A stretch of DNA of 64,000 nt from Malacoraja senta (Eukaryota), in assembly GCA_038087875.1 (NCBI GenBank), contig CM075992.1, positions 9,922,001 through 9,986,000 of the forward strand. The letters are read 5' to 3'. Under the pieces are notes generated by a model. That model had not been told where the DNA came from. It was given only the letters and a program-made list of their open reading frames with translations, and did not search any database. The position numbers were made by a program, and so were the translations under genes. Every line of letters starts with the position of its first letter. Positions within the stretch are counted from its first letter, which is position 1. This document shows positions 1 to 64,000 of the stretch, one piece after another.

Positions 1-110
1 CACGCGATCACGGGGAGAACGTACAAACTCCGCACAGACAGCACCCGTAGTCAGGATCGAAACCGGGACTGTGGCGCTGTGAGGCAGTAACTCCACTGCT
101 GTGCCACTGT
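1..110 (-). mobile_element. HE1-like SINE, tRNA-derived head (cut by window edge)
   Basis: Reverse complement reads CACAGTGGCACAGCAGTGGAGTTACTGCCTCACAGCGCC...CCGGTTTCGATCCTGACTACGGGTGCTGTCTG, matching the other SINE copies (A/B-box-like head). Confidence 0.8.
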
Positions 111-628
111 GTTTGTGTTTGCTGTACACAGATCTTCATGAGTATTCCTCCTTTCTCTGAATCCCTTGACTCCCGGCACAAGTCCGCCTGAAATTTAGGT
201 GGCTGCGCCATCAAGCCGCCTGTAAAATCAACTAATTTACCTAAAACTAATTACATTTATAACTTTTAAACTTTGCCTCCCTATAAATCTCAACTGAAAT
301 AATTTGGCCTTGGACCCAGTGCCTGGAGTTTCGTGATGTGGGCTCCAAGACGTGGTTCCCTGGCGTGAAGCTGGAGGGTCTCAGCAAGGTTGGTCTCTTC
401 AACTCAAAGTTCAGGTCTTGCTCCTGTTTAAATGGCTAACAACAGAAAAAGCCATTTGATGTAGATCATTCCTCTTGGAATTAGCAAGATTCTGCCTATT
501 TCTTGACATTTTTACACAGTGGAAGTTTGCTGTGTGCAAATTGTCAGACATTTCGCTAGTTACCACATTTCACCAGTATTGCACTAGCAACAAAAGTGCT
601 TTGGGATAAGTAGGGGGTGCTTTGGGAC

Positions 629-923
629 GGCACGGCATGGCGGCGCAGCATTAGAGTTGCTGCCTCACAGCGCCTGAGACCCGGGTTCAATCCTGACTAT
701 GGGTGCTGTCTGTACGGAGTTTGCAGTTCTCCCAATGACTGTCTGAGTTTTCTCCGGGTCCTCAAGTTTCCTCCCACATCCCAAAGATGTACAGGTTTGT
801 AGGTTAATTGGCTTGGTAACATTGTAAATTGTCCCGAGTGTGTAGGATAGTGTTAATGTGCGGGGATCGCTGGCCGGCGCGGACTCGGTGGGCCGAAGGA
901 CATGTTTCGGCGCTGTATCTCTA
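629..923 (+). mobile_element. HE1-like (V-SINE) full-length copy
   Basis: tRNA-like head (GGCGCAGC..GGGTTCAATCC), central GGTTTCCTCCCACA-type core, CR1-derived tail GTGGGCCGAAGG..CTGTATCTCTA. Confidence 0.9.
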
Positions 924-1317
924 TTAAAAAAAGGAACTGAAGATCTTCCTTTCCTTGCGTTGAAGTTCATTGGTAACACACTGACGAGGACCCATCTGCT
1001 GCTCGGAGACAACAGTGCTCCTCTGTGCTCTTTCCCTGGTTGATAAAACGTGTTTGTGCCTCAGCAACCTCACCTCAATGGCAATTCCTGGTGTCTTAGT
1101 ATTTTCACGGATGAAACTTCTGCAAAGTGACTAGTTTTGGACACCTTCTTCATATTTCCAAATAAATGCTGTCAGACCCCCGAGTGTCTCTGCTACCAAC
1201 CCCGATACACAGGATACACAGTAGACGTTATGAGCTCCATGGAACACTAATGCATAACACATTCAGCCCATATTCCTCTCTCTGCCATTCCATTGGAGAT
1301 TATAAATAGGTTTGGTT

Positions 1318-1610
1318 CAGTGAAGAGATACACCGTGGAAGCAGGCCCTTCGGTCCACCGAGTCTGTGCCGACCAGCGATCCCCGAACAGCTATCCAACG
1401 CACAAGGGACAATTTCCAATTATACCAGCCAATTAACCTACAAAGCTGTACATCTTTGGAGTGTGGGAGGCAACCAGAGCACCCGGAAAAAACCCACGCA
1501 GGTCAAGGGGAGAATGTACAAACTCCGTACAGACAGCACCCATAGTCAGGATCTAATCCGCCTCTCTGGCACTGTGAGGCAGCAACTTTACCACTGTGCC
1601 TCCATGCCAA
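1318..1610 (-). mobile_element. HE1-like SINE
   Basis: Reverse complement of the same head/core/tail consensus. Confidence 0.85.
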
Positions 1611-2699
1611 CCGAGCACCATGCTCTGGGTTCCAGATTATGAGATACAATCTGCCATTGAATTCAGTGACTGGGAGCTATGGGCCTCACCTACTCATATT
1701 GGCGTTCTGGGCATCTAGATATTGCTTGCTGAGATTGGATCTGGGAGATTACAATCAAAGTTCAACCTCAGTCTCTTTTGTTTTGTTCCCTTAAATAAGT
1801 GTGTGAAGTGACATTGAATGTTTCTCCATATGTAGAAAGTATCACTCCATATTTTCTTTGCACTCACATTCTTTGAGTGAATTTGAAGCAGTTTTGGCTT
1901 CTAATCAACATAAACTGTGTGGTTATAATCCCTAAATAAATTAAGCGAGCAGCGTGAGACCATACCTGGAAGAGATTCTGTGGAAACACATTTTGAATTT
2001 TTATGGCAGCATTACTGTAGAAAAATGTCCCAAGGTGCTTCACAGAGGAACGGGGAAAGTAAGTACAGCCAAAGAAATTATTGAGAGAAACGGCCAAAGG
2101 ATTCTGTTTGAAAATAAAATCTAAAAGGAAAAGAGGGAGATCAAAGGACCAAATGATTTTCGATCATTAACTCAGTTCCAAAGGATCTAACTAAACCTGG
2201 AAACTTGTTTTAAAAATTTCTCTCTCTTGCCTTTCTCTTGCCAACATCAGAAGTTAACTGGGATTTAGTGATTGTACGAAGAAAATGGTGAATATGAACT
2301 TATACTGAACTCTTTCCAAGCGAGGAAGTCAGTCACAAATTTTCACCCTCCTGAATAAGGTGAAGAACACGGCACATGATCTATAATCCCAGTGCTGCCA
2401 GATGGATCATATAACCTGCTCTCACTTCATTCCTCTCTCTGTTAGTTTAAAGTGTTAATATGTTCATTGAAATGGAATTTTAAAAAATTACTTCAAAATC
2501 CATAGAACTAAAAATAAAGCATGCACGTTACTAGTGGTGTAAAGGAATTGAAATTAGGCAAAGCAGAGCTGCATTGTGGATATAACTATGGAATTGATAA
2601 TGGAGAAAATACTGGAACTTAACATACATAAATCTCCAGAAACTTAATATTCCAGTTTAAAAATAGATCAAATATATGTATGATGCCCTTATAATTTTC

Positions 2700-3090
2700 C
2701 AAATATTTTCACCTTCAAAAGCAATATTAACTGGTTCCTATCACCAAACTCTACCTCCGCTGCATTGACGACTGCATGGGTGCTACCTCCTGCACCCATG
2801 CAGAACTCACTGACTTCATGACGAGCGGAGCCAGGGGATATGGGGAGAAGACAGGAACGGGGTACCAATTGTGGATGATTAGCCATGATCACATTGAATG
2901 GCGGTGCTGGCTCGCAGTGCCGAATGGCCTACTCCTGCAGCTATTGTCTACAATTTCCATCCTGTACTCAAATTCAATTGGACCATTTCCGACATCTCCC
3001 TACCGTTTCTAGATCTCACTGTCTCCATCAGGAGACAGACTATCAACTGACATCTATTACAAACTCACTGACTTCCATAGCTATCTTGGG
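2700..3090 (+). mobile_element. Degenerate Penelope-like RT fragment interrupted by a CR1 3' tail (~2822-2952)
   Basis: 3035-3085 matches the TDIYYKPTDSHSY-coding segment seen at 20683-20730; the CR1 tail GGATATGGGGAGAAG...GCCTACTCCTGC..CTATTGTCTA sits inside. Confidence 0.6.
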
Positions 3091-3651
3091 AAAAATAAAT
3101 CTTTCCTACACATTAACTCTGGTTCTCTCTTCATAAATGCTACATCATCAGATGATTCTTTACAAATGATTTTTGCTTTCTATTTTAAAATTGGAAATGT
3201 CACAACATTATCTAAGAGAAGGGGGGAGGTCTACCCATGTCACCTGATCTGAGGAAGTTGATGGAATTAATAACAGTTTGGTACAGCTAATTATTCATCT
3301 CGGTCATTATGATTTAAATGTGTTGGATATACAGGTAGTAGGAGAGCAAGTAGAGACATAGGGAATCTGCTCAAAATAGTGATGAATGTCTATTACTGTT
3401 CCTTATGACTTCCACTGTGATTTCACTGTGTATATCTACCAAGGACAATTTAAGGAAGAGAAATAGAATATGCCCATGTTCTGCATGGACATTGTGGGCT
3501 GAAGGGTTTGTTCCTGCGCTGTACTGTTCTGTGTTCTGTAAAGAAGATTTGCAGATGATGTTAAATTAGGCATCATCTTCTGATGTATCATTGAACACTA
3601 GAAGAAACTAAAGGATGCTGAATAAACAAGGGTAAGATATATGGATATTTT

Positions 3652-3958
3652 TAGTTTAGTTTAGAGATACGCTGTGGAAACAGGCCCTTTTGCCCACCGA
3701 GTCCACGCCGTCCAGCGATCCCTGCACACTAACACGATGTGACACACACAAGTGACAATTTACAATTTTACCAAGCCTATTAACCTATAAACCTGTACGT
3801 CTTTGGTATGTGGGAGGAAACCAGAGCACCCGAAGAAAACCCATGCAGGTTACAGGGAGAAGGTACAAAACTCTGTACAGACAGCACCCCTAGTCAGGAT
3901 CGAACCTGGGTCTCTGATGCCGTGAGGCAGCAACTCTACCGCTGCGCCACTGTGCCAC
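3652..3958 (-). mobile_element. HE1-like SINE
   Basis: (TTTAG)n tail at left, head TGGCACAGTGGCGCAGCGGTAGAGTTGCTGCC at right. Confidence 0.9.
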
Positions 3959-4433
3959 CTTGTGAAAACATCTACATTAAATCCAACAGTGACAAATTAT
4001 ACTTTTGTTTCTAAATGCTGAGGAAGTAGTAACTAATGCAAGCAAGGCCAACAGATTTTACACTGTGTAAACGACATTGTTTTTTTAATCAAACTTTATT
4101 ATTATGGTGGTGTAACAGAACACCCTGAGTTCCTTTTCTTCACACATGAAACAAATAACTCCATGAACTCATGGTGCATTACTGCGCAATATGTGGAATG
4201 TTATGTTTGTCCAACACATTGCATCATTTTCCATGAGTAATTGGGCTTTGAAAGGTAGAGGGGTAAAGTACTCATGATTCCATGCCGAGTGAAGCTGGTT
4301 GGGGACAATAAACCCAGCTATCTGCTGACTTACTGCACTCATCATTTCCATACATCTAAAATTAATCACTGTAAAATCAGCTCCAGCATAGATTCTGCAA
4401 ACTGGCCTTCCACATCTGATTCTGCTATCCATC

Positions 4434-4633
4434 NNNNNNNNNNNNNNNNNNNNNNNNNNNNNNNNNNNNNNNNNNNNNNNNNNNNNNNNNNNNNNNNNNN
4501 NNNNNNNNNNNNNNNNNNNNNNNNNNNNNNNNNNNNNNNNNNNNNNNNNNNNNNNNNNNNNNNNNNNNNNNNNNNNNNNNNNNNNNNNNNNNNNNNNNNN
4601 NNNNNNNNNNNNNNNNNNNNNNNNNNNNNNNNN
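4434..4633. other. Assembly gap (200 N)
   Basis: Run of exactly 200 N, typical of a scaffolding join. Confidence 0.98.
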
Positions 4634-4959
4634 ATGCTATACTTGTGGAGGTACAGTTGATTGAAGGACGTTAGACTAAGTCAATTAGAGTGATAGTCAT
4701 GCAGCACGGCAACAGACCCTTCGGCCCAACTTGCCCATGCTGACCAAGATGCCCCATCTACAGTAGGCCCATATCCCTTCAAACCCTATTCTCTAAACCT
4801 AATTGATTCTGTTCAATTTAAAATATCCCATTGTACAAGTTGCAAGATTATAAGATCTATTATAGAAGAATATCCAACATTCTTCCCTAATACGATTTCC
4901 CCAAAATAAGACTGAATGGTCATTTACCTTATTTACTGATTGCAACATCTTATTAGTAG

Positions 4960-5100
4960 CTCTGGATAGGGTGGATGTGGAGAGGATGTTTCCACTAGTG
5001 GGAGAGTCAAGGATCAGAGGCCAGAGACTCAGAATTTAAGGACATACCTTTATAAAAGTGTTGAAGAGGAATTTCTTTAGTCAGAGGGTGGTGAATCTCG
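4960..5100 (+). mobile_element. CR1/HER1 LINE 3' ORF2 fragment
   Basis: Encodes LDRVDVERMFPLVGESRIRGQRL..FFSQRVVNL-like CR1 C-terminal motif. Confidence 0.75.
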
Positions 5101-5176
5101 TGTGCGGACATGGCGTCGAAGGACGAGAAGCCGAAGCAAAGAAGTGGAAGCCAAAAAAACGAACGGATACAAAGCT

Positions 5177-5340
5177 AAAACACCAACTAACTGAAAGGGC
5201 GGGACGCCTAAAAGCCAACTAACCGAAAGGCTGCATCGCCTAAAAGCAAACTCACCGAAAGGCCGCTCTGCCGAAACACCAACTAACCGAAAGGCTGCGT
5301 CGCCAACAAGCCAACTAACTGAATGGCCGCTCAGCCGAAA
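5177..5340. repeat. ~32-bp tandem array (about 5 units), unclassified
   Basis: Units resemble AAAAGCCAACTAACCGAAAGGCTGCGTCGCCG; CpG-rich. Confidence 0.85.
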
Positions 5341-5466
5341 AGTCTAATAACGGACATGACGTCACCGGGGGACGGGACTTGTCAGCGATTGGTCCAGACC
5401 CCCGCGTCCATCACATCACTGGCCGATTGAGATGGGATGGTGGGGGTCATTTTCCCACACAAGTGT

Positions 5467-5910
5467 AGCATTTCCAGCGGTGGCAAGGGAGCGGTCTCCC
5501 CTGTTTGCTTTCCGCAGAGACCGCTCCCTCCATAACTCCCTGGTCAATTCGTCCCTTCCCACCCAAACCACCTGCCACTTTCCCTTGCAACCACAGGTAA
5601 TGCTACACTTGTCGTTTTACCTCCCCCCTTGACTCCATTCAGGGACCCAAGCAGTCTTTCCAGGTGCGGCAGAGGTTCACCTGCACCTCCTCCCACCTCA
5701 TCTATTTCATCCGCTGCTCTAGGTGTCAGCTGCTCTACATCGGTGAGACCAAGCGTAGGCTTGGCGATCGCTTCGCCCAACACCTCCACTCGGTTTGCAA
5801 TAACCAACCTGATCTCCCAGTGGCTCAGCACTTCAACTCCCCCTCCCATTCAGAATCCGACCTTTCTGTCCTGGGCCTCCTCCATGGCTAGAGTGAGGCC
5901 CACCGTAAAT
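5467..5910 (+). mobile_element. Penelope-like element, GIY-YIG endonuclease fragment
   Basis: ORF 5664-5891: LIYFIRCSRCQLLYIGETKRRLGDRFAQH...PVAQHFN, the PLE-type GIY-YIG domain. Confidence 0.9.
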
Positions 5911-6087
5911 TATACTAAAAATCCATCTGAAATAGTCTGTAGGCTGAGGAGATGGTTGAGTTAAGCATATTGGTGGGTTTAAAGTCACATATAGTAGAAA
6001 CTGGTAAGGACAACAAACTTAATGTCCTGGCATGAACCAAAAGGATACTTGCATTAGTCTACCTTGCATTAGTCCTGTAGCTTTTTG

Positions 6088-6125
6088 TCCATCCATCCGT
6101 CCATCCATCCATCTCTATCTATCTA
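6088..6125. repeat. (CCAT)n/(CTAT)n microsatellite
   Basis: ccatccatccgtccatccatccatctctatctatcta. Confidence 0.85.
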
Positions 6126-6504
6126 TATTACTAAAAGTCTGATCTTGACCGCTTTTGGCCCACTCTAGTGTGATTTCCGAGAGAGCGCCGCCACCTACGG
6201 CCGTCATTTTTGGCCACCTCGCGCAGAGCCCAAGTCCGCCTTCCTGGACCAGAGGATTATTCCCATTGATGAAAAATCAGAGAGATATTAATGTTTTTAA
6301 AAAATTCACCATTCTCTTTGCTGCCCCTGCTGGAAGGAGGGGGAGGGACTATAAAACCAGGAAGTGGCGTGCCTCACTCAGTCTCTGCAAGATGGAGGAA
6401 GTCAGAGGGTCACGTCTCTCTGAGCTCTGAATAACACTGAACACATGTCTACTCAACTGTGAGTCCCCTTAATGTGGTTTGAAAATGAAAATATGCTTGG
6501 TTTG

Positions 6505-6740
6505 AAGTAAAAAGGCACTACTGCAAATGGTGGTTTGGGTGCTTTGGGTTGGTGTAAAAAGGTACTACTGCAAATGGTGGTTTGGGTGCTTTGGGTAGAA
6601 ATTAAAAGGCACTACTGCAAATCGTGGTTTGGGTGCTTTGGGTTGAAGTTAAAAGGCACTACTGCAAATGGTGGTTTGGGTGCTTTGGCTTGAAGTTAAA
6701 AGGCACTACTGCAAATGGTGGTTTGAGTGCTTTGGGTAAC
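6505..6740. repeat. ~47-bp minisatellite inside Helitron A (~5 units)
   Basis: AAAAGGCACTACTGCAAATGGTGGTTTGGGTGCTTTGGGTTGAAGTT repeated. Confidence 0.95.
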
Positions 6741-7104
6741 TTCCTGTTTGCACTGTATATTGATTTTAGATAAAAACACTACCACTTACGGCTGTGATTT
6801 TTGGCCATCTTACTCAGTCCCCCTCCACTCAGCAGGTGCAGAGGATTCTTCCCATCAATGAAAAATAAAAGTGTTATCAGTGTTTAAAAAATGTTGAGAA
6901 TCTCTCTCCTGTCAATCACACCATGAAAGCCACACCTTTTCCAGAGGGAGGGGTTATAAAACCTGGAAGTGTGGGTGTGGCTCAGTCTCTGCATGATGGG
7001 GGAAGGGAGAGGTCACGACTCTGTCTGAGCTGTGAATTAACTGAACACACTGAATGTCTACTGAACTGTGAGTTTGGTGTTTTGTGTGGTTTTATGGTGG
7101 TTTC

Positions 7105-7645
7105 ACCTTGCTTGAAATGGTATGAACTGCATTTGAATGTGGTGGCCTTGCACCCTCCATGAAATGGTATGAAACTGCATTTGAATGTGGTGGCGTTGCA
7201 CCCTGCATGAAATGGTATGAAGCTGCATTTGAATTTGGTGGCCTTGCACCCTGCTTGAAATGGTATGAAACTGCACTTGAATTTGGTTGCCTTGCACCCT
7301 GCTTGAAGTGGAATGAAACTGCACTTGAATTTGGCGGCCTTGCACCCTGCTTGAAGTGGTATGAAACTGCACTGAATTTGGTGGCCTTGCACCCTGCTTG
7401 AAGTGGTATGAAACTGCACTGAATTTGGTGGCCTTACACCCTGCTTGAAGTGGTTGGAAACTGCACTTGAATTCGGTGGCTTTGCATCCAGCTTGAAGTG
7501 GTAGGAAACTGCACTTGAATTTGGTGGCCTTGCACCCTGCTCGAAGTGGTAAGAAACTGCACTTGCATTTCGTGGCCTTGCACCCTGCTTGAAATGGTAG
7601 GAAATGGATTTGACTTTGGTGGCCTTGCACCCTGCTTGAAATGGA
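7105..7645. repeat. ~50-bp minisatellite inside Helitron A (~10-11 units)
   Basis: GAAATGGTATGAAACTGCACTTGAATTTGGTGGCCTTGCACCCTGCTT repeated; explains the repetitive ORFs at 6982-7853. Confidence 0.95.
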
Positions 7646-7872
7646 ATTTCAAGGAATAGCCATGAGTCAACTGCCAGCCCACCAGCCGTGAGTGAGCTGC
7701 CAGCACATCAGGCTTGAGGGACTGAGCTGCCACCCCAAGAACCCATACCAGCTCTCCAGAAAGCCCCCCCCACTGGTCACCAATTTTGGAATTGGTGGAG
7801 AGGTGGAATATTGCGTCGGGGGACCAGCCCTCCCGTGCGTACATGGGACCCAACGGGTTCCACTTAGTCTAG

Positions 7873-10184
7873 TACATAACTAAAACTCTCATCTTGTCCT
7901 CTTCCAGTTTGTGTTGATTTTACATTTGCGCAAAAACGGTACCCGATAGCACTACAATTATTTGCCACCTTTCTCACAATTCCCCTGTGCAGCAAATGCA
8001 CCAAGTTGTGTTCCGATCGGTGGAATATTACAGAAGTTATTAAGGTTTAAAAATCATAAAAACCGAGCATGCACAGATTGGTTTCATCTTCTGTCAGCAG
8101 ATTGGTCTTACCTCCAGTCTGTCGCCGGAATGCCAACGCCCCTTCTGGCACCCGCTGTCAATCACCTGTGGCGAGGAGAATAAAACTGAAGGAGCGGAGT
8201 GAGGAGAGCGAGTGGGGGTTGTGTCTGCGTCCACCACGACGAGCCGGGAGCCGTTGAGTGAGGCCGGAGGTCGGGGGCTGGGAGCTGGGAGCCATTGAGT
8301 GCGCCAGGGCAGGAGCCGGTGAGTGCGGCCGGAGCTGGAGCTGGGGCCAGAAGCCGTTGAGTGCAGCCGAGGCCGGGAGCTGAATGAGTGGCAATTGAGC
8401 CGGATTCAGGATCCGCCGAGTGAGGCCGGGGCAGGGACCAGGAGTGCGCTGAGTGAGTCCGGAGCCGGGGCTGGGATCCGTGAGTAAGGCCGGGGCCCGA
8501 GTCAGGAACTGCTGAGTGAGGCCGGAGCCATAGCCAAGAGCCGTTGAGTGAGGCCGGAAACAGGGCCAGGATACGCTGTATGAGGCGAGAACCGGAGCCG
8601 TTAAGTGAGGCCGGAGCCAGGGCCGGGAGACGCTGCATGAGGCCGGGGCCAGGAGCCATCCCGGTCCCAAGCTGCAGGATACTCCCCACTGGTTCCCGCA
8701 TGAAGCCGGAGGGCAGCGAAAGGCCACGGCAGTGGAGGCCACATCAGTGATATGCCACGCCAGTGGCAGCGGTAGGCCACGGCAGCAGCAGGCCATGGCA
8801 GTGCTAGGCCTCGACAGGCCCCGTCTGAAGCCGTCCCTGCCCCGTCTCCAGAACATTCCTGCCAGCCCCACCTAAAGCCATCCCCGTCCCCAGCTGCATT
8901 CCATTCGGCACACAAGACCCGTACTAGCCCAAGAAAAGTAAATTCGGCCTACATTGTCTGTACTAGCCCTCCAGAAACCAGTCCCTGCAGCCCACAACAC
9001 CTGGTCTAGCGCAAGTACTAGCCCGGCTACAGAACGTTCCCGCCGGCCACTGCCTGAAGCCATCCCCATCCCCAGCTGCAGGGCGCAACCCCACCAGCCC
9101 CCGTCTGAAGCCGACCCCCTCCCCCAACTATACGACGCTGTCCCCCCCCACTGGCTCCCGCCTGAAAGTGCCCCCCTTCCCCGGCTACAGGACCTTCCCC
9201 CCCTGCCACCGGCACCCGACAGCCCCCGCCTGAAGCCGTCCCCCTCCCCCAGCTGCAGGACGCTTCCCACCCCCGCCACTGGACCCCACCTGAAGCCGTC
9301 CCCCTCTAGGATCTAGGACCCCCCGCTGGCCCCCGCCTGATGCTGTCCCGTCCCCAGCTGCAGGACGCAACCCCACCAGCCTCCGTCTGAAGCCGACCCC
9401 CACCCCCAACTATACGACGCTACCCACTGCCGGAAGCCGTTTCCGGCTACAGGACGCTCCCACCGGCCCCGGATGGCCCCCGCCGGTCCCCCCCTGCAGC
9501 CGTCTCCCTTCCCCAGCTGCAGGATGCTCCCCCCCCGGCTCCCGCCTGAAGCCATCCCACTCCCGAGTCTACAGGATGCTCCTGCCAGTCCCCACCTGAA
9601 GTCGTTCCCGTCGTCAGCTGCAGGATTCTTCCCATCCCTCCCCCCACCCCCCACCAGCAGCCGACACCCTTCCCCGGCTACAAAATGCTTCCCCCCCCAC
9701 CACCAGAAGCCGTCCCCGTCCCAGGCTACAGGACGCTCCCCCACCCCTCCCCCATGGCCACCAACAGCAACAAGAAAGAATGGACTGAATACATCTCATC
9801 TTTAACGTTTAAATTGATGTTAAATTTTAAGTTATTCACATTTTCAGCTTTGATACTTCCCATTTTCACTTGCCGTGCCAGCGCAGTAATACCTGCATGT
9901 TCTATGTCGCAATGGGAACCCAATGGGCGGGAATGGCTGCGCCGCCGGATAGCCACTAAGAGTGGATGGGGGGGGGGGGGTTGAGGAGGGATGGGGTGGG
10001 GGGGGTGGTGGGAAGGGCAAGGGGCAGAGTGGGGGGTAGGGGAGGAAGGGGTACCAGGGGCAGCACAACGGGAACCCGTCAGCCACGCCTGCGCAATTGG
10101 GGGCTATGCGTGAGTGGTAGAATATTGCGATGGGAACCAGGCCTCCCTTGTGACAATGGGAGCCATCGAGACCCACTTAGTCAA
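7873..10184 (+). mobile_element. Non-autonomous Helitron-like element, unit B
   Basis: Starts TACATAACTAAAACTCTCATCTTG (cf. A: TATATTACTAAAAGTCTGATCTTG). Its last ~60 bp (GAATATTGCG..GGAACCAGGCCTCCC..TGGGAGCC-ATC-GAGACCCACTTAGT) are homologous to the 3' end of A. Confidence 0.7.
8235..9760. repeat. GC-rich degenerate minisatellites inside Helitron B
   Basis: 8235-8680 has GAGCCGTTGAGTGAGGCCGGAGC-type units; 8820-9760 has CCTGAAGCCGTCCCC..CCCAGCTGCAGGAC-type units. Confidence 0.85.
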
Positions 10185-11260
10185 TAGGTGCAGGAGTAGG
10201 CCATTTGGCCCTTCGAGCCAGCACCGCCATTCAATGTGATCATGGCTGATCATCCCCAATCAATACCCCGTTCCTGCCTTCTCCCCATATCGCCTGACTC
10301 CGCTATTTTTTAAGAGCCCTATCTAGCTCTCTCTTGAAAGTATCCAGAGAACCTGCCTCCACCGCCCTCTGAGGCAGAGAATTCCACAGACTCACAACTC
10401 TTTGTGAGAAAAAGTGTTTCCTCGTCTCCGTTCGAAATGGCTTACTACTTATTCTTAAACTGTGGCCCCCGGTTCTGGACTCCCCCAACATCGGGAACAT
10501 GTTTCCTGCCTCTAGTGTGTCCAAGTCCTTAACAATCTTATATGTTTCAATTAGATGCCCTCTCATCCTTCTAAACTCCAAGCCAAGCTGATCCATTCTC
10601 TCAGCATATGACAGTCCCCGCCATCCGGGAATTAACCTTGTAAACCTACGCTGCATTCCCTCAATAGCAAGAATGTCCTTCCTCAAATTAGGGGACCAAA
10701 ATTGCACACAATACTCCAGGTGTGGTCTCACTAGGGCTCTGTACAACTGCAGAAGGACCTCTTTGCTTTTATATTCGATTCCTCTTGTTATAAAGGCCAA
10801 CATGCCATTCACTTTCTTCACTGCCTGCTGTACCTGCAAGCTTACTTTCATAGACTGATGTACAAGGACCCCAGATCCCGTTGTACTTCCCCTTTTCCCA
10901 ACTTGACGCTATTTCTATAGTAATCTGCCTTCCTGTTTTTGCTACCAAAGTGGATAACCTCACATTTATCCACATTAAACTTCATCTGCCATGCATCTGC
11001 CCACTTCCCCAACCTGTCCAAGTCACCCTGCATTCTCAGAGCATCCTCCTCACAGTTCACACTGCCACCTAGCTTTGTGTCATCTGCAAATTTGCTAATG
11101 TTACTTTGACTCCATTCATCCAAATCATTGATGTATATTGTAAATAGCTACAGTCCCAACACCGAGCCTTGCGGTACCCCACTTGTCATTGCCTGCCATT
11201 CTGAAAGGGACCCGTTAATCCATACTCTTTGTTTCCTGCCTGCCAACTAGATAGTCTATC
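10182..11260 (-). mobile_element. CR1/HER1 LINE, 5'-truncated, frameshifted RT/C-terminus
   Basis: ORFs 10848-11123 (KFADDTKLGG) and 10303-10851 (LYRALVRPHLEYCVQFWSP); 3' tail at 10182-10300; flanking TAGTCAA repeat at 10178-10184 and 11261-11267. Confidence 0.95.
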
Positions 11261-11268
11261 TAGTCAAG

Positions 11269-11700
11269 TACATAACTAAAACTCTGATCTTGTGCTCTTC
11301 CGGTTTGCACGACCTTTCTATTTGTGCAAATGCGGTGCGCGAGAGCGCTACGATTTTTCACCAGCTCACTCACCGTTCTCCTGTGCTGCAAGTGCACCAG
11401 GTTTTGTTCCGATTGGTGGTCTACTGTAACAGTTTGTGAGGTTTAAACATCTTAAAAACCGTACGTGCGCAGATCGATCTCCTCTCCTGCCAGTCAGCGT
11501 CGCGCGGATTGGTCTTTTCCCCTGTCACTACCCAGAACGGTCCGCCCCTTCCTGCGCCATCGCGTCTTTACTGGAGCTGAGGATGGCCGGCGGAGATCTT
11601 CCACCGGACACAATTTTCGCACCGCGCGCGGGAGATGTCGCCAAATGGAAAGCGGATACTCTGATCAACCAGCGACCAGCGCCCACTGTGAATCCCCATC
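11269..11700 (+). mobile_element. Helitron-like unit C, 5' portion (3' end not found)
   Basis: TACATAACTAAAACTCTGATCTTGTGCTCTTCCGGTTTG... aligns with the first ~250 bp of unit B. Confidence 0.65.
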
Positions 11701-12004
11701 ATACCGCCAGTTCCAGCCCCTTCCCCTCTGGTCCCCCTCGCTGGCTCCTGCCCGCCTCCCCCATGATACCCCCCTCTCCTCCACAACCTCCGTCTTTTCT
11801 CTGAGCTCTCTCCCCCCCTCCGCCCACACCCGCCCCTCCCCCTACAACCTCCCCGCCACCCACACACACCCCTTCACCCATTCCTTCTCTCCAGAGATGC
11901 TGCTTGTCACGCTGAGTTACTCCAGCATTTTGTGTCTACATTTGGCCCACCAAGTCTACACTCACTATTAATCAATCGTTCTCATTTTTGCTATGTTATC
12001 CTAA

Positions 12005-12200
12005 TCCCTACACATTAGGGGCAATATTACAAAGGACATTCAACCTACAAACCCATATAACTTTGAGATATGATAGGAAAATGGTGGAAACCCATGTGAT
12101 CACAAGGCAAATGTGCAAACTCCATACAGACAGCACCCCGAGGTCAGGATCGAACCCAGGTCTCCGGCGCTATGTGGTTCTACCAACTGTGCCATGGCGC
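12005..12200 (-). mobile_element. Degenerate HE1-like SINE
   Basis: CAAACTCCATACAGACAGCACC..GGTCAGGATCGAACCCAGG motif. Confidence 0.7.
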
Positions 12201-13049
12201 CCTCTCATGATATTAACTGTATTATTCTCCTGAAATGGTTTACATGATTGGAAATAATCCATTTTCCTTCCGAGATGTCAAATAAATTAGAGATCAAGTT
12301 GCAAATAAGAACAATTGGTACTGGTAGTGATCACTGAGTAACCATAAAAGAAAATCAAAATGAAGACCAGATGGAAGACATCCAGTAGCATTCAGGACAT
12401 GGAATAAGACTGGGAGGAGTTGTGAATGAAGAATCATTCACAGTTCATTACAAGCAGGACCAGCAACCAATGACTGGGAAAACAACAGATCCTGCTCCAG
12501 TTTTTTGCAAGAAGGTTAAAAGTATGATCTTAGAAATTCCAGGACTGTTAGCTTAACCTCAACAGCAGGAAAAACACTGGAGTGAATTTTAAAGAAAACA
12601 TTTGAACTTAACAACAGTAAAAGAAGTAATTACAAACTAGTGTGGGCTAATGGAAAATAGTTCATGCCTTTCAAACTTAATAGACTCCTTTTTACTTAAT
12701 AAAATTCTCAGAAGCAGGAGAAACGTGTACAAGGGTGACAGTGTGGTTTCATAACTTCACTGCCAGAAGGTATTTGATGAGGCCACTCACAAGACAGTCC
12801 TTAAGGATGAAATAATTGGTGTTTTTTGGTAACCAATTTTAGTAGAAACCAAAGGGAAGGCGTTGCCGATTCATTATTTTTCATAAAATGGCTTTTCCTC
12901 AAATTGCTGCAAGTTGCTTTATGTTAATCATTCATTATTATTTAATACCAAATGATTGATGTTGTGATTGCCTACAATTGAGTAAATTATTGGCAGTCAA
13001 TGAAAATATTTTTTTTTAAACTGGAATAAATGTGGTGAATGCCTTAACA

Positions 13050-13345
13050 ATGTCTTTTAACCAGGGTAGGGAAATCAAGAACCAGAGGACATCTGTTTAA
13101 GGTGAGGATGACAAGATTCAATAAAAACCTGAGGGGCAAAGTTTTCACTGAGAGGGTGGTGTATACATTGAACAAGTTGCCAGAGAAGGTAGTTGAGGTA
13201 GGTGCTGAAACAGCATTTAAAAGACATGTGGACAGGGACATGGATAGGAAATGTTTAGAGGGATATGAGCCAAATGCGGGCAAATGGGGCTAACTTAGGG
13301 GCAGCATGGACGAGTTGGGCCAAAGGGCCTGTTTCCATGCAGTAT
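13050..13345 (+). mobile_element. CR1 3' fragment
   Basis: RFNKNLRGKVFTERVV..LPEKVVE motif plus tail GGGCCAAAGGGCCTGTTTCC. Confidence 0.85.
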
Positions 13346-14150
13346 GGCTTCATCGTGGTGCCATCGAGTGTGGCAACCTCGCCAGCAGCTGTCTGTCCTT
13401 TCGTCCTTTTTGTTATTATTAGTCTGTCTAAAAGTTTGTTTTTGGAGGACATTTAATCTTTTTTATGTGGGGGGTGGGTGGGAAGGGGGAAACCGTTTTT
13501 CTCAGTCACTACCTGGTCGAGGATGCGTCTTGTCTCCGAGCCACATCTTCGCCTACCATGTGCATTGGCACGGCCTTTCCTGCCGGAGACCGGCCAGAGC
13601 TTCAGCGGCGGCGAAGCACTGAATTCCATCGCGGAGCGGGCGATGCCTTACCGGGAGCGCCGTGTGGAGCTCCGGAGTGCCTGTGGAGCTGTGGTCTGCG
13701 GCGCTTCCAGCTGCGGGCGGCGCTGACTCTAACATCGCGGAGCCCTGAGATCTTTCGCCGAGGATCGCCAGTTTTGGAGCTCCACCCAGCTCGGCCTGTA
13801 GACTTCGGAAGCCACGGTCTCTGGCAGGAAGCGACCGATTCGGAAACTCCAAGCCGCTGAGAGTGTTCTTCTGTTCCGACGTCAGAGTTTCCCCACCCCG
13901 GCGAGAGGGCTGCCGTTGCGGCGACTGCGGAGGCTTCGATAGACCCCGACCATGGGTGAACATGAGGAAGAGGACTGAACTTCATTGCCTACCCTCACAG
14001 TGGGAAACGTTGATTCCGCTGTGGGGGATGTTTTATGTTTTATGTTAAAATCTATAGTGTTGTGTTTACCTTATTTGTGTGCTGCATGGTAACTCAAATT
14101 TCCCTCACCAATTGGTGTATGTGACGATAAATGTCCTTTGTCCTTTGTCT
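13346..14150 (+). mobile_element. Unclassified CpG-rich ~0.8-kb non-autonomous retroelement
   Basis: Interrupts the CR1 tail (..GCAGTATG | TATGACTC..); ends GTGACGATAAATGTCCTTTGTCCTTTG; related inverted copy at 15255-15960. Confidence 0.65.
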
Positions 14151-14351
14151 ATGACTCGATGCTGGAAGTCTAAAAAAAGAAAAAGCTGATAAACTCAGCA
14201 GGTCAGACAGCATTTGTGGAGAAAGAAACAATTAACCTTTGCAACCTTTGCATCAGCTGTCACCAGTTATCTTTGACATGCATTTATCCTGAGCTGCACC
14301 ATTACTACAGGACCCATTAACTCCAGGGATCCCTGCTTCCATCAACAACAG

Positions 14352-14670
14352 TGGTGGCAGGGTAACGCAGCGGTAGAGTTGCTGCCTAACTGCGTTTACA
14401 GCGCCGGAGATTCGGTTTCGATTGCGACTATGGGTGCTGTCTTTACAGAGATGTATGTTCTCCCGATGCCCACGTGTTTTTTTTCTCCGAGATCTTTTGT
14501 TTCCTTGCACACCACAAAGTCGTACAGGTTTGTAGATTAATTGGCTCGGTATAAAAGTAAATTGTCCCTAGTGTGTGTAGGATAGTGTTAATGTGCGGGG
14601 ATCGCTGGTCGGTGTAGACTCCGTGGGCGGAAGGGTCAGTTTCCGCGCTGTATCGCTAAACTAAACCAAA
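14352..14670 (+). mobile_element. HE1-like SINE
   Basis: Full head/core/tail with (TAAAC)n end. Confidence 0.9.
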
Positions 14671-15254
14671 CAATGGTAGGGAAGTGGGTAAAGTGTTTGG
14701 CCCCAGCCCCTCACCATACTGGACCTAAGATAACACAAGGGAGGAGGTTATTGCTGGGACAGAGAGAAGACAGTTTTGGGATAGGACAATAGGACATAGT
14801 GGTTGGCACAGCTTCCTCCAATCAACCACCTAACACAGATCGTTACAATGGAGTAGATCCCAGGCCACAGTACCCTGTTCATCCTGCAGCAATGTTGACA
14901 GTTTTCGGCCATCCCATGAGATGCTATTGGAAATCTGCAACCAATTATTTACTACAATAATTGTGCAAAAACATTGCCATTTATTTGCCACAACTGTTTA
15001 TGATTATATAATGCCCAATTTTGATACCTGGTTTTGATTATGTGCTATGGATGGAAAGGGACCAAGTGTTTTTATTGATATACAGAGTATTAAAAAATAA
15101 ATAAACCATTGGACAGAAGGAATCTTTGGCGGGTCAGAACATATTGACCTATTGATCATATTGAGGAGGGGGATTGGGATTATGTCACATTGACCATTTT
15201 GAGGAGGGGGATGGCTTCAGGCGTGGTCCGGTGGGTGGGGGAGGGGGGAAGCAT

Positions 15255-15960
15255 TCTTTTATTGTCACTTGTACCAATTAAGGTACAGTGATACGCAAAT
15301 TATCATACAGCCATACAAAAAAAAAGCAACAAGACACACAACTACATAAAAGTTAACATAAACTTCCACCACAGCGGATTCCCCACATTCCTCACTGTGA
15401 TGGAAGGCAAAATAGTCCAAGCTTCTTCCTCTTTATTCTCCCCTGGTCGTGGCAGTCGCACCATCCACAGTTGGGGCGAACAAAGCTCCCTCGTCGGGGC
15501 AGTCGAAGCTCCCGCGTTGGGGCGATTGAAGCTCCCGCGTCAGGGTGGTCGAAGCTCCAGCGGCTTGGACTTCCCGAAGTCAGTCTCCAACCAGGGATCG
15601 GGAGCTCCGTGATGTTAAGTCCGCAAGCACCCATGTTTGGAGCTCCGAGGTCGATCCCTGGCAAAGAGATCGCATGCTCTGCGATGGTAAAGTCCTGAAG
15701 GCTCCTCGCGGTGGAGCTGTCAAAAGTCAGTCTCCAGCAAAGGTCGCCAACTCCTGGATGTTAGGCCGCAGTGCGGATGGAGATACGATACGGGAAAAAA
15801 ATCGCATCTCCATCGAGGTAAGAGATGAGAATAAGTTTCCCCCAACCGCCATCCCCCACCCCTCAAATGAAACAAGCTAAAGTACACTAAAAACTTACAT
15901 TTAACACATAAAATTAAAACACAAAGAAGGAAAGGACAGACAGACTGTAGGCGCCACCAG
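15255..15960 (-). mobile_element. Second copy of the unclassified ~0.7-0.8-kb non-autonomous retroelement family
   Basis: Shares 5' CTGTCTGTCCTTT..GGGGGTGGG..GGAAAC and 3' GCCTTCCATCACAGTG..ATCCGCTGTGG..GTGACAATAAA with 13346-14150. Confidence 0.65.
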
Positions 15961-15974
15961 GTGATTTGTTGAGT

Positions 15975-16268
15975 GGCACTGTGGTGCAGCAGTAGGATTG
16001 CTGCCTGAGACCCAGGTTCAATCGCAATTACGCGTGCTGTCTGTACGGAGTTTACACTATTTTTCCGTGTGCGTAGGTTTTCTCCGAGATCTTCGGGTTC
16101 CTCCCACACTCAGATGGTACAGGTTTGTAAGTTAATTGGCTTGACATAAATGTAAATTGTCCCTAGAGTGTAGGGTAGTGATAGTGTGCAGGGATCGCTG
16201 GTTGGTGCGGACTCGGTGGGCCGAAGAGCCTGTTTCCTCGCTGTATCTCTAAACTAAAATAAACTAAA
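15975..16268 (+). mobile_element. HE1-like SINE
   Basis: Head/core/tail consensus. Confidence 0.85.
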
Positions 16269-16544
16269 AATAGAGTTCAGATTTGAGAGCAGTTTTTTCA
16301 GTCGATGTAAAAGCTAAATGCTGCAAATGCTGCAAATCTGAGATAAAATAGTAAATGCGGGAAATGGTCATCAAGGGGGAAAGGATATAGGCCTAAAATA
16401 TTAACCCTGTTTCCTTCTCCATAGATGCTGTTTGACCCCCTGAATATTCCCAGCATTTTTTGTTTTATTTTTTCTGCTAATGTACTGTGTCCTCTGCAGA
16501 GTTTAAGAGACACTGGCAATAGGCCCAAGCTCATCAATGTTGTT

Positions 16545-16975
16545 CAGCTGCAAAGGATGCAGAGAAGATTTATGAGGATGTTGCAGGATTCAAGGGCCTG
16601 AGCTATAGGAAGAATTGAGAAGACTAGGACTTCATTCCTTGAAGCGCAGGAGGATGAGGGGTGATCTTATGAAGGCGTGTAAGATGACGAGGGGAATGGA
16701 TGGGGTTAAATGCAGTCTTATACCTAGGGGAATCAAGAACCAGAGTTCATAGGTTTAAGGTGAGGGGGAAAAGATTTAACATGAATCTGAGGGGCAACAT
16801 TTTTAGACAAATCGGTGGTAGGTAAACAGAATGAGCTGCTGAATGAGGTAGTTGAAGCTGGCACTATCACAATGTTTAAAAGACATTTGGACGGGATAGG
16901 AAAGGTTTGGAAGGCTAGGGGCCAAATATGCACAGGTTGGATTAGTGTAGATGGTGCATTTTGGTTGGTGTTGGC
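16545..16975 (+). mobile_element. CR1 3' fragment
   Basis: AGAGAAGATTTATGAGGATGTTG..GAGCTATAGG..GGGGCAAC..GAGGTAGTTGAAGC CR1 motifs. Confidence 0.85.
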
Positions 16976-16978
16976 AAG

Positions 16979-18170
16979 ATCAAGAGAGTCAAGAGAGAGT
17001 TTATTGTCATGTGTCCCAGATAGGACAATGAAATTCTTGCTTGCTCCATAGATGCTGCTGCACCCGCTGAGTTTCTCCAGCATTTTTGTGTACCTTCGAT
17101 TTTCCAGCATCTGCAGTTCCTTCTTTAACACATAGTTCAGAGTTTGTTTGATGGCAAGTTTAATAGCCTGATGGCTGTGGGGAAGTAACTGTTCCTGAAC
17201 CTGGATGTACCAGATTTCAGGTTCCTGTACCTTCTACCTGATGGCAGGGGAGAGATGAGTGTGTGGCAAGGATGGTATGGGTCCTTGATGATGTTGGCAG
17301 CCTTTTTGAGGCAGCGACTGCGATAGATCCCTTCAATGGGGGCGAGGTCAGAGCCGATGATGGACTGGGCAGTGGTCATAACTTTCTGCATTCTTTTCCG
17401 CTCCTGGACACTCAAGTTGCCGAACCAAGCCACGATGCAACCAGTCAGCATGCTCTCTTCTGTGTACCTGTAGAAGTTCGAGAGTCCTCTTTGACATACT
17501 GACTCTCCATAATCTTCTCAGGAAGTAGAGGCGCTGATGTGTTTTCTTTATAATTGCATCAGTGTGCTGGGACCACGAAAGATCTTTGTAAATATGCACG
17601 CCCAGGAATTTGAAGTTTTTGACCCTTTCCACCATCATCCCGTTGATATAAACGGGATTGTGAGTCCCTATCCTACCCCTTCCAAAGTCCACACTCAGTT
17701 CCTTGGTTTTGCTGGTGTTGAGAGCCAGGTTATTGTGCTGGCACCATCTGGTCAATCGGTCGATCTTACTTCTATACTCTGACTCGTCACCATCAGTGAT
17801 TCGTCCCACAACAGTGGTGTCGTCGGCGAACCTGATGATGGAGTTCGCACTATATCCACCTACACAGTTATGAGTATAGAGTGAGTACAACAGGGGACTG
17901 AGCACGCAGCCTTGAGGTGCTCCCATGCTGATTGTTATCAAGGATGACACATTTCCAACAATACGGACAGACTGTGGTCTGTGGATGAGGAAGTCGAGCA
18001 TCCAATTGGAGAGGGATGCACAGAGACCCAGATCTGAGAGCTTGGTAACCAGTTTGCAGGGGATGATGGTGTTGAATGCCGAGCTGTAGTCAATGAATAA
18101 CAGCCTGACATATGAGTTTTTGTTACCAAGTGGTCCAGAGCGGAGTGGAGAACCAGCGAGATCACATCCA
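16979..18170 (-). mobile_element. Rex1/Babar-type LINE, 5'-truncated RT plus C-terminus (PLE end nested at ~17045-17131)
   Basis: ORFs 17348-18001 ([35 protein letters not shown]) and 17137-17451 (LPSGRRYR..TSRFRNSYFPTAIRLLN); tail GACAATAAAC..CTTGACTCTCTTGA. Confidence 0.9.
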
Positions 18171-18171
18171 C

Positions 18172-18568
18172 CCGATGCCCATCAGGCAAGAAGGTACAGG
18201 ATCCTGAAAACTGTAACGTCCAGGTTCAGGACTAGCGTCTTCCCAATGACCATCAGGCTATTAAACACGGGGGGGGGGGGGGGGTCGGGCAGCATCTCTG
18301 GAGAAAAGATCACCTATTCCTTTTCCACCATGTCGTCCAATGCGTTTCATTGTTCACATCCTTTATCACTCATCTTCCCCAGCCAACAATGGGCCATTAT
18401 GGACTACACCCTTCCTGAGGTCATCTGTTGCCAACCCTGATTTGTTCTGGCCTTTTCTCATCTCCAGTTTCTCCCTATGTTTACATTTCTGGTGTGCTGC
18501 TGCAAGTAAGAATTTCTTTGTTCCATTTCAGGACATATGACAATAAAACACTCTTGACTCTCTTGACA
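18172..18568 (+). mobile_element. Rex1/Babar 3' end fragment with nested PLE-derived sequence
   Basis: RRYRILKTVTSRFRTSVFPMTIRLLN then tail ATGACAATAAAACACTCTTGACTCTCTTGAC. Confidence 0.75.
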
Positions 18569-19789
18569 TAAGGTTCATAGGTTCTAGGAGCAGAATTAGG
18601 CCATTTGGCCCATTAAGTTTAATCCACCATTTAATCATGGCTGATCTATCTTTCCCTCTCAACCCCATTCTCCTACTCATGAGGTTCCATCTAAATGCAT
18701 GTGTCCCTCAGCTTATAGTCATATAATGGCTCGCCAATTAAAGTGAATACATTATGGAAATGCTCAATTAGAAAGAATGCTCAATGTTCAATCCATTCAA
18801 ACTTTAAAAAATTAAAACTGAAACAAATGTACAAATAAGCACAAGATATTTGACAAGTTTAAGGGAGGTCTCTATCAGCTTGGTTCTACCTAATGCATCC
18901 TGTGATCTATGTTTATTCTCCCTCATCAGGGAATGTGGTTAATGTGTGTGGGCTGAAGTTGGGGAGGGTGTGGACAGTGGGGGGAGCTACTCAGACTACA
19001 GGATATTCATAGGTTATCTTGCGTGATGTGTTTTTCCAACAGTACTGTTTTGTAGTCTGAAGCTGTCAAAAGCAGATATTATCATTTGATTAATCTGCAA
19101 ACCAACTTCGTTTTACAGCTGTTGACTAATTTAAAAAACCACAGCTAAATAAAAACCTATGTTTTTTAAATTGTATCGTACATTAAAAGCACATTTCGAT
19201 TTCTTTATGTCTTTTGTTAGTCACTAGCTTGATCAAAAACTTGCATTGAAGCAGCTTTGAAAATCTCAAGATGTCTTTGTACATTCGTAGAAACACAGAT
19301 TCTGTTTTGCTTTTTTTTTCTTCTTTAGTTTAGGGGGGGTTTTGTTTTATCGTTTTTTCTCTTTTTTTCTCTTTTTTTTCTTTTTATCTTTTTGTTTTTA
19401 TATATATAAGTTCTCTTTTAAACACGTAACTATATTTACATAGAGACCGGGAGGTCTATATTCAATGTGCATTTTGACACTGGACTCATATTTAGGTTAT
19501 ACCTGCCATTCATGTAACCCTGATCCCTATGTATCAATATCATTGTTATGTTTATCATAACTTTTTTGTTCTTTTGTTTTTGCTTTTGAAAAAAACTAAT
19601 AACAAGATTTTAAAAGAAAGAAAGAAACACACAGTTGTAGGAAATGTGGCAGCCAATTTGTACATAGTAAGACTTCACCCTATTATTCATGGCACAAAAA
19701 CCTAGGAAAATTCTCTGGCTCTTCACCACTGCAAAATTGTAAAAGCAGAAAATGCTAGAAACACTCAACAGGTCAGGCAGCATCTTCAG

Positions 19790-20080
19790 CTTAGATTTTT
19801 CGTTTAGAGATACAGCACGGAAACAGACCCTTTGGCACGCCAATTCCAGGCTGACCAGTGATCCCCAGACACTAACACTAGGGACAATTTTTACCAAAGC
19901 CAATTAACTTACAAAGCTGTACGTCTTTGAGGTGTGGGAGGAAACCACAGCACCTGGAGACAGCCCACACGGTCGCGGGGAGAACATGCAAGCTCATTAC
20001 AGACAGCACTAGTAGTCATATTCAAACCCAGGTTTCTGGCGCTGTAAGGAAGCAACTCTACCACTGCACCACTGTGCCGC
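19790..20080 (-). mobile_element. HE1-like SINE
   Basis: Reverse complement of the consensus. Confidence 0.85.
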
Positions 20081-20679
20081 ACTGTGAATAGAGAAATAGA
20101 GTATTTCCCCAAGAGAGAATATCGGTCAGGGAGAACCCTTGTCTTAAAAGCTTTGATTTTTTTAACTTACATTTCTATGTAACAGAGTTAACGTTTTGAC
20201 GTTTCAAGTCAATGGCATTTTATGTAACGTTGTCTCTTGTCTGGACGTTGAGTCTGAAATAAAGTTTAATAATAAAAATAATATTACATTTTACATTGCA
20301 GAGAGGAGGGGGAAGGGGACTGGCAGAACGAGGAGAATATCTCTGATAGGTTGGGACAATGGTTGCTATGATAAAACCTGTTTTGAAGCTGCCCTGTTAA
20401 ATTAATGAAGATAGTGTGAGAGAGAGGAAATAAAAAGGGTTGTAAAAGCTATGAAATGCAGATCTGAGCTGTTGCAGTAATCTGAAACTATAACGCCCAG
20501 AAGATCAGGCAGTATCTGTGGCAAAAAACTGAGCTAATGTTCCGTGGAACATGGCATAACCAGTACAGCGTAGGATCAGGCCCTTGGTCCCACAATATCT
20601 GTACCAAACATGATGCCAAGACCAACTTTTATCTGCCTGCACACAATCCATATCCCTCCATTCCCTGCATGTCCATGTC

Positions 20680-21792
20680 CAGACTATTGACCGACATCTA
20701 CTACAAACCTACTGACTCCCATAGCTATTTTGACTACAGTTCTTCCCAACCTGCTTCCTGTAAAGACTCTATCCCCTACTCACAATTCCTCCAAGCTGCA
20801 TCTGCGCCCAGGATGAGGTGTTCCATACCAGGACCTGTCCTCATTCTTTAGGAAATGGGGGTTCCCCTCTTCCATTATAAATGATACTCTCACTAGGGTC
20901 CTCGACATCCCGCAGCCCCGCTCCGCTCTTACTCCCCCTCACCCCATTTTTAACAAGGACAGTGTCCCCCTTGTCCTCACCTTCCACCCCATCAGCCGTC
21001 GCTTACAGCATATAATCCTCCAACATTTTCGCCACCTCCAACGGGATCCCACTACTGACCACATCTTCCCATCTCCACCCCTTTCTGCTTTCCGCAGAGA
21101 CCGTTCCCTCCGAAACTCCCTGGTCAACTAGTCCCTTCCCACCCAAACCACCCTCTCCCAAGAAAACTTTCCCCTGCAACCGCAGGAGATGCAACACCTG
21201 TCCCTTTACCTCCCCCCTCGACTCCATCCAAGGACACAAACAGTCTTTCCAGGTAAGGCAGAGGTTCACTTACAGCTCCTCCAACCTCATCTACTGTATC
21301 CGCTGTTCCAGGTGTCAACTTCTCTGCATCGGCGAGACCAAGCGCAGGCTCAGCGAACGTTTCGCTGAACACCTCCGCTCAGTCCGTCTTAACCTACCTG
21401 ATCTCCCGGTGGCTCAGTACTTCAACTCCCCCTCCCATTCCCATTCCCAATCTGACCTTTCTGTCGTGGGCCTCCTCCATTGTCAGAGTGAGGCCCAGTG
21501 CAAATTGGAGGAACATCACCTCATATTTTGCTTGGGTAGCTTACACCCCAGCGGTATGAACATTGACTTCTCCAACTTCAGATAACCCTAGCTTTCTCTC
21601 TCTATCCCCTCTCATTCCCAGTTCTCCCACTAGTCTTTCTGACTCCGACTACATTCCATCTTTGTCCCACCCCCTCCCTTGACATCTGTCTGAAATAGAT
21701 GATGTCTCCTTCAGACTGATCTTCTGTCGCCCGTTCTTTCTCTCCAGGAGATGCTGCCTGTCCCGCTGAGTTACTCCAGCATTTTGTGTCCA
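20680..21792 (+). mobile_element. Penelope-like element: RT C-terminus, GIY-YIG and 3' repeat
   Basis: TDIYYKPTDSHSY..SIPYSQF, then NLIYCIRCSRCQLLCIGETKRR..VAQYFN..EEHHLIFCLGSLHPSGMNIDF; ends in the GAGATGCTGCC..TTACTCCAGCATTTTGTGTC repeat. Confidence 0.9.
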
Positions 21793-22061
21793 AATCTACT
21801 TCCTCCACCAATCCCAACTTCTGTTCCATGCACTCATCACTCACTGTATTTAAAAACTTTACCCACACATCTCCTTTAAACTTTGCCCCTCTCACCTGAA
21901 AGTTACATTAGTATTTGCCCTGTAGTATTTCCAACCAAGGAAATAGGTTCCAACAGTTCACCCTATCTATGCCTTTCATAATTTTATTTACTTTTATCTG
22001 GTCTTCCAAGTCTGTCCAATCTTTCCCTACAGCTAATATTGTCTACTCCAGGCCCATGCAC

Positions 22062-22572
22062 CATATAACCATATAACCATTACAGCACGGAAACAGGCCA
22101 TCTCGGCCCTTCAAGTCCGTGCCGAACATTAAAAAAAAAAATTAAATTAAAAAAAATAATAATAATACTTCCCCCTAGTCCCATCTACCTGCACTCAGAC
22201 CATAACCCTCCATTCCTTTCCCATCCATATACCCATCCAATCTATTTTTAAAGGATAAAATCGAACCAGCCTCCACCACTTCCACTGGAAGCTCATTCCA
22301 CACAGCTACCACTCTCTGAGTGAAGAAGTTCCCCCTAATGTTACCCCTAAACTTCTGTCCCTTAATTCTCAAGTCATGTCCCCTTGTTTGAATGTTCCCT
22401 ACTCAATGGAAAAAGCTTATCCACGTCAACTCTGTCTAACCCGCTCATAATTTTAAAGACCTCTATCAAGTCTCCTCTTAACCTTCTGCGCTCCAAAGAA
22501 TAAAGACCTAACTTGTTCAACCTTTCTCTGTAACTTAGTTGCTGAAACCCAGGCAACATTCTAGTAAATCAC
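22062..22572 (-). mobile_element. CR1 3' fragment
   Basis: ORFs LSYRERLNKLGLYSLERRRLRGDLIEVFKIM and FFTQRVVAVWNELP. Confidence 0.9.
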
Positions 22573-22579
22573 ATGCACG

Positions 22580-22820
22580 TGTGTCCTCAGTATCCCACAA
22601 CTACGCTCTTGCTCTCCCTCCCCCAAGTTGCAACAGGGACAGAATCCTCATAGTCCTCACTTTTCACCTCATCAGCACATAATCCTCCGACATTTTTGGC
22701 ACCTCCAACGGGATCCCACCACTAGCCACATCTTTCCATCTCCACCTCTTTCCGCTTTCCACAGAGCCAGGTCCCTCTGCAACTAATTCCCTGGTTCACG
22801 CATCACTTTGCACCCAAACA
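22580..22820 (+). mobile_element. Penelope-like fragment
   Basis: Homologous to 20930-21150 (CACCTCCAACGGGATCCCAC..CTTTCCGC). Confidence 0.75.
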
Positions 22821-22884
22821 AATGGCACCTCTCAATGGCACACGCTCAGTATTTTGAGCTCAGTTTAGAGCTCAATTGTATTCA

Positions 22885-23340
22885 CCCTGCCAGGATTTGA
22901 GGGCCTGAGCTATAGAGATAGGTTGGGCTGGCTAGGACTTTATACCTTCGAGCGCAGGAGGCTGAGGCGCGATCTTATAACGATGTATCAAATCATGAGG
23001 GGAATAGATAGGACGAATACAGTGTTTTTCCCGGGAAATCAAAACTAGAGGTTTTTTTTCAGAAATCCAGAAGATGAAGATGCACGGGATTAACATAGGT
23101 TTATGGGGAGAGGGGAAAGATTTAATAGGAAGGGCAACTTTATCTCAAAGAAGATGGTACATATACAAAACAAACCACTGGAGGAAATAGCTGAGGCAGG
23201 TTCAATGACAATAGTTAAAAGACCTTTGGACAGCTACATGCACAGAAAATGGTTAGAAAGTTGTCCAAATGCAGGCAAATAGAACTGTTTGGCTGAGTTG
23301 GGCCAGAGGACCTGTTTCTGTGCTGCATCACTCTATAACT
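22885..23340 (+). mobile_element. CR1 3' fragment
   Basis: GAGGGCCTGAGCTATAG..GAGCGCAGGAGGCTGAGG..tail CCTGTTTCTGTGCTG. Confidence 0.8.
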
Positions 23341-23457
23341 CTGAAACCTGAGGAAGGTTTTCAAACACCTGATGTACATAAAACAGATCTATAATTAATT
23401 TAGTGCATCTGCGAGCGGCTGCTAGTTTGCATACGTCACAGAAATTATTAAAAAATA

Positions 23458-23672
23458 ATCACAAAATGCTGCAGTAACAGGCAAAATCTCTGGATAGAAG
23501 GAATAGGTGACATTTTGGGCGAGACCCTTCTTGAGACAGATGGGAAGATGGGTCTCAACCCAAAATGTCACCCATTCCTTCTATCCAGTGATGCTGCTTG
23601 CCCCTCTGTGTTACTCCAGCATTTTGTGTCTATCTTCTGTGTAGAACCGCATCTGCAGTTCCTTCCTACACA
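23458..23672. mobile_element. Fold-back element of two inverted PLE terminal repeats
   Basis: ACAAAATGCTG..GGTGACATTTTGGG..GAGACCC / GGGTCTC..CCCAAAATGTCACC..CAGCATTTTGTG form long inverted arms. Confidence 0.75.
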
Positions 23673-23732
23673 GAAATTATGAATATTGTCGTGACCAATT
23701 GATTCATGTATCAAAGAAATGTAACAAATATT

Positions 23733-24007
23733 TTGTTTAGTTTAGAGATACAGCGTGGAAACAGGCCCTTCGGTGCACCTAGTCCATACTGACCAGCGAC
23801 CACCCCATACATTAACACTAGGAACAATTTACCAAAGCCTATTAACCAAAAACCTGTACGTCTCTGGAGTGTGGGAGCAAACCAGAGCACCCGGAGAAAA
23901 CCCAAGCTGTCACAGGGAGAACGTACACACAGCACCCGTAGTCAGGATCGAACCCGGGTCTCAGGCGCTGCAAGGCAGCAACTCCAGCACTGCGCCACTG
24001 AGCCACC
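23733..24007 (-). mobile_element. HE1-like SINE
   Basis: Reverse complement of the consensus. Confidence 0.9.
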
Positions 24008-24277
24008 TCTAAATTTACACCGAAACGTATCAAATCTATGCCACAAAACATTTTCCATCCGTGTACTGTGTAAATGTCTTTTAATTATTGTAATTGTACC
24101 TGCCTTTTTGAACTATTCCATACACCCGCCTTCCCCTGTATGAAAAGGTTGCCCCTTATTTAAAAGGATTTGTTTGATCCTAGCTCTGTAGACCTGACAA
24201 ATTCCTCCTCCTTTTGCCCGACCAATGCCTCAATAGTTTTGGGTCAAGACCCTTCCTCAGACTAAAGAATATACTGT

Positions 24278-24305
24278 CTGAGGAAGGGTCTCGACCCGAA
24301 ACGTC
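24278..24305 (+). ncRNA. Minimal hammerhead-ribozyme-like motif in a PLE repeat
   Basis: CTGAGGA-A-GGGTC-TC-GACCC-GAAA-CGTC = CUGANGA / stem II / GAAA core. Confidence 0.6.
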
Positions 24306-25029
24306 GCCTATTTCTTTCGCTCCATAGATGCTGCCTCACCCGCTGAGTTTCTCCAGCATTTTTGTCTACCTTCGATTTTCCAGCATCTGCAGTTCTTTCT
24401 TAAACAATATGCTCATCAATACCATGCATCTGTCTGGGTTCCTAATCCTGCCACCTTTGCCCTCTACTCTAACAAGAACATGTTATCCCAGGTCTCTCCC
24501 GATCTCACAAACACCCTCCTCTAATCAACCTTTGAAAGTCACTGCCTAATATCTCCAAAATTTGCTTTGCCCCAATTTCGGACTTTAATTGGCGAGCCAT
24601 TCCTATCCTTTTCCATAACTATTGTAAAACTGATAGAGTTGCATGAATGATTAGGGTCACCTTGCAAACATTCCTGATGAATATGTTTCCTTTGGTTTAC
24701 CTCCTGTCTTCCCCACAACTCTCGGGCCCCATTCTATCTTTAACAATTACTTCTCACACACCTTCCACACAGAGATACTTACATAGAAAGGATCTGATTA
24801 TTAAATCTTCCCTGAGCAGGAGTGGGTGGGCACCAATTTGCTTCCCTTTTACATATATCTTGACAGTGTTTATCCTTTGACAATTACCAGTGTGGTTTTC
24901 CTCTCTTTGTTCCTATGTCTATCTCAAGGTGTGCACTGATGAATGTGTTCCTTTGAATATAAAAGGTTAGGTAGTGAGCTAACTGGGATGTTTTTGAGGG
25001 CAGAAGATTACTTTAGAGAAATAGAGGTC

Positions 25030-25255
25030 CCCACCGAGTCCGCACTGACCAGCGATCCCTGCACATTAACACTATCCTACACACACGATGGACTATTTTA
25101 GACTTATACCAAGCCTACAATTAACCTACAAACCTAAGTGTGGGAGGAAACCGAAGATCTTGGAGAAAACCCACATGGTCTCGGGAAGAATGTACAGACA
25201 GCACTCATAGTTAGGATCGAACCCGAATCTCTGGCACTGCAAGCACTGTAAAGCA
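25030..25255 (-). mobile_element. HE1-like SINE (partial)
   Basis: Core and part of the head in reverse complement. Confidence 0.8.
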
Positions 25256-25507
25256 AGATGACCTGGGAGGAGATGGTGTCATGCCTAAGGGCTACCCATC
25301 TTACAATACAGGAAGCTATTGTAGAAGCTCCTAGACTGTCCTTGGATTTCAGGAGTCTGGAGCAAAAGTACACAAACCTTAACATTTCAGGCAGACCATT
25401 TGGGGTGAGATGTGTGTGACACATCCAATGTTTTCATCCTGTATCTGCCTCTCTATTCCTTTACTCACCTCCACCCTGTATTGCCTTGTTTGGCCGAGCA
25501 AACCTTT

Positions 25508-26022
25508 GTGTTCCTCCATGGGCACCATGTTATAGGAAAGATGTTGTCATGCTGGAAAAGGTGCAGAGAAGATTTACATGGATGTTGCCAGGACTCAAGG
25601 GCCTGAGCTATAGGGAAAGGTTGAGCAGGCTGTGTCTCTATTACTTGGATCGCAGGAGGATGCAGGGTGATCTTATAGAGATGTACATAATCATGAGAGG
25701 AATAGATCAAGTAGACGCACAGATTTTCTTCCCCAGAGTAGGGAAATCAAGAACCAGAAGATGTAGGTTTAAGGTAAGGGGGGAAAGATTGAGGAACCTG
25801 AGGGGTAATTTTTTCACACAAATGGTGGTGGGTATATGGAACAAGCTGCCGGAGGAGGTAGTTGTGGCAGGTACTATTGCAACATTTAAGAAACATTTAG
25901 ACAGGTACATGGATAGGACAGGTTTAGAGGGATATGGGTCAAACGCAGGCAGGTGGGACATGTTGGCCTGTGTGTTCAAGTTGGGTGGAAGGACATGTTT
26001 CCACACTGTCAGATGCTATAAC
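25508..26022 (+). mobile_element. CR1 3' fragment
   Basis: ORF 25486-26085: WAPCYRKDVVMLEKVQRRFT..GNFFTQMVVGIWNKLP. Confidence 0.9.
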
Positions 26023-26867
26023 TCTGACCCATTTCCTTCAACCCATCAACTCTATAATTTTTCTTCAGGCCTACCTCACAGCTAGGGTTTTGATCTCCTG
26101 TTATCGTGTTTCCAAATGGGATGCAACAAGGTTTTTGCTGCATTGAATAATTGAGGACGTCTTGCTGCAGGAAAGGTGCTGGACTATGCAAGGCATTATG
26201 TGACCATACTAAGGGAAGTTTTGATCCAGATTATCAACAGCTTTCCTTTCTCCGGCAGCCCATTGTAGGAGCAGTGTTTCCCTTTAAAATAAAGAACAAT
26301 TTCAAGCTTGTCTTGTTGTCCTCAATTCTATCCTCAAAAGGCGCTTCAGAAGCTGGTCGGAATTTTCAAAACAATTTCATGCACAATCAGTAAAAGAACT
26401 GCATTGTATTTCCCAGTCGTTAAGATGCCCAAATGACGAATTACTTTGAGAAAGGAGAGACGTTTAGATCGCTTGCACCAGGAGTGGGGAAGAGGGAATG
26501 TGTGTGTGACTACGTGCCCTGGGCACATTGTATACAGCTGAAGTAAGAGGCAGCTGATGGAGATACAGCACAATTGATCATTTCATTAATAAGGGCAGTG
26601 AATTTAAAAAAAAAGTTTTTTTTCCCTTCTTTCATAGTCAGTAACATATGACCAACTGATATCAGGAGCATCGTGAGCTCCAGCTCAAAATTTAGCTATT
26701 TACTCACTCTTGTTTCAACAGATTTTTGTTTACTGATGAACTAACAATCAATTCATCTCTTTGCAAAAGAAACAAAAGTCTTAGTGGCTCAAAAAGAGAG
26801 AGCTACACAGATGTGAGTTTGTCAACATTCTTTGGGGTAAAGACCAAGTTTTCTTTTATTTAACATA

Positions 26868-27160
26868 GGGCGGCATGATGGCGCAGTGGTAGAGTTGTAG
26901 CCTCACAGCGACAGAGACCCAGATTCGATCCCGACTATGGGTTCTGTCTGTACGGTTTGACGTTCTCCCCGTGACCTGCATGGTGTTTACCTGGGGTCTC
27001 CGGTTTCCTCCCACACTCCAAAGACGTGCAGCTTTGTAGGTTAATTGGCTTGGTAATTGTCCCTAGTGTGTGTAAGATAGTGTTAATGTGCGGGGATCGC
27101 TGGTCGGCGCAGACTTGGCGGACAGGCCGAAGGGCCTGTTTATGCGCTGTATCTCTGAAA
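26868..27160 (+). mobile_element. HE1-like SINE
   Basis: Full consensus. Confidence 0.9.
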
Positions 27161-27317
27161 TAAACCAAAAAATATATGATTTTCTACGTCAATTCCTATT
27201 AAGTAAATTCCTCAGGAGCAATTCTTCAGTGAGGTGGAGGACATTTGTCAATGGCCTTTGCTCCCTAGAGGAGCAAAGGGCTTAAGAAGAAGAAGAATTC
27301 TTCAGTGCTTTTGGAGA

Positions 27318-28150
27318 CATAGTCAGACAGCAGTGAAGCACGTCCTTCAGCAAAACTTATTCATGCCGACCAAGATACCCCATCTAGGCTAGTCTAATCT
27401 GCCTGCATTTGGCCCATATCTCTCCAAACCCTTCCTATTCATGTACCATGTCCAAGTCTTTTAAATGCTGTTATACCACCGGCCTCAACTACCTCCTCCA
27501 GCAACTCGTTCTATATACCATCACCCTGCATGAAAAAGTTGCTCCTCAGATCCCCATTAAATCTTCCTTCTCTCATCTTAAATGCATGTGCTCTAGTTCT
27601 TGATTCTCCTACCCTGGGTAAAAGACTGCATTCACTCTATCAATTCCCATGATTTATACACATATGTAAGATCACCTCAAAGGACCCTATAGGACAGACC
27701 CATAATGGCATAATCCATGTGAGCCTTCTTTATGCTCTTTCCGCCTTAATCACATTCTTCCGATAACAGGGCAACCAAAACTGAACACTCCAACATCTTG
27801 TACAACTATAACATCATGTCCTTACTTCTATACTCCATACCGGGCCAATGAACTAAAAGCCATCTTGACCATCCCATCTACCTATAATGCCACTTTGAAA
27901 TAGCTTTGTACCAGGACTCCAAGATCCCTCTGCTCTGCAATTCCCCAGGGTCCTACCATTCACTGGAGGTCCTGCCCTGGTTTGACATCGCAAAATGCAG
28001 CACCTCACACTTCTCTACATTAAACTCCATTTGTCACACCACAGCCCACTTGCCCAGTTGATCAAGATCCTGCTGTAATTTTAGATAACCACCTTCACTG
28101 TCTATGATACCGCCTACTTTAGTGTCATCTGCAAATGTTCAAATCATGCC
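27318..28150 (-). mobile_element. Old CR1 fragment
   Basis: TTTGCAGATGACACTAAAGTAGG (FADDTK) at ~28115-28137 and a CR1 tail at left. Confidence 0.8.
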
Positions 28151-28339
28151 TTGTAACTGATTTATTGCATTTGACTTGGGGATAAGAGCTAGTCGAGTTT
28201 TGATTTTAATTAATTTTTGATTGGTGGCATTTCAAGAAGGCTGGCGTGTATCTCCGGTCTCTGATCGCTCTTCAGAAAATGGTGGTGAGCTGCCTTCTTA
28301 AATTGCTGCTGTGTCTCTGAAGATGCCCCCACAGTGCTA

Positions 28340-30273
28340 CAGTAAATCCTCGCTATAACGGACCATGGAGGGGAGGTACGGGAGGGGGGAAATGGTGTCT
28401 GTTGTTGCTGATTGTCCGCTACTGTATAACTGAGTAAGGGATTATCATTGTATAAGTAGGAGAAACAAAAGGACACAAAGTGCTGGAGTAACTCAACAGG
28501 TCAGGCAGCATCACTGGGGAACATGGTCGAGATCCTGCAATGTATGATATATACAATAAACCATCGTTATAATGGACCATATGGGGGGGAATGGTGTCTG
28601 TTCTTGCCAAATGTCCGCTATAATCAAGTCAGATGTTTTCATTTTATAAGATGTAGAAACAAATAACTGCAGTTGCTGGTTAATACGCAAAGGGATACAT
28701 GGTGCTGGAGTAACTCTGCAGCTCAGGCAGCATGTCTGGAGAAAATGGATAGGTGACGTTTCGGGCCGAGACTCTTCTTCAGAGTCTCGGTCTGGAACTG
28801 GGCCAGATGAAGTGACGGCCCTGGCCAGCTGGCGGCCACGGGAGAGGCGAGGATCGGCGTAATCGAAGGCAGGCGGCCGGAGTGCAGGTGAGGGTCGGCG
28901 GTTGCAGTAGTGGTGACAGGCACGGCCTGGAAGCGGCTGGGGAAACTGTGTGGGCTGGCAGTGGCCATAGTTGGTTCAGCCTGGCAGTGGCCAGGGAGGT
29001 GATACAGGCTGGTTGTAGCATCGGCAGCCAAGCCTGGCAGTGAAGGTCGTTAGGTCCATCCACTGTAACCAAAATCTGTCAAAAAAAAAGGTCTAACATA
29101 GAAACATAGAAAATAGGTGCAGGACGTGGCCATTCGGCCCTTCGAGCCAGCACTGCCAATCATTGTGATCATGGCTGATCATCCACAATCAGTAACCCGT
29201 GCCTGCCTTCTCCCCATATCCCTTGATTCCGCGAGCCCCAAGAGTGAATTGACCTCAACTGCTTTCCGTGGCAGAGAGTTCCACAAATTCACACATCTCT
29301 GGGTGAAAAAGTGTTTTCTTATCTCATTCTTAAATGGCCTCCCCTTTATTCTTAGATTGTGGCCCATGTTCTGGACTCGCCCAACATTGGGAACATTTTT
29401 TCCTGCATCTAGCTTGTCCAGTCCTTTTATAATTTTATGTTTCTATGTTTCTATAAGATCCCCCCACATCCTTTTAAATTCCAGTGAATACAAGCCTAGT
29501 CTTTCCAATCTTTCCTCATATGACAGTCCCGCCATCTCGGGGATTAACCTGGTGAACCTACGCTGCACTGCCTCAATAGCAAGGATGTCCTTCCTCAAAT
29601 TAGGAGACTGAAACTCCACATAATACTCCAGATGTGGTCTCACCAGGGCCCTGTACAACTGCAGAAGGACCTCTTTACTCCTGTACTCGATTCCTCTCGT
29701 TATGAAGGCCAACATGCAATTAGATTTCTTCGCTGCCTGGTGTACCTGCAGGTTTACTTTCAGTGACTTGTGTACAAGGACACCCAGGTCTCGCTGCACT
29801 TCCTTTTTTCCTAATATTTTTCCTAATTTGACACCATTGAGATAATAATCTGCCTCCTTGTTCTTGCTGCCAAAGTGGATAACCTCACATTTATCTACAA
29901 TATACTGCATCTGCCAAGCATCTGGCCACTCACTCAACCTGTCCAAGTCGCCCTGCAACCTCCTAGCATCCTCTTTGCAGTTCACACTGCCTCCCAGCTT
30001 TGTGTCATGTGCAAATTTGCTAGTATTACTTTTAATTCCATCATCCAAATCATTAATATATATTTAAATAGTTGCGACCCCAGCACTGCGCCTTGCGCCA
30101 CTCCACTCACCACTACCTGCCATTCTAACAAGGACCCGTTTATTCCGACTCTTTGTTTCCTGTCTGCCAACCAATTCTCTATCCATGTCAATACCCTACC
30201 CCCAATACCATGTGCTCTAATATTGCCCACTAATCTCCTATGTGGGACCTTATCAAATAACGAGGATTTACTG
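28340..30273. mobile_element. Tigger/pogo-like (Tc1-mariner) MITE with nested insertions
   Basis: Left end TA|CAGTAAATCCTCGCTATAACG; right end ATAACGAGGATTTACTG|CA (inverted match, TA TSD with one change). The flanks rejoin into one older LINE-like sequence. Confidence 0.75.
29095..30256 (-). mobile_element. CR1/HER1 LINE, 5'-truncated
   Basis: ORFs 29982-30230 (WIENWLADRKQRV..GVAQGAVLG) and 29443-30048 (KFAHDTKLGG..RPHLEY); (CATAGAAA)n tail. Confidence 0.95.
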
Positions 30274-30605
30274 CACTGAGAGAACGTTCCAAAATTTAGA
30301 CCCAGTGATGAAGAAATGAAGGAGATATATTTCTAATTCAGTAGAAGCTGCAGGTGGTGGTATATCTACTGGCTTTACCCTTCATGTGGTGGAGATCATG
30401 GATTCAAGAGACATTGTTCATGTGTATCTTAATGCTAATACACTGCAGAAAATGGTCTCATACTAAACATAAAGCAAGCCATTGTTTTAATCTGTAGAAT
30501 ATTGTACATAACTTACTGGTGACTCAATCTACTGTGGTCACTCTCTTTCCCCTACTATGCTGAAGTATGCTTCGGTTCTGTGAGCAACTTCATGTGACCT
30601 CTGTG

Positions 30606-30885
30606 TAGTTTAGAGATACAGCATGGAAACAGACTCTTCACCCACTGAGCCCACGCTGAACATCGACCACCCATTCATACTGGTTCCATGTTATCCCTCT
30701 TTCACATTCACTCCCTACACATTCAAGCCCAATTTATGGGAAGAAACTGGAGCACTCAGAGGATACCCATGTGGTCACAGGGAGAATGTGCAAACTCCAC
30801 TCAGACAGTGCCCGAGGTCAGGATTGAACCCGCGTCTTTAGCACTGTGAGGCAGCAGCTCTACCAGCTGCACCACTGTGCCACCC
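30606..30885 (-). mobile_element. HE1-like SINE
   Basis: Reverse complement of the consensus. Confidence 0.8.
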
Positions 30886-31357
30886 TGTGCTTTCTCCCTC
30901 CTAATTCCTCTTCACCTCTCACTATCATTCACCATTATTCAGGCAAAGGGATCTACCCATTTCAAGAAAATAGAACGTTAAAAGTTGATGAATGCCTTTA
31001 ATTTGTTTTGCCGAGGAACCAACCGGCTTTATCTGATACAAAACCAACAAAAATGAATGCTGAACATACGAAGACAGAAACTATTTGAAATAGTTAGCAG
31101 ATGGGGCAGCATCTGTGGAGATTGAAACAATCAAGCGTTCAGCTGGATGCCCTTTCATCATATGTAAGAAGGAACCAGATCAAATACCCCTCATCAGGTC
31201 TAAGTTCTGTTTCTTTTTCCACACTTTTGACTATTTCCAGTATTTTCCAGCTTCCTATTTAGTTTCAGCACCTATATTTTATATTTATTTTCAAGCAGAC
31301 ATGCATGATCTATTTCTCTTAAATTTCAAGTTATTTAATTTGGTTTAAATTGATTAA

Positions 31358-31588
31358 AACACAAAGTGTTGGAGGAACTCAGCAGGCCAGGCAGCATCTG
31401 TGGAGAGAATGGACAAACGATGCTTTGGTTGGGATTCTTCAGATTCAGACCTTCTTCGGGTCTGAAGAAGGGTCCTGATCCAAAATATCATCTGTTCTTT
31501 CACCTCCACAGATCTGCCTGACCTGTGAGTTCCTCTGGCACTTTTGTATTTTGCTCAACATTCCAGCATCTGCAGTTTCTTGTGTCTT
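31358..31588. mobile_element. Fold-back PLE terminal-repeat element
   Basis: ACAAAGTGTTGGAGGAACTCAGC..CTTCTTC / TCTGAAGAAGGGTC..GAGTTCCTCTGGCACTTTTG arms. Confidence 0.7.
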
Positions 31589-32092
31589 TAATTTAAATTG
31601 ATGTTATATGGAGTCATGGCCCAGTCTGTTGTACTACCATAGCAAATTCAAGCCTGGGATATTGTTTATCTGAAGAAGTAAATATCTTTGTGTTAACAAG
31701 AGTTGACTGCAGTGTTAAAAGTTACTCCATAGCAAGGACAACAATCAGTCATCCAGAAGAAAATAATAACATACCTGATTGCTTCAGAGCTTCACCCTGA
31801 TCATTCCTTCTTTAGTATTACTACTGCCCACTGAGAAAGCCAAATGTACTGAGTATAGGGGCTGACTTTGTGAAATGCAGTCGCAGTCTCCAACCACCCT
31901 TGCATTCACATGTGGAGTGCTGTATTGCCACCTATGGAACTCCAGTGGAAATGCAGATTATGAGTTTGAGTTTAGTTTGGTTTCTCGTCACATGAACCGA
32001 GGTACAGTTGCGTGCCAAAAACCAGTCGGCGTAAAGACAATAAATTATTACAATCAAGCCATTCACAGTGTACAGATACATTATAAAGGGAA

Positions 32093-32492
32093 GATAGACA
32101 CAAAAAGCTGGAGTAACTCAACGGTGAGAGTATCTCTGGAGAAAAGGAACGTTAAACGTTCAGGAACACATGAATGAAAGATATGCAAAAAAGTATCGAA
32201 GGTAAAGGAAAAGGGCAATAATTAGCTGTTTGCTAGGTGAGAATGAGTACAGCTAACAATAGCCTGTTTCTTTTATCATTGTTTTTTTTGCATATGTTTC
32301 ATTTTTGTTCTATATCTCTCTACATCGTATATATCTCTCATTTCCCTTTCCGCTGACTCCCGGTCTGAAGAAGGGTCTCCACCTGAAACATCACCTATTC
32401 CTTTTCTCCTGAGATGCGGTTTGATCCACTGAGTTACTCCAGCTTTTTGTGTCTAGCTTTGGTTTAAACCAGCATCTGCAGTTCCTTGCTAT
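32093..32492. mobile_element. PLE-derived repeat with inverted ends
   Basis: AGACACAAAAAGCTGGAGTAACTCA ... TGAGTTACTCCAGCTTTTTGTGTCTA; flanked by TACATTATAAAGGGAA at ~32077-32092 and ~32492-32507, a possible TSD. Confidence 0.7.
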
Positions 32493-33504
32493 ACATTATA
32501 AAGGGAATAATGTGAATAGCACTTAAAGCCAGAAAAGTCCAATCAAAAATAGTTCGAGGCTCTCCTTTGAGGTAGATAGTAGTTCAGAATTGCTGTCCAG
32601 TTGTTGGTAGGATGATTCAGTTGCCTAATAACAGCTGGGAAGAAACTGTCCCTGAATTGGGTTTGTCATCCTGAGAAAATCAATGAAAATATTGATGATG
32701 ACCAGCATTTGAAACCTACTCCTCACCTCAGAAAACCTATGGATTTGCTTTCCTTCTGTCTTCACACATAGGTAGCCAAGAAAACCTTGTTCTCGCAGCA
32801 GGAAGAAATCACTTTCTTAAAATGTTTCTTTGTGGCTACTTCTAGGCCGGCTTTAAGTCAATGGGAATTGGAGATTCGGGGATGGGAGATGAGTGTACAA
32901 AGGAAAGGAAAGGATCAGGGCGCTGGGGTTGGGTGAGGAAATGGTGGAACAATTAGGAATGCAGTTGGGTAACATCCTTCCCCCCTTTTTTTTGTGTGCC
33001 TCACACTCCACTCCCAATTCTCTCACCATCACCATATCCATTTTTGCCTCCCTCCTTACCCTTCCCCAAGTTCCTTTCCACCTACATCCCTCAATCCTGC
33101 TTTACATTTCACTCTTCTTTCCTTATCTAACACCCTTTTGTCTCCTTTTCACTTCAAGCCTTATCACTTGCTCCACCCATCTGCCAAGCAAACCCACCTT
33201 GCCTGTATCCACCTATCACTTGCTAGGCTTTGTCCTGCCCCCACATCTCTTTTCAAGCTTTCTCCCCCCTACTCCAATCAGTCTGAAGTAGGGGCACCAG
33301 AAACAAAATATCGCCTGTCCATTCCCACCCCAGATGATGCCTGACCCACTGCGTTCCTCCAGCACTTTGGGCTTTATTTAAGATTCCAGCATCTGCAGCC
33401 TCTTGTGTCTTCTGTAGTGAAACAAAAGATTTGGCGACAATGGTGGGGAGTGCAGCTAATGTTAAGCACATGTATCCTCTCACATCCTAAAGACGTGTGT
33501 GTTT

Positions 33505-34215
33505 GTAGGTTTAAGAAGGAACTGCAGATGCTGGAAAATCGAAGGTAGACAAAAATGCTGGAGAAACTCAGCGGGTGAGGCAGCATCTATGGAGCGAAGG
33601 AAATAGGCAACGTTTCGGGTCCAAACCTTTCTTCAGACTGATGTGAGGGCAGGGGAGGGGGGGGGGGGGGTGCGGGAGGAAGAAAGGAAGAGGTGGAGCC
33701 AGTGGGCTGAGGGAGAGCTGAGAAGGGGAGGAGAAAGTAAGGACTACCTGAAATTAGAGAAGTCAATGTTCATACCGCTGGGGTGCAAACTGCCCAAACG
33801 AAATATGAGGTGCTGCTCCTCCAATTTGCAGTGGTCCTCACTCTGGCCATGGAGGAGGCCCAGGACAGAAAGGTCAGATTCGGAATGGGAGGAGGAGTTG
33901 AAATGCTGACAAACCGGGAGATCAGGTTGGTTATTGCGAACCAAGCGAAGGTGTTCGGCGAAGCGATCGTCAAGCTGCGTAGGACGTAGAACCAGTTAGA
34001 ATGGGTGATCGATGGTTGGTGGGCCGAAGGACCTGTTTCCATACTGTATTTTTCAATCAATCAAAACAAAATGTTTTTATTTCAGTCTGAAGAAGGGTCT
34101 CGGCCTGAAACGTCACCCATTCCTCCTCTCCAGAGATGCTGCCCGTCCCGCTGAGTTACTCCAGCATTTGGTGTCTATCTTCGAGTTAAACCAGGATTTG
34201 CAGTTCCTTCCTACA
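33505..34215 (-). mobile_element. Penelope-like 3' end (GIY-YIG C-terminus plus terminal repeat) with an opposing inverted repeat copy at 34083-34215
   Basis: ORF 33744-33944: PDLPVCQHFNSSSHS..EEQHLIFRLGSLHPSGMNIDFSNFR. Confidence 0.85.
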
Positions 34216-34307
34216 AAAAAAGCACATTTCCAGGGTCAAGATGCGAATGAGGAACTCTGATGAGTTTTACTAGCATTGTCTTCAGTATTTTACTTTCCAG
34301 CGAGAAT

Positions 34308-34606
34308 GGGCGGTATAGTGGCACAGCTGTAGAGTTGCTGCCTTATAGCCTCACGGACCCCGGTTCGATCCTGATGGCTGGTGCTATCTGTACGAAATTT
34401 ATATTTTCTCCCCATAACAGTGTGGGTTTTACCCGGGTGCTCCGGTATCCTCCGGCATTCCAAAGTACAGGTTTGTAGGTTAATTGGCTTTGGTAAAAAT
34501 GGTAAAATTGTCCCTAGCGTGTAGGATAGTGCTGGTGTACAGGGATCGCTGGTCGAAGGACCTGTTTCCGCGCTGTATCTCTAAACTAAACTAAACTAAA
34601 CTAAAC
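34308..34606 (+). mobile_element. HE1-like SINE
   Basis: Consensus with (TAAAC)n tail. Confidence 0.9.
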
Positions 34607-35029
34607 TCCAATAAGTCTTATTAAAATATACAAAGCTCTCGAGGCATTGTTAACAAATGCAGATCTGCAGAGTGAAACAGAATTTCTCAAACCTGCCACC
34701 ACTGAAAACATACACTGAACCCAAATTAGTTTCCTTGAACAAAACAAACTATAGAATCTTGTGGGAACCAGACTTAACCAGAAGGCATTGATAGGGTAGA
34801 CAGCGGTAACCTTTTGCCATGATGGAAATATCAAATATTAGAGGGCATAGCTTTACGGTGAGAGGGGCAAAGTTCAACAGAGATGTGCGGGGCATATTTT
34901 GTACATAGAGGATGGTAGGTGCCTGGAGTGGTGGTGGAGGCAGATATGATAGTAGCGTTTATGCACATGCAGGGAATGGAGTGATATGGATGTGTGCAGG
35001 CAGAAGAGAGTTTGTCCTGACATGGGTTC

Positions 35030-35780
35030 ATAGAGTCACTCAGCACAGTAGACCCTTAGGCCCAACTTGCCCATGCCAACCAGGTGTTCCATTCATACTA
35101 GCCACACCTGCCCACATTTAGCCCATATCCCTCTAAACATTTCCTGCTGTGTACCTGACCAAATGTCTTTTTAATTTTGTTAGAGTACCAGCCTCAACTA
35201 TCTCCTCTGGCAGCTCATTTCATATATCCACTACACCCAGTGTGAAAAAGTTGCCGCTCAGATTCCTATTAAGTCTCTATGTTCTCACCTTAAACGTATG
35301 TCCTCTGATTCTTGGTTCCCATGCTCTGGGTAAAGCATCTACCCTATTTATTCCCCTCATGGTTCCATCTCTATAAGATCACCCCTCATCCTCCTGCGGT
35401 CCAAGAAACAACGTCCTACTCTGCCCAACCTGTCCCTAAAGCTCAGGCCCTCAAGTCTTGGTAACATCCTCGTAAATCTACTTTGCACTCTTTCAATCTT
35501 AACATCATCCTTTCTACCGTAGTACGACCCAAACTAAACACGATAGGCCAATGTGGCCTCTCTAACTTCTTGTACAATTGTAACATAACGTCCCAGCTTC
35601 TACACTCAATAAACCAATTGATGAAGGGGAATGTGCCGAAAGCCTGCTCTACCACCTTATCTACCTGTGACACCACTTTCAAGGAACTATGTACAAGCAC
35701 TCCTAGATCCCTCCACTCTACAACACTCCCCAGAGTCTTGTCATTCACTGTGAAGATCCTGCCTTGGCTTGACTTCCCAA
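35030..35780 (-). mobile_element. CR1 fragment
   Basis: ORF 35443-35952 (part): DLGVLVHSSLKV..DVMLQLYKKLERPH. Confidence 0.85.
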
Positions 35781-35825
35781 AATCATGTTCTGCACAGACA
35801 TTATGGGCAGAATGGCCTGTTCCTG

Positions 35826-38285
35826 CACGCTGGAACAGCACCACCAACCCAGACCTGGCCTTCGCAAAATGTTGCAACGACGAACCCCTCCCAGTAAGAC
35901 ACATCCTGGACAGGTTTCCCCGGTCACACCATCGACCATCGCTCATAACCATTCCATCTCTGGTCTATCCCGTGGAAGGGAAAGACGTCACGAGGTGGAA
36001 CTTCCGGAAAGCAAACTGGGTGGGCTTCACACCACAAGTGAATAAGGCAGCCGCTGGCCTCCCACACCCACGCCCCACCAACCTGAACAATGCCTACGAC
36101 TCATACTGCAAAATGCTGCTGGCCGCCGCCAAGAAGAACATCCCCCGCGGGGTACGTAAAGCCTATGTTCCCTGTTGGGATGACGAATATGAAGACCTAC
36201 TTCGCGCCCACACAGAATCACAAACCAGCGAGGGACAAAGCAGCGAACGACCTAATCTGCAGACTAAATGAGAAACGCAGGCAAAGATGGACGGAGACAG
36301 TGGAATCAATTGATTTCACACACTCCAGCCGTCAGGCGTGGCAGACCATGAATAAGCTGATGGGCAGGTCGACAACCCCAGCACAGTTTCCCATCACTGC
36401 AAATTCCATCGCGTCGCTACTGCTGAGCAATGGCCGCTTCCCCAACGCAGACAAGGATTTCACCAGAACAACATCGCCGAGAGTCCACGAGCTGCACAGG
36501 GCCCCGAGCTGCGACTCCAACCTATCCCACGATTTCACAACACAAGAAATCGAGTAAGCCATCCGACGGCTGAAAACCGGCAAGGCACCAGGCACCAGGC
36601 ACCGACAGCTTCCACCCGGAATACATAAAACACCAAGGCAAGAAGGCAACTGACTGGCTGTGCTCCTTCCTCACCACGTGTTTCCGCTGCCTGAAGCAGC
36701 CAAAGATCTGGCGCCGTGCCAAGGTGATCGCTCTGCCGAAGCCAAACAAGCCTAGCGGTGGCCCCAAGGGATACCGACCCATCTCACTGCTGTGTGTTCC
36801 ATACAAGCTCCTGGAACATCTCCTCCACACACGTCTCAATCCAGTGATCGACCCCCAGCTGCCTAAAGAACAGGCTGGCTTCCGCAGCGGTAGGTCAACG
36901 GCGGACCAGGTGACCCTCCTGTGCCAAGCCATAGAGGACAGCTTCCAGGCATGGGAGAAGGCTGGCGCTGTCTTCTTGGACCTCACAGCTGCATATGATA
37001 CTGTCTGGCTGTGTGGACTACACATGAAGCTTCTGGAAACCATCCCAGACAAGCACATGGTGAGCTTCATCATGGAGATGTTGAGCAACGGGCAATGCAG
37101 CAGGGTGAGGAAACTTAAGAACGGCGTCCCACAGGGCTCAGTGCTGGCACTAATGCTGTTCAACATCTACATCCATGACCTGCCTGCAACCCAGTCAAAG
37201 AAGTATGGCTATGCTGATGACCTGGCCATCCTACTCAGTAAGCCATCCTGGGAAGCAGCAGAAGAGGGCCTCTCTGAAAACATGAACATCCTGTCTTCAT
37301 ACCTGAGGAACTGGCGCCTTAAGTTCAGCATGTGTTAGACAACATCTTCAATGTTCCACCTCAACAACAGGGAAGCGACCCGCGAGATGAACGTCATGGT
37401 GGATAACGCCCGGTTACGGTCCCAGCCTGTCCCCACGTACTTCGGTGTGAAGCTCGACAGAACGTTGTCATTCAAACAACACCTGGAAGGTGCCAAGGCA
37501 AAGACAAGCGCCCGTGCCGCACTGATACGCCGCCTAGCCGGCACAACATGGGGAGCCACGACGAAGACACTGCGCATGTCCACAGTGGCCCTGGTGTTCT
37601 CAGCCGCCGAGAACTGCGCCCTGGTCTGGTGCCTTAGCCCTCACGCCAAGAAGCTGGATGCTGCCCTCAACAGCGCCCTGCGGACTGTCTCCGGATGCCT
37701 ACGAGCCACCACAGTAAACCAACTGCCCGTCCTCGCTGGCACCGCCCCAGCCAACATCAGACGAGAAGCAGCCACGCTGGCCCTCTCTCGAAAGGCACAG
37801 ACCAGTGAATCCCACCTCCTCCATCAGATCATCAGAGACACCATGACGAGTGCGCCTCAAGTCACGGCACCCCTTTGCCACGCAAGCCCAAGAGCTGCTC
37901 TGCACAACACCGGCTGACACTTCTAAGGCCAGCTGGGTCAAGACGAGATGGAGAGACCAGTGGAATTCAGCGGAACCATCTAGGCTACACCAGTACATCA
38001 ATGACCCCATGGACGTCCCTGGCCAGGACCTGCCCCGAAAGCAGTGGACAACCCTCAACCGCTTGAGGACAGGCATCGGACGCTATGGAGTAGCGATGAA
38101 GAGGGGGGGCCTCGTGGACAGCGCCTCCTGCGACCCAACACAGACAGTGGAGCACATAGTCACCAGTTGCCCCAAACACCAGCCACTGAATGGTGAACGA
38201 GGTCTGATTGACCTGGACGATGACACGTTGGCCTGGCTCGCCTCAACGGAGCTGCAGGTCTAAAAGACATACTACAGAAGTAGAA
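35826..38285 (+). mobile_element. Vingi/Ingi-like non-LTR retrotransposon, 5'-truncated, disrupted ORF (APE end - RT - C-terminal Cys/His motif)
   Basis: Motifs ARWNSTTNPDLAF, SHHRP, WNFRKANW, YRPISLL, EQAGFR, FLDLTAAYDTVW, GVPQGSVLA, YADDLA, GTTWGA, LNRLRTG, C..QTVEHIVTSCP; GAAG-rich 3' end; TSD GCCTGTTCCTG at 35815-35825 and 38286-38296. Clade assignment is from recalled motifs. Confidence 0.8.
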
Positions 38286-38724
38286 GCCTGTTCCTGTACT
38301 GTACTGTTCTAAGTACAAAGATGATACTCAACATCCATTCCAATTGGAATGATAGACCCAGAAAGATAAAAAATAGTGGGATAAATAACATTGATTGCAA
38401 CACTCTTATCTCCTCCCATATGTTCAATTATTTTCTATTCAAGGTAATACATATAATGAGTATTTGTTATAACAAAATAAGGCCATAGAGTAAATAAGAT
38501 GAGTGGGGAAGTGAAATCATTTTGACAAAACATTGGAATTGTCGGACAGGCAAGACACAGATTGAGTTTGGAACATGGACCTTAAATTCAAGTCATTACT
38601 ACTTGTTGGTATGTATATATTTTGCCATTCACAGCCATTACACCATATAATGAGGTAAACTTCTTTGGACAATGAAACAGTCTATGCCATCCTTGCCTGG
38701 AACTGGACCAAGTTTATTTTGATT

Positions 38725-39020
38725 GATTTTAAGATACAGGATTGAAAAAGGTACTTCAGCCCACTGAGTATACGCCAATCATCAATCTCCTGTTCGCAAA
38801 CTAGTTCCTTGTTATCCCACTGTTACATCCACACATCAGGGCCAATCAATACACAAACTCGCACCTCTTTGAGATGGTGGAGGACACTGGAGTATCCGGC
38901 GCAAACCCACATGGTCATACGGAGGACGTGCAAACCCGGTATATATAGCACCCGAGGACAGGATCGAACCCGGGTCTCTGGTGCTGTGAGGTAGCGGCTC
39001 TACCAGCTGCATGACTGTGC
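38725..39020 (-). mobile_element. Degenerate HE1-like SINE
   Basis: CAGGATCGAACCCGGGTCTCTGGTGCTGTGAGG head motif. Confidence 0.7.
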
Positions 39021-39337
39021 ATCTTCAGCTTTTTTTGAGAGAATATAAAAGCAGATTTTACAGATTTCCATTCCATGATAGGATCTGAATCCCCCAGCAC
39101 AATGAATTGATACATTTGCGCAAGTCTTCAGGATTGCATGCAATAGGCATGCGAGTTTTAAATAAACTCTGTTTCAGACCATGTTGACATTGTTTGTACC
39201 ACAATGGGCTGTTGTGCCATGTGCTCAGATCAATCTTTCCTCAATGACATACAGTGTTGATAATGAATAACATTTAACAATGTGGGTTATTTAGCCTCAG
39301 ACCTCCATGCCTGTGTAAATGTTACAAATAAGACTTG

Positions 39338-39920
39338 GAGTCATAAAGTGATACAGCGTGGAAAATGGCCCTTCGGCCCAACTTGACCACATCGGCCAAC
39401 ATTTCCCAGCTACACCAGTCCCACCTGCCCAGGTTTGGCCCATATCACTCCAAACCTGTCCTATCCGTGTACCTGTCTGTTTCCTAAATGTTGGGATAGT
39501 CCCTGCCTCAACTACCTCCTCTGGCAGCTTGTTCCATACACTCGCCACCTGTTGTGCGAAAAAGTTGCCCCTCAGATCCTATAAAGTCTTCTCCCCTTCA
39601 CCTTTAACCAAGGATTCCCAGGGGAATTTTGCCTACCCAGGAGGTAATTTGTTGATTCTGGATTTGTACATATTTTTTCACATAGACTTTGTTGGTTCTG
39701 ATATCTGTTCATCTTTAGTTGTTCAAACATAAGTGAAATAACATTATTATGTGCTATAAAGTTCCCAGGGGGAAATGGGACGAAAAAGGTTGGCAACCCT
39801 TGCCGTAAACCTATGTCCTCTGGTCCTCGATTCACTTACTCTGGGCAAGAGACGCTGTACATCTACCCAATCTGTTCCTCTCATGATCTTGCATGCCTCT
39901 ATAAGATCACCCCTCATCAG
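39338..39920 (-). mobile_element. CR1 3' fragment interrupted by a MITE
   Basis: MRGDLIEACKIMRG..RVSESRTRGH and VWNKLPEEVVEAG on either side of the insertion. Confidence 0.85.
39609..39802. mobile_element. hAT-like MITE (194 bp)
   Basis: Imperfect TIR CAAGGATTCCCA / TGGCAACCCTTG; imperfect 8-bp TSD CCTTTAAC (39601-39608) / CCGTAAAC (39803-39810) derived from the CR1 site CCTTAAAC. Confidence 0.7.
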
Positions 39921-40214
39921 TGCTTCCACACCTCAATTTCCTATATAGAATCCCAAATTACCTGGAATGAATTTGATGGTATTTCCTGAAATTTTCAAAA
40001 ATGCTTCCTGCATGCTATTTGTTGATTTTTTTTTTGCGGGCACACGTTAACAACACAAAGAAGAACAAGGCAAAACAGATCTATGTAACTACACTGTATC
40101 TGCCTGCGTCTGTTACTCACTCGTACAGTGTTATGCAAGGCAGCTTTCATTGCCTCCAACAGTTTTCGTTGTCTTCATTTTTTCAACCTGCTCTCATGCG
40201 TCTCAGTCTCTGCT

Positions 40215-40425
40215 CTTTCTCCCTCCCCCCCTCCCCTTTCCCTCCCTCCATCTCTCCCTCCCTCCCTCCCCCTTTCCCTCCCTCTCTTTGTCCCTCCCTC
40301 CCTCCCTCCCTCTCCCTCCCTCCCTCTCTCTCCGTCCCTCTCTCCTTCCCTCTCTCCTTCCCTCTCTCCCTCCCTCCTCCCTCCCTCCCTCCCTCCCCCT
40401 CTCCCTCTCTCTCCTCCCCTCTCCA
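40215..40425. repeat. Polypyrimidine (CCCT/CT)n low-complexity tract
   Basis: ~210 bp almost purely C/T; accounts for the Pro/Ser/Leu and Gly/Glu/Arg ORFs. Confidence 0.95.
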
Positions 40426-40777
40426 GAATGCTACCACTGCCTGAAAAATAATCAAAGGCTCAACTTCCACTGAGAACGGGAATTCCAAAGACTCATTGTT
40501 ATATGAGAATTTTCCCAAACAGTCTGCGACCCATAGCGCTATGGTTAAAGCCCATAGCGCTGCAGCCAGTAGCTCTTTGTTTAAATTCCCATGTGTTAAA
40601 ACTGACAGTGCTCTGTTTAAACCTTTGAGCGCCAAACTGGCAGTGCTGTGTGTATTACCTTTACACCCCTTCGGGGCCGGATGCGGAAATTTCCCGCAAT
40701 TACTCAATTTCCGTAAAATTATCCAAAGACAAGCAGAATTTCACGAATATCAGGTAATTTCCTTCAAAGTGGAAACA

Positions 40778-40945
40778 CTGCCCCTCATTCTTCTGCGTTC
40801 CAACCAGTATGAGTCCCAGCCTATTCAACCTGTCCCTATCGCTCAGACCCTCTAGTCCTGGCAACATCCTCGTAAATCTTCTCTGTGCCTTTTCCAGCTT
40901 GACAACAGCTTTCCTATAACATAGTGCCCAGAACTGAACACAACT
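40778..40945 (-). mobile_element. CR1 fragment
   Basis: CTGGGCACTATGTTATAGGAAAG..CTGGAAAAGGCACAGAGAAGATTTACGAGGATGTTGCCAGG in reverse complement. Confidence 0.75.
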
Positions 40946-41235
40946 TCAATCCACTTTTTCTCTCCAATGCCTGTCTACATTTTCTCTAAACATGAAGTGG
41001 TCGACTGTTACTCCGTTGGTTGCATCTGGATGTGAAAGCTACAAAGACATCCTGTAGAGACCTGAGTACAAATGTAAGAGAGTAATAAAGTCTTTAAGCA
41101 TGGAAGACTGTCTTTGGTTCATCGGCCACCCAGTTACATTAATCCCACTCTAATCTCACTTTATTCTCCCCACATTGCCATCAACCACTCTCCCCCAGAT
41201 TCTTCCACTATCCTACATACTGGGAGCAATTTACA

Positions 41236-41515
41236 GCAGCACAGTGGTGCAGCGGCAGAGTTGCTGCCTTACATCGTCAGAGATTCTACTCCTATCCCTT
41301 ATGACTACAGGAGCTGTCTGTACAGAGTTTGTACAATCTCTCCGTGACCACGTGGGTTTTCTCTGGGTGCTCAGGTTTGTCTTCGATAAAAATTGGCTTT
41401 GATAAAAATTGTAAATTGATGCTAGTGTGTAGGATAGTGCTCGTGTACGGGGATCGCTGGTCGGCGCGGACTTGGTGGGCTGAAGGGCCTGTTTCCGTGC
41501 TGTATCTCTAATCTA
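41236..41515 (+). mobile_element. HE1-like SINE
   Basis: Consensus head and tail. Confidence 0.85.
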
Positions 41516-42039
41516 AGCCAAACAAAAAAATTAACCTACCAACACACCCATGGGAAGCCCACATAGTCACAGAGAGAATGTGCAAACTCCCCACAGAGCA
41601 GTGGGAAGTCCTTGGACAGCTGACCTTGGAGCCCACCTGTGGGCCTGAGGCCACCCCACTGGGAGGCAGTGGTGAGGTGGGACGGGTTGTGTTTCAGCTT
41701 CAGATGCATGCAATTACTGGTGGAAAGTAGCACTGCAAATGTACTGAGATGGATCAATTGATATTTTTAAGGCAGAGCTAGATAGATTCTTGATTAGTAC
41801 AGGTGTCATGGGGAGAAGGCAGGAAAATGGGGTTAGGAGGGAGAGAGATCAGCTATGATTGAACGGCAGACTTGATGGGCTGAAAGGCCTAATTCTGCTC
41901 CTATCCCTTATGAACTCATGGTGGTGAAGTACCAGAACTATGACATTCATGTGGGGGTGGCTAATAATATTGGGTATAGTTAGAATAAAGTGTGTTTCTC
42001 ATGAGTAACTTGGAAGTGGTTTGTATGGTAAATTTCGAG

Positions 42040-43240
42040 AGTCAGGCGTGTTGAATTGTCATATGTACGAGCAACGGAACAATACAATTCTTACTTGCTG
42101 CATCTTAACGGGCCTTTAACGCAATAATGCACAGATATAATAATCAATAAATACAATGAATTAATAACTACATTACAAGGTAATCAGAATAGTGCAAATC
42201 TGTAGCAATCGAAGACAGAGTCCATAGAACATTATAGCTGCTGAGTTCAGTGTTGTGCAGTGTTAAAGAGCTTCACGGTTGCTGGGAAGAAGCTGTTCTT
42301 GAACCTGGAGGTCACTGTTTACAGGCTCCTGTAACATCTTCCCAATGGCCTTAGTGAAGTTAGAGTGTAGCCAGGATTGTGTGGGTCTTTGATGATATTG
42401 ATGATCTTTAATCTCTCCATACTTCGTTCTGAAGTGCCCATCTGCTTCAAGATGTCTACTGTCATCCCACTGCCAAAGACAAGCAAAACCTCATGCCTTA
42501 ATGACTACCGGGAGGCACTGATTATGGCACACATTAACTCCAGTCTACCAAGCAGCCTTGACCCACTGCAGTTCGCCTACCACCACAACAGGTTAATGCC
42601 ATCTCCCTGGCCTTACTCTCATCCCTGGAACACCTGGATAAGAAGGACGCCTACGTCAAACTCTTGTTCATAAACTAAATAACATATAAAATGATAAAAG
42701 TACTGGACAAGCTAGATGCAGGAAAAATGTTCCCAATGTTAGGCGTGTCCAGAACCAGGGGGCACAGTCTTAGAATAAAGGGAGGCCATTTAAGACTGAG
42801 GTGAGAAAAAACTTTTTCAGCCAGAGAGTTGTGAATTTGTGGAATTCCCTGCCACAGAGGGCAGTGGAGGCCAAATCACTGGATGGATTTACGAGAGAGT
42901 TAGATAGAGCTCTAGGGGCTAGTGGAATCGAGGGATATGGGGAGAAGGTAGGCACAGGTTATTGATTAGGGACGACCAGCCATGATCGCAACGAATGGCG
43001 GTGGTGGTTCGAAGGGCCGAATGGCCTCCTCCTGCACCTATTTTCTATGTTTCTACAGCTCTACTGTCAACACGAATATGCCATCCAAGCTCATCTCCAA
43101 ACCCGTGGAACATGGAGTCAGCACTCATCTCTGCAACTGGATCTTCGGTTTCCTGACCAACAGAGTGCAATCAGTGAGGATAGGAGACAAATTATCCTCT
43201 ACGATAATTCTCAACCCTGGTGTTCCGCATGAATATGTTA
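42040..43240. mobile_element. Rex1/Babar LINE remnant: minus-strand 3' end (42040-42400) joined to plus-strand RT segment (42400-43240), interrupted by CR1
   Basis: IFNLSILRSEVPICFK..VIPLPK..CLNDYR..SLDPLQFAY and LCNWIFGFLTNRVQSVRIG..GVP on +; Rex tail on -. Confidence 0.75.
42680..43055 (+). mobile_element. CR1 3' fragment nested in Rex1
   Basis: ACATATAAAATGATAAAAG..GTGGAATTCCCTGCCACAGAGG..tail CCTATTTTCTATGTTTCTA. Confidence 0.9.
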
Positions 43241-43257
43241 TCAGCCACTTTATTTTA

Positions 43258-43556
43258 GGGCGACATGGTGTCACAGCGGCAGAGTTGCTGCCTTCAGCCT
43301 TACAGCGCCTGAGACCCGGGTTCGATCCTGACCACTGGTGCTGTCTGAATAGAGTTTGTACGTTCTCCCAGTGGCTGAGTGTTCCGATTTCATCCCACAT
43401 TCCAAAGACGTACAGGTTCGTAGGTTACTGGGCTTGAATTAAAACATTTAAATTGTCCCTAGTGAGTAGGATAGTGCTAGTGTATGGGGATCGCTGGCCG
43501 GTGCAGACTCGGTGGGCCGAAGGATCTGTTTCTGCGCTGTATCTCTAAATTAAACA
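43258..43556 (+). mobile_element. HE1-like SINE
   Basis: Full consensus. Confidence 0.9.
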
Positions 43557-43599
43557 AAAAAAAGAAACTATGCTTCTGAAATATTCCCCACTATTCTCT

Positions 43600-44670
43600 G
43601 CCTCGCACATCACCTTTAAACTTTCACCCTCTCACCTTAGATCTATGCACCCTAATGTTGGATATTTCCACCCTCGGAAAATGGTTCTGATTGTCTACAC
43701 TATCTATGCCTCTCATAATTTTATGTACTTCCATCAAGTCTCCCCTCAACCTCCGATGTTTCAGAGAAAACAATCAAGTCTATCCAAACTTTCCCATAGC
43801 TGAAACCTTCTGATCCAGGCTGCATTCTGGTAAACCCCCTCTGCACCCTCTCCAAAGTCCCCACATCCTTCCTGTAACAATACTCAAAATGTGTCCTGAC
43901 CAAAGTCCTATAGAGCTGCATCATGACTTCCTGACTCTTATATTCAATGCCCCTAGCAATGAAGGCAAGCATAACATTTGCCTTCTTACTATTTATTATC
44001 CTATCTACTTGTGCTGCCACCGTTAGTGAGCTATGAACATGGACTCCAAGATCCCTCTGCTCACCAATGCTGTTAAGGGTCTTGACATTAACTGTATACT
44101 CTCACATTCAACCTCCCAAAGTGCAACCCCTCACACTTGCCTGGGTTTAACTCCATCTGCCATTTCTCTGCCCATTTCTGCAGCCGATCTCAATCCCACT
44201 GTATGTTCTGATAACATTCCTCACTGTCAACAACTCTTTCAGTTTTGGTGTTGTCAGCAACCTTACACACCAACCCATCTACATTTACATCTAGGCCATT
44301 TATATATATCGGAAACAGCAGAGGTCCCAACACAGATCTCCGCAGAATCCCACTGGTCACAGACCTCCAGCCAGAATTTCTACCTTCCACCACTTCTGTG
44401 ATCTCCACCACTTCTTATCTTCTGTGAATAAGCCAGTTCTGTATGCATATGACCAAGTCATTGCGAAACCCGTACCTCTTAATTTTCTGGATAAGCATGA
44501 GGGACCTTTTCAAAAGCTTTACTAAAATCCATGCATATAATAACAACCACCACCCTACTTCCATCTATTTCCTTTGTTATCTCCTCAAAAAACGTTATCA
44601 TTGGTAAGACATAATCTGCTTTATGCAAAGCTGTGCTGGCTATCCCTATTTAGCACATTTTCTTCCAATA
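43600..44670 (-). mobile_element. Old CR1 RT fragment
   Basis: ORFs WRSVTSGILRRSVLGPLLFPIYIN..KVADNTK and MLAFIARGIEYKS..LYRTLVR. Confidence 0.85.
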
Positions 44671-45179
44671 TCTCAAAGATGCGCACGCTGTTTAATTAAT
44701 AGGCCACTGTAAACTGTCCTGAGTGTGTAGGTGGGTGATTGATGGATACTTTATTGTCACATGCATTTGTGACAGAGAAATTCTTCGTTTTGCATACATT
44801 ACACAAGTATGCTGAGTCGACACGAAGAGAGCGCCAACAAAGTGACAAAAAGTATTCACGATGGTTCAGACGGTCCCTCGTCCTTCTTGTCCCCCCTTCT
44901 GCTGAGCCCCTCTTTGTTCTCGGCGCCCCCCCTCCCCCCCCCGTGAAGCGAAGCCAATCAAGACCGTCCGAGTCCAGTCCTGGTCGGCTCTACGCCGGTT
45001 GCCGGGTCCACTGCAGCATGGTGGCGCAGCGCTCACCAGGAGCCCCCTTCTGCCTCAAACAATTCTCGATGAAGTAACTATTGGGCAAAGAAATCTGGGG
45101 AACATCAGATAGAGAACAAAAGTGGAGCCCTGACATGTTGGAAATGTTTCTCCTTCGTCCCAGAGGTTGCGGAAAGACA

Positions 45180-45515
45180 TGGATAGGATAGACAGTCAGA
45201 ACCTTCTTCCAAGGATGGAAATATAAAATTCCAGTGTGCATAGCTTTACAGTGAGAGGAGTAAAGTTTAAAAGAGATGTGTGGGCCAAGGTTTTTTACAA
45301 AAGGGTCGTAAATGCCTAGAATGTGCTGCCAGGGGAGGTGGTGGAGGCAGATATTATAGTAACATTGAAGAGACTTTTGGTTAAGCACATGGATATGCAG
45401 GGAATGGAAGGATATGGATTATGTGCAGGCAAATAATAGTTGGTCTTGGCATCATGTTCAGCACAGACATTGTGGGCCGAAGGGCCTGTTCCTGTGCTGT
45501 ACCGCTCTACATTCT
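45180..45515 (+). mobile_element. CR1 3' fragment
   Basis: Tail GGCATCATGTTCAGCACAGACATTGTGGGCCGAAGGGCCTGTTCCTG. Confidence 0.8.
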
Positions 45516-46382
45516 ATACAATGCCAGTCAAACCCCGTGTAAAAGACGACATCCAATTCATTTCACTGGAAGCTCAGCTGGAGAAAAGGAGACATCTATT
45601 TTTACTGGACATCACTATCTACAGTGAGCCCTGTACAACAAAAATTTCCAAGACTGCCATTATTGAGACCAGCATTATTTTTTCTTCCATTTGAAAACAA
45701 AATTAAAATTCCCCAGCTGCCAAGTAGGGACATCAGATTTCCAGGAGGCTGCGGCAGCAGATGCCTCCCAGGAGGCCGCGAAGAAGGGTCAATGGAGACC
45801 CATGGCAAGAGCCTGCGTCGATGGAGCCCATGAGGCTGGTGCCTGCTTTTGTGGAGTCGGCTTCGGTGGAGCCTGCTTCGGCGGAGCCCCACGGCAGGAG
45901 CCTGCTTCGGTGGAGCCCCCATGGTCGGACTCTGGGTCGGGTCCGTGGAGGTGTCAGGGGTGCCATCGGCAGGGTCATCGATCGACGAGGAGGTTGGTGC
46001 GGCGGTTGTTGAGGGCGCACGCGGTCGTGGACCGGCAACGTGGAAGCAGAAAAATAAAGGAGCTGACGTGGGATACTTTGTAACTATGTCAGCACTCTTT
46101 ACGTGCCGACTCTTTGCACACCTTGGGTGTACAAAACAAAGAATGTTACTGACTTGTCACATGTGACAATATCGTACCATTCATTCGGAATTAATGGACT
46201 AGCACTCTGGTGACCAGAGACAAAACCATGAGCATCCTCAACCAAACATTATTTTTCAAACTATTTCCATATTTTTCAAAATGAACATAACATTTGAGTA
46301 GTTATTAAATATCTCTGAGTACTGAATACATTTAAAATGGTGGCAGGATGCAATGTCCCCACTTCTCAAAGGCTGTCTTGGC

Positions 46383-46918
46383 ATCAGTTCTGGGCACCAT
46401 GTTAAAGGAAAGATGTTGTAAAGCTGGAAAGGGTACACAGAAGATTTTTGAGGTTGTGGCCAGCACTAGAAAGTCTGAGCTGTAGGTAGAGGTTGAGTAG
46501 GCTGGAATTCTATTCCTTGGAGCGCAGGAGGATGAGGGGAGATCTTATAGAGATATACAAAATCATGAGAGGAATAGATCGGGTAGATGCACAGAGTCTC
46601 TTGCCCAGAGTAGCTGAATTGAGGACCAGAGTACATAGGTCTAATGTGAAGGGGAAAAGATTTAATAGGAATCTGAAGGGTAACTTTTTCACACAAAGGG
46701 TGATGGGTGTATGGAACGAGCTGCCAGAGGAAGTAGTTGAGGAAGGGACTATCCCAACATTTAAGAAACAGTTAGACAGGTACATGGATAGAACAGGTTT
46801 AGAGGCATATGGGCCAAAAGCGGGCAGGTGGGACTCGTGTAGCTGGGACATGTTGGTTGGTGTGGGCAAGTTGGGCCAAAGGGCCTGTTTCTACACTGTA
46901 TCACTCTATGACTATGAC
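46383..46918 (+). mobile_element. CR1 3' fragment
   Basis: ORF 46493-46990: YSLERRRMRGDLIEIYKIMRG..FFTQRVMGVWNELP. Confidence 0.9.
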
Positions 46919-47195
46919 CACTGCTGGCAGCACATTCCAGGTACTCATTATCCTCTGTGTAAAATAACTTGCACTGCACATCTCCTTTAAACTTTGACAC
47001 CCTCATGTTAAAGGTATGCCCTCTAGTATTTGATTTTTCCATCCTGGGATAAAGATTCTTGTTGTCTACCCTATCTCTGGCTCTCATAATTTTATATAAT
47101 GCCATTAGGTCTCCTTGCCACCACCGACATTCCTAAACAATCCAAGTCTGTCCAACCTCTGCCTGTAATTAATAGCCTCTAATCCAGGCATCCTA
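46919..47195 (-). mobile_element. CR1 fragment, tail-to-tail with the preceding copy
   Basis: LYKIMRARDRVDNKNLYPRMEKSNTRGH. Confidence 0.8.
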
Positions 47196-48454
47196 CATTT
47201 TGTAGAGTCAGTGTTTGAACACCAAAAATTATGATGCCTTCTACATGAATTCATCAATGTGGCAGTAAAGGAGATAATTACTAAAGAGGTTTATTGCCTT
47301 GATATTAATACATTAATACACACAACTCTCTGGTTAGACGGAGCAACCAAACTTCTGTTTAAGATCAATGATAAGATTTCAATGCACCATTATATATAAT
47401 CTAATTCATAATTTATTGTATTAGGGTATGATTTATTGTAAGCAGTGATGTAACAACACCATCTATTGCCTCTGGTCTGAAATGTGACCCACTGAAGGTG
47501 ATCCATAAGTTCACCAATTCCTCTCATTATTAAGAATGGCCTAACTCATCGACGGGTGCAACTGCAATTTACAATGTAGCCGCCGCTATTCTGCCATTTT
47601 TGGGGGTTTCCATTTTGTGGAAACCTCCAACAAGAGGCTCTCACGATAGGCAAGGTACTCTATTTGAACAAATCATAGATGCTGCAATTTATACAACTCA
47701 GGTATAACACCGTTTTTGCAATATTATTATCTATTTATTTGTGGGAAGGAACTGCAGGTGCTGGTTTGCACCGAGAATAGACACAAAAAGCACGAGTAAC
47801 TTAGCGGGTCAGGAGTATCTCCGGAGAAAATGTTTCGGGTTGAGATCCTTCTTCAGACTCAATCAACGTGTTACATATTTAATTGCAATTATATAATATA
47901 TTATATATCTATATATATACACACACAGAACTTTTTTTTTGTTTATTATAGTGTTTAGAGTGTACTATATTCTGAAGAAGCCTTTCGACCCAAAACGTCG
48001 CCCATTCCTTATCCCCAGACAAGCTGCCTCACCCGCTGAGCTACTCCAGCATTTTGTGTCTACGTACTATGTTTACATATCTGATGTGCAGCTGCAAGTA
48101 AGAATTTCATGGTTCCGTTTCGGGGCCTATGACAATGAAACACTCTTGCCTTTTGACTCTTGAGCAGAACTTTCCGCTCTTTGGCTTTAGAGTACTTTGA
48201 CCTGAAGATAGACACAAAAAGCTGGAGTTACTGGTTTGTGTTCTCTTGCTAGTCTGGCAGCCTAACACAAATGCATTTTGTGTCTACCTTCGATTTAAAC
48301 TAGCATCTGCAGTCCTTTCTTCCACAAATGTGTTGAAGTTGGCCCATAATACTCCCTCAGCCACCGATCTTGTGGGTGGTGCAGTATTTTATTTAGCAAA
48401 GTCAGTTGTCATTTACCTGGGGTCGACAACACAACCTAGTACATGGGCTGTGCT

Positions 48455-49124
48455 GAAAGGAACTGCAGATGCTGGTTTACACCAAAGCCAAAAAATGTTG
48501 GAGTAACTCAGTGGGACAGGCAGCATCTCTGGAGAAAAGGCATGGGTGACGTTTTGGATCGAGACCCATCTTCAGACTGAGAGTCAGGGGAGAAGGAAAC
48601 TGGAGATGTGGAAGGTAAGGTGTGAAAACACATATCAAAGGAGGTGTCAATGATCATGTAGAAAATTTCATTGTTAGTCGAGGGGAAGGTGACAACGAGG
48701 CATACAATCAGTAAAATTAATCAGGAGGACAGAGGGACAGAGAGAAAGGAAGGGTTACTTGAAGTAAGAGAAATCAATATTGGAGAAACAGCATCTCATA
48801 TTTTGCTTGGGCAGCTTGCACCCCAGCGGTATGAATATTGATATATCCCAGTTTTCCGACCAGTCTGACAGTCCCCCTGAATAAATGTTATGTTTGCTTT
48901 GTTCTCACTTTCGCCTAGATAACAATGATCACTTCTACTTTTTTTTGGATCTGTTTTCACACCTTACCCTTCCTTATCTCTGTAACTCCCTCTCCTCTGA
49001 CTCGCAGTTTGAAGAAGGGTCTCGACTAGAAACGCCACCCATTCCTTCTCTCCAGAGATGCTGCCTGTCCCGCTGAGTTACTCCAGCATTTTGTGTCTAT
49101 CTTAATGTAAACCAGCATCTGCAG
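48455..49124. mobile_element. Penelope-derived segment with inverted terminal-repeat copies
   Basis: 48455-48600 (-) and 48980-49124 (+) are inverted copies of the PLE end; 48780-48845 encodes the EKQHLIFCLGSLHPSGMNID motif. Confidence 0.75.
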
Positions 49125-49139
49125 GTCAATCTTCACCAG

Positions 49140-49560
49140 GACATGCGGGGTGAGGACGAGCGGACTTCCGGCGCGGCGGGCGGGCGGCCATGTTGGTGAG
49201 GGCGTGACCTCTGGCCCGGAAGTGCAGGTGGTTTGTGTACACTGGAGGGAAGATGGCGGAGGGCGCGGAGTCGGTCGCTGGGCCCGAGGCAGAGGCGGGC
49301 TCCGGTCCGGCGGAGCCCGGCCACGCCGCAGCCAAGGCGTCCAAGAGGGGCCGCGGGCGGCCGAGGCTGAGCGATAGCGACCGCATGCGGCAGCGGGTCA
49401 ACAGCCGCAAGAAGTACGACAACCGGCGCATCTACATCGGCGAGTCGTTCGCGGTGTGGGCGGCGCTGCGGGAGCGCTACGGCTGGTCCGACAAGCGGTT
49501 GGCGGAGCATCTGGTGCAGCTGGAGCAGCGGCCGAGGTGAGGGCGTCCGGCCTGGCCATG
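49140..49560. promoter_or_regulatory. CpG-island promoter of the ZNF653-like gene
   Basis: Very high CpG density. ETS/GABP sites ACTTCCGG (49164-49171) and CCGGAAGTG (49216-49224); YY1-like GCGGCCATGTTG (49184-49195) and AAGATGGCGG (49250-49259). Confidence 0.85.
49253..49536 (+). CDS. ZNF653: ZNF653-like protein, coding exon 1 (AT-hook plus conserved N-terminal domain)
   Basis: MAEG..KRGRGRPRLSDSDRMRQRVNSRKKYDNRRIYIGESFAVWAALRERYGWSDKRLAEHLVQLE resembles the recalled ZNF653 N-terminus (RGRPRL..SRKKYD.RR.Y.GE..GWSD..LA). Kozak AAGATGG; donor AG|GTGAGG (phase 2). Orthologue versus paralogue is unresolved. Confidence 0.85.
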
Positions 49561-50165
49561 CCCCGCCCCCTAGTCCCTGACCCCGCCCCCTGGTCTCTGA
49601 CTCCGCCCCTGGTCCCTGACTCCGCCCCTGGTCCCTGACTCCGCCCCCGGGTCTCTGACTCCGCCCCTGGTCCCTGACTCCGCCCCCTAGTCCCCAGCAG
49701 TGACCCCTCCCCCAGCACTGACCCCTCCCCCAGCACTGACCCCTACCCCAGCATTGACCCCTCCCTCAGTGCTGTCCCCGCCACACGGCACTGACCCCTC
49801 CCCACGGCACTGAACCTTCCCCACGGCACTGACCCCTCCACACGGCGCTGACCCCTCCCTACGGCACCCACCTCTCCCCACAGCCCTGACCCCATCACAC
49901 GGCCCTGACCCCTCCCCCAGCCTTGACCCCTCCCCAGGACACTGACCCCGCCCCTCGGCGCTGACCCCCCCCCCAGCACTGACCCCGCCCCAGGACACTG
50001 ACCCCTCCCCAGGACACTGACCCCTCCATCAGCACTGACCCATCCCTACGGCGCTTAATCTACCCCACGGCGCTGACCCATCCCCACAGCGCTGACCCAT
50101 CCCCACAGCGCTGTCCACTCCCCACAGCACTGACCCCTCCCCATGACGCTGACCCCTCCCTCAAG
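49560..50165. repeat. C-rich 18-19-bp minisatellite at the start of intron 1
   Basis: CCCTGACTCCGCCCCTGGT then GCACTGACCCCTCCCCCA units. Confidence 0.9.
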
Positions 50166-50319
50166 TGCTGACAGCTCCCCCCCCCCCCAGTGCTGCCTCC
50201 ACTTCCTTCTCTCCACTTCCCCAGGAGTACCAACTCAGCATCCGGTCCCCAGCTCTGCCAATTCCTACCCCTGGACACTCGCAAACCTGCCAGAGATTTC
50301 TTATCCTCTGAATGAAGAC

Positions 50320-50565
50320 TCTCTCACCCAGAGAGTTGCGAATCTGTGGAATTCTCTGCCTCAGAAGGCAGTGGAGGCCGATTCACTGGATGCATTCAAA
50401 AGAGAGTTAGATAGAGATCTTGGGGCTAGTGGAATCAAGGGCTTTGGGGAGAAGTCAGGAACGGGGTACTGATTGTGGATGATCAGCCATCATCACATTG
50501 AATGGTGGTGCTGGCTCAAAGGGGCAAATAGCGTACTTCTGCACCTATTTACTATGTTTCTATGT
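50320..50565 (+). mobile_element. CR1 3' end
   Basis: TQRVANLWNSLPQKAVEA..GEKSGTGY plus tail. Confidence 0.9.
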
Positions 50566-52078
50566 TAGCTCTCCCTGTTCCATCCTCAAAGAATTTGAGC
50601 AAATATCTCGAACATGATTCATCCAACTGAAGTTTCCAGTAAGATTAAATGGAATGTTGGGAATGGGTGCGTTAGATTAAAAGGCATTTAGGAAATGGGA
50701 CCCCAGTAAATGTAAAGAGATTGTGGGGAATATATTTACAGAGTGTGGGAAATGGGCACCAATAAGTTTAAAGGGAGTGTGGGTACTGGGCCCTGATGAG
50801 GGTAAAGGGAGCATGGAAAACAGGGCCCTGGTGAGTTTAAATAAAATGAGTCCCAGTGAGTTTAAGTAGGGCATAGGAATCCTGAGCCCCATGAACTTTA
50901 TGGGATTGCAGGGAACATTTCCCAGTCAGCCAGATACCAAATCATTGGGATTTCCAAATAATCTGATGGGGGATTATTGGAATTTTACTGTAATCTTTCT
51001 TTAAATACCCCCAACAATCTAGCCTCTACAATCCTTTGGGTTATAGTCTTGAGATTACATCCTCTGTGAGAAGAACTATGCACCTCTGTTTTAATTAAAC
51101 CCACCCCCCCCCCCTCCAATAGTGTAACTATACTCTTGCCGGCCAAACCCTTCCGAACCCCTGCCCATTCCCTTGGACTGTTTATGGCTACCTGAGAAGC
51201 TGATCGTACAGTGTAGGAAGGAATTACAGATGCTGGTTGAAATCGAAGATAAACGTAAAAAGCTGGAGTAACTCAGCGGGACAGGCAGTGTCTATGGAGA
51301 GAAGGAATTGGTGTTTTGAGTCGAGTCTGTTAACAGGTCTCGACCCGAAACATCAACCATTCCTTCTCTCAAGAGATGCTGTTCGTCCTGCTGTGTTAAT
51401 GTGGCGCCTAGACTAAGTGAGGTGACCGATCTCGACCGCATCAGCGGCGATCGGCAGGTCGAATTTGTCCCAGGCGTTCGGACTCTGGAACTGGACTGGC
51501 TGGAACTGGCAGGTCTGTTCTCAGAGCTGACTTCCGCGGCCAATCGGTGAATCAAATTTGCCGCCTGCGCCAGGGGCTCTGGAACTCTGGCATGGCCTGA
51601 GTCAGCAGATCTTCCCACAGCCGACTTCTGCAGCCGACTTAGTGTTTCTTGACCCCTGAAGGCCGTGACCTCTGTTGGCCCAGAAAAAAAGGGAAAATAT
51701 GGCAAGGCCGTGGATCAAAGGCTGCCGGAAAATCGGTGGTGCACCTGTACTGTCTTGTTTCTTACAACGTTGCACTGCCATGCTGCTGAGCAAGAGTATC
51801 AGCTGAGGTCAATCCACAAAATCTAGGCTGACACTATTGAATTTCCCTGCCTTCAATAACTGTTTCCACTTTAAGTAATTGATTATTTCTGAGTCAGTTT
51901 TAAGTTTGTCTTGGAATTATTCACAAGTCTATTCTGTGTTTTCATCACCTTGGCAACACCCTGTGACCAAGAAAAGCTTGGTGCTTATTTTTGTTGTATT
52001 GCCACTGGATGACATGTGCTTTCTGCATCGTCTTTTAGTTGTGTTCTGATCTTTACGCCTCATGCACCAATATAATCA

Positions 52079-53190
52079 GTATTGATGTGGATAGAGAACT
52101 GGCTGGCAAACAGGAAGCAAAGAGTAGGAGTAAACGGGTCCTTTTCACAATGGCAAGCAGTGACTAGTGGGGTACCGCAAGGCTCAGTGCTGGGACCCCA
52201 GCTATTTACAATTTATATTAATGATCTGGACGAGGGAATTGAAAGCAACATCTCCAAGTTTGCGGATGACACTAAGCTGGGGGGCAGTGTTAGCTGTGAG
52301 GAGGATGCTAGGAGACTGCAAGGTGACTTGGATAGGCTGGGTGAGTGGGCAAATGTTTGGCAGATGCAGTATAATGTGGATAAATGTGAGGTTATCCACT
52401 TTGGTGGCAAAAACGGGAAGGCAGACTATTATCTAAATGGTGGCCGATTAGGAAATGGGGAGATGCAGCGAGACCTGGGTGTCATGGTACACCAGTCATT
52501 GAAAGTAGGCATGCAGGTGCAGCAGGCAGTGAAGAAAGCGAATGGTATGTTGGCCTTCATAGCAAGAGGATTTGAGTATAGGAGCAGGGAGGTTCTACTG
52601 CAGTTGTACAGGGTCTTGGTGAGACCACACCTGGAGTATTGCGTACAGTTTTGGTCTCCAAATCTGAGGAAGGACATTATAGCCATAGAGGGAGTGCAGA
52701 GAAGGTTCACCAGACTGATTCCTGGGATGTCAGGACTTTCATATGAAGAAAGACTGGATAGACTTGGCTTATACTCGCTAGAATTTAGGAGATTGAGAGG
52801 GGATCTTATAGAAACGTACAAAATTCTTATGGGGTTGGACAGGCTAGATGCAGGAAGATTGTTCCCGATGTTGGGGAAGTCCAGGACAAGGGGTCACAGC
52901 TTAAGGATAAGGGGGAAATCCTTTAAGACCGAGATGAGGAAAAACTTTTTCACACAGAGAGTGGTGAATCTCTGGAACTCTCTGCCACAGAGGGTAGTTG
53001 AGGCCAGTTCATTGGCTATATTTAAGAGGGAGTTAGATGTGGCCCTTGTGGCTAAAGGGATCAGGGGGTATGGAGAGAAGGCAGGTACGGGATACTGAGT
53101 TGGATGATCAGCCATGATCATATTTAATGGCGGTGCAGGCTCGAAGGGCCGAATGGCCTACTCCTGCACCTATTTTCTATGTATCTATGT
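52079..53190 (+). mobile_element. Young 5'-truncated CR1/HER1 LINE with uninterrupted 338-aa RT/C-terminal ORF (intron 1)
   Basis: ORF 52082-53098: GVPQGSVLGP, FADDTKL, LVRPHLEYCVQFWSP; tail CTATGTATCTATG; TATAATCA direct repeat at 52071-52078 and 53190-53197. Confidence 0.95.
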
Positions 53191-53607
53191 ATAATCAAAT
53201 ATAATCAAATTGTATGCATCAATGTTCATGCAATTTAAGTACTATTCTATATAAACTGCTATGCTTTTAGCATGAGCATTTATCAGATTCATATGTTAAG
53301 TCGAGTTTATTGTCATGTGCACAGGTACGATCAGGGACAATGAAAACGTTGCTTACAGCAGCACATACTCAGAAAACACACAAACATACATTATACATAA
53401 GTTATACAAGACAGTGAAACGGTAAAACACTTCAAAAACAAGATATTGGTGCAAAATACAATAAGGAAAAGTCCATGGTAGTGCAAGTGGTGGTCGGTAG
53501 TGTTCTGTTGCAGAGGTAGGTTTAGAGTTGAGCATGCATGTTCAAGAACCTGAAGGTTGTAGGAAAGTAGTAGTTCCCGAATCTGGTGGTGTGGGACTTT
53601 GGGAAGT

Positions 53608-53635
53608 CTGAAGAAGGGTCTCGACCCGAAACGTC
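53608..53635 (+). ncRNA. Minimal hammerhead-ribozyme-like motif (PLE repeat)
   Basis: CTGAAGA-A-GGGTC-TC-GACCC-GAAA-CGTC, perfect core and stem II. Confidence 0.6.
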
Positions 53636-54235
53636 ACCCATTTAAGACTTTTTGCCTTCCATCACAGTGAGGAGGTGCCTGGAGTCACTGTGATGGATGT
53701 TAAACTGTGTTCATTGTGTGTTCTGTTACTTTATTTTCTGTCATGGCTGTAAGGTACGCAATTTCCTTCAAACTAATAAATGAAGGTATTCATAATTCAA
53801 CTTCAAATTCCTTCTCTCCCGAGACACTCCAGCATTTTGTGTCTATGCTGCCTGTCCTGCTGAGTTACTTCAGCATTTTGAGTCTATGGGACTTCAGAGA
53901 ATTTCACACAGTATTTTGATTGGTGAATGGTTCCCTCATATCGAGTCTTCAATGGTTGTTTTAGTTTCTCCTGTTGGAGCTCTGGTCTGGTTCTGCGGCT
54001 GCTGTTACGCTGCATCCTCTGTTATCTGACCATTGATTTCTCTCAAACATCTTCAGGAGCCTCCCTCAGAGAGGACTGATTCCTATCTTATGTTACACTT
54101 TCTTTGAATTTAGCTCAGGATCAAAGTTATGGAAGCTTTTGGATGACTACAGTATTTTCTTGGTGTCATTGTTGAATTCTAGCTGTGTCAGCTTGCAAAA
54201 TTCTATTTGTCTGTGGTATGTTTCTGTGCGTGCTT

Positions 54236-54561
54236 TAGTTTTAGGTTTAGAGATACAGCGTCCTTTGGTTAACCCAGTCCACGTCAACCAATGATCAACC
54301 GTAAGCTAGTTCTATCCTACACACTAGGGACAATTTTCAGAAGTCAAACTAAACTACACACACTAGGGACGATTTACAATTTTACCAAAGACAATTAAGC
54401 TACAAACCTGCACGTCTTTGGAGTATGGGAGGAAACTGGAACACCCGGAGAACGCCCACGCAGTCACAGAGAAAATGTCCATACAGACAGCACCCATAGT
54501 CAGGATCAAACCTTGGTCTCTGGTACTGTAAGGTAGCAACTCTACCACTGCGCCACTGTGC
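54236..54561 (-). mobile_element. HE1-like SINE
   Basis: Reverse complement of the consensus, with a short internal duplication (ACACACTAGGGAC). Confidence 0.85.
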
Positions 54562-56051
54562 ATGTCTTTCCCAGAACATATGCCTCCTTTACAGAATTCT
54601 AAACATAAACAGCAATTGTAGCCCTTCTCTGCAGAAATCCAGTTTCAGGCAAAATGACATTTAAAAATTGATACAACTTGCTCAGAGTCTTCATACCATC
54701 ACTTGCAGTTATTCTTACGTTAATGTACTTGTTGCATTATGTGGCATTATGTGGAAGAGATAGTTAGATATAGCTCTTAGGGCTAACAGAATCAAGGGAT
54801 TATGGGGTGAAAGCAGGAAAGGGGTATTGATTTTTGATGATCAACCATGATCATATTGAATGGCTGTGCTGGCTCCTAGGGCCGAATGGCCTACTCCTAC
54901 ACCTATTTTCAATGTTTAACATAATGCACAATCTGTCCTGATATAAAATTAAAACTGAATCTCAAATAATCCTTACACCAGCAGACGCCAAGAATACATC
55001 TCTGTCTTTAAATAAAAATATGCAGAAAATAGTGGAAAAAGACTGCAGTTCAAACAGCAACTGTAGCATGAACCAGAATCAAAGTTTCATGTTAAACCTG
55101 GCCCAAACCAAATGCATCGGTGTTGGTTGGGTACCTAGACTTTAACTTATTTAAAATGATTGCATTCATTGACAGCATGTAGCAAACTGAGCCAAATCTG
55201 GACACTTAAAGAATTTTTAATACTCTATCATCCCAAGCCTCCCAGGTGCAGTTGCGGCCTTCAAAGCGTGGGTCAGTTAGTCAGGTTCTAAAAGTTATGA
55301 TTATTTCATAATCGCAAGTTGGCAACATATTTGTGCCATCCAAACAAAAAACTCGAAGCTGCCAGGTGCTGGCAATGTATTACTGCAGTGATGCTAGATG
55401 GCCTACATCTCTTTCAGACACCAGTGCACATGGAGTAAAAGATACATAGAAGAAAGCAGATGTTTCATAAGCACTGTCTGCATAATGCAGCCAAACCATA
55501 CTTAGCCTGATAATCTTTCCAATTAGGGAGGTGAAGGATTGTCATTTTCTGTTTAGATTCATCTTCAGACAGTGAATGTCTGGTGATGTTGTTGAGGTCC
55601 CCTGGTGTTCTTGGATACATTTAAAAAAATTACCTTGTATGTATTTAACTATTTTCATGTTCTTCATCTTTCCCATTTTTAATAAAATGCTTTTATTCAA
55701 CAGTTGGAATATTTTAGTCTTTGAATACAATCGGCTTATGAGTTAGGATTGAGTGATTCAGAGAGGAGCTGCATACTGTGTACAATTTACTCCAGTATTG
55801 TTATTGTACATATGTGAATCTCTTAAGGCAGTCCTTTGAAATCAATAATAATTATTTACCTTCCAGTTCTGAGGTGACTGATGAGGCCAATGTGGGACTG
55901 ATATTCCTGTCCTTCTAGGAAAGCAGAGGTTCAGAGGTTTTGAGGATTATTGAAGAGGCTGCAGTGAATTTTGGCAGTGCACTTTGCAGATAGTCCATAC
56001 TGCAGCTTGGTGCTCAGTGTTAGAAGAAACACTGAGCACCATAAGAAGGTA

Positions 56052-56378
56052 GGGCGGCACGGTGGCGCAGCGGTAGAGTTGCTGCCTTACAGCTCTTGCA
56101 GCGCCAGAGACCTGGGTTCGATCCGGCCTACGGGTGCTGCCTGTACGGAGTTTTATATGTTCTCCCTGTGACCGCGCGAGCTTCGGTTTCCTCCCACATT
56201 CCAAAGACATACAGGTTTGTAGGATAATTGGCTTGGGTTTGTATACTTGGTATAAGTGTAAATTGTCCCTAGTGTGTGTAGGCTTGTATTAATGTGTGGG
56301 AGATCGCTTGTCGGCACGGACTCAGTGGGTCGAAGGGCCTGTTTCCACGCTGTGTCTCTAAAGTAAACTAAACTAAAT
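56052..56378 (+). mobile_element. HE1-like SINE
   Basis: GGGCGGCACGGTGGCGCAGCGGTAGAG..(TAAAC)n. Confidence 0.9.
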
Positions 56379-56890
56379 CTTGCTATTGAGGGAGTGCAGC
56401 GTCGGTTCACGAGGTTAACTCCCGGGATGGCGGGACTGTCATATGTTGATAGAATGGAGCGGCTGGGCTTGTATACTCTGGAATTTAGAAGGATGAGAGG
56501 GGATTTTATTGAAACATATAAGATTATTAAGGGTTTGGACACGCTACATGCAGGAAACATGTTCCTGATGTCGGGGGAGTCCAGAACCAGGGGCCACAGT
56601 TTAAGAATAAGGGGTAAGCCATTTAGAATGGCGATGAGGAAAAACTTTTTCACAAAATGTGAAATGTGAATCTGTGGAATTCTCTGCCTCAGAAGGCAGT
56701 GGAGGCCAATTCTCTGTATGCTTTCAAGAGAGAGTTGGATAGAGCTCTTAAAGATAGAGGAGCGAGGGGATATGGGGGAAAGGCAGGAATGGGGTACTGA
56801 GTGTGGATGATCAGCCATGATCACAGTGAATGGCGGTGCTGGCTCGAAGTGCTGAATGGCCTACTCCTGCACCTATTGTCTATTGTCTAT
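56379..56890 (+). mobile_element. CR1 3' fragment
   Basis: ORF 56394-56669: QRRFTRLTPGMAGLSY..; (CTATTGT)n tail. Confidence 0.9.
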
Positions 56891-57583
56891 AATATCCAAG
56901 GCTACCATTCAACTGGATACTTTGTCTTGATTGTGTTAGGTTTCTTGAAGGTTAATCGAATTGCCCTCATCCAGGAAATTAGACAGTGTGTTATCATACT
57001 CGTGCCTTGTAGATGTTGCAAAGGCCCAGGAGAGTCACAAATTGTACCCCTTGCCACCTAATGAACAGCTTGTGGCTTGCTCTCACAGCCACAGTAGTTA
57101 AATGACCAATGGAAGTACATTTCAAGTTAATGGCGACCAACAATAAAGGTGTTCATGGTGGGGGACAGTGTAATAGTGATGCTCTTACATAACAAGGGTA
57201 GGTGCTTAGACGATCTCTTGTTCAAAATGGCTGCAGAATACGTTACAATACTCACCAAAAATTAGTGAAGTAGGGCATAATTTAAAAATGTATATGCAGA
57301 TTCTGTGAGTGTTGTTCTATCATGCACTTTGTGTAAGGCCTCATCATGACATAAAACAACACTTTGGATTCCTGATACTGTAAATCATGAAGAAGGTCTG
57401 AAGAAAGGTCTCGACCCGAAACATTATCCATTCCTTCTTTCCAGAGATGCTGCCTGTCCTGCTGAGTTACTCCAGCTTTTTCTGTCTATATACTGCAAAA
57501 CCAATTGTCTTGACTTTTGTACCAACTTTTGAAGAATAGCAAAGCATGAATTGCTCTCCTCATGATTTTATTATATATTACAG

Positions 57584-57633
57584 CAAATCTGGAGCAGAAC
57601 ACCAGAACTCGAAAATTAATTCCTCACATAAAG
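57584..57633 (+). CDS. ZNF653: ZNF653-like coding exon 2 (50 nt; S-KSGAEHQNSKINSSHK)
   Basis: Acceptor TTACAG|, donor AAG|GTAAGT. Phase 2 in and phase 1 out exactly bridge exon 1 (..AG+C=Ser) and exon 3 (G+TA=Val) without stops. Confidence 0.7.
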
Positions 57634-58225
57634 GTAAGTCTGCTGATCAATTGGCTGAGGATGTTCTGTATTAATAACTCAGGAGTTACTTAGAGTGGGG
57701 TTTACAGCAGTAGAGTGCTGGTAAGGGCGGTGGAGGCCATTTCTCTGAATACTTTCAAGAGAGAGCTAGATAGGGCTCTTAAAGATAGCGGAGTCAGGTG
57801 ATATGGTTCGAAGGGCCAAATGGCCTACTCCTGCACCTATTGTCTATTGTCTATAAGACAGTGAATTTTTTCTGTTGTAGTCAAAATGTTGGAGTGAGTT
57901 TAAAGTGAGAAGACAATTTGATGTTTTTTTTAACTTTTGATGGTGAATACATGCAACCAGCTTTCCTTCTCCATTACAACAATTCTAATCTGTATTTTCT
58001 AATAGATTGAGGATGGTTCTGTGCTGTCCTGGGATTGTTCATACACAGACAGGTTGTTATGAGTGGACATGGGATTTTCCAGGTTTCCTGTGATAGTTTG
58101 TCTCTGCTGCAGTTTTGCTGGCTCCCTGCATGTCACTCCCATTTCAACCAGTAATGGGTGGAAATTACATGGCCATGTAATTATTTTTTATTTAGATTTG
58201 GACAGTATGGTGTAATTACACCCGT

Positions 58226-58253
58226 CTGAAGAAGGGTCTTGACCCGAAACGTC
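58226..58253 (+). ncRNA. Minimal hammerhead-ribozyme-like motif (PLE repeat)
   Basis: CTGAAGA-A-GGGTC-TT-GACCC-GAAA-CGTC. Confidence 0.55.
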
Positions 58254-60980
58254 ACCCATTCTCTCTCGAGAGAGATGCTGCCTGTCCCGCTGAGTTACTC
58301 CAGCATTTTGTGTCTACTTTTGATTTAAACCAGCATCTGCCGCTCTTTCCTACACATGGTATAGTTACAAATGCATACTTTGATACTTGGTGGTGATCCA
58401 GTTCCAGTCATTTGTAGGTTAGCAACGTTCAGTGTTGAACGACATTGGTGAACTTAATTGCGGTCAGTAGATGAGAGGACATAGCGACTTTTGCTGGGTC
58501 AGAAACTCTGTTCCACAGCAACACAGTGAATCTTTTGTTATCGATGTTGTAATGCAACAAGTTATTTTCAGCCAGGTAATGAACATCAAAAAACCCCCCT
58601 GCAAATGCTGGATATTTAAAACAAAAAGAGGAAAAAAATTTAAAAGAAAATGCTGAGTCAAAAACAGCATCAAATTGTCTTCTCACTTTAAACTCACTCC
58701 AACATTTTGTAACAGAAAACATTTGCAGCAGACAGAGAGAGAGAATTAATGTTTTAGATCAAAGACGCCTTATCAGAACAGGAAAGGAAGATTTCCACCA
58801 TTTTCCTTTTTCCGTTCTTAACCCATAGGTTTACTGCCAGTGGAGCCCATTTAAAATCCAGGCAACTATCAAATGAAACTGTCGGAATCGAATGTGTAGG
58901 ACATCCATGCTTTCCAGTCCAGTGATCCCAGATACTGGCTATATATTTAGCTAATTCCCCATGGTTGCTGAGGGAAGGCTATGAACAATTACAAAGAACA
59001 TTTGCCATGGTTATTTCTGCCAAAATTGTGAATCTTCTTTGTAACACAGGCCAAAGAAATCTGGCCCTGTGCAGAATGATGGGGTTAATTTTCACTGACC
59101 CTGGGTGCTTTTTCATTTAATCTATTTTTCCATTCACTTCTTGAAGCTTTCATGTTGGTGGATTGCAGTCTTATTGCTTAATACAATTTGAATTGACTCA
59201 AAAGTCATAACTGACTAATTGTGTTTCTACAAAGTTGATTTTGTGGTTTAACAGTTACTTTGTGTGGCATTATGTAATAGATTTTTTGCTGCATAGCTGC
59301 AATTTTCCCACGTTGTGGAATTCTCAATCCGTAATAAGACCCAAGGACTCAAATCATTAACCATCAGTTGTTTTAATTTACTTGAACAAGATGAGATGTG
59401 TCTCAGTCAAAGACTGATCACATCTCCAATGTTAGTAGCCACAACAGGATATTTATACACCAAGAAAACGATTTTTGATCAAGTAGATCAATGTGTTAAT
59501 CACATTGCTGAGTTTGCATTAATTACCCAGGTTGTACAATATTGTGTCAAGCATCCCATTAGGCTTTGCGACACTAAAGGTTTTACTTCTACATAACTCA
59601 TGACGATGGGAGCCAAGAAAACCAATTTCTTTAAATTGTGACATGGGATGGGTTAGTGTGCTCAGAATTCTTACCTTGTATTACCCCTTGTTAAGTGTAT
59701 TAGGTTGTTTCAAAAGTTTGGATATGGCATTGGATTTTAATTATTCAATTTAGCTTGAATGAAAATATGGAAAATAATTGGGGGAAAAAATTGGTGATAA
59801 TTAGAAACCACAGATGTTGCTTGACCTGCTGAGTGTTTCCAGATTTTTTTTAAATTATGCAAGATACTTAATAACTTAAAGCTTTCACACTGAAAGATCT
59901 GGTGAGTGCTGGTGTAGAAACTTGTAATATGTTGACACTGTGTACAAACTTTGCACACTTCTGGTCAAATGGCAGCATTTTGAGATTAAAGCTGCTATCT
60001 CATTTAACCAAGGATTTATTGGGGTGATGCAGAGTTGCAATACATAGATCAGAAATTCTGCGTCAAATCCCTTATCTGTTCACAGTTATTTAAATTCTGT
60101 GCTGATGAACATCGGTTTTCCTGAGGGTAATCACAAAATGCTGGAGTAACACAGGCAGCATCTCTGGAGAGAACCTTCTTCAGACAGAGTTTTCCTGAGG
60201 ATCTTTATACTCAAAAAATGAGAAATCAGATGATGAAATAAAAGCAGAAAATATTGGAGATATGCAAAGGATAAAGCAATATCTGTGGAAATAGATTAAA
60301 TATTTCTGGTTCTAAACCCATAGGAAGAGCTCTCTTCACAGATGCTGCCTTAATTGCTGAGTGTTTTGAGCATTTTCTGTATTTTATTATTTCATCACAC
60401 AGGTTATTGATTTAAATCAGCATTTATTCTCATTGAGTCCAACTCAAGGACAAGATTGTGATGGGTAAACTACCAGGAGAGGAAAGGTACAGCAACAAGT
60501 GACCAAAGCCTGTAGATGTGTTATATGAGCTGCCATGATTTACAGTGATAATGCACTGCCAAAATCATTGAACAGGATCCAGTCTTGGAGGACAAAAGAG
60601 CAAATCCAATACAACACACTGGTGCTGTGATAAATCATGATTTGGGCCACGTTCCAGAGAGGGAAGGTAAATAGTTTTCAGTGTCTAAACCATGTAGACC
60701 CTGTTTTTGACCAATTTGGAGACTAAAAGGATTACAGATCGTGGGTATTGTAGCTTAACCCCATTGCATCATGAGGTCATCCTAATGTCTTTGTTAGCTG
60801 TAACTTACTGCCAAAGACTGCATGTCACACCTGGCAGAACTTCTCTCAGGTGGGTGAGGGTAGTACTAGCTTCCCATCCAATTTCTGAAAATGTTGTATA
60901 TCGGAATAAAATAATAATGGTCTGAGCAACCTCACAGGAACGTTCACACTGTTAAGTTGACTTCTCTGGTTTGCCCACAG

Positions 60981-61910
60981 TAAGAAAGCATGCAGTTAGC
61001 TCGTTGAAGACTCTGGTGGTGTGGTACGAGCACCATAAGCAGACATGCAAGCAGGAACCATTGCTGTATGAACTTCAACAGATGTGTGACTGCTCGGTGG
61101 CTGTGGTGTGGCAATGTGAGGCAGGCCACCAGTATCTACACCACATGGAGCCTGTGCAGAACACCTGCCATTCCCCTGCCGCTGAACCCATCGTCAAGAG
61201 CAAGCTGACCATCAGCAACTCGGAGGAAAATCTGAATCAGCAGCAGTGCGTTGTGGAGAAAAAGAAGAGCAAGAACAAAAGGAATGCAATCAGAAAGAAA
61301 CCAGGGCTGTCCAATGAAATGTACATGAAGTGTGAATCAGACACGTCGACTTGTGATGAATCTGATTCGGATCAGAAATTCAAGGAATATTTCAATGTGA
61401 AACTCATTGATGTCGAAGCCAATCAACCCAGTTATGGAGGTGGAAATAAAGTGAATGGCAAGCCACAAGCCTTGAGTTCGGGAGGGGAATCTTCCAAAGT
61501 GGAAGGGCAAAACGGAGAGCCTGAGAGGACTGCAATTGATGAGCCAGCATCTTCATGCCGAACTCAGTCACCGTGCAAGAATTCCATTGTTGAAGACAAT
61601 ACCCCTTCGTTGGCAGCAGAGCTTCCAACGTTGAATACTCTAGTACAGACTGTTGGGAAGGATGCATTGTACTCCTTAACTACCAATTGCCCAGTAACTG
61701 TGCAGATTTCTACGGTACAGAGTTCAGAAATCACCAGCATTACAGAAGAATTTGGACAAGTGCCCTTGGACACTGCACAACAAGTAAATCCTGCTGAATA
61801 TGAGGAAATGACTTGTACTTTCTCAGAACAGTTGACCTACGTAAATCCAGTGGCTGAATGCTACACCATTGAAGAACAGAATGAAGCTACAGAGTGGAAT
61901 GACCATCCAG
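60981..61910 (+). CDS. ZNF653: ZNF653-like coding exon 3 (Cys/His motif plus acidic low-complexity region)
   Basis: Acceptor CTTCTCTGGTTTGCCCACAG|. SLKTLVVWYEHHKQTCKQEPLLYEL..VWQCEAGHQY matches the recalled ZNF653 WYEDH..C..EP.L.EL..VWQCEAGH motif. Likely donor CAG|GTACTA at 61911; the ORF otherwise stops at 61939. Confidence 0.85.
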
Positions 61911-62220
61911 GTACTACTTCACCATTTCATATATTTTAACTGCAATGGGCATTCTTTCATTCACTTTTCCATCTTTTTTGTCAGTTACAAGAATTGCTAA
62001 TACAATTCTTGTTATGTTAACAAGCCTTTGTTTGCATTGTGGGTGTTCATGCCACTTTCTTATTAAAGTCAGAATATAGTTTACCTTTCCCAAGCAAAGT
62101 CCTCACAAGCACATGCACGATCAATGTGACTCAAAGCATTGAATAGTTTCAGAATTTGGAAAGACAATTTGGCTGATATTTGAATGACAAATCATTTTGC
62201 ATTACAATCTCCTCTAACAG

Positions 62221-62242
62221 GCTGTTCGCGATCTGGAGATGA
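62221..62242 (+). CDS. Candidate 22-nt micro-exon 4 (G-CSRSGD)
   Basis: Acceptor TCTCCTCTAACAG|, donor GA|GTGAGT; open in the phase-1 frame left by exon 3. No homology support. Confidence 0.3.
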
Positions 62243-63091
62243 GTGAGTAGGTAATGTAACCAGGTATTGTACCAAGGGTTAGTATGAAGTGAGTTCTAAA
62301 AAACACTGATCTATATCTAAACAAACAAATGTTATTTTAAACATCTTTTGATTCACGTACTACAAATGTTAATAGATTTTGAATTCTTCCTTGGCTACCT
62401 GTTTAATCTACCTGTTTAATTATAGGATTAATTTGAGCATTAATAGCATATTTTTCAAATTATTGCAAATGTTGCAGGATATGAGATTCCACTTAACCTT
62501 TTGTTTTTGCTCTGTTAGGTTTGTCCCCATGTCTGCAGTTGCACTGTTTGCATCATCTTTATCCTTTTGCCCATTATAAACTATCACAAAGAGTTTTAAA
62601 CGGAATGTGCAATAGCGTCTGCTCTTAAAATGTTACAAAAATAGTTGCTGTGCTGTGTCGCTTTGGAGACAGTGAAAGATCTTTTAAAATCTAGAAATCT
62701 AATAATTTGTTCAGTTAGCCAGTGATGACATCCGCGTTTACAGTGGGGTTGTTGGACTTGGTCTAAGGTAAGTGCATTTTTATTCAATGAAAATTGCAAA
62801 TTGAATTTTTTTGAGGTCTTTGGAAAGATGATTGCTATAAATAATTTCTGCTTTCACAACATAGTCAGAAATCTAATAGTGGATCCACACCATTTTCACA
62901 CCTTGCCCTTCCATATCTCTCATTTCCCTCTCCCCTGACAGTCTGCAGAAGGGCTCGATCTGAAACGTCACCCATTCCTTCTATCCAGAGATGCTGCCTG
63001 TCCCGCTGAGTTACTTCAGCATTTTGTGTCTATCTTTGGTGTAAACCAGCATCTGCAGTTCCTTCGTACACACTTCTGGTGCATTTTAATT

Positions 63092-63412
63092 CAGTTTCGA
63101 GATACAGCATGGAAACAGGCCCTTCGGCCTACCGAGTCAATGCCGAGCATTGATTATCCATTCACACTAATTCTATGTAATCCCACTATCGCAAACACTC
63201 GCAAAACACAAGGAACAATTTTCAGAGGGCCAATGAACCTACAAATCCGCACGACTTTGGGATGTGGGAGGAAACTGGGGCATTCGGAAGAAACCTACGC
63301 AGTCACAGAGGGAACGTTAAAACTCCACACAGACAGCACTCGAGGTCAGAATGGAACCCGGGTCTCTGGTGTTGTGAGGTAGTGCACTACCAGCTGTGCT
63401 ACAGTGCTGCCC
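63092..63412 (-). mobile_element. Degenerate HE1-like SINE
   Basis: Reverse complement of tail and head. Confidence 0.8.
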
Positions 63413-64000
63413 TAATCAATAATTTGTACAGATGGAACACTCAGATGCACAGCTTCACATGATGCTATTCACTTATTACAAAATAATTTGAATACATAAG
63501 AATTTCATTGTTCTGTTTCGGGACATATGACATTAAAAACATTCTTGGCGCTTGAAAAGATAGCTGCAATCTTTAGGTAGTATTTGTTCCATTTACAGAT
63601 TTTACAGATTATATTATAAACTTTGCCATTCATTACTCTAAAAATCTATGTCATGGATATTTAAATTAAACGTTGGACACAAGTAAGATTGCAGTGTTTT
63701 AGAACAGAACTTCTCCACAAAAATATAAACTGCATCTGGCCGAATTCTAATGGCTGTTGTAGGTAAACAATTCAAGTACTCATATAAATGTATGCCCACA
63801 CTGTCTGCATGCACATAAGCCAACCCTGTGATCTGATTTTTTTAAATGTCTCCCAAATGATTCTGTGAAATGTTGTGGTCTCTAGTTAGCTCATCCTAAA
63901 AGGCTCGAGTTATCCCCATTTTCAAACTTGACACATTGTAAGTCAGTTTTAATGTGACTGCAACTTGTAGCTGTCTGCTAATTAGGAGGACCTGCCATTG

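Follow-up and report, generated by a model that had tools for sequence, protein, structure and literature searches.

Three related non-autonomous elements (units A, B and C) lie one after another, in the same orientation, in a stretch of 64,000 nucleotides of Malacoraja senta DNA, referred to here as the window. They are probably canonical Helitrons that were inserted serially at one fixed internal site, and the structure is better termed a nest than a head-to-tail composite element. It is proposed that C was inserted first. B would next have entered the 5' end of C, at the A|T formed by its bases 4 and 5 (TCTA|T), and A would have come last, entering the identical A|T of B's 5' end. Each event could have been an ordinary Rep-Hel strand transfer in trans, by which the 5' TC would be joined to the target A and the CTAG-3' to the T, leaving no duplication. 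Each insertion would also shift one TCTA stub upstream, so that the locus would come to read stub C, stub B, A, B body and C body. The order of events, the assignment of the outer stub to C and the reason for the choice of site are what we infer.

Layout of the locus

The initial annotation had described three related units, and these are genuine, their coordinates and motifs being confirmed in the window. A, a non-autonomous Helitron of 1,751 bp and presumably the youngest of the three, occupies 6122..7872 of the plus strand and carries a 5' TC and a 3' CTAG. The body of B (7873..10184, plus strand) runs from its base 5 to a decayed 3' terminator and holds GC-rich degenerate minisatellites. 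A 5'-truncated LINE (10178..11267, minus strand) sits in the last bases of B, and both of its boundaries are blurred by microhomology; the terminal bases of B beyond it (11261..11268, plus strand) end at G11268. C follows from its own base 5 (11269..11873, plus strand), shares homology with B as far as about 11493, and is cut off by a short abundant repeat at 11874. As no 3' end of C was found anywhere in the 64-kb window, C is a remnant, and 11700, at which the array had been thought to end, is not a boundary. Further copies of A, B or C were not found in the window, and Rfam gave no matches within 5000-13000.

Upstream of the nest lies a (TCCA)n tract (6088..6111, plus strand), which may be a host microsatellite that served as target or may consist of older stubs. 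Runs of TC[CT]A of at least 3 units occur in the window only at 6100-6111, the perfect part of this tract, and in the adjoining TCTA run. After A6111 comes an extra TC (6112..6113, plus strand), where C may begin as TCTCTA, or which may be a product of slippage. Exactly two TCTA units then stand directly upstream of A's TC, both on the plus strand. The first (6114..6117) would be bases 1-4 of C, as the contig data and the junctions suggest, and the second (6118..6121) would be bases 1-4 of B, since TCTA precedes solo B-type starts. The final A of the second unit is the A in unit A's A|T target. The initial annotation did not mention these two units (6114-6121).

The LINE, which we take to be a CR1, has a DNA identity of 77-79% over about 1.1 kb to two other copies in the window, one of which, at 52076-53098, has an ORF with a Pfam RVT_1 match. 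Outside the array, 3 LINE ORFs gave reverse-transcriptase Pfam matches, and there was one sub-cutoff match. No Helitron Pfam family was found among the 18 window ORFs scanned, nor, within the array, in the 9 scanned of its 14 ORFs of at least 120 aa; an N gap aside, no stop-free frame of the window exceeds 340 aa. Motif scans of metagenome, viral and prokaryote genome contigs gave no matches.

Helitron ends and the contig family

Unit A starts at A6121|TC6122 and ends at CTAG7872|T. Its 3' terminator hairpin (7844..7862, plus strand) is 19 nt long, lies 10 nt from the 3' end, and has an 8-bp stem with one G-T mismatch and a 3-nt loop. This hairpin is perfect in the family majority, where 98% of the depth carries T>C at 7859 in each of the two contig sets described below. 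Its folding energy does not exceed the chance level (z -0.47, with an equally good fold in 57 of 200 shuffles), and a scan for a hairpin with CTRR|T matched 3 places in the window. As both measures are unspecific, the terminus of A is supported by the contig family data. The A|TC..hairpin..CTAG|T ends first assigned to A were thus confirmed, by their coordinates and by family ends at CTAG|T. Internally, A consists of a first 5'-type module (6191..6464), a 47-bp minisatellite (6497..6737; 5.1 copies, 91% matches), a second 5'-type module (6745..7073) and a 48-bp minisatellite (7104..7644; 11.4 copies, 90% matches), all on the plus strand. The two modules are 71% identical, and the second is without the first ~30 nt of the Helitron start.

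Terminal inverted repeats (TIRs) or target site duplications (TSDs) had been named as features that would speak against a Helitron. Neither was found at A or B, for each of which the end-versus-end alignment scored 10 and the flanks overlapped by at most 2 nt; a TIR/TSD transposon was rejected on this ground. Helitron2/Helentron elements have asymmetric terminal inverted repeats and insert in T(T/C) or TT (PMC13085455). This class was rejected as well, given the A|T target, the CTAG end and the lack of inverted repeats between the terminal 60 nt. Unit A and its contig family show the features of canonical non-autonomous Helitrons: a 5' TC at A, CTRR|T, a hairpin, no TIR or TSD, and dispersal.

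Public contig sets from two related organisms (X1 and X5), each containing under half of the sampled words, were aligned to 576 bp of the array; they were taken from 20 runs of 8 organisms in which 0.42-0.49 of these words occur. In two runs, one per organism, 12,323 and 12,119 contigs were aligned; these are not copy numbers. Judged from these contigs, the A/B-type ends belong to a dispersed, multi-copy family. Behind 7873, there were 107 (X1) and 92 (X5) loose ends, and behind 7874 there were 128 (X1), with unrelated flanks (agreement 0.41-0.42). By this contig evidence, A-type family ends are shown to stop at CTAG|T amid unrelated flanks in two organisms. Before 7873, loose ends were found in 84 contigs of X1 (median 253 nt), and their consensus is heterogeneous and AT-rich (agreement 0.45), ending in ATCTA. 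This TCTA entry, among the 12 of 914 loose-end rows listed, comes from X1 only and carries no per-base agreement. Within that one organism, contig sequences show solo B-type starts carrying TCTA ahead of 7873, and B at this locus thus appears to be without TCTA, and not merely without TC. The internal units had been said to lack their 5' TC; the TC is indeed absent, but the loss is of TCTA, for B by the contig family data and for C by analogy. The A family start could itself carry TCTA extensions.

The same contigs give no more than hints of such A/B junctions at other places. The first X1 record spans 7845-8030, with only 28 letters on the A side against the 31 required, and in X5, 7837 is joined to 7873 in 2 contigs. 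The differing places number at least 7 in 213 nt of A and at least 32 in 363 nt of B, among the 40 of 153 rows listed, counts which are not an estimate of divergence.

Junctions, insertion order and rival readings

The A/B and B/C junctions are identical at 31 of 33 bases, in the same register, the B/C join being reconstructed across the LINE. It had been claimed that removal of the LINE and one TAGTCAA copy restores a near-identical B/C junction. The match itself holds, but the duplication of the 7-bp TAGTCAA can be read in more than one way, since each copy can also be aligned to CR1 (the left one to its tail, the right one to its body). The damaged 3' end of B accordingly has two possible reconstructions, either a CAAG that does not fit CTRR or, with a small deletion, CTAG, and no clean TSD of 7 bp could be defined at the boundaries of the LINE.

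As the initial annotation had it, the units share their 5' ends, A and B share their 3' ends, and the interiors differ; alignment scores against shuffles agree on all three. The 5' ends are identical at 25/31 positions between A and B, 25/31 between A and C, and 29/31 between B and C. Between B and C, homology extends to 174 of 230 identical bases (score 174, shuffle maximum 28), and only ~30 nt are strongly common to A and B or to A and C (scores 32 and 33, shuffle maxima 28 and 26). The 3' ends of A and B share 58 of 74 bases (score 61, shuffle maximum 26), and the interiors are unrelated (scores 32/22/27, shuffle maxima 29/27/34). The related 5' ends might suggest a rolling-circle concatemer, or a local tandem duplication of one element, that later diverged, and rolling-circle Helitron tandem arrays are reported in excerpts of PMC5876387 and PMC12628747. 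Such an origin is extremely improbable here, as the interiors are unrelated, B and C are 76% alike where aligned, and TCTA is absent from junctions which, in a circle, are precise CTAG|TC (excerpts of PMC4778049 and PMC13286980).

The two upstream stubs are what serial nesting would leave behind, and an allele without A would be predicted to read TCTA|TACATAAC, with one stub fewer. Both junctions of the two (2/2) fall at base 4|5, this being the evidence of one locus and two events. There are ~87 A|T sites in B and ~24 in the C remnant, each with two orientations; the joint chance of both landings at the first A|T is ~1 in 8,000, given landing in the older element and equal sites. The TC of C at 6114 is preceded by C and not by A, unless C begins at 6112, and, as the stubs adjoin the (TCCA)n tract, slippage could alter their number. 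That tract and the extra TC lend something to a different and rather unlikely reading, in which A landed beside a B that was already 5'-clipped, the upstream TCTA being an unrelated microsatellite or A's family start. It would require two independent clippings of exactly TCTA and, by chance, TCTA twice upstream, at a TCTA frequency of 0.0035; of the 159 TCTAT sites in the window, the one at A alone is preceded by TCTATCTA.

The state of decay agrees with the nest, with A last and C first: A is intact, B is decayed and C is truncated. The hairpin of A is 1 base off its family, and that of B is off the family type at 4 of 19 positions and no longer folds. B is interrupted by the LINE, the 3' end of C is missing, and the minisatellites have 90-91% matches in A as against 69-78% in B. 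The initial annotation had also offered end bypass building a composite, in which the transposase, starting from A's TC, read past the terminators of A and B and so took up the units lying downstream. For Helraiser, such bypass at the 3' end has been shown, and it is seen in bats (excerpts of PMC4778049); A alone retains its TC start in place. This origin is nevertheless very improbable. It predicts a weak first and an intact last terminator, the reverse of what is seen, and, among the loose ends listed, many of A type break off at CTAG|T before flanks that are unrelated. Bypass copies existing downstream DNA and would not create CTAG|T junctions onto a TCTA-less start, and it leaves the two stubs unexplained. 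The data give no sign that A-B-C was ever mobilised as a single unit; dispersed A-B or A-B-C copies would point to a secondary mobilisation and would not conflict with the nest.

Helitron-into-Helitron targeting, the other route proposed initially, is thus the one that the data favour, with Helitron ends in the contig data and no TIRs or TSD. Most likely, the transposase, sitting on a resident left end as its origin, would capture the nearest top-strand A|T, and the AT-rich sequence behind the target (75% AT over 20 nt) would assist this capture. It is conceivable, though doubtful, that the Rep-Hel of this lineage systematically prefers the first A|T inside resident left ends, across families. 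If so, ordered stacks would result, and a (TCTA)n tract would gain one unit per insertion. Microsatellites of this kind, and perhaps the TCCA tract too, would then count transpositions and not result from slippage, and the choice of target would be coupled to origin binding.

Relation to known Helitrons and significance

The comparisons below draw on excerpts of the papers cited. In canonical Helitrons, a 16-20-nt hairpin lies 10-15 nt from the 3' end (PMC13286980). The units resemble the Helitron1 type, Helibat/Helraiser (PMC4778049) and wheat Xuan-Feng (PMC13286980), in the TC, the CTAG, the hairpin ~10 nt from the end, the A|T target, the absence of TSD and TIR, and the absence of a transposase in the long ORFs scanned. 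The difference is that two successive insertions would here have hit the identical internal A|T of a Helitron left end. Helraiser prefers AT in AT-rich surroundings and shows no local hopping (PMC4778049), and a preference for resident ends is not reported for it or for canonical Helitrons in the excerpts of PMC4778049 and PMC13286980.

Self-inserted Helitrons with multiple 5' termini occur in Fusarium and Metarhizium (PMC5148889, PMC13342296). These are non-canonical, Helitron2-like fungal elements, their duplicated 5' pieces vary (31-85 nt), and the excerpts describe neither a fixed site nor a stub tally. At maize r1 (PMC2267711) and in bats (PMC4778049), different Helitrons are likewise joined 3'-to-5' by consecutive insertion and not by replication. 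There the junctions read CTAG|TC and leave the second element whole (offset 0), whereas here the offset is 4, the second element is split and its stub lies upstream. Rolling-circle arrays of plant centromeres (Xiong et al. 2016, cited in PMC12628747) also have several 5' ends per array, and the second, clipped 5'-type module of A recalls them; those arrays, however, are repeats of one truncated template (PMC12628747), while the interiors of A, B and C are unrelated. Conserved ends around central arrays, as in A and B, are ordinary for Helitrons and Helentrons with internal minisatellites (PMC12628747).

Helitron self-insertion near 5' ends is thus already published, and a fixed insertion site with a stub tally was not found described in the literature consulted. 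To our knowledge, little is established about Helitron target choice beyond the AT step. Where Helitrons join head to tail, rolling-circle replication or end bypass is often taken to have left the junction. The diagnostic of a third route would be a downstream element without its first bases, with those bases upstream of the first element. An arrangement confined to this locus would be no more than a neat nest of a common kind. If the arrangement is general, it would tie origin recognition to target capture in a way that can be tested and would provide a means of ordering Helitron families in time, and some tetranucleotide microsatellites would be of transposon origin.

Units, junctions and decay

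The nest consists of three non-autonomous Helitron-like units in the same orientation. Unit A (6122-7872, + strand) starts as A|TC, where the bar marks the join between element and target base, and carries a 19-nt hairpin 10 nt from its CTAG|T end. Units B and C start at 7873 and 11269, both on the + strand. Unit C is a remnant cut off at 11874 by a short abundant repeat, and its 3' end was sought within the window and not found. As the initial annotation proposed, the 5' ends are related in all units: the first 31 bases are pairwise identical at 25, 25 and 29 positions, and B and C align at 76% over 230 nt. The likeness it reported between the 3' ends of A and B also holds (58/74 identical), as does the difference of the interiors, which are unrelated in pairwise comparison and contain different minisatellites. 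The A/B and B/C junctions are identical at 31 of 33 bases.

Within the last bases of B lies a 1.1-kb CR1-type LINE fragment on the minus strand. Its flanking TAGTCAA duplication had been noted earlier, and two copies are indeed present; the left one also matches the LINE tail and the right one the LINE body. As both boundaries are target-like, B allows two reconstructions of its end: CAAG, which implies a 7-bp duplication, and CTAG, which implies a small deletion. Microhomology to the Helitron end is found at both LINE junctions (10173-10190 and 11247-11270), with a short palindrome at 11248-11262.

Inside unit A, a second Helitron-like 5' module (6745-7073) is 71% identical to the first but lacks its first ~30 nt. 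A separate array, of 47- or 48-bp repeats, lies behind each module, and unit A might be chimeric in its own right, with two 5' termini.

Helitron identity of the ends

The stretch 7660-8235 was compared with public contigs of two related organisms, X1 and X5, in which under half of the words sampled from 5915-8235 occur; 12,323 (X1) and 12,119 (X5) contigs matched. Contigs leaving the stretch for a different flank pile up behind 7873 (107 in X1, 92 in X5) and behind 7874 (128 in X1), and these flanks are unrelated and AT-rich. Such a pile-up identifies the A-type end as a dispersed terminus at CTAG|T. Base 7859 is C in 98% of the contig depth, and the family hairpin is thus perfect. TIRs and a TSD, which would speak against Helitrons, were looked for at the unit ends and flanks and are absent. 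The Helitron identity first assigned is therefore upheld, and the ends fit the canonical definition in the available portions of PMC13286980 and PMC4778049.

Taken alone, the hairpin of A is not above chance, and a hairpin with the CTRR|T motif occurs three times in the window. A transposase is not evident, as no frame in the window is longer than 340 aa, and a Pfam scan of 9 of the 14 array ORFs gave no Helitron family match; the Helraiser transposase has 1,496 aa according to the accessible text of PMC4778049. In runs of eight organisms, two of which were compared, 0.42-0.49 of the words sampled from 5915-8235 occur, and the families of this stretch may be widespread in related organisms.

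TCTA stubs and probable serial nesting

Loose ends are also seen before 7873, in 84 X1 contigs (among the 12 of 914 rows listed). Their consensus is AT-rich and heterogeneous, with an overall agreement of 0.45, and its final letters are ATCTA. Solo B-type copies thus begin A|TCTA, followed by the base where B begins here. Unit B therefore stands without its first four bases, TCTA, as judged from a row listed for X1 only; the loss of the 5' TC described earlier for the internal units is, for B, real but larger. Exactly two TCTA units lie directly upstream of the TC of A (6114-6117 and 6118-6121), and the window has 159 TCTAT sites, of which the one at the start of A is alone in having such a preceding sequence. 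When the inner stub is read as the start of B, A becomes an ordinary A|T insertion between bases 4 and 5 of B; when the outer one is read as the start of C, the same applies to B in C. The base before the outer stub is C, not A, unless unit C starts at 6112 as TCTCTA. A (TCCA)n tract (6088-6111), the sole one in the window and one base off TCTA in each unit, adjoins the nest; this tract may represent stubs of earlier date or else the initial target, and by adjoining the stubs it could let slippage change their number. By analogy with the two-5'-termini chimera model described for Fusarium in parts of PMC5148889, the family start of A might carry stubs of its own.

The structure is best read as a genuine nest of non-autonomous Helitrons of the canonical kind, and the junction chemistry fits standard A|T insertion without duplication. 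Serial nesting of A in B in C at one locus is probable: C would have inserted first, B between bases 4 and 5 of C, and A later at the same site in B. Of the two origins initially offered, Helitron-into-Helitron targeting agrees with the missing TCTA of B, the two stubs upstream of A and the A|T-type junctions. End bypass is highly improbable, as it is unable to make these junctions and expects the reverse pattern of intact terminators. A rolling-circle concatemer, with CTAG|TC junctions and units alike, is more improbable still. Insertion beside elements already clipped is unlikely, since two identical clippings and two matching stubs would be required.

Nesting predicts A as the youngest unit and C as the oldest. 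The terminator of A is one base off the family, while the hairpin of B is off the family type at 4 of 19 bases, has lost its folding and has received the LINE, and C is left with no 3' end; the arrays inside A match at 90-91%, those inside B at 69-78%. This decay agrees with the predicted order, as hints and not as dates.

Counting the split site, there are ~87 A|T steps in B and ~24 in the C remnant. The odds of hitting the first one twice in the same orientation are ~1 in 8,000, given landing inside the older element and equal sites. The true odds are less extreme, because Helraiser favours AT-rich targets, above all on the 3' side of the insertion (PMC4778049, in part), and the 20 nt behind the insertion site are 75% AT. 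Target choice might alternatively reflect a hotspot of base composition alone. In the proposed mechanism, a transposase supplied in trans would be attracted by the resident left end, with the closest top-strand A|T serving as target. According to the available text of PMC4778049, the sequences that determine Helraiser cleavage are confined to the terminal 40 bp, and in vitro the enzyme also cuts its own left end at an internal AT, though on the bottom strand; this renders the attraction plausible but is not proof. Further junctions of this type are weakly hinted at by X1 record 1, which spans the junction with only 28 letters on the A side, and by a joint from 7837 to 7873 in two X5 contigs.

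Surroundings and published comparisons

The window consists of eukaryotic DNA rich in repeats, numerous LINE fragments among them, and its LINE and SINE types presumably resemble those of cartilaginous fishes. No assembly gap falls inside the nest; one of 200 N (4434-4633) is found 1.5 kb upstream of it. Just upstream, at 5101-5612, are a 32-bp array of 4.8 copies and a 32-nt inverted repeat (5459-5490/5581-5612). Fragments 5498-5911 and 21078-21506 are 82% identical to each other; the frame at 21016-21585, which we take to resemble the GIY-YIG endonuclease of Penelope-like retroelements, had no match in a Pfam scan. Probable host exons lie at 49208-49540 and 60956-61939 (both +). The former has an AT-hook-like stretch at its start and presumably resembles the beginning of ZNF653-like zinc-finger proteins; the latter, a 327-aa frame, gave no match in a Pfam scan.

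From the available portions of the sources, self-insertion near Helitron 5' ends is known in Fusarium (PMC5148889) and Metarhizium (PMC13342296), abutting Helitrons in bats (PMC4778049) and maize (PMC2267711), and rolling-circle arrays from Xiong et al. 2016, as cited in PMC12628747. The comparison also included parts of PMC5876387, PMC3789558, PMC11934779, PMC12001565, PMC13085455 and PMC8547701. No published description of repeated insertion at a fixed offset-4 site, with a tally of TCTA stubs, was found in the accessible text of this literature, most subscription journals and repeat databases being outside its scope; offset-4 cases may be present in supplementary material (PMC4778049, Fig. 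4A, B; PMC5148889, Table S6 and Figs S12-13). Tentatively, the insertion site could be a genome-wide hotspot at which Helitrons write (TCTA)n tracts.
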